From Candidatus Deianiraeaceae bacterium (GTDB lineage Bacteria; Pseudomonadota; Alphaproteobacteria; Rickettsiales; Deianiraeaceae), in NCBI GenBank assembly GCA_031537795.1, contig JAVKNF010000012.1:2620-66619 (forward strand): a stretch of 64,000 nucleotides of DNA, in the 5' to 3' direction. Positions 1-64,000 of the stretch are shown in pieces (the first letter of the stretch is position 1; every line of letters begins with the position of its first letter). The notes beneath the pieces are model-generated. The model did no database searches and was not told where the DNA came from. It worked only from the letters and a program-made list of their open reading frames with translations. The translations under genes and the position numbers were made by a program.

Positions 1-1316
1 TTCCTCTTGATTTAACAGAAGATTTTGCAAGAGTTAATAAAATCAAGATTGATATAAAGAAATTTAAAGAATTAATGGAAAATCAGAAAAATCTTGGAAA
101 AGCTAATCAAAAAATTATAAAAAATGATATAACAGCAGACTTTACAAATCATTTAAAAGAAAATTTTAAACCTAATGAAAAACTTTATTATGATAATCTG
201 ACTCAAAATAATGCTTCCCTGATTGGCATTTTTGATTTAAACTTTAAACAAAAAATTTATGTGAAAAATGAAGAATGTTATATTTTATTAGATAAGACCT
301 GTATTTACCCAGAGGGAGGTGGTCAAGTTTGCGATGAAGGTTTTATTTTTTTTAGAGAAAAAAATGAAAGCTGTAAAATTCTTCACACAATAAAGGTTGG
401 AGAATTTATTCTGCATAAGATTTTAATAATAAACGAGATTAAAATAAAATGCCAAGTCGAAGTTCAATCTTTAAGAAAGAATGTGTCTGCAAATCATACG
501 GCAACTCATATTTTACAAGCTGCTTTAATTAAAATTCTAGGAAAAGAAGTTCAACAAAAAGGCTCAAGCGTAAATGAAAGCGGTTTAAGATTTGATTTTT
601 CATACTCTGGGCAAATCTCAGAAATAAAAAAATTAGAAATTGAAAATAAAATCTGTGAGATTATTAAAGATTCTTTACCAGTCTATATTGAAGAAAAAAA
701 TATAGAAGACGCAAAAAAAACTGGAGCTCTCGCCTTTTTTGACGAAAAATATGGAGATAAAGTCCGAGTAATTTCAATCTTAAATAATAATCTAAACTTT
801 AAATCAATTGAGTTGTGTGGCGGAACACATATCAAAAATACCAAACAAATTGGTGATTTCTATATTTCAAAATGCTCTTCAATTGGATCAGGAGTTATTA
901 GAATTGAAGCTGTGACAGGTGAAATTGCCACGATTCAAAAAAATGAAACTCTAAAATTAAACAAGGAACTTGAAGAAATGAAAAAAGAAAATTTACATAA
1001 CAATAAAAAAATAACAGAGCTGGAATGCGAATTAGGAAAAACAAAAATTGAAGGAATAGCAAATAATGAATTTCAATTGAAAGTTGTGAATTATTCTAGA
1101 GATTCCCTATTAAAAATTGCTAACAATTTTAAAAATGAAAGAAACGGAATTTTAAAGATTTTCAATAAAGATACAACCACAAATAAAACATTTGTGATTT
1201 TTGCAAAATCTAAAAATAACACAGAATATGATTGCAAAAAAGAATTATTAGAATTTCTAAAAGACAAAAACGGAAACGGAGGTGGAAATAATGAAATGGC
1301 TCAAGGAAGTTTTTAA
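1..1316 (+). CDS. alaS: alanine--tRNA ligase, C-terminal part (5' end lies outside the window)
   Basis: The frame is open from the window edge (PLDLTEDFARVNKIKID..). Editing-domain motifs NHTATHILQAAL and ELCGGTH are present, followed by a C-terminal oligomerisation/DHHA1-like tail. Confidence 0.85.
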   Translation, partial: PLDLTEDFARVNKIKIDIKKFKELMENQKNLGKANQKIIKNDITADFTNHLKENFKPNEKLYYDNLTQNNASLIGIFDLNFKQKIYVKNEECYILLDKTCIYPEGGGQVCDEGFIFFREKNESCKILHTIKVGEFILHKILIINEIKIKCQVEVQSLRKNVSANHTATHILQAALIKILGKEVQQKGSSVNESGLRFDFSYSGQISEIKKLEIENKICEIIKDSLPVYIEEKNIEDAKKTGALAFFDEKYGDKVRVISILNNNLNFKSIELCGGTHIKNTKQIGDFYISKCSSIGSGVIRIEAVTGEIATIQKNETLKLNKELEEMKKENLHNNKKITELECELGKTKIEGIANNEFQLKVVNYSRDSLLKIANNFKNERNGILKIFNKDTTTNKTFVIFAKSKNNTEYDCKKELLEFLKDKNGNGGGNNEMAQGSF

Positions 1317-2175
1317 TATAAAGAATTACAGCTTAAAAATACTTTATATTTTTGGAGTATTTTGCGGTGTGTTTGGGACTGTTCTAATAAAATACCTAGG
1401 AATTTCAAAATTACTAACTGTTAACGAGATAATATTTTTCAGGGCTTTATTAGGTTTTCTTATTATTCTTCCTTTTTGTTATAAGGAGATCTTTATAATA
1501 AATTTTAGAAATAAATTTAATAAAAAATCTTTATTTTTCTTTTTTATCTTGCAAATTTTTTCAATCTGTAGCACTTATTCTTGGCATTATGCAATACAGT
1601 TAATTCCTGTAAATAATGCAATTTTAATATCATATCTTGGGCCTATTTTTACATCTTTATTAGCATATTTATTTTTCAAAGAAAGCATAAAATTCAATAA
1701 AATAATTCTTTTATTTTTAAACATAATTTTAATCTCTTTAATTTATAAATTTCAAAAAGATAATTTTAAAATAGCCTATATATTTATTATGTTTGATGTA
1801 TTTTTATTTTACGGAATGATAGCTATTTGTAGTAAAAAATTAAAAGAATTTTCTACAAATTTTTTAATTCTCTCTAGATTCTTTTTTTTAATCCCATTTT
1901 CTCTTCTATTTTTAAAAAAATTATCAACTCCAACAATTAAAAACTTTACTCTAATAACAATTTTAACTATAACTGCTACAATTCAAAGATTTTTATTTAC
2001 ATATACTTATCAGAAATCTGGAATATCATCATTTCAACATTTTAAATATTTCAGTGTAGTGTTTTCAATAATTTTAAGCTATATTTTTCTTTCCGAAGGT
2101 CAAAATATCAAAACAATTATTAGTGTTTTTTTCTTGTTATCTGTAAATTATCTTTATGAAAAATATTCTAAATAG
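1282..2175 (+). CDS. DMT/EamA-family membrane permease (substrate unknown)
   Basis: A 297-aa protein that is almost entirely hydrophobic helices (about 10), matching EamA size and topology. It ends in TAG. No specific motif was recognised. Confidence 0.55.
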   Translation: MEIMKWLKEVFNIKNYSLKILYIFGVFCGVFGTVLIKYLGISKLLTVNEIIFFRALLGFLIILPFCYKEIFIINFRNKFNKKSLFFFFILQIFSICSTYSWHYAIQLIPVNNAILISYLGPIFTSLLAYLFFKESIKFNKIILLFLNIILISLIYKFQKDNFKIAYIFIMFDVFLFYGMIAICSKKLKEFSTNFLILSRFFFLIPFSLLFLKKLSTPTIKNFTLITILTITATIQRFLFTYTYQKSGISSFQHFKYFSVVFSIILSYIFLSEGQNIKTIISVFFLLSVNYLYEKYSK

Positions 2176-5100
2176 AAGAAATATGAGGAATTTTATTAAG
2201 ATTAATTAAATTAATTTTAGCTGTACTTGAATTACTGGAATTAATTAAATCTGTACTCGAATTTACTAAATTATTATTAAAAATATTAGAATTCGAAATA
2301 AAAATAGCTGCCACTGAAAACAAAATCAAAACCGCTATTAAGATTACAAGAGAATCATTATCTTTTTCTTTCGTGAGGTCTGCATCTTGAGGTTCGGAAG
2401 CGGTATTTAATATTTGAAAACTATTCTCATTTGGCTGTATATAATTATTTCTAAACTTTTTAATAGGTTTAAAAATATAACTCTCGGAAGCTTTTATTTC
2501 CTCTTTTCGACCTCGAAAAAATATCTTTTTTTCATTTTCTTCATTTTTAAATCTATCTTTTGAGAAATCGTAAATATCTTGCTTATCTTTTTCAAAAGAA
2601 TCAGGACTGAAAGTAAAAGATCTTTGCCCTTCTTTTATAGGAATATTTTTATTTTTGTTGTTGATTTTTTCTTTAGTTTTCTTCTTAATTTCTCCTTGTA
2701 TTTTTTTATATTCCTCAAAAACATCCATAATTGAAGATAATTGCTCTGTTTTGATTTTTTTAGCAATTTTTTCTTTTCCTATTAAATCTAACACATTTTC
2801 AATTTTTAGATCTTGGTCTTTCAATAAATCTTTAGTCTTCTCTTCAATTCCTCCGTCATCTTTTAAATCTTCTGTTATAGGAGACAATATAGAAGCTAAA
2901 TCTGCTCTTAATTTTGAAGTTTTAAGATCTAAAATAGAAGAATTTTTAGGGTTAGGAAATACTGATTTGTTAACAGGAGGATTAGCGTGTTCTTCTTTCT
3001 TAAATTCTTCAGCTAATTTACCAGCTTTAGATATTAAGATTTCTTTCTTAATATCTTCTGGGTTTTTATTCTTCTCTTTAATATCTCTTATCACGAACCC
3101 TATATAAATTTTATTGTTATTTTCATATTTATCTCTAAAATTTTTATCTGCAATAAAAGATACCGTGTTTCTCTCTGCTTGATAATTCAATCTTTGAGCT
3201 CCATCATTCTGTAAATTTCTTACAATTATATCAAATAATTCTTTAGACGTATCATGTTCAGATTCTAATTTAATTTCAAATTTATTAAAACTAATATGAC
3301 AAAATGATATTCCGTAGCTTTTCAAATTTTCTATCATTCTTTCAGAAGGAAAATTTATTTTTATTTTCTCTTTTTTGTTTTTTAGATCCTGCAGATTGAC
3401 CACACCTTCTGACGTAATTCTTTTTGGTGCATTTCTAGTTTCTTGATTCTGTTGATCTGCCAGATCTTCTATTTCCGCTTCTTTATAGAATTTCTTAAGC
3501 CCTATTTTAGAATAGGTATAGACTCTTTCTTTAAGATCGTAATATTCTTTAAATTTATCTTTATCTTTGAATTCTAAATCAAGAACATTTTGTTCTCCGT
3601 TAGAAGCACTCTTGATGATATGTTCTATGTTTAAAATTCTCTTCTCTTTCCCTGACAACTTCTCCCATTCATAAAGACTAGAATCAGCATCATCTTGATA
3701 ATCTTTGCTAGCTAAAGAAGATTTTAAAGATGATATATTAATATATTGCTCTGTAGATGGAATTAATCTCGAGTCTCCTTCGTTTAAATGTATTTTTGCT
3801 TCAACGTTAACATTTCCATTCTTTACGGTTTTACTAAATGTTACAGGGAATCTATACTTTACAGTTTGCTCTACCTGAATTTGAGTATCTACATAATCTT
3901 TATTTTTTATACAAAAATTTTCTCTCTCTTGTAAATTACTAAATGTTATTATTTTCCGACTATCTCCATTTCTAAAATTCCTTACATTAAAATGAGAAAC
4001 ATCTAAAACACCAGAATATAAAACCTCAAGAGGGTTCAGATAATCTGCATAAACTTTAAATTCCTTATATCCTCTATTATCAGGGTCTGGTGTTTCTTCC
4101 TTCCAACTATTTGTTTCCAAGATACCAGTTAAAATAAAAAGATTTTCTTCTGATTTATATTTTTCTTTTTCTCTATTTTCTAAATTCTCAATATAAATTT
4201 CTTTATAACCTAAAACAGAACCTCCATCAACTGAACTTACTTTATTATTTAAGACAATCGAAATAGGCTTCTCGGTCAAAGATTCCAAGACTGATTCAAA
4301 GTCTACAACATTTCTATCTGAATCAATCGTACTTGTTGTTGATTTATCTTCTGGGTTTTCTTGTTTTGATTTATAATTTTCTTCAACTCTTGATCTGATA
4401 TCTTCTATATCTTTGATGTATTTTTCTTTCAGGCAAGCTTCATTTACTAATAATTGAGGAAGAATCCTATTACATAACGCAACATGTAAAAGATTTAAAT
4501 CTTCTGGGTTTTCAGTAAAAAGTATATCTTTATAATCTTGTTGAAATTGCGAGAAGATTATTTTTGAATTTTCTATTAAAGAGCTTTCATTTTCCGCATC
4601 AAATTTTTTATTATTGTTTATCACCTCTTTTAATAAAATTAAATAATATAAAGTTAATTTGTCAAAAATTCTTGATTTCTTTCTTTTTTCTCTAGCGGTT
4701 TCAACTGTTTTTTTGCTATTTTTTTCATAGCATTCTTTTATAGCTTCGAAAGCATTTTTAGATCTATAGTTATCACTTTTATTATCTTTTAACAATGTAT
4801 ATGTATCTCCTTTTGCACCTCTTCTACCAGATCTACCTAGTACTTGAATATATTCTCTCCAAGTAATATCTTTTGCACAATTTATTATCATCAAACCATC
4901 TTTATGTCTAGGCTTCCAATCTGTTCCCCTTCCAACTAAACCAGTACCTATAACTATAGAGTTATTTTTCATTACTTCTTCTATTTTTCCCTCTCTTTCT
5001 TTATCTGTTTCTTTTCCTGTTATTTCTATAACACTGCCTCCAATCAATTTTTTAATTTCTTTTAAATGATTAATATTGTCAACAATTATCAAAACTGGTT

Positions 5101-8100
5101 GAAGTTTTCCATTATCGTTTCTTCTTTGTTCTTTTAAAATGTGTTTTAAATTTTTTTCAAAATCTTCATCACTTTCAGCAAAATAAGGACATATATCTTC
5201 TCTTTGAAAAGGTTGAGAAATTGGAATCTGAATTGTATCTATATTACTAAACTTTAATTCTGCTTCAGTTCCTAAAGTCCCTGAAATTCCCATACAGGAA
5301 TTTGAATACTCTAACAATTGAGCTATAGAACCCTTTGTATAAGTATTTGTTTGTTTTTCTTGTATAAAAATTTCATTTTTCTCTCGTTCTAAATGTTTTG
5401 TTAAAGTTTGATGAACATAATCTCCCCATTTCCCTGAAACCAATTCACCTGTAGATTTTGATATAATTTTTACAATTTTTCTTTTTACTTCAAAACCATT
5501 TTCAAAAGAATTCGCTTCAATAATTGCATAATCTTTATCTTCTATTAAATGTTTTATTTTATCTCTTGCTTTAAGCATTCTTGTTATTTGCTCTTCTGCT
5601 TTCTCTTCATTACCAAATATTTTAGTCAGGCCTGCGTATAAATCTTTCGGAATTAATTCTATCAATTGCTTTGAATCTTTAATATTTTCTGTTCCTGTAG
5701 TTGATTTGATTTTATCTATATAATAAATAATATCTGATATTAATTTGTCTGCATTGCTTTCATTTTCGCAAGTTGCTTGCCATACAGTGCCTGCAAAATC
5801 TATAGATGTATCGACTTCGTCTAATAAAGTGAACATCTTATCTCTCTTTGCAATATTTCTTCTTTCTAATTCACATTCCTCAAATCTTTTATCTTCTAAT
5901 AGAAAAAATATATCTGAAGGAATTCCATAAAATATACAGGGTTTTTTATTTAGAAGTTCTTTTGTTTTGGTTAAATTACCGGAGCCTACAACAGAGGTAT
6001 TTTCTATTCCTATAAAGTTATAAAATTCTTTGCTTTCTCGTAATCCTGCTCTTGCCAAGTCTGAAGTTGAAGATGTTAAAAAAGTTGTATTCTGTGTTAA
6101 AGCTTTAAATGCAGCTGTTATACCTCCTATTACTGTTTTGCCCTGCCCTGTTGATATCTCTAGATTTACTTTTGTGGTTTCTTCCTCTGTTCCTAAAATT
6201 ATAGAGCTAATTTGCATTAAATCTGGGTATATTTTACCTGAAACTCTATAATAGCTTTCAAATAATAAGGCATATAATTCAGTTTTAGCTCCAGCTTTTG
6301 TATAAGCGTTTCCACCTGAAGAAGAAAGAACTGTAGAGCAATGTTTTATTTTTTTCTGAATCTCAACATCTGTTAAATTGTATACTTCTTCGGCTATTGC
6401 ATTTATAGAGTAGATTCTATTTTTCAAACTCTCAACTAAATTAGGGTCTTTTTTGCCATATAATTTTTTTAATAAATCAACAAACCCTATTTGATGCAAG
6501 GAATTGTCTTTTTTAAAATTTCTTTTGCCGTTTTTATTTCTCTGCCATCTTCTAGTCAAACTTTCTAGTTCAATATTTACTCTCTCTCTTTCTTTTTGAT
6601 ATTCTATTTTATTGGTTTTATATCTTTCTACTTTATCTTTCATTTTTTGAGAGAAAAAATATTCATTATTATCTAAAAGATTCTTTAAAAAACTATCAAA
6701 TACTTCTTTGCCTAAAGCTTTCGTTTTGAAAAACTCTTCAATTGTATACCCGATAAAATGATTGCTTCTTGAGCCTATAAATTCTTTAAAAGTTTTCTTT
6801 TTATTGTCAGACGGATCTAATACAAGAAGATCACCAATGTATTGACTCTTTATATTATTATAAATTGCACTATATCTTGTAATATCAGATAAAACATAAG
6901 TAAGATTTTCCGTTGCAACCAATTCTAGTTGATCTTCCCTAACAGGGCATATTGGTCTTATTAAAAATGTAATTTTATCATATATTGAATTAAAAAAATC
7001 TCTTTTTTTGCTATCACTTTTTAGAGATTCTATTATTGTCTGCTTTAAATCAGGTGTATAACCTGAATAATTAAGTACTGTTTTTATTTTTTCAAGTAAT
7101 TCTTTACCTGATTCGATATCTCCAATCTCTTCAGATTTTAAGAATCCAATTAATATATCTTTATACTGTAAATATTCTTCTGTAAATAATTTATAGAAAA
7201 ACCCTAAATTTTGCTCACTATAGATTCTTTCTAAATCATCTTTATTTAATTTTTTTGCTTCCGAATTAATAAGTTCTATAAGTTGGATGTAAGTCTTAAT
7301 AGATATTTCTTTAGTATCTGGATTATTACACGATACGAGCAATGCAGAAAGTGCATTAAATTTTTGACCTTCTACAAATAAAGCAAGATGTTCTTTAAAA
7401 ATTAATGGGTTATATTTTATTTTTCTACTTCTTAATTTAGATTCAATAGTCTCAATAATCTTAATATGCTTTTGAATTTCATTTATATTGTTGCCTTTTA
7501 GAATTACTCTTTTTTGTTCAAAAGTTAAATATTTTGAATTGTAAATTATAAGATCTGCATCTTTTTCTTTAGTTGAAATCAGTAAATTATAATCAAAAAA
7601 TAGAGGTTTTACAGCTCTATTTTTTTCATAAAGTGTATTAATGTATTTTAAATTATCTTCTTTTGTTGCTTCTTTTAAACTATTAACAATTTCAATTACT
7701 CTGTTTGGTTCATTTTTATATATATTAAAAGATAAAGCTAATTTATTTAAGATGAAATCATTTGATGCTTGATTATTAGAAGAATAAACTAGATCACGAA
7801 TTTCTTCTAATTTGCATTTTTCAGAATGAGATAAAACTTTACCTCTTAATTCAAATGTTCTTATAAATACTAGGTTAAAAAGATCTTTTTTAATTTTATC
7901 ATCTTGATTTCCACTATATACAATAAAGATTCCTGTAGATAAGCTATGTATTTTGAAATCTGGATAATGCATTAATATATTTCTTATGCTTTCTCCTTCG
8001 TTGAAGAAATATGCTCCATTTTCACCTGATATTTCGATGCAATTTTGGCTGAAATTAAACTCTCTAATATTTTCTGGAATATCTGAATCACTTTTCAACT

Positions 8101-11100
8101 TATATTTAAATATATCTTTAGGAATATCTTTCAACTCAGGATTCGAAAGTGAGAATGTACAAGCTACAATTCTTTTCTCTATTTCAGTGTATTTTTTATT
8201 TTTGTTATTTATTAAATTTTTGATATATTCTATTTTATCTAATATGTTAACATTTTTATTATTTTTTTTATTATTTAAAACTCTTAAATTATGAAATATT
8301 ATCTTCCAAGGAAGCCATTCGTGATTTGTTACTGAGCTTTCCCTAAAGATATCATTAATAACATCAAGGAATCTTTTATTATCTCTTATTAGAATTAAAA
8401 TATTCAACAAATCATCAAAAGGCGGGTTCAGAAAATGTAATTTATTTAGCAATTCTTTTACAGCTTCAGTATTAATATCTCTTTTTCTTATTTTCCTTAT
8501 TTCTTCTAATACAAAGTTCTCATCTTTTATTACAGGGAACTCAATTAATAATTTTAATAAATCTATTGAAACATCCTCATCTTTTTCTAGAACTTTACAA
8601 ATCTTCAAGCCTGTCTCCAAGCTCATTTTTATTCTCGGCTCCCCAGTAATAGTTTTTGTGGCTAAATGTCTTAAAAATAAAGCTTGCAACTCCTCAAAAG
8701 AGGCAACTTTATTTCTTGGGTTTGTACTTGATATTGAATCTTGCAATGTTTTTAAACTAACTTTATATGTAAATTCTCCTTTTTCTTCGAGCCTTCTTCT
8801 GTCTTTAAATAACATTTCAGGATAGATGGAATCAAATTTATCATATTTCATTGCATAATACAATGAATTATCTGAACTCAAATCTATAGAGCCATTCAAA
8901 CAATTATCTAAAAATTCCTGATCTTTCATTATATCTTTAGTTTTACGTCTTTTTTTCATTAAATCCAGAATATCTAAAATTCTAAACAAGAAAGATTCTG
9001 GGTTTTTGATATCTTCTGAAATGTTAATTGTACCTAACACTAAACCTCTTTTTTTTATTTCATTAATGAAGGATGCAAAAGATCTAAATAATGCAAAATC
9101 ATTAGATTTTTTAAGTAATGCTTTATACAATTCAGCGTTGTTACCAGTTATATCTATCATTCCATAAAGCTCATTAACATAACCTTCTGCAATAGTATCT
9201 TTTATTGTGTATATATCTCTCGTTATCAATCTTAAATTTTGATTCCCAAGGTATAATTTATTACTTAGATTTTCAGGAATCTTTTTAATTTTTTCAATCT
9301 TTTTAACTTGAAAATCCTTAACTTTACATCTCCTTCTAAAGGTTGGTCTTAAATTATATCTTTGATTGATTGAAACCTTTCTTGCGTCATAATCTAGAAT
9401 TAATTTTTCACCACTTTTTACAAAATAAAAACCCTGTGGCAATGCATTTTTACAAATATTACCACTGAAGGAACCTTTCTCTCTGTGTGTTAATAAAATT
9501 GATAAAGCTTTTTTTGTTATAGAAGTAATCTTTTTTTGAAAAATAAATCCTTCTTCTTCTTCTGTATGACCTACGATATCATCGTAAAACTCTTTCAAAG
9601 AAACATCAGAGTGTCCTGATCTGTCCAATTTATCTCTTAATTTTTGAGAAATTTGCAATTTTGTTTTAATATTTTTATCATTATAAACATTATTTATTGT
9701 ATTTCTCGTTACAAGATCTTCAGATTTAATTCCGCTACTTGATTCCTCTTCTTCTTCTTCTTCCTCTTCTTCTTCTTCTTCCTCTTCTTCTTGATTACAT
9801 TCCATTTCTAAATTCGGAATAATATTTTTGTGTATTTTGGAAAACTGCTCCTTTTGTTTAATTTTTTCTTGAGTTATCTTTTTTAATTCTTGCTCTGTTT
9901 CATCTGCCTCTAATTCAATTTTTTTATAATTTATATTGCTTGTTATTTCTTCTTGCTCTGGAATATTATATGGAAGTTCTTGAGATTTCCCAAAAATATC
10001 AATTTTCACACTAAGTGGCAATTTAAGATTATCAATTAAAGTTTTAATGCCATTTATTTTTTCTTCAGAAAGCCCTGGGGTGTTAATTTTCAAAACAACT
10101 CTTTGAAACCCTAGTTCTGTTAAAGATTTTAACATAGAGCTTACTTTTAGTTTTTCTTTGTTATTAAATTCTCTTGATATATCCTCGTATTCAATTATTA
10201 ATTCATTTATCGGTATCTTATTCTTTGTTATTTTGTTTTCTTTTTGTTTTTTTACAATATACTCTAGTTGTCTTTCTAATCCACTTTCCTTGTTTGGCCT
10301 TATAGTTAAACTATCTATATGTGAAGCCTGATTTTCTATTGCAGCTTCAAGAAAATATCTTATTCCGAGTGAATCTCTCGGTATTTTTAAATATATATCC
10401 TTTTTTCCTTCATCTGAAATATTTAAAGAAGCATTTCTGTATTCTATATCAAAAAGCCCGTAGAATAAATCTTTAAAATTAGTATAATCTTTTCCTGTTT
10501 CTCTTTCTTGAACCGCTTTCACGGTTTGAGCAATTGATTTATATCTTGATGTGGAGCATTTTTCTAAAAATAAATCTTTATATTTAATAACAAAATTACA
10601 AAGCATCTCCTCTAATTCTGGCTCTAAAGTTTCAGGTAACATTAAATTAATTTCATGTTTCTTTTCAGTAAATCTATAGAATTTAGTATAGATGATATTA
10701 TTTTTTTCTTTGTGTATAACATTAATATTTACTATATCTTCAGTATTTATGATATACTCCAGCATTGATATTTTAATAGATAATATATCTTTTTGATTTG
10801 AAAATCCTGTAGTATCAAACCCAGATAAAGCGCCAAAAGTAGATTTATATCTTTTTTCTTCATACAATAAACCGTTCAAATGTTTAATTAAATTTCTCTC
10901 TGGGTGATATTTTTCTTTGTTCGATATAGGAAATATAAAATCTGACAGAGTAACCGCAGAAAAAGGCATTTTTATTGCATTTCTTATTTCATTTTCTTTC
11001 TGGTTAATATCTAACATCTCTAAAAAGGGATAATCTTTAATAAGAGTTTCAAATTCATCATCATTTAATTCTTGACTCTTGAAAGATTCTAAATTCGTTC

Positions 11101-19223: not shown

Positions 19224-21613
19224 GTGTGTTTAAATTTTATATATTTTTTAGTATTTTTTTTAATCTAAATTTCATTGCATCAGCTTCGGATTTTATTTTA
19301 AAGAAGATAGAAATTTCAGGCTATAAAAATCTAAATGAAACATTCATAATTGATAATATATTTCCTTATAAAATAGGAGCTAAACTAAATTATCAATCTG
19401 TAGATAAAGCAATTCATGAGATGTATAAAAGTAATTATTTTGACAACATAAATTCAGAGATTAATGAAAAAGATGGCACTTTGCATATAAAAGTTTCTGA
19501 AAATCCAATAATAAACAAAGTAAAATTTGAAGGAATGGAAAAATTTGGTAAAAAAGATATAAATCCTTTTCTGGAGACATCAGAAGGAGATATTTACTCA
19601 AAGTATAAAATAAAAACAGATATTGCAAGATTAAAAGCAACTTACGAACAATTTGGTTATTTTGATGTCAAAATTGATGCGAAAATAGCATTTTTAGATG
19701 ATCAAAAAGTCAACATAATTTTTGAAATAAATGAAGGATCGCCTTATATAATAACAGAGATAAATTTTATAGGAAATGAAAACATAAAAAAAGAAGATTT
19801 AATCGAAAATCTTGATATTAAAGGTATTAATGACAAAAACCCACTATCTAATGGAGATGACTTCATTGAGCAAAAAATTGAAAGCTCTAAATTGAAAGTC
19901 TTAAATAAATATAAAGATAACGGCTTTCTAGACGCAGAAATTATATCTGCGAGTCATATCATTGACTTCTACAATAAAAAAGTCTTCTTAAATTTTGCAA
20001 TAAAAGAAGGAAAAAAACAATTTGTAAATGATATTATATTTGATACTAGTAATTTAGAAATTAAAAAATATATATCAGAAATTAATCAAAAAGATTGGAA
20101 TTTTAAAAAAGATGAGATTTATGATCAGAAAAAAATAAATAACATTAAAGAAATAATATCAGATAATTTATCTGACAAAGGTTATCCTTTTATAAAAATT
20201 GAATCCGTAACTAATAAAATTAATGAAGAGAAATTAGATGTAATACTTAAAATTACTAAAAGTGAACCAATTAAAATCAGAAAAATAGAAATAAAAGGAA
20301 ATTCAAATACAAGAGATTATGTTATAAGAAGAGAGCTTACAATAGAAGAAGGAGATATTTATCAAAGAAAAAAGATTGATATTTCGAAAGATAGACTATC
20401 TTTCTTGGGTTATTTTAAAAACGTAGAAATCAAAGAAAAAATAATAAACGAAAACCTTGTAGACCTAGAAATTACAGTAGAGGAACAATTCTTTGGAAGT
20501 GTAAATTTTAGTTTTGGTTATTCAACTTTTGAAGGTATTATAGGGACTATAAATTTCCAAATAGCAAATATTTTAGGAACTGGTTATGGTATAAATTTTG
20601 GAATAAGTCGATCAGGTTTTCAAGAATCTTATTCTGTGGGTTTTTTCAACCCAAGAGTTTTCAATTCAAATTTAGGGTTTGGAGTAGATTTATTTTATTC
20701 AAAATTTGGAAATATAGATTTTTTCGGCCTGCAAAATATTGGTTCAAATTCCTTAATGTTAACTAAATATATAAATTTCCAGTATGTAAGCTTTGGAGGA
20801 ATGGCAAAATTCAGTTTAAAATTAGCAGAAAGATTAACTTATAATTTTGGCTTTGGGTACTCTTATTACAACATGAATCAATTACGTGCAACAACTTTTG
20901 AACTTTACAGTTTAATGTACGGAGTGAAAAACACCTATAAATTTAATCATTCTATATCTTACGATAGAAGAAATTACGCAAGATATGCGACATCCGGCTA
21001 TTACGGCTCGATACTTCAAGAATATGCAGGATTTGGAGTATTAGGGAATCAAAACTATATAAAAACAGAACTTAAGGGTGGTTTTTTGATTCCATTTTTT
21101 CAAGAAAATTTAGTTTTCTCCTGTAATGTAAATTTTGGTTTCACTCAACCAATTACAAACAAGGGAACTATATTAAGTTATGAATCTATGTATTCAATGG
21201 GTTATTATGATGTCAGGGGTTTCTCGTTCTTTGGCATTGGGCCTAGAGTTCAAAGTACAGCACCAGATGGAACTATAAGTATGATGCCCTATGCCTTACC
21301 AGCTTTGAATAGATTTTATGGAACTCTAGATTTAGCGTCCCCTTTATTTCTCCCTAAAGAATACGGGGTGAAATTTTCTATCTGGTGTGATTTTGGTACA
21401 ATTTGGGGAACTCAACTTCCAAGTTCGTACCTAGATAGCAACGGCAACACTGAAACTATAATACAAAGCAACATCATTAGAGTTGCGGTTGGAGCTGGTA
21501 TATCTTGGCAATCTCCTATGGGAGAAATTAGATTCGATTTCGCTCAACCAATTATTAAAACATCATATGATATACCTATGAATTTTGTTGTAAGATTTGG
21601 CACTCAATTTTGA
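19217..21613 (+). CDS. bamA: outer membrane protein assembly factor BamA
   Basis: A signal peptide, repeated POTRA-like modules (I..I.F.GN), a C-terminal beta-barrel with RFDFAQPI, and a terminal aromatic ..RFGTQF followed by TGA. Confidence 0.85.
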
Positions 21614-21622
21614 ATTTAGAAT

Positions 21623-22372
21623 ATGAAAAAAGAATATCAATTGATTTTTGGAAGACACACATGTTTAGCAATTCTAGAGAGCAAAAATAGAGAAGTCTAC
21701 GAAATTGTAATTTCAAAAGAAAAGAGCGAAGAATATAAAAAAATTATAGATAAGAAATACTCAAATTTAATAAAAATATACTCCAATAATGAATTGGATA
21801 AAATTTGTAAAATAGAAGATAAACATCAAGGCATAGCAGTAAAAACATCTAGTTATATATTTAAATATAAAATAGAAGACATTATTCAGGAAGCAAAAGA
21901 TGCAGAAAATTATTGCATTTTAGCTATGGATGAAATAAACGACCCAAATAATTTTGGCGCAATAATTAGAAATGCTTACGGGTTTGAAATTAATGCAATT
22001 ATTATAACAAAAAGAAATTCCTGCCCTATTACAAATGCTGTAGTTAGGTCTTCAGTAGGTTATTCTGAATTCATAAAGATTATTGAAGTGCCGAACCTAC
22101 AAACAGCTATAATTAAATTAAAAGAAGAGAATATATGGACATTTTCACTGGACAGCCACGCCACAAACTTAAAATTACCTGAATTATTTAAAAAATATAA
22201 TAAATCGCTCTTCGTTTTAGGGTCTGAAGGACAAGGAATAAGAGATTCTATAAAAAAATTAACAGACATAAAAGTTAAAATCAATACAAACCCTGCAATA
22301 GAAAGTCTAAACGTTGCAAATACAAGTGCAATCATCTGTTATGAATATTTTAATTCGAAAAATAAAAGTTGA
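21623..22372 (+). CDS. SpoU/TrmH-family RNA 2'-O-methyltransferase (RlmB-like)
   Basis: DEINDPNNFGAIIRNA, LVLGSEGQGIR, LNVANTSAI. Confidence 0.75.
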   Translation: MKKEYQLIFGRHTCLAILESKNREVYEIVISKEKSEEYKKIIDKKYSNLIKIYSNNELDKICKIEDKHQGIAVKTSSYIFKYKIEDIIQEAKDAENYCILAMDEINDPNNFGAIIRNAYGFEINAIIITKRNSCPITNAVVRSSVGYSEFIKIIEVPNLQTAIIKLKEENIWTFSLDSHATNLKLPELFKKYNKSLFVLGSEGQGIRDSIKKLTDIKVKINTNPAIESLNVANTSAIICYEYFNSKNKS

Positions 22373-22410
22373 AAATAATCTTTCGTGAAATAATATATTC
22401 TAAAATAAAT

Positions 22411-22875
22411 ATGAATTCATATTTTACATTATTAGTAAATATTTTAATTCCACATTCTGTAGGTTTTATCGGAAGTTATTTTACAATTCCAAATATTAAA
22501 AAATGGTATATATTTTTAAATAAACCTTATTTCAATCCTCCAAATTGGGTATTTTCACCAATTTGGTCAATCTTATACACGTTAATTGGGCTTTCTTTTT
22601 ATTCCTTTCACAAAGTGAACAATTTTAAAAGGAAAAAGATTTATTTTTTGTATGCATTTCATATATTTCTGAATGGAATTTGGTCTATTTTATTTTTTGG
22701 AATGCATAATATAAATCTAGCATTAATTGATGTTTTTCTGATAATAATAACATTAATTATTCTAATGAAATCTTTTTATAACTTAAATAAAATCTCTTTC
22801 TTTTTGTTGATTCCTTATCTAATTTGGATTTGTTTTGCTTTCATCTTAAATTATAATATATTAGTTTTAAATTGA
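22411..22875 (+). CDS. tspO: TspO/MBR tryptophan-rich sensory protein
   Basis: [23 protein letters not shown] and five TM helices. The ATG at 22411 is preferred over the ORF-track start at 22369. Confidence 0.75.
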
Positions 22876-23784
22876 AGAATTATTATGTTTTTTTAATTCA
22901 GCAAAATCCTCATCTGCATGATAAGAAGAACGAGTTAAAGGAGAAGAAGAAACCATTTTAAACCCGATTTTATAAGCTTCTTGCTTGAAGAAAGAAAATT
23001 CTTCTAAAGTTACAAATCTTGAAATATCAATATAACGCATTTCATTATCTCTAGGTTTTAAATATTGACCTATTGTTATAAAATCTACTAAATTATCTCT
23101 TAAATTTTGCATAGATTCAATAACTTCATCATTTGTCTCACCCATTCCAACTATTAAGCCAGACTTTGTAAATATTGAATTTTCTTGCTCTTTTACATAT
23201 TTTAATAATGCAAGTGAATGCTCGTAATTTGCCGCTATTTTTATTCCTGTAAATAATCTTTTTACAGTTTCTAAATTATGATTAAAGACATCAGGTTTAG
23301 CTTTAATTATTTTATCTACCGCATTTGATTTATTCAAAAAATCTGGAGTCAAAACTTCAATTGTTGTTTCTGGGTTTGATTCTCTAACGGCGTAAATAAC
23401 TTCTGCGAAATGACTCGCCCCTCCGTCAATCAAATCATCTCTATCAACAGAAGTTATAACTACATGTTTTAACCCGAGATTTTTTACAGCTTCAGCGAGA
23501 TTTTTTGGTTCATTTTTATCAACTTCCAGAGGTTTCCCTGTTTTTACATTGCAGAACCTACATCTTCTTGTGCATATATTTCCTAGGATCATAAATGTTG
23601 CATGTTTATTTTTCCAGCATTCTGCTATATTTGGACAAGCAGCTTCTTGACAAACTGTATTTAATTTAAGATTTTGAGTGAGTTTTTCTATTTCAAAAAA
23701 TTCAGGTGAAATAGGTGCTTTTACTTTCAACCAATTTGGTAGGTTTTTTTTAACTTTTATTGCAGATATTAGTATTTTTGTCAT
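22867..23784 (-). CDS. lipA: lipoyl synthase
   Basis: [13 protein letters not shown], the radical-SAM motif [10 protein letters not shown], and GLIVGMGET. Confidence 0.92.
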
Positions 23785-23816
23785 ATTTATTTTTTAAATA
23801 GATTAGTATAAATTTT

Positions 23817-23892
23817 TGGTGGGCCTTCCTGGAATCGAACCAGGGACCAAGGCGTTATGAGCGCCCTGCTCTAACCGCTGAGCTAAAGACCC
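23817..23892 (-). tRNA. tRNA with CAT anticodon (elongator Met or lysidine-Ile; not initiator because G1-C72 pair)
   Basis: Hand-folded 76-nt cloverleaf: GGGTCTT TA GCTC AGCGGTTA GAGC A GGGCG CTCATAA CGCCT TGGTC CCTGG TTCGATT CCAGG AAGGCCC A CCA. The CCA end is encoded. Confidence 0.85.
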
Positions 23893-23969
23893 TTTTCAAG
23901 TATAAAAATACTTTATAAATACTTTTTTTATTTGCAAATAATTTTTTGCTTATTTAATAATATTTCATT

Positions 23970-25190
23970 ATGAAGTCAAAAAATCTTGGTTTCAATTTAT
24001 TAAAAGATACAGTTATCACTAATAAAATAGTTTTTTTAAGATGCGATCTAAATATGCCAATAAAAAACGGAGAAATAATAGATGATTCAAGATTAATGTA
24101 TGCAATGGATACAATAAAATATCTTATAAAAAATGGCTCTAAAATTATTCTAGGTACGCATATCGGAAGGCCAAATGGAAAATTCGACGAAAAATATTCA
24201 ACTAAAATTATAGCAGATTATCTTAATAAATTTGTTAAATCAGACGTTTATTACGTTAATACTTTAAGTGGAGAGAAAGTCGAAAATGCAATTAAAAAAA
24301 TGCATTATGGCGATATTTTAGTTTTAGAAAATTTGAGATTTGACTCAAGAGAAGAAAGTTGCGATACAACTTTTGCACAAGAGTTATCTAATTTTTGTAA
24401 TTTATATGTGAATGAAGCTTTTTCTTGCAGTCATAGAGCTCACGCTTCTATACTAGGGATTCCTTTATTTATAAAACCTGTTGCAGGTTTAAGATTTGAA
24501 GAAGAGGTTGAATTTCTAACAAAAGTTACAAAAACAAATTTAAACCCAAAAACTACAATCATTGGAGGAAGTAAAATATCAACAAAAATTGATGTTTTGA
24601 AAAACCTAATACCAAAAATGAATAATATTTTTATTGCTGGAGCTATGGCGAATACCTTTATAGCAAGAAGTGGTTTCAATGTAGGAAAATCAATGATAGA
24701 AAAGAATTATTTTGAAACAGTTGATGAGATTAATAAACTTGCAGTAAGTTCTGGTTGCAACTTAATTATACCAAATTCTTTTCAAGTTGATAAAGATTTA
24801 ACTGGTAAAAATACAAAAATAAAATCAATTTCAGAAATAGAAAATGATGATATAATTCTCGATATTTCACCTGAATATATTGAAAATAAAATTGCTTCAA
24901 TTATTCAAGCTTCAAAATTAATTTTGTGGAACGGTCCACTTGGAATGTTTGAAGTGGAACCTTATCATTTAGGAAGTATTAAAATGGCAGAAATGATTGC
25001 TAAGAATAAAAATTGCATTTCAATTGCAGGAGGTGGAGATGTTATTGCGGCTATTGCAAAATCTAAAAAAACCAAAGATTTTTCTTTTATTTCAACAGCT
25101 GGAGGTGCGTTTTTAGAATTCATAGAGGGTAAAAAACTAGCTGGACTTGAAATTTTAAGAAGATTATCTTTGTTAGATAAACACGATTAA
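23970..25190 (+). CDS. pgk: phosphoglycerate kinase
   Basis: RCDLNMP..DDSRL, LGTHIGRP, NEAFSCSHRAHAS, GGGDV, STAGGAFLEF. Confidence 0.92.
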   Translation: MKSKNLGFNLLKDTVITNKIVFLRCDLNMPIKNGEIIDDSRLMYAMDTIKYLIKNGSKIILGTHIGRPNGKFDEKYSTKIIADYLNKFVKSDVYYVNTLSGEKVENAIKKMHYGDILVLENLRFDSREESCDTTFAQELSNFCNLYVNEAFSCSHRAHASILGIPLFIKPVAGLRFEEEVEFLTKVTKTNLNPKTTIIGGSKISTKIDVLKNLIPKMNNIFIAGAMANTFIARSGFNVGKSMIEKNYFETVDEINKLAVSSGCNLIIPNSFQVDKDLTGKNTKIKSISEIENDDIILDISPEYIENKIASIIQASKLILWNGPLGMFEVEPYHLGSIKMAEMIAKNKNCISIAGGGDVIAAIAKSKKTKDFSFISTAGGAFLEFIEGKKLAGLEILRRLSLLDKHD

Positions 25191-25192
25191 AC

Positions 25193-25200
25193 TATATTTT
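25193..25200. repeat. left copy of the 8-bp target-site duplication TATATTTT
   Basis: Identical to 29551-29558 and directly abuts the left terminal inverted repeat. Confidence 0.8.
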
Positions 25201-25223
25201 GGTAATTATACGCTTGACAATTA
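25201..25223 (+). repeat. left terminal inverted repeat GGTAATTATACGCTTGACAATTA
   Basis: Perfect 23-nt reverse complement of 29528-29550. The match continues imperfectly for about 10 more nt. Confidence 0.85.
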
Positions 25224-25427
25224 CAAATATTAAGAAAGATTAGAAAAGACAGGGCGGTGAAGGTTAAGAAATTTAGATTATTTTGAAAATTTAGAAATTT
25301 GTTTGTAAAGTTGCATTTTCCAAAATAACTGGATTTTTATAATTTTAACTTTAAATTTAATGCTTTCATAATCCTAAATTTATCAGATAATACTTAATTT
25401 TTATATAAAATATTATTTCATTTAATT

Positions 25428-27499
25428 ATGGTAGAGGAATTGGAAAACACAAAACCTATACATTTGTCAAAATATCATTTTTGGAAACTTGATATATCAA
25501 CTTTAAATCAATTAAGAAAAAAAGATTTTAGATATTAGCTTTTCATCTGAATTTTCAAATACAGATGGCATTGTTTATGATAAAAGAGGAAAATCATTAA
25601 AGTTGATTGTACAATGCAAATCAGCTCAAGAATTAAATTCTGAAGATAAAATACAAAAAGCAATTAAACAAGACATTGGATTTACAAAAGAAATTTGCAA
25701 AATTCTTGTTGTTACAGATTCTCAAAAAAGTTACTGGATTAATGCTTTAAACGGTCAATTTATATTGGATCTAGATTGTAATAAACTAAATTATGTTTTA
25801 GATACAGGAAAAACTTTGACAAAAGAAGAAATTAAAACAATAGAAAACTTAATAGACTCAATCAACAACTTCATCACAGCAGAAAATAATCAAATTCAAA
25901 GAAAAGATAAACTTGATCCATTTATTTTAGCAGAAGCAATCTGGCAAACCATATATGTAAATACTGGAAAAGACGCTACAAAATCTTTATATAATGTTGT
26001 TGAGTTATTTTTATTTAAGTTTTTAAGTGATATAGATGTTTTATAGGGCAGAAACAGCTTTAATTCTGTTTATGAAATAATTAGTCAAAAAACAGAAGGT
26101 AAAAAAGATAATGAAAAAAAATAAAACAACATCAAGAAGCATTAAAATCATATGCAGATATAAGAAAAAGAGTCAAAGAATTTTTTCCAGCAAATAAAAC
26201 TGATGGAACAACTATAATAAACGGAACTATTTTTGTAAACGAACAAGGTGAACCAATTATAACAAGGGCAACACTTTTTGCGGAAATTCTGGAAAAACTT
26301 TATGAATATGGACAAAAACACGACTCGTTTAAAAATATTAAAAGAGAATTTAAAACACGATTGTATGAAAATTTTTTAAGACAAAGCGCAGAAATCAGAG
26401 CATTAGGTCAATTTTTTACTACAAGAAATGCAGTAAAATCGATGGTTAAGATCTCAAACATTAAAAATCTTGGCGATAACGCTAAAATATGTGATCCATT
26501 CTGCGGAGTTGGTGGATTTTTACTTGAAGCGATCTTAGAAAATGAAAGCATATTGCAAAGATTTAAGCCAAAAAATGGAAACATTGATCCAAAAATAGAA
26601 ATTGTAGGTTTTGACAAAGGCGAAGAAAAAGACGAAGGAAGAACCATAATACTTGCAAAGGCTAATATGTTGATTTATTTTTCTGATTTAATTTCAGAAT
26701 ATCACGAAGAAGAGTATTTAAGGCTTTTCTCAACAGAGGTATTCAATAAAGTGTTTAGATTAATTAATAATAGCGACCTTGGAACTTTATCTTTACGAAA
26801 TGAAACAAAATGTGATTTAATATTAACAAATCCACCATATATAACAAGTGGATCAGGTTCAATTAAAAAAACAAATGAATATCAGGATTTAGATGATTAT
26901 TATAGCGTCGGTGGTCGTGGCGTTGAGGCTTTATCAATTGAATGGATTGTAAATAATCTAAAAGATGGAGGAGAGTTTTTAGTCGTGCTTCCTGATGGAT
27001 TATTAAACCAAAAAAAATTATAGAATTTTTTTTTAGAAAATGTAATATTTATGGTATAATTTCTTTGCCAGTTAGAACTTTTTATGCAATGCCAAAAAAG
27101 ACATATATTTTGATATTTAAAAAGAAGTTTGAGAATGAACCAAGGTTACAAACAAACGCTATATTTACTTATTTGGTTAGTGAAATAGGAGAAACAAGAG
27201 ATGCCAAAAGATTTGAAACAGAAAAAAATAACCTATCAAAAATGGAGCGACTATTTAATCAATTTAAAGGCTACCCAAATAAAGAATTTTCTTTTGAAGA
27301 TAAAAGATGTAAAATTTATACTGTGCAAGAAATTTTAGAAAAACTTAATTTATTGTGCGATAGATGGTGATCGGATGAAGAAAAGAAAGAACTTAGAATT
27401 AAAGATGACAATAATGAAATGAACGAGGAAGAGTTTTTAACTTTTGTAGACAAAATTTTTGAAGATATTAACTCTTTTAAGGAATATGCAAATGTTTAG
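25428..27499 (+). pseudogene. fused PD-(D/E)xK-like nuclease / gamma-class N6-adenine DNA methyltransferase (BcgI-A-like), inactivated
   Basis: Motifs LFLFKFLSD, LGQFFTTRNAVK (motif X), DPFCGVGGFLLEA (motif I), LTNPPYITSG (motif IV) and IISLPVRTFY. Lesions: frameshifts in A7 (25517-25523), A7 (26114-26120) and A8 (27010-27017), an in-frame TAG at 26044-26046 and an in-frame TGA at 27368-27370. Confidence 0.8.
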
Positions 27500-28556
27500 A
27501 GAAGTAGATATTTTTGAGATTTACAATTTTCCAATTAAAGGAAAACCAATTTATACAACAACTTTTATCAATAATAGGGGCATTTATCGAGTTTATTCTG
27601 CGAAAACATCTGGTGATGGCAGTATTGGAAATATAAACTCTTACGGAAAAAATATTGAATGTTTGACAATCACAACCAATGGATATGCTGGATATGTTTT
27701 TCACAGAGAAAGGCATAAATTCAATATAAATTCTGATTGTTGTATCATTATAATCAAATCTAGTATGTTAAATAAAATTGATTATAAATATCTAAAGATA
27801 GAAATAGGTAATGCTTTATATGCTATGAGTCTCGGCTGGGACAACAAATTAACAAATGAAAAATGGTAGAATGTTAAAATCCATATTCCGATAACTCAAG
27901 CAGGCGAATTTGATATGCAAAAACAAAAAGAAATAGCAAAGAGATTTGAATTAATTAAAAAAATACAAAATAGAATAACAGAGGCTTATAATGTTGTAAA
28001 GAAAGCTAATGTTGTACTCCAGAAGCAAGAAAATATAGAATATACTGAATATGAATTAAGCAATAATGAAATATTTAGAACATCAATAGGTGATCGTATT
28101 TTAAAAAAAGATGTTAAGCAAGATGGTATTCCTATGTACAGTGCGAATGTTCTTAAGCCATTTGGCTTTAGTAATGATATAAAATATGAAATTTTTGAGA
28201 AACCAGTTATTATTTGGGGAATTGATGGCGATTTTAATTATAATATCATACCAGTTAATACAAAATTTATTCCAACCGATCATTGCGGAGTTTTAGAAGT
28301 TAATTCTAATGAAATTGATATTGAATGTTTTTTATACGAATTAAAAGCGACAAAGCTACAATATGGTTTTGATAGAACATACCGAGCTTCACTTGAAAAT
28401 ATAAAAAATGTTAGTGTCAAAATTCCAAAAGATATACAAACACAAAAAATAATAGCTCAAAAATATAAAATTATTGAGAAAATACAAAATCATTTAATAG
28501 AAAATTTAAAAATACTAAAAGACTGTATTATAATTCCAAATTTTTTAGAAAATTAA
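27486..28556 (+). pseudogene. RM specificity (S) subunit with two target-recognition domains, one in-frame TAG
   Basis: The two halves are each followed by a conserved helical spacer (QKEIAKRFELIKKIQNRI and QKIIAQKYKIIEKIQNHL). The ORFs 27459-27869 and 27915-28556 are in the same frame, separated only by the TAG at 27867-27869. The start overlaps the end of the methylase reading frame. Confidence 0.7.
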
Positions 28557-29488
28557 ACCTTTCTTGTATATCTCCTCAAATCAAGCTCTTTCCCAGTCAA
28601 CATAGCATAAGTTAAGTTATTATTTGAAAACATAGACTGCATAGTATTCTCAAATCTTTCTGCAATCTCTAAACTTTTATTATTAAAATAAAATACAAAT
28701 GAATTTATATACTTATCTATATGAGCTTTTGTAATTTGACGATGTGTTCCGTATATTCTTCTTTTAAACAATCCGAAAGTTCCCTCAATATCGTTTGTTG
28801 TTGCATTTCCTCTTACGAACTCTCTTTCTGAATGATTAACAGTTTCCCTTTCGTAACCTTTATAAACTGGGCTTTCATCTGTAAATAATTTTGCTTCTTC
28901 TAATTCAATATATTTATCTAAAATAGGTTTTATATTTTTAATATTAGTTTTATTTATGTATTTTATAGCTAATGTTTTTTTCTTTCTAAAACAACCTACT
29001 ACAACCATTTTATTTTTACCACTTTGCAACCCTTCTCTTCTTTCTGAAGAATGTTTATTTCCTTCTTTTCCTTCTAAATACGTCTCATCAATTTCAACAT
29101 CACCAGTCATTTTTTCAATAGTGTTTTTTTTTAAAGCCAAACGGATTCTTTGGAGCATAAACCAAGCTGTGGCTTGTCTAACTCCGATATTTTTTGCCAA
29201 TTGACAAGAACTTATGCTTTTAGCTCCTGAAATTTCAAAATAAAAAGCATTAAACCATTTTACAAGCGATAAGGCTGAATCTTCAAATATAGTTCCTTTT
29301 CTAATTGTAAATTCTCTTTTACAATGACCGCAAGCATACAACCCAGCTTTTGCGAATTTATAAGATTTGTCTGTATTCTTACAAAGTGGACATACTGGCT
29401 TGTTATTCCATCTTAATTTTTCTAAGTATCTAATACATTTTATTTCAGTTGAAAAGTTTTTTTGAAATTCTAATAAGTTTTTAAACAT
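28553..29488 (-). CDS. IS1595-family DDE transposase (apparently intact)
   Basis: N-terminal zinc ribbon CPLCK..CGHCKREFTIRKGTIFEDS, WFMLQRIR, IDETY, FTDESPVYKG, NDIEGTFGLFKRRIYGTH. 311 aa. Confidence 0.85.
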   Translation of the reverse strand: MFKNLLEFQKNFSTEIKCIRYLEKLRWNNKPVCPLCKNTDKSYKFAKAGLYACGHCKREFTIRKGTIFEDSALSLVKWFNAFYFEISGAKSISSCQLAKNIGVRQATAWFMLQRIRLALKKNTIEKMTGDVEIDETYLEGKEGNKHSSERREGLQSGKNKMVVVGCFRKKKTLAIKYINKTNIKNIKPILDKYIELEEAKLFTDESPVYKGYERETVNHSEREFVRGNATTNDIEGTFGLFKRRIYGTHRQITKAHIDKYINSFVFYFNNKSLEIAERFENTMQSMFSNNNLTYAMLTGKELDLRRYTRKV

Positions 29489-29508
29489 AATTTGTCTTTA
29501 TATTCATT

Positions 29509-29537
29509 AGTATAAACTAATTATTTATAATTGTCAA
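29509..29537 (-). promoter_or_regulatory. candidate transposase promoter, with the -35 inside the right IR
   Basis: On the minus strand, TTGACA (29537-29532), a 17-nt spacer and TATACT (29514-29509). This lies about 20 nt upstream of the transposase ATG at 29488. Confidence 0.45.
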
Positions 29538-29550
29538 GCGTATAATTACC
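29528..29550 (-). repeat. right terminal inverted repeat
   Basis: TAATTGTCAAGCGTATAATTACC, the exact reverse complement of 25201-25223. Confidence 0.85.
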
Positions 29551-29558
29551 TATATTTT
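29551..29558. repeat. right copy of the 8-bp target-site duplication TATATTTT
   Basis: Identical to 25193-25200 and directly abuts the right IR. Confidence 0.8.
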
Positions 29559-29602
29559 ACTTGCAATTAATTTTATATATTTATATTTGAAGTATATTTA
29601 TT

Positions 29603-29893
29603 ATGAACAATTTAAGAGATATCTGTTTGTTAATAGAATTTATAATTATTGTTTGTTTGGTTGTTATTATACTTATTCAAAATTCTAATGAAACAGAAAT
29701 AATGAGCTCTCCTAAAAATGAAAGCTTTGATAAAGTAGACGAATTAATTATTTTAATAACGAAATTCCTAATATTTAGTTTCTTTATAAATACACTTCTT
29801 CTTCTTTCTTTAACAAAAAAGATAACACTTAAACACAAAGAAACAGAATCGAAGATATTAAAAACTAATAAATCTATTTATAATGTTAAGTAG
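29603..29893 (+). CDS. small two-TM membrane protein, possibly SecG
   Basis: A 96-aa protein with TM1 ending ..VVIILIQNSNE (compare SecG LLQxGKG) and a second TM LITKFLIFSFFINTLLLLSL (compare LxKxTxxLAxxF). The call rests on topology and weak motifs only. Confidence 0.35.
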   Translation: MNNLRDICLLIEFIIIVCLVVIILIQNSNETEIMSSPKNESFDKVDELIILITKFLIFSFFINTLLLLSLTKKITLKHKETESKILKTNKSIYNVK

Positions 29894-30503
29894 TTTTAAT
29901 ATATTTCTATTCATTTTTATTATTTATTCAGGTTATTCAGAGAATAAAGCTTTATTATTAGAAAAAAATAAAACTTTAGAATTCGCATCTTTTATAAACT
30001 CTATCAAAACTATAGACACAGACATAGAGCACAAAGTTAAAATCAAAAATCAAAAATCAAAAGAAGTAAATTTCATTCATATCAAAATAAAAAAACCTGA
30101 ATATCTATACTTGGAAGAGAAATCCAAAGGAAAACATATTGAAATAATCAGAAATAAAGATGTTGCGGTCTTTTCGGACTTGATATCATCTCAAACAACT
30201 TATATACCTCAAGAGCAAATTCTTAAAATAGATAATAATTTCAAGTTTAATATTCCAGAAAATTCTAAAATATACTTAAAATTAAAAGATAATTTATATG
30301 AATATTGCTATAATCAAAACCAAAATTATTTTTGTTTAATTCTAAATTCAGATAAATTAAATTATGAAAACATAAAAGGTATTTTTATAAAAGACAAAGA
30401 CGCAGTTGAAACGTTTCTATTTCGGAATCTAACAATAAATTCTGAAATTCAAGATTCTGTTTTTGAAATTAAAGATTATAGATTAAAAGATAAAAATGAT
30501 TAA
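29883..30503 (+). CDS. secreted protein, possibly LolA/LptA-like periplasmic carrier
   Basis: A signal peptide and a beta-rich 206-aa protein, with weak resemblance to the LolA pattern (..KIKKPEYLYLEE..HIEIIRNKDVAVFSD..). Confidence 0.3.
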   Translation: MLSSFNIFLFIFIIYSGYSENKALLLEKNKTLEFASFINSIKTIDTDIEHKVKIKNQKSKEVNFIHIKIKKPEYLYLEEKSKGKHIEIIRNKDVAVFSDLISSQTTYIPQEQILKIDNNFKFNIPENSKIYLKLKDNLYEYCYNQNQNYFCLILNSDKLNYENIKGIFIKDKDAVETFLFRNLTINSEIQDSVFEIKDYRLKDKND

Positions 30504-31593
30504 TTTTTTAAAATTTGCAAGGAAATGGCAAGAAGACGTAGATCTTAATTTGATTTCTATCGTTATGCTACTTTCTGTATTAGGATTTATAGCAGTTGGA
30601 TCTTCGGACATAGGAATGTCTAGCAGAATATCTATATCTAATTTTTATCTTTTCAAAAAACATCTTCTGTTCTCTGTTTTTGGTTTTTGTTTAATGATAT
30701 TCATTAGCACTCTTTCCTATGAATTTATATATAAAACTTTTAGATTTATATTTTTTATTTTATTTCTTCTTTTGGTTGTTAATATTTTTCTAGGAACAGA
30801 GATTAAAGGCTCGAAAAGGTGGTTAAATTTAGGTTTGATCTCAATTCAACCCACAGAATTAATGAAGCCTTTTTTTATATTAACTCAAGCTAGTATTATT
30901 TATTTTTTTAAAAGAAAGACGGCTATTATTTTATTTTCTTTAAATGCTTTTATTGTAATTTTTATTATTTTCAATCAGCCGGATCTTGGAACGTCTATAA
31001 TATATATATTTACAACTTGGATTCAGATTTTCTTATCAGGAGTCTCTCAAATTTTTATATTCTTCTTGCCGATATTTGGTATTTTAATTTTTATAATCTC
31101 TTATATATTATTGCCTCATGTAAAATTTAGAGTAGATCTATTTTTAAGAGATGAATTGCATTATCAAGCATATCAATCAACTAAAGCTATAAAAACTGCT
31201 GGTTTATTTGGGTCCGGTTTAGGAGACGGAACTATTAAATATAGAATTCCAGATTGTTATACTGATTATATATTCTCTGTGATATCTGAAGAATTTGGAT
31301 ATATTGGAATTGTTTGTATTATGATATTATACATAAAATTCTTCTTTAGAGGTTTGTTTGCGATAAAAAAACAGAATGAAATGCAAACTTTAAATTTTAA
31401 TATAGCTACAACTTCTTTATTTTTAATATTCTTTCAATTTATGATTAATATTTTAGTTGCAGTAAATGCAATTCCAACAAAAGGAATGCCTCTTCCTTTT
31501 TTAAGTTATGGAGGCTCTTCTCTTTTAAGTTTATATATTCTAATTGGTTTAATTTTAGCCTTTTCAAGAAAATCTTATGGATATGTTAGATAA
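30496..31593 (+). CDS. ftsW: FtsW/RodA/SpoVE-family peptidoglycan polymerase
   Basis: GSKRWLNLGLISIQPTELMKP, QPDLGTS, TDYIFSVISEEFGYIG, PTKGMPLPFLSYGGSS. Followed by murG. Confidence 0.85.
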   Translation: MINFLKFARKWQEDVDLNLISIVMLLSVLGFIAVGSSDIGMSSRISISNFYLFKKHLLFSVFGFCLMIFISTLSYEFIYKTFRFIFFILFLLLVVNIFLGTEIKGSKRWLNLGLISIQPTELMKPFFILTQASIIYFFKRKTAIILFSLNAFIVIFIIFNQPDLGTSIIYIFTTWIQIFLSGVSQIFIFFLPIFGILIFIISYILLPHVKFRVDLFLRDELHYQAYQSTKAIKTAGLFGSGLGDGTIKYRIPDCYTDYIFSVISEEFGYIGIVCIMILYIKFFFRGLFAIKKQNEMQTLNFNIATTSLFLIFFQFMINILVAVNAIPTKGMPLPFLSYGGSSLLSLYILIGLILAFSRKSYGYVR

Positions 31594-32719
31594 AGAAAAA
31601 TCAATCTGCTTTGCAACCTGTGGATCTGGAGGTCATGTATTTCCTGCAATAAACGTAGCTAGAGTTATGAAGGAAGAAAATAAAAATGTATTTCTTTCCT
31701 TAATTATAGATTCTAGAGGGTATTCTTATCTTGAGAAATCAGAAGGTTCTTTAGCTATATTTAATGTGGTGAATATTTTTGAAATCAGAAGAAAATCCGG
31801 TATCTTTTTTTATTATCTTGATTTATTCTTTTCTTTTTTTAAAACAATAAAACATCTATATAAATATAATTCAAAATGTTTATTAAGTTTTGGAAGTTAT
31901 CTCGGTTTTATTGGAATATTTGCCAGTTTTATTTCTTTTATTCCTTCTTTCTATTATTTTAGTGATATTGTATTAAGTTTTAATGCTAAAATTTCAGCAT
32001 TTTTTTCTACTAAATTCTTGTATAATTTTAGTTCAACAAAAATACCTTATTTAATTAAAAAAAAAAGTATAGAAGCTGGATACCCTTTCAGTAAAGATTT
32101 TGAAGAAAAGGAAAGATTTGACCTGTCTTATTCTGATTTTTATAAAACAGACAACATAAATTCTCTAAATATATTAATTTTAGGAGGAAGTCAAGGTTCT
32201 CAATTTATTACAGATATTGCAAAAGAAGCTGTTATTTTAGCTCAAGGAAATTTAAAAAAACAATTAAATATTCATCACCAAACAAGAAAAGAAGATGTTG
32301 AACAATTACGGTACTTTTATCTTAAAAATAATATTAATGTTGTGGTGTCGGATTTCTTTCAAGATGTGTATTCTCTTATGAGTAAATCTCACATTTTAAT
32401 ATCAAGATCTGGAGCCTCTACCATTGCAGAAATCTGTAAATTAGGCGTTCCTTCTATCTTAATTCCCTTAAGTACAGCAAAAAATAATCATCAATTTCTA
32501 AATGCAAAATTCTTATCTGATAATGAAGCTTGTTTTTTAATGGAAGAGAAAGCTTTAAATTCAACAAAACTTGGTAATTTAATTTCCGCAATAATTAAAG
32601 ACAATTTTATTAGCTCTCAAGATTGCTTGGCCAATATGCACAGTAAATTAAAATGTATTAAAATAGAGAATGCATCATTTAAAATCTCTAGATTAATAAA
32701 AGATTCAATCTTCAATTAA
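31577..32719 (+). CDS. murG: UDP-N-acetylglucosamine--lipid I transferase
   Basis: CGSGGHVFPAI, ILGGSQGS, ISRSGASTIAE, PSILIP. It contains an in-frame A10 tract at 32057-32066. Confidence 0.85.
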   Translation: MDMLDKEKSICFATCGSGGHVFPAINVARVMKEENKNVFLSLIIDSRGYSYLEKSEGSLAIFNVVNIFEIRRKSGIFFYYLDLFFSFFKTIKHLYKYNSKCLLSFGSYLGFIGIFASFISFIPSFYYFSDIVLSFNAKISAFFSTKFLYNFSSTKIPYLIKKKSIEAGYPFSKDFEEKERFDLSYSDFYKTDNINSLNILILGGSQGSQFITDIAKEAVILAQGNLKKQLNIHHQTRKEDVEQLRYFYLKNNINVVVSDFFQDVYSLMSKSHILISRSGASTIAEICKLGVPSILIPLSTAKNNHQFLNAKFLSDNEACFLMEEKALNSTKLGNLISAIIKDNFISSQDCLANMHSKLKCIKIENASFKISRLIKDSIFN

Positions 32720-32861
32720 AAATGAATAAAAAGAATAAATTTGACAATAAAAAAAATAAATTACAGGTAGTTACTGCTATTGAATATAAAATATGTTAAA
32801 AAAATTATTGATTATTATATTATCTTCTTTATTTCTTGTTGTTATATTTTCTATTATAAAA

Positions 32862-33560
32862 ATGCGTTCTTCAAAAAATATTAAATTTTTAAATATAGTC
32901 CTAATCGGTATAGCTGGCTCTGGCAAGGGAACTCAAGGAGATTTAATTAAAGATAAATTTAATTTATACAAACTTTCAGCTGGTGATGCATTAAGAGAGC
33001 ACAGAGAGAATAAAGGTAAATACACAGAAATAATTAATCAAAAAATAGACAAAGGAGAATTAGTACCAAGTGAAATTACAAGTGATATAATGTTTGAAAA
33101 AGTTGAAAAAGTAATAGAAGAGCAAAAATTTCAAGGAGTTCTTTATGACGGCTTTCCTAGAAATCTTGAAAACGAAGAGTCTTTAGATAAATTTCTAAAA
33201 TCTAAAAATATGAAAGTTGATTTAGTTGTGTATATCAATGTAAAACAAGAAGAAGTTCTAGATAGACTAAAAAACAGAATGACTTGCGGTAAATGTGGAG
33301 CAATATATAACAAAAAAACAAAAACACCTAAACATTCAGGAATATGTGATGAATGTGGAAACGGTAATCTATCTGAAAGAGCTGATGACGGAGATTTAAA
33401 TGCTATAAAAAGTAGATTTGATATTTTTGAGAAAATGACATATCCAGTTCTTGAAAATTATAGAAAAAATACACAAGTTTTAGAACTAGACGGAAATAGA
33501 GCTCCAAATTTAATATCTACCGATATTCTTAAAAAAGTAAAGGAGATTATAGAAGAATAA
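32862..33560 (+). CDS. adk: adenylate kinase (Cys4 zinc lid type)
   Basis: IVLIGIAGSGKGTQG, GELVPSE, LYDGFPRN, and the lid CGKCGAIYN..CDECG. The internal ATG at 32862 is preferred; the ORF-track start at 32793 would add a hydrophobic extension. Confidence 0.85.
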   Translation: MRSSKNIKFLNIVLIGIAGSGKGTQGDLIKDKFNLYKLSAGDALREHRENKGKYTEIINQKIDKGELVPSEITSDIMFEKVEKVIEEQKFQGVLYDGFPRNLENEESLDKFLKSKNMKVDLVVYINVKQEEVLDRLKNRMTCGKCGAIYNKKTKTPKHSGICDECGNGNLSERADDGDLNAIKSRFDIFEKMTYPVLENYRKNTQVLELDGNRAPNLISTDILKKVKEIIEE

Positions 33561-33565
33561 TTCTT

Positions 33566-34069
33566 GTGAAAAGATATATTTATCTTTTCATTGTTCTCTT
33601 GTTTTGTCTTCTTTCTTTCTATTCTTTTTCTGATCAAATATTACTCTTTGAATCTAAAAATTGGGGTTTAATTAAAAAAGAAGAGGAAAAATATTGTTAT
33701 ATGCTTTCTTATAAAATAGATTCGTTGACAAATTCTCAAAATGAAAGAAAACCATATATTATGCTTATAAAAAAGAATAATAGATTTGATTGGCTTGTAT
33801 ATTGTGATTTTATTTTAAGGCCAAATTCTGAAATTTCTTTATCTTTTAAAAAAAATGGTAAAGTTTTCAGATTTATTCCAAATGGAAAAAACACATCGAC
33901 TGCCTTTTTGGCGAATGAGAAAGAAAGTCAGGTTCTACTTAATGAAATAAAAAACGCAGATTTTATTCATATATTTTCAGAATCTATTAATTATCAATAT
34001 GCAATTGATTTTTATTCAATTGATAATTTCAATGCAGTTTTTGAAAAAATGAAAACTTACTGCTTTTAA
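33566..34069 (+). CDS. secreted protein, possibly IalB (invasion-associated locus B)-like
   Basis: A signal peptide and a 167-aa protein with a W..(x)..C..L pattern (SKNWGLIKKEEEKYCYMLS) and a C-terminal Cys. The resemblance is weak. Confidence 0.3.
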   Translation: MKRYIYLFIVLLFCLLSFYSFSDQILLFESKNWGLIKKEEEKYCYMLSYKIDSLTNSQNERKPYIMLIKKNNRFDWLVYCDFILRPNSEISLSFKKNGKVFRFIPNGKNTSTAFLANEKESQVLLNEIKNADFIHIFSESINYQYAIDFYSIDNFNAVFEKMKTYCF

Positions 34070-34137
34070 TTTAATCAATATTTTATTCTATCATAAAATA
34101 TACAATGTGTCAAATATTAAATTTAAAAATCTTAATT

Positions 34138-34225
34138 TGGTGCCTATGACCGGAGTCGAACCGGCACGAAGATTACCTTCAAGGGATTTTAAGTCCCTGG
34201 CGTCTACCAATTCCGCCACACAGGC
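34138..34225 (-). tRNA. tRNA-Leu (anticodon TAA)
   Basis: An 88-nt hand-folded type II tRNA: acceptor GCCTGTG/CATAGGC, anticodon stem AGGGA/TCCCT with loop CTTAAAA, long variable arm GAAGGTAATCTTC, T loop TTCGACT, and an encoded CCA. Confidence 0.85.
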
Positions 34226-34364
34226 CTGTGTAGATTAAATATTTATTTTAAAAAATTATAATCAAGTTTTTCTTATATTTTGACATAAACTATTTTAAAG
34301 ACATTAATTCTTGTTATGCAGTTTTAAAACTTTACTTTTAATTTATCTAATTTAATTAATTTTT

Positions 34365-35474
34365 ATGAGTTTAAAATCTGGTATAGTTGGGCTTCCTAAT
34401 GTAGGTAAATCTAGTCTATTTAATGCAATAACTAAAACTCAAAATGCGGTATCTTCAAATTACCCTTTTTGCACAATAGAACCAAATATTGGAAGGATTT
34501 TAGTGCCGGATGAAAGACTTGAAAAACTAGCTCAAATTGCACATTCTGAAAAAACTATCTTTAACAATATTGAAATTATGGACATAGCAGGGCTTGTAAA
34601 AGGAGCAAGCGAAGGAAAAGGTTTAGGTAATAAATTTTTAAGCAATATTAGAGAAGTTGATGCAATCTTACATGTTGTAAGATGTTTTGATGACGACGAG
34701 ATTATACATGTAGAAAATAAAATAGACCCTGTTTTTGATGCTAGCGTTATAGAATCTGAATTAATTTTGGCTGACATTGATTCAATTTTAAAAATTGAAG
34801 AGAATTTACAAAAAAGAAAAGCAAAAGAAAAATATTTCGAAGAAAAAATAAGCACTATTTCTAAAATTAAAGAAATTCTCTTTAAAGACGAAATGCTTTA
34901 TATAAATAAAGATAAATTCACAGAACAAGAGCTCAATTTCATTAAAAAAGATTTCTTCTTGTTAACAATAAAACCTATGATATATATTGCTAATTTAGAT
35001 GAAAATTCTATTGCAAAGCCAGACTCTAATTCACATTTTAATAATTTGAAGAATTATAGTGAAAAGAATAATTTAAGAATAATACCAATTTGCTCGAAAT
35101 TAGAAGAAGAAATGTCCACATTTTCAGAAGAAGAAAGAGTAGATCTTCTTTTATCATTAGATATAAAAGAAAACGGGTTAGCAAAAATAGCTAAAGAGAC
35201 TTACAACATATTAAATTTAATAACATTTTTTACTATAGGTCCAAAAGAAGCAAGAGCTTGGACAATAAAAAAAGATGCAAAAGCACCAGAAGCCGCAGGG
35301 GAAATTCATACAGATTTTCAAAAAGGCTTTATAAAAGCTGAAACTATTTCTTTTGAAGATTATATTAATTCTAAAGGAGAAAATGGAGCAAAAGAAGCTG
35401 GAAAATTAAGACTAGAAAGCAAGGAATACATCGTCAAAGACGGAGATGTAATGCATTTTAAGTTCAATTTATAA
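34365..35474 (+). CDS. ychF: ribosome-binding ATPase YchF
   Basis: GIVGLPNVGKSSLFNA, YPFCTIEPN, DIAGLVKGAS, NKFL..IREVDAILHVVR, and the C-terminal TGS-like DGDVMHFKFN. Confidence 0.92.
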   Translation: MSLKSGIVGLPNVGKSSLFNAITKTQNAVSSNYPFCTIEPNIGRILVPDERLEKLAQIAHSEKTIFNNIEIMDIAGLVKGASEGKGLGNKFLSNIREVDAILHVVRCFDDDEIIHVENKIDPVFDASVIESELILADIDSILKIEENLQKRKAKEKYFEEKISTISKIKEILFKDEMLYINKDKFTEQELNFIKKDFFLLTIKPMIYIANLDENSIAKPDSNSHFNNLKNYSEKNNLRIIPICSKLEEEMSTFSEEERVDLLLSLDIKENGLAKIAKETYNILNLITFFTIGPKEARAWTIKKDAKAPEAAGEIHTDFQKGFIKAETISFEDYINSKGENGAKEAGKLRLESKEYIVKDGDVMHFKFNL

Positions 35475-35722
35475 GATTTTGGTCTTTTTCCTCTTCTTTG
35501 TTTACTGAATTTAAATTTAAATCTGGATTTAGATTGTAATTTCTTTCTAAATCTATATTATAAATACCTATCTTCTTTTTTTTATCTATTTTAATTTCTT
35601 TCTCATCTTCTTTCTTAAACATAATAAAACAAGAGAATTATAGAATAATTTTGTTAATTTGCAAGATTAATCTTCAAAAAAAGAACATCATCTAAAAAGT
35701 ATCGATAATTAAATATTATAAG

Positions 35723-35741
35723 TATGTTCTTAAAGAACATA
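35723..35741. repeat. 19-bp perfect palindrome TATGTTCTTAAAGAACATA (function unknown)
   Basis: Every position was checked for complementarity around the centre at 35732. It lies in the convergent ychF / PqqC-like intergenic region, immediately before AGGAGG. Confidence 0.85.
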
Positions 35742-35798
35742 GGAGGAATTATTTCGTTAAATCAAAGATCTTAACTAATAAAAATAATACAAAATATT

Positions 35799-36482
35799 TC
35801 AATTATTTTTGCATCCTAATTTACATTTATTCATCATTCCATCTAAAAATGTAAATAAAGCCTTTGAAGCTAATTTTGCAGAATTAGAGAAAATTTCTTT
35901 CTGATCTTCATTAAAATTATTTATAATACTTTCCCACTGTTCCGTGTGCCAAACATCTGATATCATATGAACTCTAAAAAAAGAAAGAGATTCTTGAGAG
36001 GAAACATTATAATGTTTTATAAGCCCTTCTATTTTTGATTTTGCAATTTCAGGAATTTGATATTCATAAGCATAAAATGTTCCAATTGCTGATTCTTCCG
36101 AGTCGCTAACTAAAATCTTAAATGTTTCAATCAATAGTCTAGTTTCTATATTCATATTTTCAGACTCAATATCTGATTTACTAACTGAAAATTCTTTAGC
36201 AAAATCCAACCAAAGATTTATATGTGAAGTTTTTTCATTTTGCTTCCCTTTCTCATCTTCTAAATTCTCTTCTACAACATTATAAATTGGTGAATTCTTT
36301 GTCAATTTTTGTTTTAGATTTTCTAAACATTCAACAAAATTTCTTTCTTGCCAATAATATTGCTTCGCATAATCTGCTAAATTATCTCTTTTTAACTTAC
36401 CTTCTGTCCAATAATGTTTATAAAAATCATGAGACAAAAGATGATATTGTTTTAATTTTTCTCTTAAATTATTCAGAAACAT
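35799..36482 (-). CDS. TenA/PqqC/CADD-family di-iron oxygenase-like protein
   Basis: FYKHYWTEGKL, YAKQYYWQE, EKTSHINLWLDFAKEF, FYAYEYQIPEIA, ISDVWHTEQW. Confidence 0.6.
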   Translation of the reverse strand: MFLNNLREKLKQYHLLSHDFYKHYWTEGKLKRDNLADYAKQYYWQERNFVECLENLKQKLTKNSPIYNVVEENLEDEKGKQNEKTSHINLWLDFAKEFSVSKSDIESENMNIETRLLIETFKILVSDSEESAIGTFYAYEYQIPEIAKSKIEGLIKHYNVSSQESLSFFRVHMISDVWHTEQWESIINNFNEDQKEIFSNSAKLASKALFTFLDGMMNKCKLGCKNN

Positions 36483-36520
36483 ATTTTGGTTTTTTTGATT
36501 TAATAAAAATAATTATCAAG

Positions 36521-37420
36521 TTAATTTAAAATTATATCTTCGAATTCTTGAAAATTCTTAATTCTTTTAAAATCTTCAAATTGATTTTTATACCAAGTAT
36601 CTTGATGTTTGATATAATTTCTTGTTTTTTGCTTTATTTTTTCGATCATTTCATCTTTTTGTATTTTATTTTCTAAAAATTGCTCTATTTCACTAAAACC
36701 TATTGTTTTGTAAATTAAAAAATTTTTGTAATCCAAATCTTTGTATTTATCTATAAATTGTACCACCTCTTCAACGGCGCCATTTTCTAACATAAAATCA
36801 ATTCTTTTTTCTGCATTTTTATAAAGAGATTCTCTGTCAAGATACAACAAAAATTTCTTTGTTAGATTATTCTGCAACAGTAAATTTTTATTTTCTTCGA
36901 ATTCTTCAATTCTTTTTCCAGTTTGCTTAAAAACAGATAAATATCTTATAATTCTTTTTTTATCATTTATCTTTATAAATTTTTTATATTCATAGTTTAT
37001 GTGTAGAAGATATCTGTAAAGAGAATCTTTATTTTGATTGTATTCTTCTTCTATCAAATTAATAATTTCCGTTTCAATCTTCGGAACAGAAGATAAACCA
37101 TCTATTAATTTTCTTACATATAAAGGTGAACCACCTACTATAAAAATAAAGTCCTCTTTGCTGTTTATTATTTCATTATTTACATTTTCTATTAAATTAC
37201 TTAAATTGGAAAATTGATCAGAATCCAAATAACTATAAAGACGATAATTATTCTTAATTTCAAAGGGTTGAGCTGATAAAATCTTATTATCTTTATAAAC
37301 TTGAAAACAATCAATATTGATAATTTTTATAGTTTTATCTTGAAATTTTGCCTCAAAATCTAATACAAATTTACTTTTACCTGATGCGGTATGACCAGTT
37401 AAAATAATTATATTCTTCAT
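36521..37420 (-). CDS. miaA: tRNA dimethylallyltransferase
   Basis: IIILTGHTASGKS, INIDCFQVYK, VGGSPLYV. The ATG at 37420 (MKNIIIL) is preferred over the ORF-track start at 37456. Confidence 0.8.
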   Translation of the reverse strand: MKNIIILTGHTASGKSKFVLDFEAKFQDKTIKIINIDCFQVYKDNKILSAQPFEIKNNYRLYSYLDSDQFSNLSNLIENVNNEIINSKEDFIFIVGGSPLYVRKLIDGLSSVPKIETEIINLIEEEYNQNKDSLYRYLLHINYEYKKFIKINDKKRIIRYLSVFKQTGKRIEEFEENKNLLLQNNLTKKFLLYLDRESLYKNAEKRIDFMLENGAVEEVVQFIDKYKDLDYKNFLIYKTIGFSEIEQFLENKIQKDEMIEKIKQKTRNYIKHQDTWYKNQFEDFKRIKNFQEFEDIILN

Positions 37421-37455
37421 AGAAGAATTATATTCTCTAAAAAATAATAAAGTCA

Positions 37456-38388
37456 ATGCTTGATTTTAAATTTTCCTTTAATATTTTCATTCTAATATAT
37501 TATTTTATGCTTATATCTTTGGAAAAGTTCATAAAAATATTCAATTTTCTATTTAGAAGAAATAAAACTATTGATATAAGAGAAAGATTTATTACTTTAA
37601 TTTATTTTATTTATACAATTTTATTTTTATCAGGCGCCGAAATTTTCAACAAGATTATCTTTTTTATATTTTTCTTGCTTACGCCTTACTTCAAAATAGC
37701 AAAACCTATAAACAATTTTCTATTTCAAAAGAAACAACAATTTAGAGTTTTTCAAAAATTAAACAACAATTATGATATTTTCAAAGAAAACACAGATTTA
37801 AAAGATGAAATAATTGAATACAGGCGCATTATTCAATTCTTAAATAAAGAAAATCTCTTTAATTTAATTTCAAAAACTAATAAGAAATTTGAATTTATTC
37901 AGTTTATCGAACCAATAAATATCAATTCTAATGAATATATTTTTGCAAAGTCTAGAGATTTGGAGAATATAAAAATTAACGATATTATAATAAATTCGGA
38001 TTTTCATTTAATAGGTAAAGTAACTCACATTGATAAAATTTTTAAAATCTTAAGAATTCAATTAATTGAAAGCAATAAATCAGCGATACCGGTAATTATC
38101 AAAAATAGCAATATTCAAGGCTCTATAAATATAAATAACAATAAATCAATTTGTGAGTTAGTTTTTACTCTAGATGTAACAGACTTAAAATTAAAAGATC
38201 AAGTACAGGACAATGATATAGTCACAACGTCTGATTTAGATGAAATGATTAATTCTGACATTATAATCGGTTTAATTAAGAAAAAAAATAATATTTTATG
38301 TATTGAAAGACTTGAATCTTTCAAGAAAAATAATCTATTTTTAATAAAAAATAAATTTAACCTCGCGGACGTAGAAACTAATAAATAA
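37456..38388 (+). CDS. rod shape-determining protein MreC-like
   Basis: An N-terminal membrane segment, a coiled coil (LKDEIIEYRRIIQFLNKEN), then beta domains with HLIGKVTHIDKIFKILRIQLIESNKSAIPVII and DNDIVTTSDLDEMINSDIIIGLI (compare GDxVVTSGLxxxFPxGxxIG). Confidence 0.5.
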   Translation: MLDFKFSFNIFILIYYFMLISLEKFIKIFNFLFRRNKTIDIRERFITLIYFIYTILFLSGAEIFNKIIFFIFFLLTPYFKIAKPINNFLFQKKQQFRVFQKLNNNYDIFKENTDLKDEIIEYRRIIQFLNKENLFNLISKTNKKFEFIQFIEPININSNEYIFAKSRDLENIKINDIIINSDFHLIGKVTHIDKIFKILRIQLIESNKSAIPVIIKNSNIQGSININNNKSICELVFTLDVTDLKLKDQVQDNDIVTTSDLDEMINSDIIIGLIKKKNNILCIERLESFKKNNLFLIKNKFNLADVETNK

Positions 38389-38411
38389 CTAAAAGTAACC
38401 TGATTTAAGTT

Positions 38412-39833
38412 TTAAGAAAATATATCAAATTCTTTTTTTTTATAAGATGGAAGTTGTAAATCTGAACTGATATTTAGATTAATGATAGTTCCTTGATCTA
38501 CTCTTACAATTGGTTTTACAGTTTCAGAAAATTGGCTTGCCATTTGTTTAGCTATAGCAGTTGCGGTTTGTATTAGGCTTTGTGCGGCTGCATTACCAGG
38601 TGTAATATTAGAAGTAGCAACTGAACCGTTATTATTAACAACTTGAGACTGACCTGTTAAATTAAATAATTTTTCTGTCGCTATTGCGGTTCCTAATGTT
38701 ATAAAAGAGAAGAAGATTGAATTCTTAACCATTTCCATATATCTAGAGTCCACGTTACCTGATATACCTGTTCTACCTTGCGAATCTGTTGCTTGAGCAT
38801 TCATAGATATAGAAAGTCCGTCTGGTCTTAATAGTTTTGTCCACGAAACTGCCAATCTAGATTGCCCTGCGGTTAATTCGGAGGAATAACTTCCATATAC
38901 TCTAGAGCCTGCCGGAATTAAGATCTTATCTCCCATTTCTCCGTACACATCTTTAGTTACGACACCTCTTATATTTCCTTCTTTTTCAGAGTTGATAGCT
39001 GTTTCAAGCACAACTTCTATCATTTTACCTGTTGAAATCGTGTTACTTAAATTACTTATTCTTGTTATGCTTGAAGTGTCTTGATCTATATTGCCTTCTT
39101 TCACTGAAATTAAAGAAGAATCTAAAATTATTAAATCTGCTGTTCCACCTCTCGCAAGTCTAGATTGCATATTACTCTTTTTTATTGCCCCACCTCCTGT
39201 GTTCACAATAAATAAACCATTTGCAGAGTTGATATTTGAATTATTTGCATTTTGAGTTGTTGCAACTTTAACATCTGAATCTTTGTTGTCGAGTATTAAT
39301 TCTGGTTTGTTTGATGTATTTAGAGTAGGAGGTTCATTGTTTCTACTCTCTTCTTTTTTTATTTCGTTCTCTTTTTCTTTATTAAAATCCTTTTCTTCTG
39401 TAAGTTTTATTTCATTATTCAAATTCGGCACTGTAGGAATATTTAAAGTCGGAATTTGGATATCCGAAGCTGTATCTTTATTTCTTATACCATCTTTAAG
39501 TAATATTTTTTCAACTGAAGCTTTATCCTCTACTTCTATTTTTCCTTTCTTTTCAATTGAAGTAATTTTTATTTCATTTTTACGAGTATTAATTTTAGGT
39601 GAAATGCTTTTTTTGGAATCTGATACATCTTCAAATATCAACTTATAACTTAAAGTTGCAAGGCTTATAATTATAAAAACATATTTTCCATATTGCCCTA
39701 TAATAGCCTTTGCTAAAGCAGGTTTAGAATTATCTTTTGAGGTATTCTCTTCTTGAGCTTTCTTGGAATTTTCATTAGTCTTTTTTACTGTATCTTCGAA
39801 GTCTTCTATAGTAGGGAAAGCTTTTTTCTGCAT
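38412..39833 (-). CDS. virB10: type IV secretion VirB10/TrbI-family protein
   Basis: An N-terminal cytoplasmic tail plus a TM, and a C-terminal barrel. GKMIEVVLETAINSEKEGNIRGVVTKDVYG..ILIPAGSRVYGSYSSELTAGQSRLAVSWTKLLRPDGLSISMNAQATDSQGRTGISGNVDSRY closely parallels Agrobacterium VirB10. Confidence 0.85.
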   Translation of the reverse strand: MQKKAFPTIEDFEDTVKKTNENSKKAQEENTSKDNSKPALAKAIIGQYGKYVFIIISLATLSYKLIFEDVSDSKKSISPKINTRKNEIKITSIEKKGKIEVEDKASVEKILLKDGIRNKDTASDIQIPTLNIPTVPNLNNEIKLTEEKDFNKEKENEIKKEESRNNEPPTLNTSNKPELILDNKDSDVKVATTQNANNSNINSANGLFIVNTGGGAIKKSNMQSRLARGGTADLIILDSSLISVKEGNIDQDTSSITRISNLSNTISTGKMIEVVLETAINSEKEGNIRGVVTKDVYGEMGDKILIPAGSRVYGSYSSELTAGQSRLAVSWTKLLRPDGLSISMNAQATDSQGRTGISGNVDSRYMEMVKNSIFFSFITLGTAIATEKLFNLTGQSQVVNNNGSVATSNITPGNAAAQSLIQTATAIAKQMASQFSETVKPIVRVDQGTIINLNISSDLQLPSYKKKEFDIFS

Positions 39834-39920
39834 AAAGAAACAACTAAATTATATATATAAATAATTTAATTTCAAGAAATATTTGACTTATAATTCATTT
39901 ATACTTTATTTAATTTAAAA

Positions 39921-40412
39921 ATGTTGTCAATTCAATTTATAAACAATAAAAGCTCCAGTATTTATAAGAACGGAGATTTATTTAAACAAGAAACTATTGG
40001 AAGTAGTGGTATAGACTTAAGAGCAATTTCAATTATAAGTACAACAGGAGAGGTCTTTAATTTACAAGAAAATGAAGTTTTCTTTCTTGAAGCACAAGAG
40101 AGATGTTTAGTGAAAACTGGAATTAAAACTCAATTTGATATAAATTACGAAATACAAATTAGATCAAGATCTGGGCTAGCTTGGAAAAATGGCATCTTTG
40201 TATTAAATAGCCCAGGCACTATAGATAGTGATTACAGAGGTGAGATAGGGGTTATTCTTTATAATTCAAATAAAGAAGACTTCAAAATAAATCTAGGAGA
40301 TAGAATTTGTCAAGCAGTTTTTATGAAAATAGAAAAACCAAAAATAAATTTCAAAACAGAACTTGAAAATTCAGAAAGACAGTCAGGAGGTTTTGGATCC
40401 ACAGGTAAATAA
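39921..40412 (+). CDS. dut: dUTP diphosphatase
   Basis: GSSGIDLRA, RSGLAWKNGI, GTIDSDYRGEIGVILYN, GDRICQ, RQSGGFGSTG. Confidence 0.92.
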   Translation: MLSIQFINNKSSSIYKNGDLFKQETIGSSGIDLRAISIISTTGEVFNLQENEVFFLEAQERCLVKTGIKTQFDINYEIQIRSRSGLAWKNGIFVLNSPGTIDSDYRGEIGVILYNSNKEDFKINLGDRICQAVFMKIEKPKINFKTELENSERQSGGFGSTGK

Positions 40413-40413
40413 T

Positions 40414-41466
40414 ATGAATAAAGAACATATATCTATTTTAGATTCTTTAAAAAATGATATAGATAAAGAAATAAATGTCCATTTTCTTCTTCATAAAATA
40501 AAACCAAAATTTTTAGGAAAAAACAGCTATATTTCATCAGAAATGAATAAACTAAAAAATATATCGGATATCAATGAAAAAAAGCAAACCGCTAAAGAGT
40601 TAAATATATTAAAGACAAAAATAGAAGAGATTATAAAAGAAAAAGAAATTAAACTTGAAGATCTTGAAAATTTTACAGTTTATAATTTTACATCATTTGA
40701 TAAACCAATTAAAATACAAAATGGCTCTTTGCATCTTGTTACAAAAACAATAGAAGAGATTTATAAAATATTTATAAAATACGGTTTCAATGTTCATTTA
40801 GACCAAGAAATTGAGACAGATTTTAACAATTTTACAGGTTTAAATATACCAGAATCTCACCCAGCAAGACAAATGCAAGATACATTTTATTTAGATTCTT
40901 TGGATAATAACGGTAAAAATAATTTATTAAGAACGCACACCACTTGTGTTTCCTTAAAAAGTGCTTTAAAATCTAAAATCCCAATAAAAAATGCCTCTTT
41001 AGGTAAGGTTTTTAGAGTGGATAGCGATAAAACTCACAGCCCTATGTTTCATCAATTTGAATTAACTTATATAGATGAAAATGTTAATTTATCTCATTTA
41101 AAATTTTATCTTGAAAGGCTTCTCAAGGAATTTTTCGAAAATGAAGAACTTAAAATATATTTTAGGCCCAGCTACTTCCCTTTTACCTCTCCATCTTTAG
41201 AGATTGATATAAATTATGATATAATAGATAACAACATTAGAATAGGAACAGGAAATAAAAAACTTGAGGTGCTTGGCGCAGGATTTATACATAAGAATGT
41301 ATTAAAAAATATGAAAATAGATTCAAAAAAATATTCCGGAATTGCATTTGGAGGAGGAGTTGAAAGATTAGCTATGTTAAAATACGGTTGCGATGATATC
41401 AGAGAATTTTATAATTATAATTACAGTTGGTTAAATTTTAATAGCTTCAAAACATTTGATGTATGA
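40414..41466 (+). CDS. pheS: phenylalanine--tRNA ligase alpha subunit
   Basis: HPARQMQDTFY, LLRTHTTCV, FRPSYFPFTSPS, FGGGVERLAMLKYG. The ATG at 40414 is preferred. Confidence 0.9.
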   Translation: MNKEHISILDSLKNDIDKEINVHFLLHKIKPKFLGKNSYISSEMNKLKNISDINEKKQTAKELNILKTKIEEIIKEKEIKLEDLENFTVYNFTSFDKPIKIQNGSLHLVTKTIEEIYKIFIKYGFNVHLDQEIETDFNNFTGLNIPESHPARQMQDTFYLDSLDNNGKNNLLRTHTTCVSLKSALKSKIPIKNASLGKVFRVDSDKTHSPMFHQFELTYIDENVNLSHLKFYLERLLKEFFENEELKIYFRPSYFPFTSPSLEIDINYDIIDNNIRIGTGNKKLEVLGAGFIHKNVLKNMKIDSKKYSGIAFGGGVERLAMLKYGCDDIREFYNYNYSWLNFNSFKTFDV

Positions 41467-42083
41467 ATATGGTAAAAAAAATATTTTATTTTATTTTAAG
41501 TAATTTTATAATTAAGTCCTTCTACTTAATTATAAAAAAAATATTAATTATTTTCACAATTTTTATAACCTGTGGTATATTGTTTCATTTTTGGCTTTAC
41601 CCGAAAATAGAGGAAAATAGAACTCTAAAAAATACATTTGAATATTTTAGATTTTTAGATAAATTCAATAAGCTGAATCAAGAGGAAAAGATAAAATTTT
41701 TAAACGAAGAGATTGCAAATCAATCAAATAATTACAAATACATTTTATATTTAGATAGATTAGATTTAAAAACAATGAATTCAGAAGAAAAATTAGCTTT
41801 TTTTAATAACTTAAAAATTAATATTAAAAAATTACCAGCATTGATGAGAAACGGAATATCTTTTGATATGAATCTAAATCAAGATAATATAAAGAAAGAT
41901 GACCCACTTTATTTAATTCAGATATCACAAGAAATGATTAAGATCGCTTTGGAAATTGAAAATCTTCGTAATGATAAAAAATATATAAAACAAGTGAAAA
42001 ACAAAATAAAAGAATTTCATCCATATATAAAAAATAACTATTTTTTAAATAAAGTAGAAAAAATGATAAATACTAAAATATAA
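41463..42083 (+). CDS. membrane-anchored helical protein, YfgM-like by size and synteny only
   Basis: A 206-aa protein with a single N-terminal TM, located directly upstream of the bamB-like gene. This matches the yfgM-bamB arrangement in other proteobacteria. Confidence 0.25.
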   Translation: MNMVKKIFYFILSNFIIKSFYLIIKKILIIFTIFITCGILFHFWLYPKIEENRTLKNTFEYFRFLDKFNKLNQEEKIKFLNEEIANQSNNYKYILYLDRLDLKTMNSEEKLAFFNNLKINIKKLPALMRNGISFDMNLNQDNIKKDDPLYLIQISQEMIKIALEIENLRNDKKYIKQVKNKIKEFHPYIKNNYFLNKVEKMINTKI

Positions 42084-43432
42084 TGATATATTTAGCATTC
42101 TTATTTTTATTCACATCTTGTAATTTTTTTGAAAAAGAAGAGCCAAAAGCAGATTCTATTTTCACAGATTCAAAAACTTTAACAGAAGATAGCAATCTTC
42201 AATATTCTTTTGTCTCTATACACGAAGAAATTTCTTTGTCTGAAAATCTAAACACTAAAATAAATCAAAAACACAGATCTATAAATCATAAATATAAAGA
42301 AATAGAGAACGATAAAATTAATTTCAAATTCAAAAAATACAATCAGAGATTTTCACTTTATTTTAATACAAAATTCTATAAACAAAATGTTCCAATTGTG
42401 TACAAAAATTATATATTAACAATAGATGAAAATGGAAATATTTATTCCTTCTTGAATAAAAAAGAGATTTGGACACTTGATTTAAAAGGATTTATGAAAA
42501 ATAAAAAAATATTCATAGATTCTTTTATACAGTTGATCCCAGAAAAAAATATTTTAATTATAACTATCAATGATGGAAAGATATTAAATGTTAATCTGGA
42601 AAATGGAAATATAAACTGGCAGAAAGATTTGAATCTATTTATAAGCAATAATCACTCTTGCGATGATAAAAATTGCTACATATTAACATCCGAAGGAACA
42701 ATTTATAATTTAAATATAAAAAATGGAAATATAAACTGGGAAAGAAAAAATGATAATTCAGCAAAAACAATGTATTTAGGTAATAGTTTTTCGCTTCCAA
42801 TACTTGAAAATGAATATATTTATTATTATAATAAAGATAACAATATTGTGAAAATTAACAAGAAAGATGGTCACATTCTTTGGTCCCAAAGAGTTGATTA
42901 TTTGAGTGCAAATTTAAGTAATATAGGTATAAACGATATAGACCACGAAATGATAATCTACAAAGAATATCTAATTGGGGGCTCTTCTTTAATGAATATT
43001 CTTTTTGCTTTAAATAAAAAAAACGGAAGCGTTGTTTGGGTGAATGACTTTAAATTAAATAGCGAAATTCTTCAAGTTGATAATTTTGGATTCTTTTTAT
43101 CAAATGAAAATAATCTTTGTTGTTTAGATTTAGAAACAGGAAGAATAAAATGGATTACAAGATTAGAAGATAATATAGAATATAAAGTTCCTAGATATTT
43201 AAGTAGAGAAAAGAATATTAATTATAAAGTTATTTATAATAGCCCAATAATGGTGAACGGTGAAATTTGGCTAAATAATTATTTTGGAGAGTTGTATAGA
43301 GTGAACCCCCAGAACGGTTCAATTATAGAGCAAAAAGAAGATTTACAACCTTTTATCGCTGGCTCTTTTATAATTTTAAATTCTAAAATAATAGCTGCAG
43401 ATAAATTTGGTGCTTTTTTTATTGACAACTAA
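42083..43432 (+). CDS. bamB: BamB-like PQQ beta-propeller lipoprotein
   Basis: The lipobox LFLFTSC and a repeated blade signature (ENGNINWQKD, KNGNINWERK, KDGHILWSQR, KNGSVVWVND, ETGRIKWITR). Confidence 0.6.
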   Translation: MIYLAFLFLFTSCNFFEKEEPKADSIFTDSKTLTEDSNLQYSFVSIHEEISLSENLNTKINQKHRSINHKYKEIENDKINFKFKKYNQRFSLYFNTKFYKQNVPIVYKNYILTIDENGNIYSFLNKKEIWTLDLKGFMKNKKIFIDSFIQLIPEKNILIITINDGKILNVNLENGNINWQKDLNLFISNNHSCDDKNCYILTSEGTIYNLNIKNGNINWERKNDNSAKTMYLGNSFSLPILENEYIYYYNKDNNIVKINKKDGHILWSQRVDYLSANLSNIGINDIDHEMIIYKEYLIGGSSLMNILFALNKKNGSVVWVNDFKLNSEILQVDNFGFFLSNENNLCCLDLETGRIKWITRLEDNIEYKVPRYLSREKNINYKVIYNSPIMVNGEIWLNNYFGELYRVNPQNGSIIEQKEDLQPFIAGSFIILNSKIIAADKFGAFFIDN

Positions 43433-43455
43433 AATTAAATTATTATAATATTCGT

Positions 43456-43983
43456 ATGTTTGAATTTATTAAAACTTTGTTAAAAGATTTATTTAACGGT
43501 ATATATATTATATTTATTGCATTAGGTGCATTCTCTGCAGGTTTCTTCTATGCAAATCAAATTACTCTTTTTGGTTTCAATCCTTGTAAGTTAGAACAGA
43601 AAAATACAGAACACACAGCAGAAGTTAAAGTAGAAAATTTAGAACCAGAAATTAACAGCCAAATTCAAACTAATCAACATACAGTAGAAAATTCAACAAA
43701 TACAATTTCTAACACTCAACCGATAATTAATCAAGAAATTAATCAAATGCAAGCAATTCCTGAAATAAAAAAACAAGGGGAAATTAATATAATTGTTGAT
43801 CCAAAAAATGGAACTTCTTCTGTTTCAATAACTCCAAATCAATCTTTAGTTGTAAACCCTAAATTATCAGAAATTAACAGCCAAATTCAAAATACTCAAG
43901 ATAATAACATTGACCAAAAATCTACAAATAAAATAAATAAACCCTCTATTGACTTGCCGAAAATTAAAAAAGGCTCAAAATAA
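43456..43983 (+). CDS. hypothetical membrane-anchored Gln/Asn-rich protein
   Basis: An N-terminal TM and a low-complexity tail with the repeated EINSQIQ(T/N).Q. Confidence 0.4.
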   Translation: MFEFIKTLLKDLFNGIYIIFIALGAFSAGFFYANQITLFGFNPCKLEQKNTEHTAEVKVENLEPEINSQIQTNQHTVENSTNTISNTQPIINQEINQMQAIPEIKKQGEINIIVDPKNGTSSVSITPNQSLVVNPKLSEINSQIQNTQDNNIDQKSTNKINKPSIDLPKIKKGSK

Positions 43984-44001
43984 TCTTTAAGGTTTTAATA
44001 A

Positions 44002-45981
44002 ATGAAATTTCAAATAGATACGAAATTCAAACCTTCCGGAGACCAACCTGAAGCTATAAATAAATTAATAAAAGGTTTAGAAAGCAATAAAAAAGATCAA
44101 ATATTATTCGGAATCACGGGCAGTGGTAAAACTTTCACGATAGCAAATATCATAGAGAGAACTCAAAGACCTGCTGTTATAATGGTTCATAACAAAACAT
44201 TGGCAGCTCAACTTTACAATGAAATGAAAAATTTCTTCCCGAAGAATGCAATTGAATATTTTATTTCTTATTATGATTATTATCAACCAGAAGCATATTT
44301 AAGTTCAACCGACACCTATATAGAAAAAGACTCCTCTATTAATAGTCAAATAGACCAACTTCGACATTCTGCGACAATGTCAATTATGGAAAGAAAAGAT
44401 GTTGTTATAGTATGTTCTGTTTCTGCAATATACGGGTTAGGAAACCCAGATGAATATTCTGCAATGACTATAAGAATTCAAAAACAACAAAAAATAGAAT
44501 TAAAAGAGATAAAATCAAGATTAGTTGATCTTCAATATAAAAGAAATGATATGTCGTTTGAGCGAGGGTCTTTTATGATAAAAGGAGATTTGCTTTATAT
44601 ATTCCCTCCCTCTGCTGATAACATTGCTGTTAGAATTGATATGTTTGGAGATGATATAGAATCGATAAATGAATTTGATGTCATCACAGGTAAAAAAATA
44701 AGAGAATTAGACTTTGTAAATATATACCCAAACGGGCATCACGTTACAACTATGCAAAAATTAAGAACTTGTACTCCTTTAATTTTAAAAGAAATGGAAG
44801 AGAGGGTTCTTTATTTTAAATCAATAGGTAAATTCGCCGAAGCTCAAAGATTAGAAACTAAAGTTAGATATGATATAGAAATGATGACGGAAACTGGATC
44901 TTGTAAAGGTATAGAAAATTACTCAAGATACCTTGCAGGAAAAGAAGCAGGAGAACCTCCAATAACATTATTTAATTATATTCCGAAAGATGCAATTCTT
45001 TTTCTTGATGAAAGCCACATTACTTTACCTCAAATAAAAGCAATGTATAGCGGAGATAGAGCGAGAAAAGAAAATCTTATAGATTACGGCTTCAGATTGC
45101 CTTCTGCCTTTGATAACAGACCTCTCAAAATAGAAGAATGGGAAAATATTAGACCGCAAACTATATTTGTCTCGGCAACGCCAGCTAAAATTGAATTAGA
45201 GAAAACACAAGGAGAAGTTGTAGAACAGTTAATTAGACCTACCGGACTACTTGACCCAATATGTGAAATAAAACCAACTGAAGGGCAAATTCAAGATGCA
45301 ATGATTGAAATTCTAAAAGCAAAAGAGCAAAATTTAAGAACAATATGTATAACAATTACAAAAGCATATTCTGAAAAACTGTCTGAATATCTTACAAAAA
45401 ATGGAATAAAGGCAGAATATATTCATTCGGATGTAAAAACACTTGAAAGAATTGAAATCATTAAAAGACTGAAACAGGGAAAATTAGATGCAATTATAGG
45501 AATAAACCTTTTAAGAGAAGGAATTGATATACCTGAATGCGGTTTAGTTTTAATATTAGATGCAGATAAAGAAGGGTTCTTAAGATCAGAAACTGCTTTA
45601 ATACAAATTATAGGAAGAGCGGCCAGAAATTCAGCAGGTAAGGTTATTTTATATGCAGATAAATTCACAGATGCAATAAAAAAAGCAACAGAAGAAACTT
45701 CAAGAAGAAGAGCTATTCAGATAGAATTTAACAAAAAACATAATATAATACCTACTACTACTACAAATGCAATAAAGAATATATTTGATGACATACTGGA
45801 AGAAGAATTAGATACAAACCTTTTACATTACAAAGAAATGTCTTTAAAACAAATAGAAACGGAGATTGAAAAATTAACAAAAGTTATGAAAAAAGCAGCA
45901 AAAAAATTAGACTTTGATATTGCAACACAAACTCAAGAACTAATAGAAAAAATTAAGAAAATTAAAGAAAAAAATTATTAA
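44002..45981 (+). CDS. uvrB: excinuclease ABC subunit B
   Basis: FKPSGDQPEAI, GITGSGKTFT, YYDYYQPEAY, LDESH, GINLLREGIDIPE, IGRAARN, and the C-terminal UVR coil. Confidence 0.95.
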   Translation: MKFQIDTKFKPSGDQPEAINKLIKGLESNKKDQILFGITGSGKTFTIANIIERTQRPAVIMVHNKTLAAQLYNEMKNFFPKNAIEYFISYYDYYQPEAYLSSTDTYIEKDSSINSQIDQLRHSATMSIMERKDVVIVCSVSAIYGLGNPDEYSAMTIRIQKQQKIELKEIKSRLVDLQYKRNDMSFERGSFMIKGDLLYIFPPSADNIAVRIDMFGDDIESINEFDVITGKKIRELDFVNIYPNGHHVTTMQKLRTCTPLILKEMEERVLYFKSIGKFAEAQRLETKVRYDIEMMTETGSCKGIENYSRYLAGKEAGEPPITLFNYIPKDAILFLDESHITLPQIKAMYSGDRARKENLIDYGFRLPSAFDNRPLKIEEWENIRPQTIFVSATPAKIELEKTQGEVVEQLIRPTGLLDPICEIKPTEGQIQDAMIEILKAKEQNLRTICITITKAYSEKLSEYLTKNGIKAEYIHSDVKTLERIEIIKRLKQGKLDAIIGINLLREGIDIPECGLVLILDADKEGFLRSETALIQIIGRAARNSAGKVILYADKFTDAIKKATEETSRRRAIQIEFNKKHNIIPTTTTNAIKNIFDDILEEELDTNLLHYKEMSLKQIETEIEKLTKVMKKAAKKLDFDIATQTQELIEKIKKIKEKNY

Positions 45982-46032
45982 AATCTTTATCCAAACTTGA
46001 AAATTAATTAATTATGTTAAAAAATTATAAAA

Positions 46033-46848
46033 ATGTTTAAAGAGTTAAGAAAGTTAATATTAGAATATTCTTATAAGTCTAAAATAGGCCATATAAGCTC
46101 ACATCTTTCAATATGTGATTTAATTTGGTGTTTATACAATTTTGTTTTAAAAAATTCACCTTCTGATTATAAGAATAATATTTTAAATAAAGAAAGAGAT
46201 AGGTTTATTTTATCAAAAGGGCATGCAGCATTAGCTCTTTATGTGACACTATTTTTAAAAAATTACATAACAAAAGAAGAAATTGAATCTTATGCAAAAA
46301 ATGGAAGCTGTTTAGCTGTTCACCCGAAACAAGAAGTAAAAGGAGTTGAGTTTTCAACAGGTTCATTAGGGCAAGGAATAACTTTTGCAAACGGCTATGC
46401 TTTGTCTGCAAAAATAGAAAATTCTAACAGAAAAACATACTGTCTAATTAGTGACGGTGAAATAAATGAGGGTTCTTGCTGGGAAGCTTTTATGTTTATA
46501 ATTCAACACAACTTAAATAATTTAATTATTATTTACGACAACAACAATTTACAATGTTTAGGAGAAACAAAAGATATTATAAATAATCATAATATTAATG
46601 AAAAGATGAAAACATTCGGCTTTGAAGTTATTGATACGGAAGGACATAATCATAATAATTTAAAAAATTTATTTAAAGAAATTGAAATAAAAATAGATAG
46701 CAATAAAAATCAAAAACCAATTTTTATAAACGCAAAAACAATAGCAGGAAAAGGGATTTCTTTTATGGAAAATAAACTAGAGTGGCATTATAAAACATTA
46801 ACAGAAGAGATATTTAATCGAGCGATAATTGAATTAAATAGAAATTAG
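46033..46848 (+). CDS. transketolase, N-terminal (TPP-binding) subunit
   Basis: GHISSHLS, SKGHAALALY, STGSLGQG, ISDGEINEGSCWEA. Confidence 0.85.
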   Translation: MFKELRKLILEYSYKSKIGHISSHLSICDLIWCLYNFVLKNSPSDYKNNILNKERDRFILSKGHAALALYVTLFLKNYITKEEIESYAKNGSCLAVHPKQEVKGVEFSTGSLGQGITFANGYALSAKIENSNRKTYCLISDGEINEGSCWEAFMFIIQHNLNNLIIIYDNNNLQCLGETKDIINNHNINEKMKTFGFEVIDTEGHNHNNLKNLFKEIEIKIDSNKNQKPIFINAKTIAGKGISFMENKLEWHYKTLTEEIFNRAIIELNRN

Positions 46849-46859
46849 AATTTTAAAGA

Positions 46860-47759
46860 ATGAGAGAGGTATTTATAAAAAAATTAACAGAATTAGCAAC
46901 AAAGGACGAGAGAATAGTCCTATTAACAGGGGATTTAGGTTTTGGAGTAGTTGAAGAATTTATTAGATTATTTCCAAAAAGGTTTTATAATGTTGGAATT
47001 TCAGAGCAAAATATGATAGGAATTGCAACTGGTTTAGCAAAAGACAGATATATTCCTTTTTGTTATTCAATAGCTCCGTTTACATTATTAAGGCCTTATG
47101 AATTTATCAAAAATGGACCAGTTTTGCACAATTTAAAAGTTAGAATTATTGCAACTGGAGGTGGCTTTGAATATGGTAATGCAGGGCAAACACATTATTG
47201 CTTGGAAGATGTTGCAATTACAAGAGTATTTCCCAATTTAGAATCATATTTTCCTATTAATGCAAATAATTCAGCAGATTTACTTGAAAAAACATATAAT
47301 AATAATGCTCCAATTTATTACAGAATTGGTAAAAATAAATCTAGCTTAAGTGATGAAATAATAGAATCCTCAAGCAATACTTTCCTCGAAACGCTATATG
47401 AAAAAGAAACAAATAAAACAGCTGTAATTTGTTTGTCAAGTTCAGTAGAGGAAGGAATTAAAGCTTTAGAAATTAGAAAAAATGAATTTAACCTTTATGC
47501 AATTACAAAAATAAACCCAATTCCTATGAATGCAATTAAAGAAATAATAAAGAAACATAAGAAAATTATTACGGTTGAAGCTTGTTATTTAAACGGTGGG
47601 CTTGGTTCAATTTTGTCTGAAATTATTACAGATAATTGTATTGAGGATAAAAAATTAATAAGATTAGCGGTAAGAGGTGAAGTTAAATTAAACGGAGACC
47701 AGAATTTTATGAAAAAAGAATATTTAATTGATTGCCAGTCTATAATCAATAATTTATAA
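46860..47759 (+). CDS. transketolase, C-terminal (pyrimidine-binding) subunit
   Basis: DLGFGVVEEF, NVGISEQNMIG, ATGGGFEYGNAGQTH. Confidence 0.85.
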   Translation: MREVFIKKLTELATKDERIVLLTGDLGFGVVEEFIRLFPKRFYNVGISEQNMIGIATGLAKDRYIPFCYSIAPFTLLRPYEFIKNGPVLHNLKVRIIATGGGFEYGNAGQTHYCLEDVAITRVFPNLESYFPINANNSADLLEKTYNNNAPIYYRIGKNKSSLSDEIIESSSNTFLETLYEKETNKTAVICLSSSVEEGIKALEIRKNEFNLYAITKINPIPMNAIKEIIKKHKKIITVEACYLNGGLGSILSEIITDNCIEDKKLIRLAVRGEVKLNGDQNFMKKEYLIDCQSIINNL

Positions 47760-47773
47760 TATATTTTAATAAA

Positions 47774-48868
47774 ATGAATGAGATAAAAGAAATTAAAGTA
47801 AAAAATAAAAATAAAAATTACTCAATTATTATAGGAAGTCTAAACAAAAATATATTAAATACATATATTAAATTTGAGGATTTTTCACAAATAATATTAT
47901 TAACTGAAGAAAAAATATACAATTTGTGGGTTGATTTTTTTGAAGAAAATCTATCAAAAAATATTAAAATTATAAAAATTAAAACAGGGGAAGGCGAAAA
48001 AAATATCAAAAATGCAGAATATGTTTGGAGAGAGATGATAAATTTTAATTTAGACAGAAAATCTCTATTAATAAATTTTGGAGGGGGAATGATCTCTGAT
48101 TTAGGTGGTTTTATCGCCTCAACTTATATGAGAGGAGTTGAATATATAAACATCCCTACAACTTTATTGGCAATGGTTGATGCAAGTATAGGCGGTAAAA
48201 CTGCAATAAATTTAGGTGAAATAAAAAATATTATAGGTTGTTTTTCAAGCCCAAATTCTATTTTTATTGATATAAGATTTCTTTCAACTTTAGCAGAAAG
48301 AGAGCTAAATTCAGCAAAAGCAGAAATGATAAAACATGCAATTATAAAAGATGAAAATTACTTTAGATCTTTTGAAAATACAAAAAATGTTAATAATAAA
48401 AATGAATTATTAGAATTAATAGAGAAATCAATTGAAATAAAAAGAAATATCGTAGAAGAAGATTTTGAAGAGAAAAATATTCGTAAAATATTAAATTTTG
48501 GGCATACAATAGGCCACGCTTTTGAAGCTTTATCTTTAAAAACCAAAAACCCTCTTCTACACGGCGAAGCTATTGCAATTGGAATACTTGTAGAATCTAC
48601 AATAGCATTAAATTTAGATATTTTAAAGAAAGAAGAATATAAAAGAATAGAAAATTGCATCAACTTGAATTTCAAAGAACTTTTTTCAAAAAAACCACAA
48701 TTTAAAATACAAGAAATATTAAATATTATTCGAAAAGATAAAAAAAATGAATTTAACAAATTGAAATTTGCACTACCTAATAAAATAGGAAACTGTTTAC
48801 ATGATATAGAAGTTGAAAATGAGATAATTGAAAATTCTTTAAGTAAATTTTATCAAAATGCAATATAG
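47774..48868 (+). CDS. aroB: 3-dehydroquinate synthase
   Basis: GGGMISDLGGFIASTYMRGVEYINIPTTLLAMVDASIGGKTAIN, EMIKHA, LNFGHTIGHAFE, HGEAIAIG. Confidence 0.85.
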   Translation: MNEIKEIKVKNKNKNYSIIIGSLNKNILNTYIKFEDFSQIILLTEEKIYNLWVDFFEENLSKNIKIIKIKTGEGEKNIKNAEYVWREMINFNLDRKSLLINFGGGMISDLGGFIASTYMRGVEYINIPTTLLAMVDASIGGKTAINLGEIKNIIGCFSSPNSIFIDIRFLSTLAERELNSAKAEMIKHAIIKDENYFRSFENTKNVNNKNELLELIEKSIEIKRNIVEEDFEEKNIRKILNFGHTIGHAFEALSLKTKNPLLHGEAIAIGILVESTIALNLDILKKEEYKRIENCINLNFKELFSKKPQFKIQEILNIIRKDKKNEFNKLKFALPNKIGNCLHDIEVENEIIENSLSKFYQNAI

Positions 48869-49502
48869 AAATATTATATTATTTGGGTTTAGATATACAG
48901 GAAAGACGACTATAGGTGAGGTTTTAGCAGAAATAAATAATTTTAAATTTGTAGATTTAGATTTTGAAATTGAAAAAACTTCTGGCATTAAAATATTTGA
49001 TTTCGTCCAAACAGAATCAGGTTGGAATGATTTTAGAAGAATTGAATTTGAACTTTTTGAAAAATTTATAGAAGAAGAAAATGTTGTAATATCTTGTGGA
49101 GCAGGAGTAGGAATAAATAATGCAAAATATAAAAATAAAACATTTGGAGAATTTGAAATTGAAATTCTAAATAATACCGAGAATTCTTTAAAAATATTAT
49201 TATATGCAAATGAGAGTTCTGTTGTAGAAAGAATAAAAGTTGATGCGTTAAAAAGACCTCTGCTTTCAAGTAAAAAAACATTATCACTTGATGAAATAAT
49301 AGAAGAAAATCTAATGTTAAATATAAAAAGAAAGCCTATTTATGAAAATATAAAATATGATATGAAACTTGATTCTTCGGATAATAATTTATATGAATTA
49401 GTAAGAAATGGAGGTAAAATTAATTCAAAAATAGAAATACAAAATATAAGAGAAATAGACAGAATTAAGAGAATTTTTAATTTTAAAATTATAGGAGTTT
49501 AA
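48858..49502 (+). CDS. aroK: shikimate kinase (with C-terminal extension)
   Basis: IILFGFRYTGKTTIGEVLA, FVDLDFEIEK, WNDFRRIEFE, VISCGAGVG. Confidence 0.7.
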   Translation: MQYRNIILFGFRYTGKTTIGEVLAEINNFKFVDLDFEIEKTSGIKIFDFVQTESGWNDFRRIEFELFEKFIEEENVVISCGAGVGINNAKYKNKTFGEFEIEILNNTENSLKILLYANESSVVERIKVDALKRPLLSSKKTLSLDEIIEENLMLNIKRKPIYENIKYDMKLDSSDNNLYELVRNGGKINSKIEIQNIREIDRIKRIFNFKIIGV

Positions 49503-49511
49503 TTTTAAGAG

Positions 49512-50585
49512 TTATCTTCTAATAATATTATCGCTCAAAGCTTTCTTTTTTAATTCAGAAATTATTATATCTAATTGCTTGCCTTGATTCATAATTTCCT
49601 CCAAATTATGTAGACTAAAATTAATTCTGTGATCTGTTATTCTGTTTTGAGGAAAATTATAAGTTCTGATTTTTTCACTCCTATCACCAGAACCTATTTG
49701 ACTTTTTCTAGCCGAAGTTATCTCTTTATTTCTTTTTTCTTCTTCAAATTCGAAAATCCTAGAACGTAAAATTTTCATACCCTTTTCTCTGTTGGCAATT
49801 TGGCTTCTTCCGTCTTGCTGAACAATTATAATTCCAGTAGGAATATGTTTAATTCTAACCGCAGATTCTGTTTTATTTACATGTTGCCCCCCTGCTCCAC
49901 CAGATTTAAAAACATCTATCTCGAGATCTTCTTTTTTAATATTAATATCCAAATCGTCTAATTCAGGTAGAACAACAACAGTGGCTGCGCTTGTGTGTAA
50001 TCTTCCACTATTTTCTGTTGCTGGAACTCTCTGCACTCTGTGTGTTCCTGATTCATATTTCATAACAGAATAAACATCCACCCCGATAACATTTATTGTA
50101 GCACTTTTTATACCTTTCGTTTCACTTAAATGAGATTCAATAATGTCAAATTTCCATTTTTTATAATCTGAAAATCTTGCATACATATTCATCAAGTCCT
50201 CTGCAAATAAACTTGCCTCTTCTCCACCTGTTCCTGCTCTAATTTCTAAAATAACATTTTTATCGTCATTTGGGTCTTTTGGTCTCGATTCCTCTTCTAT
50301 TAATAATTTTAATCTTTCAATTTCAATTTCAGATTTTTTTGTTTCATCTTTCAATAAATCCCTAAACTCTTGATCTATTGATCTGTCTTTTATCATTTCA
50401 TTATTAGAAATTAGATTTTCTTGATTTTTCTTATAATTAAGGCACAGTTCAAATAACTTTTCAATCTTTGCTTTTTCTTTTGTTAATTTTATAGAAATCT
50501 CAAGATCTTCATAACTCTTTAATATCTTATTTTCTAAAGATTTATAATCAGATATAATTTTCTCTACAAATATATCTAATTCCAT
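49512..50585 (-). CDS. prfA: peptide chain release factor 1
   Basis: EIRAGTGGEEA, PAT-type tripeptide region RVPATE, SGGAGGQHVNKTESAVRI. Confidence 0.95.
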   Translation of the reverse strand: MELDIFVEKIISDYKSLENKILKSYEDLEISIKLTKEKAKIEKLFELCLNYKKNQENLISNNEMIKDRSIDQEFRDLLKDETKKSEIEIERLKLLIEEESRPKDPNDDKNVILEIRAGTGGEEASLFAEDLMNMYARFSDYKKWKFDIIESHLSETKGIKSATINVIGVDVYSVMKYESGTHRVQRVPATENSGRLHTSAATVVVLPELDDLDINIKKEDLEIDVFKSGGAGGQHVNKTESAVRIKHIPTGIIIVQQDGRSQIANREKGMKILRSRIFEFEEEKRNKEITSARKSQIGSGDRSEKIRTYNFPQNRITDHRINFSLHNLEEIMNQGKQLDIIISELKKKALSDNIIRR

Positions 50586-50603
50586 TTTGACGACAACAAT
50601 TGC

Positions 50604-51758
50604 TCAATATTTAATAATTATATCTTTTATAAAGTCAATTTTTTTCTGCTTTACAAAATCTTTAATTGAAAGATTCATCTCTTTTAATTTTTCCTCATCT
50701 ATATTAATATTTATTTTATTAAAAGCTAAATCAAGAATAAATTTTTGAATAATTTTAGAATTAATCTCAAATAAATTCAAAATATTACTCGATTTAAACA
50801 TCTGAATATTCTCGTACACAAAAACATAAAACTCTAAATTAGGTGATAATTGTTTAAAAAAATTAATATTTTTAATAAAAAATTCTATAATTTTAAGCTC
50901 CTCTCTCTTCTTGATTAATTTAATTTTTACAATATTATTTAATATCTGGATTCCTTCTTTCTCATAAAAAATATCTATAAAATAAATTAACCTCAATACG
51001 AAATTATCAAATTTATGAAATAAAACCAAGTCTTTTTCTTTTATTCTTTGTATCTCTAATAACGGGAAGATAAAATCTAAAATCCCAAATTCTATTAATT
51101 TTAATAAAGAATTTTGAAGTTTAATTCCTAAAAAAATCTTTGAAAGTTCCAAATAAATTCTTTCCATTGACAAAATCTTAATTCCTTCTTTATTTTTCTG
51201 GCAAATAATTATAGTATCTTCATTGAAAGAAGCGTTATTTAATAATACAAATCTTAAGTATCTCAAAATTCGTAAATAATCTTCTTTTATTCTTAATTCA
51301 GCGGTTCCTATGAAAATTATTTTATTCTCTTTTAAGTCATTTATACCGTTATGAAAATCTAGAATTTTATCTTGAAAAGGGTTTATGTATATAGCGTTAA
51401 ATGTAAAATCTCTTCTTTGTGAATCTAGATAGAAATCTTTACAAAACTGTACTTTCGCATCTCTTCCAAAACAAGAAATATCTGATCTTGTCGTTGTAAA
51501 TTCAATGTTATATTCTTTCAAAACAAAAAAAACCGTGCCGTAATCAATTCCATAAGTAAGAATATTACCTTTCAAGTTTAAAAAATTCAGACAATCTATT
51601 ATTTCATTTGGCATTGCATCTGTAGATATATCTATATCATAAGGTAGCTCTTGCTTTTGTAAAATAGCTTTAGAGACTCCTCCTATCAAATATAATTCAA
51701 AACCTCTTCGTTTAAAATAGTTAAATATTTCTTGAATATTTTTTAATAATTGCATCAA
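50604..51758 (-). CDS. cca: tRNA nucleotidyltransferase / poly(A) polymerase family (CCA-adding enzyme)
   Basis: ELYLIGGVSKAIL..YDIDIST, TTRSD, RRDFTFNAIY, RILRYLRF. Confidence 0.7.
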   Translation of the reverse strand: MMQLLKNIQEIFNYFKRRGFELYLIGGVSKAILQKQELPYDIDISTDAMPNEIIDCLNFLNLKGNILTYGIDYGTVFFVLKEYNIEFTTTRSDISCFGRDAKVQFCKDFYLDSQRRDFTFNAIYINPFQDKILDFHNGINDLKENKIIFIGTAELRIKEDYLRILRYLRFVLLNNASFNEDTIIICQKNKEGIKILSMERIYLELSKIFLGIKLQNSLLKLIEFGILDFIFPLLEIQRIKEKDLVLFHKFDNFVLRLIYFIDIFYEKEGIQILNNIVKIKLIKKREELKIIEFFIKNINFFKQLSPNLEFYVFVYENIQMFKSSNILNLFEINSKIIQKFILDLAFNKININIDEEKLKEMNLSIKDFVKQKKIDFIKDIIIKY

Positions 51759-52602
51759 TAGGTTTCATAATATCAGCAGTAAATTTATTAAAATCTAAAC
51801 TGGAAATGTATTCATCTTTATGAGATATAACCCCGTAGATCGGCATATTAAATCTATGACAAGCAGAAAGTATGATGCCGTGCTTATCATTTACGTCTGT
51901 TTTTGTTGCAATTAAGCCATCTACACCTATTATTTTAGCAAAGACATCTAAATTCTCTAAAGCTTCAGAACCCAAAGTTAAATCTAAAGGAAAAACACTA
52001 TTAAAGACGGAATTAGGATAAACACTTTTGATTGATGTTTTGATTTTTTTTAATTTTAACATTAAATCTAAATTTAAAGCATTTCTACCTCCTGTGTCAA
52101 CAATAATAACGTCTAAACCAGATAAACTACTTTTCGAAGCGAGAATACTTTTATGTACATTATTAATTATTTCTTCATTCAATATTTTTACTTTATGATC
52201 TAAACTTTCTATAAACTGGTCTCTTGAGCCAGCTTTTGTATAGTCTAAAATTAATATTCCTGTATTCCAGCCGTAAAAACATAAAGTATTACACATTTTT
52301 AAACAAGAAGAACTTTTTCCTGTTCCATTCAAACCTGAAACGAAAATTATATGAGGAGACAAACTAGATTTTATCTCTATATCCAAAACATATGAAGTTA
52401 TTTTATCTTTAATTATATTATTAATATTGTAACTTAAATTATTTAAGTTCTGGATTTTTGAAATGTACAATTTCTTTAATAAATCATTCATAATTAGAGA
52501 TATAAGCTCTTGACTTATCTCATATGAGATTAAAGAATCTTCTATCTCGTGAAAGATTACGATATTTTCTTTTAAGAATTCACTCAAAGAATCAAGAATC
52601 AT
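51721..52602 (-). CDS. ftsY: signal recognition particle receptor FtsY (NG domain only)
   Basis: G1 SGLNGTGKSS, VIIVDTGGRN, ATKTDVNDKHG. The motifs are somewhat degenerate relative to GVNGVGKTT/DTAGR/TKLDG. Confidence 0.7.
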   Translation of the reverse strand: MILDSLSEFLKENIVIFHEIEDSLISYEISQELISLIMNDLLKKLYISKIQNLNNLSYNINNIIKDKITSYVLDIEIKSSLSPHIIFVSGLNGTGKSSSCLKMCNTLCFYGWNTGILILDYTKAGSRDQFIESLDHKVKILNEEIINNVHKSILASKSSLSGLDVIIVDTGGRNALNLDLMLKLKKIKTSIKSVYPNSVFNSVFPLDLTLGSEALENLDVFAKIIGVDGLIATKTDVNDKHGIILSACHRFNMPIYGVISHKDEYISSLDFNKFTADIMKPIDAIIKKYSRNI

Positions 52603-52726
52603 AAAAAAATATTATTAAATTAATTGATAATAAAAATAATATTAAAATCAACTAAATTCAAAGATAGATTAAATCTTAAAATAAAAAACTTTTATTTTAA
52701 AATTTTAATGTTATTTATGATTTTTA

Positions 52727-54544
52727 ATGAAATTAGAAAACAGCTTCTTAATTAGGAAATTTCCAAATCTTGCTAATATTATCACATTCTACAAATTATA
52801 TATTTTCAAATATAGAAAATATTTAGTCTTGGTCTTCATTACAATGATAATTGTCTCTATTTCGACATCGTTTTTAGGTTATATAACAAAACCTGTTATA
52901 AATGATGTTTTTATTAGAAAAGATGTTAAAATGTTGTATTTAATTTCTTTATCTTATGTCGTTTGCTCTTTAATTAAAGCCTTGGCTTCTTATTTTCAAA
53001 ATATTCTAATTTATTTAATACAAGAAAAAGTTATAAATGATGTTAGGCTTGATATTTTTAAGAAAATTTTAAAATTAAAAATAGAGTCAATAGATAAAAT
53101 AACAAAAGGTAAAATATTAACTCTCTTTAATGCAGATTTATCAATGATTAGTGAAAATTTTGCAATTGTTTTTCTAACAACTTTTAGAGATTTAGCAACA
53201 ATGGGCTTTCTTCTTTCTATAGTTTTTTATCAAAATACTGCTTTAGCTTTATTTGCTACAGTTATGTTTCCTTTGGCTCTTTTCCCCCTTAGAAATATAT
53301 CAAAAAGTATAAGAAAAAAATATCAAGATAGCCAAAAAAAACAAGATATAATGACAAACACAATCAATGAAACTTTATCTGGAATTAAAACTATAAAAGC
53401 TTATTGCTCTGAATGTTTCGAAATTAGAAGATTTGATCTTATTTTAAAACATTTATTTAAAGTTTCCTTCGGTTTCAAAAGAAGAGGTTCCTTCGGTTCC
53501 CCGTTTATGGAATTTGTGGGAGGTTTGTCTACAACTCTTGTAATTTTATATGGAGGCTTTTTAGTTATAAATGAAAAATCAGACGCTGGAACTTTCTTTT
53601 CATTTTTGATTTCTATAATTTTAGCTTATAAACCTGCAAGGGGTTTATCTGGAATTGGTTTAAAGATGAACGCGGTTAATATATCAACAGGAAGAATATT
53701 AGATTTACTTCTAATTGAATCTTCATACACAGAAGAATATAATTCCACGAAATATAAACAAATAAATCTTAAACAAAAAGAAATAGAATTCAAAAATGTA
53801 TCATTTACATACAAAGAAAAAAACAGTCAAGATGCTCAAAATGATGATATGATTCTAAAAAATATCTCTTTTAAAATAAAAGAAGGGGAAAAGGTTGCAT
53901 TTGTAGGGACTTCTGGTTCTGGTAAATCCACGATTGTTGATTTATTGATGGGTTTCTATGAAATAAAAGAAGGGGAAATATTAATAGGAGGTTTAAATAT
54001 AGAAAATATAAATATACAAGAAATAAGAAAAAATATAGGGTACGTCACTCAAGATTCATTTCTTTTCGACGGAGATATAAATCGTAATATCATTTACAAT
54101 ACAAAATCTCAAGAACCATACGATATATCTAAAATCAAAGAAATATCTGTAATAGATTTCGAAGAAGAGACTCAAAAACAAACAAATTTAATAGAAAACA
54201 CTGATAATGAAAATAAAATAATAAAACTAAAACTATCAATAGGTCAAAAACAGAGAATAGGTATAGCCAGAGCCATTTACAAAAACCCAGAGATATTAAT
54301 ATTAGACGAATCAACTTCAGCTTTAGATGCAATTTCCGAAAAGAAAATAATAGATAATGTTTTTGATAATATGCCAAAAAAGACAGTTATCATTATAGCT
54401 CATAGGCTTCATATTTTACCAAGATGTGATAAAATATATGTACTTGATAAAGGTGAAATAATAGAGGAAGGAACTCATGAAGATTTACTTAAAAAAGATA
54501 CAAAATATAGTAAAATGTGGTTCACAATGCAACAAGTAATTTAA
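52727..54544 (+). CDS. ABC exporter, fused TMD-NBD (MsbA-like)
   Basis: Six TM helices, then Walker A GTSGSGKST, Q-loop YVTQD, signature LSIGQKQRIGIARA, Walker B ILILDESTSALD and H-loop AHRL. Confidence 0.8.
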   Translation: MKLENSFLIRKFPNLANIITFYKLYIFKYRKYLVLVFITMIIVSISTSFLGYITKPVINDVFIRKDVKMLYLISLSYVVCSLIKALASYFQNILIYLIQEKVINDVRLDIFKKILKLKIESIDKITKGKILTLFNADLSMISENFAIVFLTTFRDLATMGFLLSIVFYQNTALALFATVMFPLALFPLRNISKSIRKKYQDSQKKQDIMTNTINETLSGIKTIKAYCSECFEIRRFDLILKHLFKVSFGFKRRGSFGSPFMEFVGGLSTTLVILYGGFLVINEKSDAGTFFSFLISIILAYKPARGLSGIGLKMNAVNISTGRILDLLLIESSYTEEYNSTKYKQINLKQKEIEFKNVSFTYKEKNSQDAQNDDMILKNISFKIKEGEKVAFVGTSGSGKSTIVDLLMGFYEIKEGEILIGGLNIENINIQEIRKNIGYVTQDSFLFDGDINRNIIYNTKSQEPYDISKIKEISVIDFEEETQKQTNLIENTDNENKIIKLKLSIGQKQRIGIARAIYKNPEILILDESTSALDAISEKKIIDNVFDNMPKKTVIIIAHRLHILPRCDKIYVLDKGEIIEEGTHEDLLKKDTKYSKMWFTMQQVI

Positions 54545-54604
54545 TTATTTTTGATTTATTTTTAATTTTCTTGTTTTTTATTTTTCTTATAGCTCCAATT
54601 AATT

Positions 54605-55327
54605 ATGTTGAATATTTCAAAATTTTTATCTCTTTTTGTTCTTTCTTTTTTATTTTTATACAACAATTCATATTCAGGGGCAGACTTCAGTGGCACTAAT
54701 TATTCAAATTTTCAAAGAGGAGATTCTCCTAATTGGATTACCGCTCAATCAATTAACGCTCTAGCGATACAAAAGCAAATGGGCGATATATTACAATTTG
54801 CACCTCTTGTTATAGCTTTAGGTTTCGTTTTATATGAACAAGATTCAAATATATTCAAATTAATAAAAAAAGAAAAAACAATGAAAGAATTGATAGACAG
54901 CCCAATGCAATCTTATAAAGATGACGGTTTATTACAATTAGCATTAGGAACTGGTGCAGCATTAGGAACTATGGGTATCTTTAAAATTGCAGTAGGAAGA
55001 CCTAGACCCGCTCAATATGAACGAGGGGAGCAAAATGGTTTATCTTTCTTCTCTGGGCATACAACTATAGCCTTTTCACCTTCTTTCTTTGTAGCTATGA
55101 GATATGGCTGGTTAAAAGCTATACCTTCTTTATTAATTTCAACATTTGTAGGTTATACTAGAGTTGCGGTTAAAGCTCATTATGTAACTGATGTTGTTGC
55201 GGCTGGTTTAGTGTCATTTTTATATTCTTGGTTATTTACTTTTAAATATGAATATAAAGGCGTTCAAGTGGCTCTAACTCCGCCAATCAGAGCTCAATAT
55301 GGAATAGGAGTTCAAGTCTACTGGTAA
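54605..55327 (+). CDS. PAP2-family phosphatase, secreted or membrane
   Basis: A signal peptide and the PAP2 triad KIAVGRPRP, SFFSGHT, RVAVKAHYVTDV. Confidence 0.7.
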   Translation: MLNISKFLSLFVLSFLFLYNNSYSGADFSGTNYSNFQRGDSPNWITAQSINALAIQKQMGDILQFAPLVIALGFVLYEQDSNIFKLIKKEKTMKELIDSPMQSYKDDGLLQLALGTGAALGTMGIFKIAVGRPRPAQYERGEQNGLSFFSGHTTIAFSPSFFVAMRYGWLKAIPSLLISTFVGYTRVAVKAHYVTDVVAAGLVSFLYSWLFTFKYEYKGVQVALTPPIRAQYGIGVQVYW

Positions 55328-55382
55328 TGAAAATTATAAACAATTTGACAATTATTAATTTACTTAAACAATATTCTCATTT

Positions 55383-55697
55383 ATGTTAAAAATTAGATTA
55401 TCCAGAGTCGGAAGAGTGCATTTGCCTTCTTATAGAATAGTTGTGATAGATTCAAAGAAATCTAGAGACGGAGAATGTGTTGAAGTTATAGGTTTTTACA
55501 ATCCATTACTTTCAGACGATAAACAAAAAATAAACATTAAAATAAATAGATTCGATTACTGGATTGGAGTTGGGGTTCAACCAACGGATACAATAGTTAA
55601 TTTAGCTAATAAAATTGGAATACAATCTGTTGCAAAGTTTGTAAAGAAAATTACACCAAAAGAAAAAGGCGTCTTCGCAAAGAAAAAGAAGAAGTAA
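55383..55697 (+). CDS. rpsP: 30S ribosomal protein S16
   Basis: MLKIRLSRVGRVHLPSYRIVV.DS...RDG...E.IGFYNP. Confidence 0.9.
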   Translation: MLKIRLSRVGRVHLPSYRIVVIDSKKSRDGECVEVIGFYNPLLSDDKQKINIKINRFDYWIGVGVQPTDTIVNLANKIGIQSVAKFVKKITPKEKGVFAKKKKK

Positions 55698-55749
55698 TAA
55701 ATTTTATAATTATCAAAATAATCTATTTTAGAGATAAAATCTTTTTTTT

Positions 55750-56034
55750 ATGAATTCTGGAGATCTTTTTGATGTAAGATTTTTGAAATACAATAAAAAT
55801 TATAGTTTTTATATCAATATATCATCTAAAATATTACCTAGAGCAGTAGATAGAAATAAAATAAAAAGAAGAATGAGAGTTATTGTTAAAGATGAACTCA
55901 AAAATAAATCAAATAAAAATAAAACCTTACTAATAAATAAATTTCGAAAAGATATACTAGATATTAAATTTGAAGAATTAAAATATATAACATCTAAAAT
56001 TATATCTATTAAATACAATAATCAAAAAAACTAG
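55750..56034 (+). CDS. rnpA: ribonuclease P protein component
   Basis: A small basic protein with LPRAVDRNKIKRRMR (the RNR motif region A..RN..KR..R). Confidence 0.6.
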   Translation: MNSGDLFDVRFLKYNKNYSFYINISSKILPRAVDRNKIKRRMRVIVKDELKNKSNKNKTLLINKFRKDILDIKFEELKYITSKIISIKYNNQKN

Positions 56035-56097
56035 ATTCAAAAAATTAATTTCAATATCTTTACTTTTAAAAAAATAATATCTTTACTTTTAAAAAAT

Positions 56098-57438
56098 ATG
56101 TTCTCGTCTAAAAAATTTATTGAAGAGATTTCAAATAAAAATAAGAATGAAGTCGAATTTCTTCAAGCTGTTCTTGAGGTTTCTTCAACTTTGGAAGATT
56201 TTTTAAATGAAAATACAAAATATTTAAAATATAAAATACTAGAAAGAATTTGCGAAGCAGAAAAAATCATAATGTTTAGAGTGCCTTGGTTAAATGATAA
56301 AGGTGAAATGGAAGTTAATAGAGGTTACAGAGTTCAAATGAATTCCGCTATAGGTCCTTATAAAGGTGGGTTAAGATTTCACCCTTCTGTTAATTTAAGT
56401 ATACTAAAATTCTTGGCTTTTGAGCAAACTTTTAAAAATTCTTTAACAACTTTACCTATGGGCGGTGGAAAAGGTGGTTCTGATTTTGACCCAAAAGGTA
56501 AAAGTGATAATGAAGTGATGAATTTTTGCCAAAGTTTTATGAATGGGCTTTTTTCTCATATAGGCCATAACACAGATGTCCCTGCTGGAGATATTGGAGT
56601 TGGAGGAAGAGAAATTGGTTATCTTTTCGGGCAATATAAAAAATTGAAAAATGAGTTTACTGGTGTTTTTACAGGCAAGAATAAAGAATTTGGAGGAAGC
56701 CTTATAAGACCTGAAGCTACAGGGTATGGCTGTGTAATTTTTACAGAAGAAATGTTAAAATTTAATAAAAAAAATTCGATCAAAGGTAAAAACATTGTGA
56801 TTTCAGGCTCCGGAAATGTAGCTCAATATGCTTGCGAACATATTAATTCTTTAGGCGGTAAAGTTTTAACGATGTCCGATTCCAATGGTTTTATTTATGA
56901 TAAAGATGGAATAAATCCAGAAAAACTGGCATATATTATGGAATTAAAAAATGTAAAAAGAGGTAGAGTTTCAGAATATACTACAAAATATAAAGCGGAA
57001 TATTTCGAAAATCAAAAACCTTGGAAAATAGCTTGCGATATTGCAATTCCTTGTGCCACACAAAACGAAATGAATTTAGATGACGTGAAAAGCCTTGTAA
57101 AAAATGGCTGTTTTTGCATTACGGAAGGTGCAAATATGCCTCTATCTATTGATGCTATTAATTTCTTGATTGAAAATAATATCTTATATGCCCCAGGGAA
57201 AGCTACAAATGCAGGAGGCGTTGCAACTTCAGGGCTAGAAATGACTCAAAATTCAATGAGATTAAACTGGGGGAGAGATGAGGTTTATAATAATTTAGAA
57301 AAAATTATGAAGAATATCCACAATCAAACTATAAATTTCGGAAAAGAAAAAAATGGATACATAAATTATGTAAAAGGGTCAAACATAGCTGGTTTTATAA
57401 AAGTTGCAGAAGCTATGATAGCACAAGGTTGCGTTTAA
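56098..57438 (+). CDS. gdhA: glutamate dehydrogenase (GdhA type)
   Basis: RVPWLNDKGE, GPYKGGLRFHP, LPMGGGKGGSDFDPKGKS, VPAGDIGVGGREIG, GSGNVAQ. Confidence 0.95.
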   Translation: MFSSKKFIEEISNKNKNEVEFLQAVLEVSSTLEDFLNENTKYLKYKILERICEAEKIIMFRVPWLNDKGEMEVNRGYRVQMNSAIGPYKGGLRFHPSVNLSILKFLAFEQTFKNSLTTLPMGGGKGGSDFDPKGKSDNEVMNFCQSFMNGLFSHIGHNTDVPAGDIGVGGREIGYLFGQYKKLKNEFTGVFTGKNKEFGGSLIRPEATGYGCVIFTEEMLKFNKKNSIKGKNIVISGSGNVAQYACEHINSLGGKVLTMSDSNGFIYDKDGINPEKLAYIMELKNVKRGRVSEYTTKYKAEYFENQKPWKIACDIAIPCATQNEMNLDDVKSLVKNGCFCITEGANMPLSIDAINFLIENNILYAPGKATNAGGVATSGLEMTQNSMRLNWGRDEVYNNLEKIMKNIHNQTINFGKEKNGYINYVKGSNIAGFIKVAEAMIAQGCV

Positions 57439-57522
57439 TTTTTCAAAAATACAACTGATAGGAAGCTAGGTGTTTAAAATACTTGTTATTTAATATTTTT
57501 AATATAAAATTCTGTGTTTAGT

Positions 57523-59609
57523 ATGTCAGAAGTAGCTTCAACAATTTCAGCACCTCAAACAATTTCAGATTCAGAAGGAAAAACAGAACAAGAGATAAAT
57601 GTTATATATAATGTAAAAGAACAACTGCAAGAAGAAATAAGCTTTTCAGAAAAAATAAAAAGAAAACTTGCTACTCCATTTATTAGTTTATATGAGTTCT
57701 TTGTTGAACCAAGAGAGATTAATATTAATGAAAATCTAAGATACATGAAAGAGACTATGATTAACGGAATAATCCGTGTAATATTATCTGGAAAGAATAT
57801 AAATTCTGATGCTAAAATCTCTAGTCTCATTCACGAAAAAAAAGAAGGAACAGAAGAAGTAGCAGAAGAAGAAGTAGCAGAAGGAAAAATAATAACAGCA
57901 ACATTCACAGGACAACTCACCACTGCACAAAATACACAATATGAAACTTTAAAAAAAATGTCTGTTCAAGAATTACTCGCAAGCAGAATCTTGATAACGG
58001 AGAGAAATGAAGATGAAAAAATAACTGTAATAAAAAAAATAAAAGGTACAAAAGAAGATGATTATCAAAAAAATAAAGACAGAATATTAGAAAAAGAAGA
58101 AGAAAAAGAGTACAGGGAAGAAGAAATGGAATTTGAGCAATTTTGTGATGCTGTAAAAGAAAACAGAATAAATATATTAGATCAGAATAATAATTTAATA
58201 AATGCAAAAAGAACGAAAACATCTCAAGAGCAAATAAATCAATTTGCTAATAAAGAAGTATTCAAAAAAAAAGACAAACAAAGTTATGATAAGTTTAAAG
58301 AACGATTTGAAAGCTATAAAGATATAGGGAAAAAATATCATAGTTCATCAAACAGCAATAAACTTGAGATGAAGAAAGATATAACAAGTCCATTTCCAAG
58401 TCAAGAGATTCAAATAAAAAAACTTATAACAGATGATAAAGAAACAATAGATAAAAAAAATATATAGATACTTTTGAATTTCAAGTACCTTATTATTTAG
58501 TAACAGAAAAAGGTCTTTTATTAGATGATGAACGCTTTAAATACGATCCACAAACAATAAACGCAGCTATTGCTCCAGAATTAAGTAAAGAAAAAATAAA
58601 AGATTTTGTAAAAAATCTATTTTTATCAGCATTAAAGAATGAAACAAATATAATATATTGCCCGATTTATAGCATTGAATCAGAAGATTTGCAAGAGTTT
58701 GTTTATAGTGCAATGAGAGAAGAGCAATCGCTATACATGGCACAAAATATAAATTTCTATCTACATCTCTCCCCTTATAAGGAAGGAAGAGAAGCTGCTT
58801 ATGAATTGCAAAATAGTCAAAATACAGACGATCTATCTATTTTATGCAATCTTGCAAAAAGTGGCGAGAAGATAACTTATGCCGTCTTTAATAAAGAATA
58901 CTTCGCAAATAAATTAAAAAATTATGGAACAGATATAAAATTTATAGAAGCTAATAAAGAAAATGAAATAGATTTTGTTTGCGAAGAAGCAAAAGAAAGA
59001 AAGGAAAATGAAATTTTTACAAGAAAGAAAATAAATAATGTTGAGAAAGATAAAGTTTTTACTTTTAAGTCTGATTTTTCTATTGATACAAATAAAAATC
59101 CAAATTATGAACTAAAGCATTCATTTCATCCGTTAAACAGATCTGAACACTCTGAAAATTCTAATATTATAAATCAAGCAAGAATATTACAGATTAGAAA
59201 TCAACAAATAGTATCAAATAATTTTGAAGAAAACCAAAATAAAGTTTTACTTAAAGATAGCTTAGAAACACAGAAAATTGTCTTGGGAAGCTCTGCTGTA
59301 CTTGGGGTTGCTTCTTTAGCCGCTGTATATATTTTAGGCACTTCAATGTTACCTATTATCGCGCTTCCAATATTAATTGCTGGTTTTGGATTTTATAATA
59401 CAAAAGAATTAAATAAAGACATAGAAAAAATAAATATTAAAATTAAAAATAATAATGAAGAAATTCTTAAAAACAACAATACAATAGAACATCTAAGAGC
59501 AATATATAATCAAAAAATTGAAAAAGAAAATCAAATTAACGAAGAAAGAAAACCAGAATCTTCACACTCCTTGAAAATTCAAAATCAAAGAAGATATATT
59601 TCAGAATAA
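57523..59609 (+). pseudogene. hypothetical acidic, C-terminally membrane-anchored protein, apparently split by a frameshift in an A8 tract (or two adjacent ORFs)
   Basis: Frame 1 ends with a TAG at 58465-58467. Frame 0 is already open from 58455 and continues to 59609. The two frames overlap exactly at A8 (58453-58460). About 78 in-frame sense codons precede the ORF-track start at 58689. Confidence 0.4.
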
Positions 59610-59647
59610 AGATTTAATTTAAATTTAGAATTAAATTAAGATATAAA

Positions 59648-59676
59648 TTGACAAAGCCCAAAAAATATGCTATTAT
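59648..59676 (+). promoter_or_regulatory. near-consensus sigma70-type promoter
   Basis: TTGACA (59648-59653), a 17-nt spacer ending in TGc (extended -10), then TATTAT (59671-59676). The ATG of the downstream ORF is at 59690, so the leader would be very short. Confidence 0.5.
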
Positions 59677-59689
59677 ATAAGTAGCAACT

Positions 59690-60280
59690 ATGAAAAACAA
59701 TACATTGTATAAAATTGATATAAAAAAAATTTCAATTCTTTTTATAATATTTTGTTTTAATTCTCTTGCATCCTCTAAAACAATTTTATATAATATAGAC
59801 GATGTTTCAAGTATAAATATTCAATATCTTCCTATAAATTGTGAAATAAAGCAAAAATTACCAAAAATAAAAAGAAATAAAAAGAAAGAAAGAAAGATTG
59901 ATAAAATTAAAGCAATTAGTATAAATAAAATAGATGTAAAAGCAATAAAAGAGGTCGAAAAAATAGAAGAAAAAATAGAAACTCCTATTCAGTTGAAAGA
60001 AAAAGAAGAGGAAGTGAGTATTTCTGAAAATAATCCAGAAGAGAAAATAGTTCAAGCGATTGAAGTTCCAAACAAAAAAATTATACATAAAAATATTTAT
60101 CTAATTGAAGATAAATTTTATGAAGAAGATAAAAATATAAAACCTATAACAATAAAATACAAAGACAACTCTTCTTTTAAATGTGAAAAGAAATGGGCCA
60201 GATTTATATCAGAGAAAGATTTAGAATCTATTGATAGCAAAATAAACGAACAAATCTTCCAGATAAATAAAAAAATCTAA
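59690..60280 (+). CDS. hypothetical secreted Lys/Glu-rich protein
   Basis: Signal-peptide-like N terminus ISILFIIFCFNSLASS. No family recognised. Confidence 0.45.
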   Translation: MKNNTLYKIDIKKISILFIIFCFNSLASSKTILYNIDDVSSINIQYLPINCEIKQKLPKIKRNKKKERKIDKIKAISINKIDVKAIKEVEKIEEKIETPIQLKEKEEEVSISENNPEEKIVQAIEVPNKKIIHKNIYLIEDKFYEEDKNIKPITIKYKDNSSFKCEKKWARFISEKDLESIDSKINEQIFQINKKI

Positions 60281-60288
60281 TCAAAATT

Positions 60289-61092
60289 ATGACATACAAT
60301 CTTTTAGCAATATATTTTCTAATATTTTTATATTTTTTCAATTTATATCATATAGATTATTTTAAAAATTTCAGCTCTAAAATTTATCCTTTATTTGGAA
60401 TTTTTAACTTTCTGGTTTTTTCTATAAAGAAGTTTTATTTTGGTATTTATCTCGCTGAAAATGACCTCTTTTTAGCTATTATTTCTGTTTTTATAAGTAT
60501 AACACTAGGCATGATTTGGTTTTTAACTAAAAATGTATTTAAAATTTTAAAATTTGATAAAGATCAAAAAAAAGAAGATTCAATCAAAGAAGAAATTTTA
60601 CCTAGTTTTTTATTAAGAGAAAGAAAAATACATCAGATTGAAGCACCAAAAACTGAAATATCTAATAAAAATAAAGATATTTCTAACACCGATTTTTTGT
60701 TAATGCCTCCTGCTGGGAAAATCTCTATTTTAGAGAAAGTCGATAAACAAAATAAAGAGATAAATGAAAAAATAAACCAAATTGAAGAAAATTATAACCA
60801 AAAATTTAATAAATTAATCAATGATTATGAAAGAAAGATACATAAAATTGAAGAAGAGAAAAATACAAAAGCAGAAGAAAATATAAAGAACGAGATATTG
60901 CTTTACAAAGAGAAAACTCATTCATATATAGAAGAATTGAAACAACAATTTTACAACAATGAGAAAATTGAAAATATAGAAAAGAAAATTGAAAATATAA
61001 ATATAGAACTTGGGCTTTTGATCAAAGATACTCAAAATTTTGTTGACAAAATTGGCAATATTATAGAAATAACAGGCACAAGAAATAAGTAG
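60289..61092 (+). CDS. hypothetical membrane protein with C-terminal coiled coil
   Basis: Three N-terminal hydrophobic helices, then a heptad-like Lys/Glu/Asn-rich region. Confidence 0.45.
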   Translation: MTYNLLAIYFLIFLYFFNLYHIDYFKNFSSKIYPLFGIFNFLVFSIKKFYFGIYLAENDLFLAIISVFISITLGMIWFLTKNVFKILKFDKDQKKEDSIKEEILPSFLLRERKIHQIEAPKTEISNKNKDISNTDFLLMPPAGKISILEKVDKQNKEINEKINQIEENYNQKFNKLINDYERKIHKIEEEKNTKAEENIKNEILLYKEKTHSYIEELKQQFYNNEKIENIEKKIENINIELGLLIKDTQNFVDKIGNIIEITGTRNK

Positions 61093-61167
61093 ATTTAATC
61101 TTTTCTCTAAAATGTTAAAATTCAAAAAAATTAAGGTAATAATATATTTAATTAACCCACTTTTTTC

Positions 61168-61196
61168 TTGACATTAAGAAAATATATAATTATAAC
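61168..61196 (+). promoter_or_regulatory. candidate promoter of the second IS1595-type transposase gene
   Basis: TTGACA (61168-61173), a 17-nt spacer, then TATAAC (61191-61196). Confidence 0.4.
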
Positions 61197-61220
61197 TAAT
61201 CAAGATTATTGATTTTGTTT

Positions 61221-64000: not shown

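Follow-up and report, generated by a model that had tools for sequence, protein, structure and literature searches.

The window analysed here, a 64,000-nt stretch of DNA from an AT-rich, Rickettsiales-like alphaproteobacterium, contains a 4,350-bp transposon (25201-29550) inserted between pgk and the next gene. Two perfect inverted repeats, each adjoined by the same octamer, enclose a transposase gene at the right end and ~3.1 kb of restriction-modification (RM) genes that converge on it. The features of this element, of a second IS1595 element in the window and of the related elements with which we compared it are collected in Table 1.

Table 1. Features of the window element, of a second IS1595 element in the window and of related metagenomic elements with the same end type.
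Feature	Position or length	Strand	Description
Left target-site duplication	25193..25200	.	TATATTTT; identical to 29551-29558
Left terminal inverted repeat	25201..25223	+	GGTAATTATACGCTTGACAATTA; weaker similarity to ~25233; end type shared with six related elements
RM subunit pseudogene	25428..27499	+	BcgI-A-like; PD-ExK nuclease fused to gamma-class N6-adenine methyltransferase; conceptual repair gives ~691 aa
Specificity subunit pseudogene	27492..28556	+	HsdS-like, two target-recognition domains; 354 codons; Methylase_S
Transposase gene	28553..29488	-	IS1595 family, 311 aa, apparently intact; PF12760, PF12762, NF033547
Promoter-like site of transposase	29509..29537	-	-35 TTGACA in right repeat, 17-nt spacer, -10 TATACT
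Right terminal inverted repeat	29528..29550	-	exact reverse complement of left repeat
Right target-site duplication	29551..29558	.	TATATTTT
Second IS1595 element, decayed	61209-63116		frameshifted transposase with Bro-N passenger; decayed element at 61.2-62.1 kb
L005/L014 element	4,097 bp		duplication GAAGTTTT; passengers C5 methylase and HNH
L013 element	2,742 bp		duplication AAATTTTC; passenger N4/N6 methylase
L016 element	2,860 bp		perfect duplication ATTTTTAA; passenger HATPase_c_3 protein, convergent strand
L008 element	1,874 bp		passenger HTH protein
L015 element	partial contig		passenger convergent, as in window

The terminal repeats match perfectly over 23 bp, with similarity extending inward to ~33 nt, and in a repeat search of the region no other inverted repeat was as long. 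Further copies of the 23-bp repeat were sought with up to 3 mismatches: the 64-kb window holds only the two ends, and 100 dinucleotide-preserving shuffles gave no match. Identical 8-mers at the spacing of the element occur at 3 of 59,634 window positions (5e-5; 8e-5 expected from base composition), and the octamer beside the perfect repeats provides the 8-bp target-site duplication of the IS1595 family. When the element and one octamer are removed, a 54-nt spacer is restored from the pgk stop codon (25188-25190) to the next ATG (29603), as an earlier note on this DNA had proposed. The terminal repeats and octamer duplication described in that note are confirmed, and its view of a cleanly delimited, complete IS1595-family element with passenger genes within the repeats is supported. 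It is from the octamer duplication alone that we infer the insertion event.

The predicted product of the gene at the right end is an IS1595-family transposase. It contains the N-terminal zinc ribbon (PF12760, E = 9e-13, Pfam), a trait of all groups of the family except IS1016 (PMC8101967), and the DDE_Tnp_IS1595 catalytic domain (PF12762, E = 4e-25, 152 of 153 profile positions, Pfam), and it scores 153 bits against the NCBIfam IS1595 model NF033547 (cut-off 75). The zinc-ribbon cysteines (C33, C36, C53, C56) are conserved, the catalytic residues (D134, D204, E235, K242) are invariant in 19 relatives, and all 40 columns that are invariant across 19 family members are kept, so the earlier reading of an intact-looking zinc-ribbon and DDE transposase agrees with Pfam, NCBIfam and the family-invariant residues. 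The coordinates confirm that 62 nt separate the start codon at 29488 from the outer end of the right repeat. The suggestion that this repeat supplies the -35 box is likewise supported: the TTGACA/TATACT site is the best promoter match of the region (11 of 12), and the arrangement is also kept in the relatives L015 and L016. At its other end, the stop codon of the transposase gene overlaps that of the convergent specificity gene (TTAA, 28553-28556). The closest annotated transposases are <40% identical, and the exact transposase is on record in one copy, in the source assembly. Because the transposase and both ends appear intact, the element may still be mobile.

The passenger is a BcgI-like (Type IIB/IIG-like) nuclease-methylase gene with a specificity gene, both of them pseudogenes. 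The earlier note was correct that the passenger consists of RM genes, but these do not form an intact RM system. The RM pseudogene has frameshifts in three homopolymers (A7 at 25517-25523, A8 at 26114-26121 and A8 at 27010-27017), an in-frame TAG at 26044-26046 and an in-frame TGA at 27368-27370, where a conserved Trp stands in homologues; the specificity pseudogene, whose first 8 nt lie within the end of the RM gene, has one in-frame TAG (27867-27869). Together these are three frameshifts and three in-frame stops, or six frame-breaking lesions. In addition, the E-Y-K of the nuclease motif has become Q-C-K, changing the catalytic Glu to Gln; PD...E-Y-K is invariant in 64 intact RM homologues, as is NPPY, and the BcgI mutant E53A is nuclease-dead (PMC3592470).

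After conceptual repair, the RM protein (691 aa) is 57-60% identical to intact proteins of 684-686 aa, with which it can be aligned over its entire length. The N-terminal nuclease domain had no profile match in Pfam, NCBIfam or PADLOC, and we assign it putatively from the invariant motif and from a fold alignment, in which the predicted structure of a homologue (pLDDT 86) aligns with BpuSI, BsaXI and DrdV over ~630-700 columns. Methylase_S matches the specificity gene twice, in two stretches (E = 7e-22), and L010 and L012 have intact 357-aa homologues with which this gene aligns. By descent, the passenger therefore has the organization of a Type IIB system, in which one polypeptide unites an N-terminal PD-ExK nuclease and an N6-adenine methylase (NPPY) and the HsdS-like subunit, with its two recognition domains, is encoded separately; the frames and catalytic residues are not intact. 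A Type I assignment was rejected, as there is no separate HsdR translocase-nuclease subunit: no HsdR-like ORF was found in the element or in the intact homologous units L010 and L012.

Among 232 alignment columns that are otherwise invariant, 37 are altered in the RM protein: 22 of the 72 within its first 230 residues and 15 of the 160 further on. Such an excess of changes at fixed positions shows that the predicted RM protein is under relaxed constraint. The nuclease part has decayed most, so restriction probably disappeared before methylation.

Six related metagenomic elements have the same end type as the window element, and all six carry passengers (Table 1). In these relatives (L005, L014, L013, L016, L008 and L015) the ends have the form GGTAAT...CTTGACAATT and the transposase lies ~60 nt inside one repeat; perfect 8-bp duplications flank elements of this end type at four distinct insertions. 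Because same-end relatives show both 8-bp duplications and passengers, we conclude that the window element is a bona fide transporter IS (tIS). One pair of ends encloses its passengers, no second IS copy flanks them, and the unit contains one transposase copy and no internal repeat. A composite transposon was considered and rejected, since the unit holds one transposase gene and the next IS1595 homologue is 32 kb away and of unrelated sequence. The GGnnATTAT ends (GGTAATTAT) and the spacing of E235 and K242 by seven residues presumably agree with ISNwi1 in the ISfinder table, and the length of the element presumably falls within the passenger-carrying range given there for ISNwi1-type elements. 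Bacteroides IS1595 elements match the transposase at 32-38% identity, and ISBun1 of Bacteroides is listed in the ISNwi1 group (PMC12382657).

We tentatively suggest, as a possibility that falls well short of being the probable case, that the window element belongs to an undescribed clade of IS1595 transporter elements, with GGTAAT-N6-CTTGACAATT ends, a promoter in the repeat and a passenger, mostly for DNA modification or defence, in every member seen. At least some would reside in phage-like DNA of AT-rich aquatic bacteria, and phages could shuttle such elements into reduced, symbiont-like genomes. One and the same BcgI-like RM and specificity module occurs in two IS1595 lineages that differ in their repeats, which are unrelated, and in their transposases, which are only 33% identical; this suggests that RM modules have been captured repeatedly and that their capture is possibly favoured.

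Over 14,662 nt, which take in the left junction and the entire passenger region, the window is matched without any difference by an independent short-read Logan assembly (SRR25831488). Two independent short-read assemblies end inside the transposase gene, at 28631 and 29463. The earlier note had called the insertion fairly recent and the genome otherwise streamlined. We sought an empty site or a close relative of the host and found neither an empty site nor a sister strain, and a recent insertion is therefore unproven; the proposal relied on the perfect ends only, and the passenger has clearly been decaying for some time. Nor is the rest of the genome devoid of elements of this sort, as the same window holds the second, frameshifted IS1595 transposase with its Bro-N passenger.

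We propose that 25201-29550 is very probably one IS1595-family tIS that was inserted in one piece between pgk and the gene that follows and whose passenger is a dead two-gene RM system. The anatomy of this explanation is observed, and its chemistry is taken from the IS1595 family; we know of no biochemical dissection of IS1595 transposition. The element would have inserted whole into the 54-nt spacer that separates pgk from its neighbour. Transcription of the transposase would start from the promoter whose -35 box lies in the right repeat, the N-terminal zinc-ribbon region would recognise the 23-bp repeats, and the DDE centre (D134, D204 and E235, with K242 seven residues on) would cut at the GG termini. 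The ends would then be joined to target DNA cut with a stagger of 8 nt, the TATATTTT duplication would arise as the stagger is repaired, and all DNA between the repeats would be carried along. The ancestral passenger would have been a BcgI- or BsaXI-like RM system of two genes, one for a polypeptide that joins an N-terminal PD-ExK nuclease to an N6-adenine methylase and one for an HsdS-like specificity subunit, and it would have defended the host and stabilised the element.

One rival to this explanation, which we consider rather unlikely, is that the element is an inert fossil that inserted with a working RM system, that everything in it has been drifting since, and that the intact transposase and ends are a matter of luck. 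The six disabling lesions and many substitutions at conserved positions in the passenger are consistent with such drift, as is the single recorded copy of the transposase in the source assembly, and the clear decay of the second element 32 kb away shows that IS1595 elements do erode in this host genome. However, the lesion density of the passenger predicts ~two disabling hits for the 933-bp transposase gene and ~one change for the 62 bp that the repeats and duplication make up, and neither has any; by rough arithmetic from this density, neutral decay in place would leave both untouched with a chance of ~5% (joint chance ~0.05). All family-invariant transposase residues are also kept, and the assembly breaks at 28631 and 29463 fit a transposase sequence that is repeated or polymorphic in the sample. 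The untouched transposase and ends point to selection on the transposition parts or to decay of the passenger before the last hop, two possibilities that these data do not tell apart. A functional mobile RM system, whose lesions would be assembly errors, phase-variable tracts or sites of readthrough under an alternative code, is very improbable and already largely refuted. While all three frameshifts lie in A7-A8 homopolymers, typical of sequencing error or phase variation, and the TGA stands exactly at the Trp of homologues, as a code-4 organism would read it, the same sequence with the same lesions is present in an independent assembly of another run (L001). TGA is a genuine stop codon of the host, ending 7 of 45 genes, and host genes are unbroken under code 11. 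Furthermore, slippage does not explain the two TAG stops or the Glu-to-Gln change, the three tracts would need to be in the 'on' state simultaneously, and the excess of substitutions at invariant positions indicates relaxed constraint.

The two remaining readings concern how the parts of the locus belong together. The position of the transposase at one extreme end, with the passenger on the opposite strand, could indicate an IS of ~1 kb beside a resident, decaying RM locus, the left repeat being unrelated or solo and the RM genes not being passengers at all. We regard this as exceedingly improbable: the octamer duplication brackets the 4,350-bp unit and not the transposase alone, no repeat-like sequence is found near the 3' end of the transposase gene (the best candidate has 10 mismatches in 23), and the transposase and specificity genes abut with overlapping stop codons. 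Inside the repeats of L015 and L016 the passenger likewise converges on the transposase, and the duplication of L016 is perfect. An assembly chimera, in which the join across the transposase gene would connect two different copies of a repeated IS, accommodates the observation that Logan contigs from two runs end in this gene on either side, so that short reads alone do not bridge it. It is nevertheless a poor candidate that we think has very little chance of being correct, because the octamer is shared by both flanks, which together restore an ordinary 54-nt spacer from pgk to the next gene, both repeats are identical, and the transposase ORF is uninterrupted across the gap.

The single-unit tIS that we favour is an ordinary new representative of the IS1595 family, and it adds no new mechanism and answers no long-standing question. 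Its value is as a clean, fully delimited case of an RM system travelling as the passenger of a single-transposase IS, a route of RM mobility that was proposed in 2010 from a handful of cases. It also illustrates the later fate of such a passenger in a small, AT-rich, Rickettsiales-like genome, namely erosion, probably of the nuclease first, with the transposition parts staying intact. For annotation, the five ORF fragments should be called pseudogenes and not a working RM system, and the 23-bp repeat with its 8-bp duplication is a usable end signature for finding further copies.

Among known systems, the element resembles the ISNwi1/ISNha5-type tIS: its one transposase combines an N-terminal zinc ribbon with a DDE_Tnp_IS1595 domain, its short inverted repeats begin with GG, its target duplication is 8 bp long, and its passengers are enclosed by the repeats with no second IS copy (family traits, PMC8101967; tIS concept of Siguier, Gagnevin and Chandler 2009, as presented in PMC8101967 and PMC11891212). 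Its passenger is an RM system, whereas the passengers of ISNha5 are given as transcription regulators in PMC11891212. Like BcgI and BsaXI (Type IIB), the passenger combines a nuclease with an N-terminal catalytic Glu and a gamma-class adenine methylase in one subunit and has a separate HsdS-like subunit with two recognition domains (PMC3592470, PMC3592466, PMC11997821). The predicted structure of one intact homologue and the BsaXI RM chain align over ~630 columns, and no sequence-level match of the RM passenger to BsaXI was found. The methylase part is closest to Type I HsdM and, unlike BcgI and BsaXI, the window copy is a pseudogene.

A 4,125-bp IS1595-family element between clpX and bolA in a Pelagibacterales metagenome-assembled genome (L010, JGI 3300020183), with 24-bp inverted repeats and an 8-9-bp duplication, carries orthologues of both passenger genes (57-58% and 49% protein identity), both intact. 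Its transposase is only 33% identical to that of the window element, its repeats are unrelated (CCCAATGTCCCATTAATAGGGAAA), and its passenger lies on the transposase strand, whereas that of the window element is convergent. The transposon-like RM unit of Neisseria gonorrhoeae NCCP11945 described by Furuta, Abe and Kobayashi 2010 (PMC2853133, Fig. 11b) also has perfect short inverted repeats (26 of 26) and an 8-bp target duplication. Its three genes encode homologues of a Type IIG RM enzyme and of a Type I S subunit, for which the authors themselves drew the comparison with BcgI, and a protein with a transposase motif; its RM gene is likewise degraded (truncated). An empty site was available for that unit, unlike for the window element, and its transposase-like gene was judged a likely inactivated derivative (PMC2853133), whereas the transposase of the window element looks intact. 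As a likeness of architecture and not a comparison of sequences, the window element is nearly identical to this unit published in 2010.

The ends of the 4,350-bp element between pgk and the next gene are defined by a pair of 23-bp inverted repeats and a flanking octamer, whose sequence is exactly as the earlier note had claimed. Together, these ends and the domains of the transposase show that its identification of an IS1595-type element was correct. With up to three mismatches allowed, the 23-mer occurs at only two places in the 64-kb window, and it occurred in 0 of 100 dinucleotide-preserving shuffles. No inverted repeat in the region is longer than this pair, and weaker similarity of the two ends extends inward to about 33 nt. 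Identical 8-mers at the same spacing were found at 3 of 59,634 positions of the AT-rich window (composition expectation 8e-5). Excision of 25201-29558 leaves a 54-nt spacer from the pgk stop to the next start codon, with CACGATTAAACTATATTTTACTTGCAATT as the reconstructed empty site. Over a 14.7-kb stretch that takes in the left junction and the whole passenger region, the window agrees exactly with an independent Logan assembly of run SRR25831488. A minimal IS nested within the element was ruled out, as the best repeat-like candidate near the 3' end of the transposase gene had 10 mismatches in 23 positions. An Rfam search gave two tRNAs as the sole matches in the window, neither of them inside the element.

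The transposase scored twice the cut-off of the NCBIfam IS1595 model. An alignment with 18 relatives (37-78% identity) showed that all invariant residues are kept; D134, D204, E235, K242 seven residues after E235, and the four zinc-ribbon cysteines are all present. The element may belong to the ISNwi1 subgroup, with whose GGnnATTAT ends, DDE...K transposase and passenger-carrying sizes of up to about 4.7 kb it agrees. The remark in the earlier note that the repeat supplies a -35 box is reasonable for what is a consensus match only: no other site in the 4.8-kb region fits the sigma-70 consensus as well as the TTGACA/TATACT site, which has its -35 box in the repeat and is conserved in arrangement in two related elements, L015 and L016. 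At its other end (28553-28556), the transposase gene (-) converges with the specificity pseudogene (+), the stop codons overlapping in the palindrome TTAA; neither an intergenic base nor a terminator separates the two genes. The passengers of L015 and L016 are also convergent, abutting or overlapping the transposase gene.

The transposase protein has no exact match on record other than its NCBI source contig. No close relative was found in annotated genomes, plasmids and phages (best <41% identity), a genome contig collection from which the host genome is absent contained only relatives 30-41% identical, and a scan of viral contigs gave no match. Among cultured and deposited phages, the only relatives were 34-35% identical. 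Metagenome proteins reached up to 79% identity, and a repeat-pattern search of JGI metagenomes gave a single locus, which holds another copy of the L005 element. The relatives' ends have the form GGTAAT-N6-CTTGACAATT, lie about 60 nt upstream of the transposase gene and occur again, inverted, beyond at least one passenger gene; a passenger is present in every clade member, the window element and the related loci alike. Perfect 8-bp duplications flank four independent insertions, the window included, which shows that the ends are rightly placed and that elements of this clade duplicate 8 bp of their target. On contig L005 (1-13712), the neighbours of the element are phage-type replication-initiator, RusA, SocA/Panacea and methylase genes, and the contig of another transposase relative, P0007, carries lysozyme, AntA, HNH and helicase genes along with two adjacent IS1595 transposases. 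From these gene neighbours, some close relatives, at least, sit in phage-like DNA.

Features of the window element, of the second IS1595 locus and of related elements (window coordinates unless a locus is named)
Feature	Position	Strand	Details
Left terminal inverted repeat, GGTAATTATACGCTTGACAATTA	25201-25223		perfect reverse complement of 29528-29550
Target duplication, TATATTTT	25193-25200 and 29551-29558		directly outside each repeat
Transposase, 311 aa	28553-29488	-	Pfam IS1595 zinc ribbon, E = 9e-13; DDE_Tnp_IS1595, E = 4e-25, full-length
Sigma-70-like promoter match, TTGACA-17 nt-TATACT	29537-29509	-	-35 box within right repeat; just upstream of ATG
Frameshift in A7	25517-25523	+	nuclease-methylase gene
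TAG stop	26044	+	nuclease-methylase gene
Frameshift in A8	26114-26121	+	nuclease-methylase gene
Frameshift in A8	27010-27017	+	nuclease-methylase gene
TGA stop	27368	+	nuclease-methylase gene; in place of second Trp of conserved DRWWS
TAG stop	27867	+	specificity gene
Second IS1595-family transposase	61209-62104	+	32-45% identical to first; split in two ORFs
Its zinc-ribbon ORF	61209-61721	+	
Its DDE ORF	61727-62104	+	
Bro-N-domain ORF	62108-62800	+	after second transposase; locus runs 61209-63116
Related element, L005/L006/L007/L014			4,097 bp; duplication GAAGTTTT; C5 methylase plus HNH protein
Related element, L013			2,742 bp; duplication AAATTTTC; N4/N6 methylase
Related element, L016			2,860 bp; duplication ATTTTTAA; 613-aa HATPase_c_3 protein, convergent
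Related element, L008			1,874 bp; duplication and repeats imperfect; HTH protein
Related element, L015			partial; duplication not seen; small ORF and M78 peptidase, convergent
IS1595 transporter IS, 4,125 bp	L010 7020-11144 (also L011)		between clpX and bolA; Pelagibacterales metagenome-assembled genome

The passenger is of the restriction-modification (RM) kind that had been proposed, but it is not intact, having frameshifts, stops and a catalytic change. In three-frame translation, its coding capacity is split over five ORF fragments. Once stitched, the nuclease-methylase (691 aa) aligned along its whole length with intact proteins (684-686 aa; 57-60% identity) from a wide range of bacteria. 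The specificity gene (354 codons) matched the Type I specificity domain twice and aligned with the intact proteins (357 aa) that accompany the homologous nuclease-methylases. An N-terminal P-D-G ... E-Y-K motif and the methylase NPPY motif are invariant in 64 intact homologues, and by its motifs the ancestral passenger enzyme is predicted to be a PD-ExK nuclease fused to a gamma-class adenine methylase. As the nuclease part gave no match in profile searches, its assignment rests on motif and fold. The AlphaFold model (pLDDT 86) for an intact homologue best matched Type I HsdM over its methylase part and could be aligned over ~630-700 columns with three fused enzymes, BpuSI (Type IIG), BsaXI (Type IIB) and DrdV; BsaXI was reached by the fold search only, and not by PDB sequence or profile searches. 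No HsdR is encoded by the window element or by the intact units L010, a Pelagibacterales locus, and L012, a 4.9-kb contig on which no transposase was found. The closest intact passenger homologues (59% identity; L012 338-3894) have a HicB gene nearby and, upstream, a 79-aa HTH_3 gene whose product is a possible controller protein. The 200-nt leader of the window passenger holds no HTH controller remnant.

In the window copy of the nuclease motif, the catalytic Glu is replaced by Gln and the next residue, Tyr, by Cys (E-Y-K to Q-C-K); the counterpart of the Glu change in BcgI, E53A, abolished cleavage (PMC3592470). The window protein deviates at 37 of 232 otherwise invariant columns, as against 8-19 in comparable intact homologues. 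These deviations are uneven (22/72, or 31%, in the first 230 residues; 15/160, or 9%, in the remainder), the N-terminal nuclease part (25428-26120) being more heavily decayed than the methylase part (26115-27499). From this unevenness, we infer that the loss of restriction preceded that of the methylase. The lesions are not fully explained by phase variation or by sequencing errors in the A-runs, given the independent assembly and the deviations at invariant columns. Reading TGA as Trp (code 4) is excluded as well, because host genes stop at TGA. This codon ends 7 of 45 host genes, which are unbroken under code 11, and the passenger TGA is therefore a true nonsense codon.

Perfect repeats, a perfect duplication and an intact transposase contrast with a ruined passenger in the same element. 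If all parts were drifting together, we would expect ~2 disabling hits in the transposase and ~1 change in the ends; none was seen, and rough arithmetic from the passenger lesion density puts the joint chance of an untouched transposase and ends at ~0.05. The likely alternatives are that selection has acted on the transposition parts and that the passenger was dead before the last hop. The earlier note had called the insertion recent, which is unproven, since neither an empty site nor a close host relative was found: a pgk-based search of JGI metagenomes for the empty site returned no relative, and every contig that encodes exactly the downstream 96-aa protein starts inside the transposase gene, with no empty site among them. 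The Logan contigs L001 and L009 (runs SRR25831488 and SRR25831493, for which a literature search found no publication) together pass both repeat/flank junctions uninterrupted and end inside the transposase gene, at 28631 and 29463. Judged from contig ends rather than reads, transposase-like sequence may occur more than once or vary within these samples, and an empty-site allele is probably not abundant in them. The exact transposase protein is on record from NCBI with no Logan record; this absence and the contig breaks hint that the samples contain additional copies of the transposase gene, or variants of it.

The window is densely coding at 26% G+C, and the composition of the element is that of its host. 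No protein on record exceeds 58% identity to the window GyrA, whose named matches are Rickettsiales and Alphaproteobacteria metagenome-assembled genomes. The largest window ORF (2168-11542, -) encodes 3,124 aa without interruption. The genome contains other mobile DNA as well, since the window holds a second IS1595 remnant. Its transposase is probably a pseudogene, as it is split into two ORFs. A 100-aa ORF after the Bro-N ORF repeats the last Bro-N residues, LGEEKD, and the two may be a single passenger gene broken in two; a search for terminal repeats at this locus gave nothing convincing. The earlier interpretation is upheld in part, for the element itself; its passenger is no longer functional, a recent date is unproven, and a second IS1595 remnant is present.

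The term transporter IS was coined for IS1595 elements with passengers (Siguier et al. 2009, as cited in PMC11891212), and features of the family are described in PMC8101967. In Neisseria gonorrhoeae, Furuta et al. (2010, PMC2853133) described a unit bounded by 26/26 inverted repeats, with an 8-bp duplication. Its genes are homologues of a Type IIG RM enzyme and of a Type I S subunit, the latter likened there to BcgI, and a third gene with a transposase motif; this architecture is essentially that of the window element. In BcgI itself, the A subunit combines both activities and the B subunit is HsdS-like (PMC3592470), the same architecture as in the window passenger. The L010 element, with 24-bp repeats CCCAATGTCCCATTAATAGGGAAA and a flanking ATCTTCCA(A) duplication, is like the window element an IS1595 transporter IS with orthologues of the RM and S genes, which are intact in L010. 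Unlike in the window element, the L010 passenger lies on the same strand as the transposase, which is only 33% identical to that of the window, and the repeats are unrelated. From the transporter IS concept, the N. gonorrhoeae unit and the intact L010 counterpart, we conclude that the window element is another instance of an already known arrangement.
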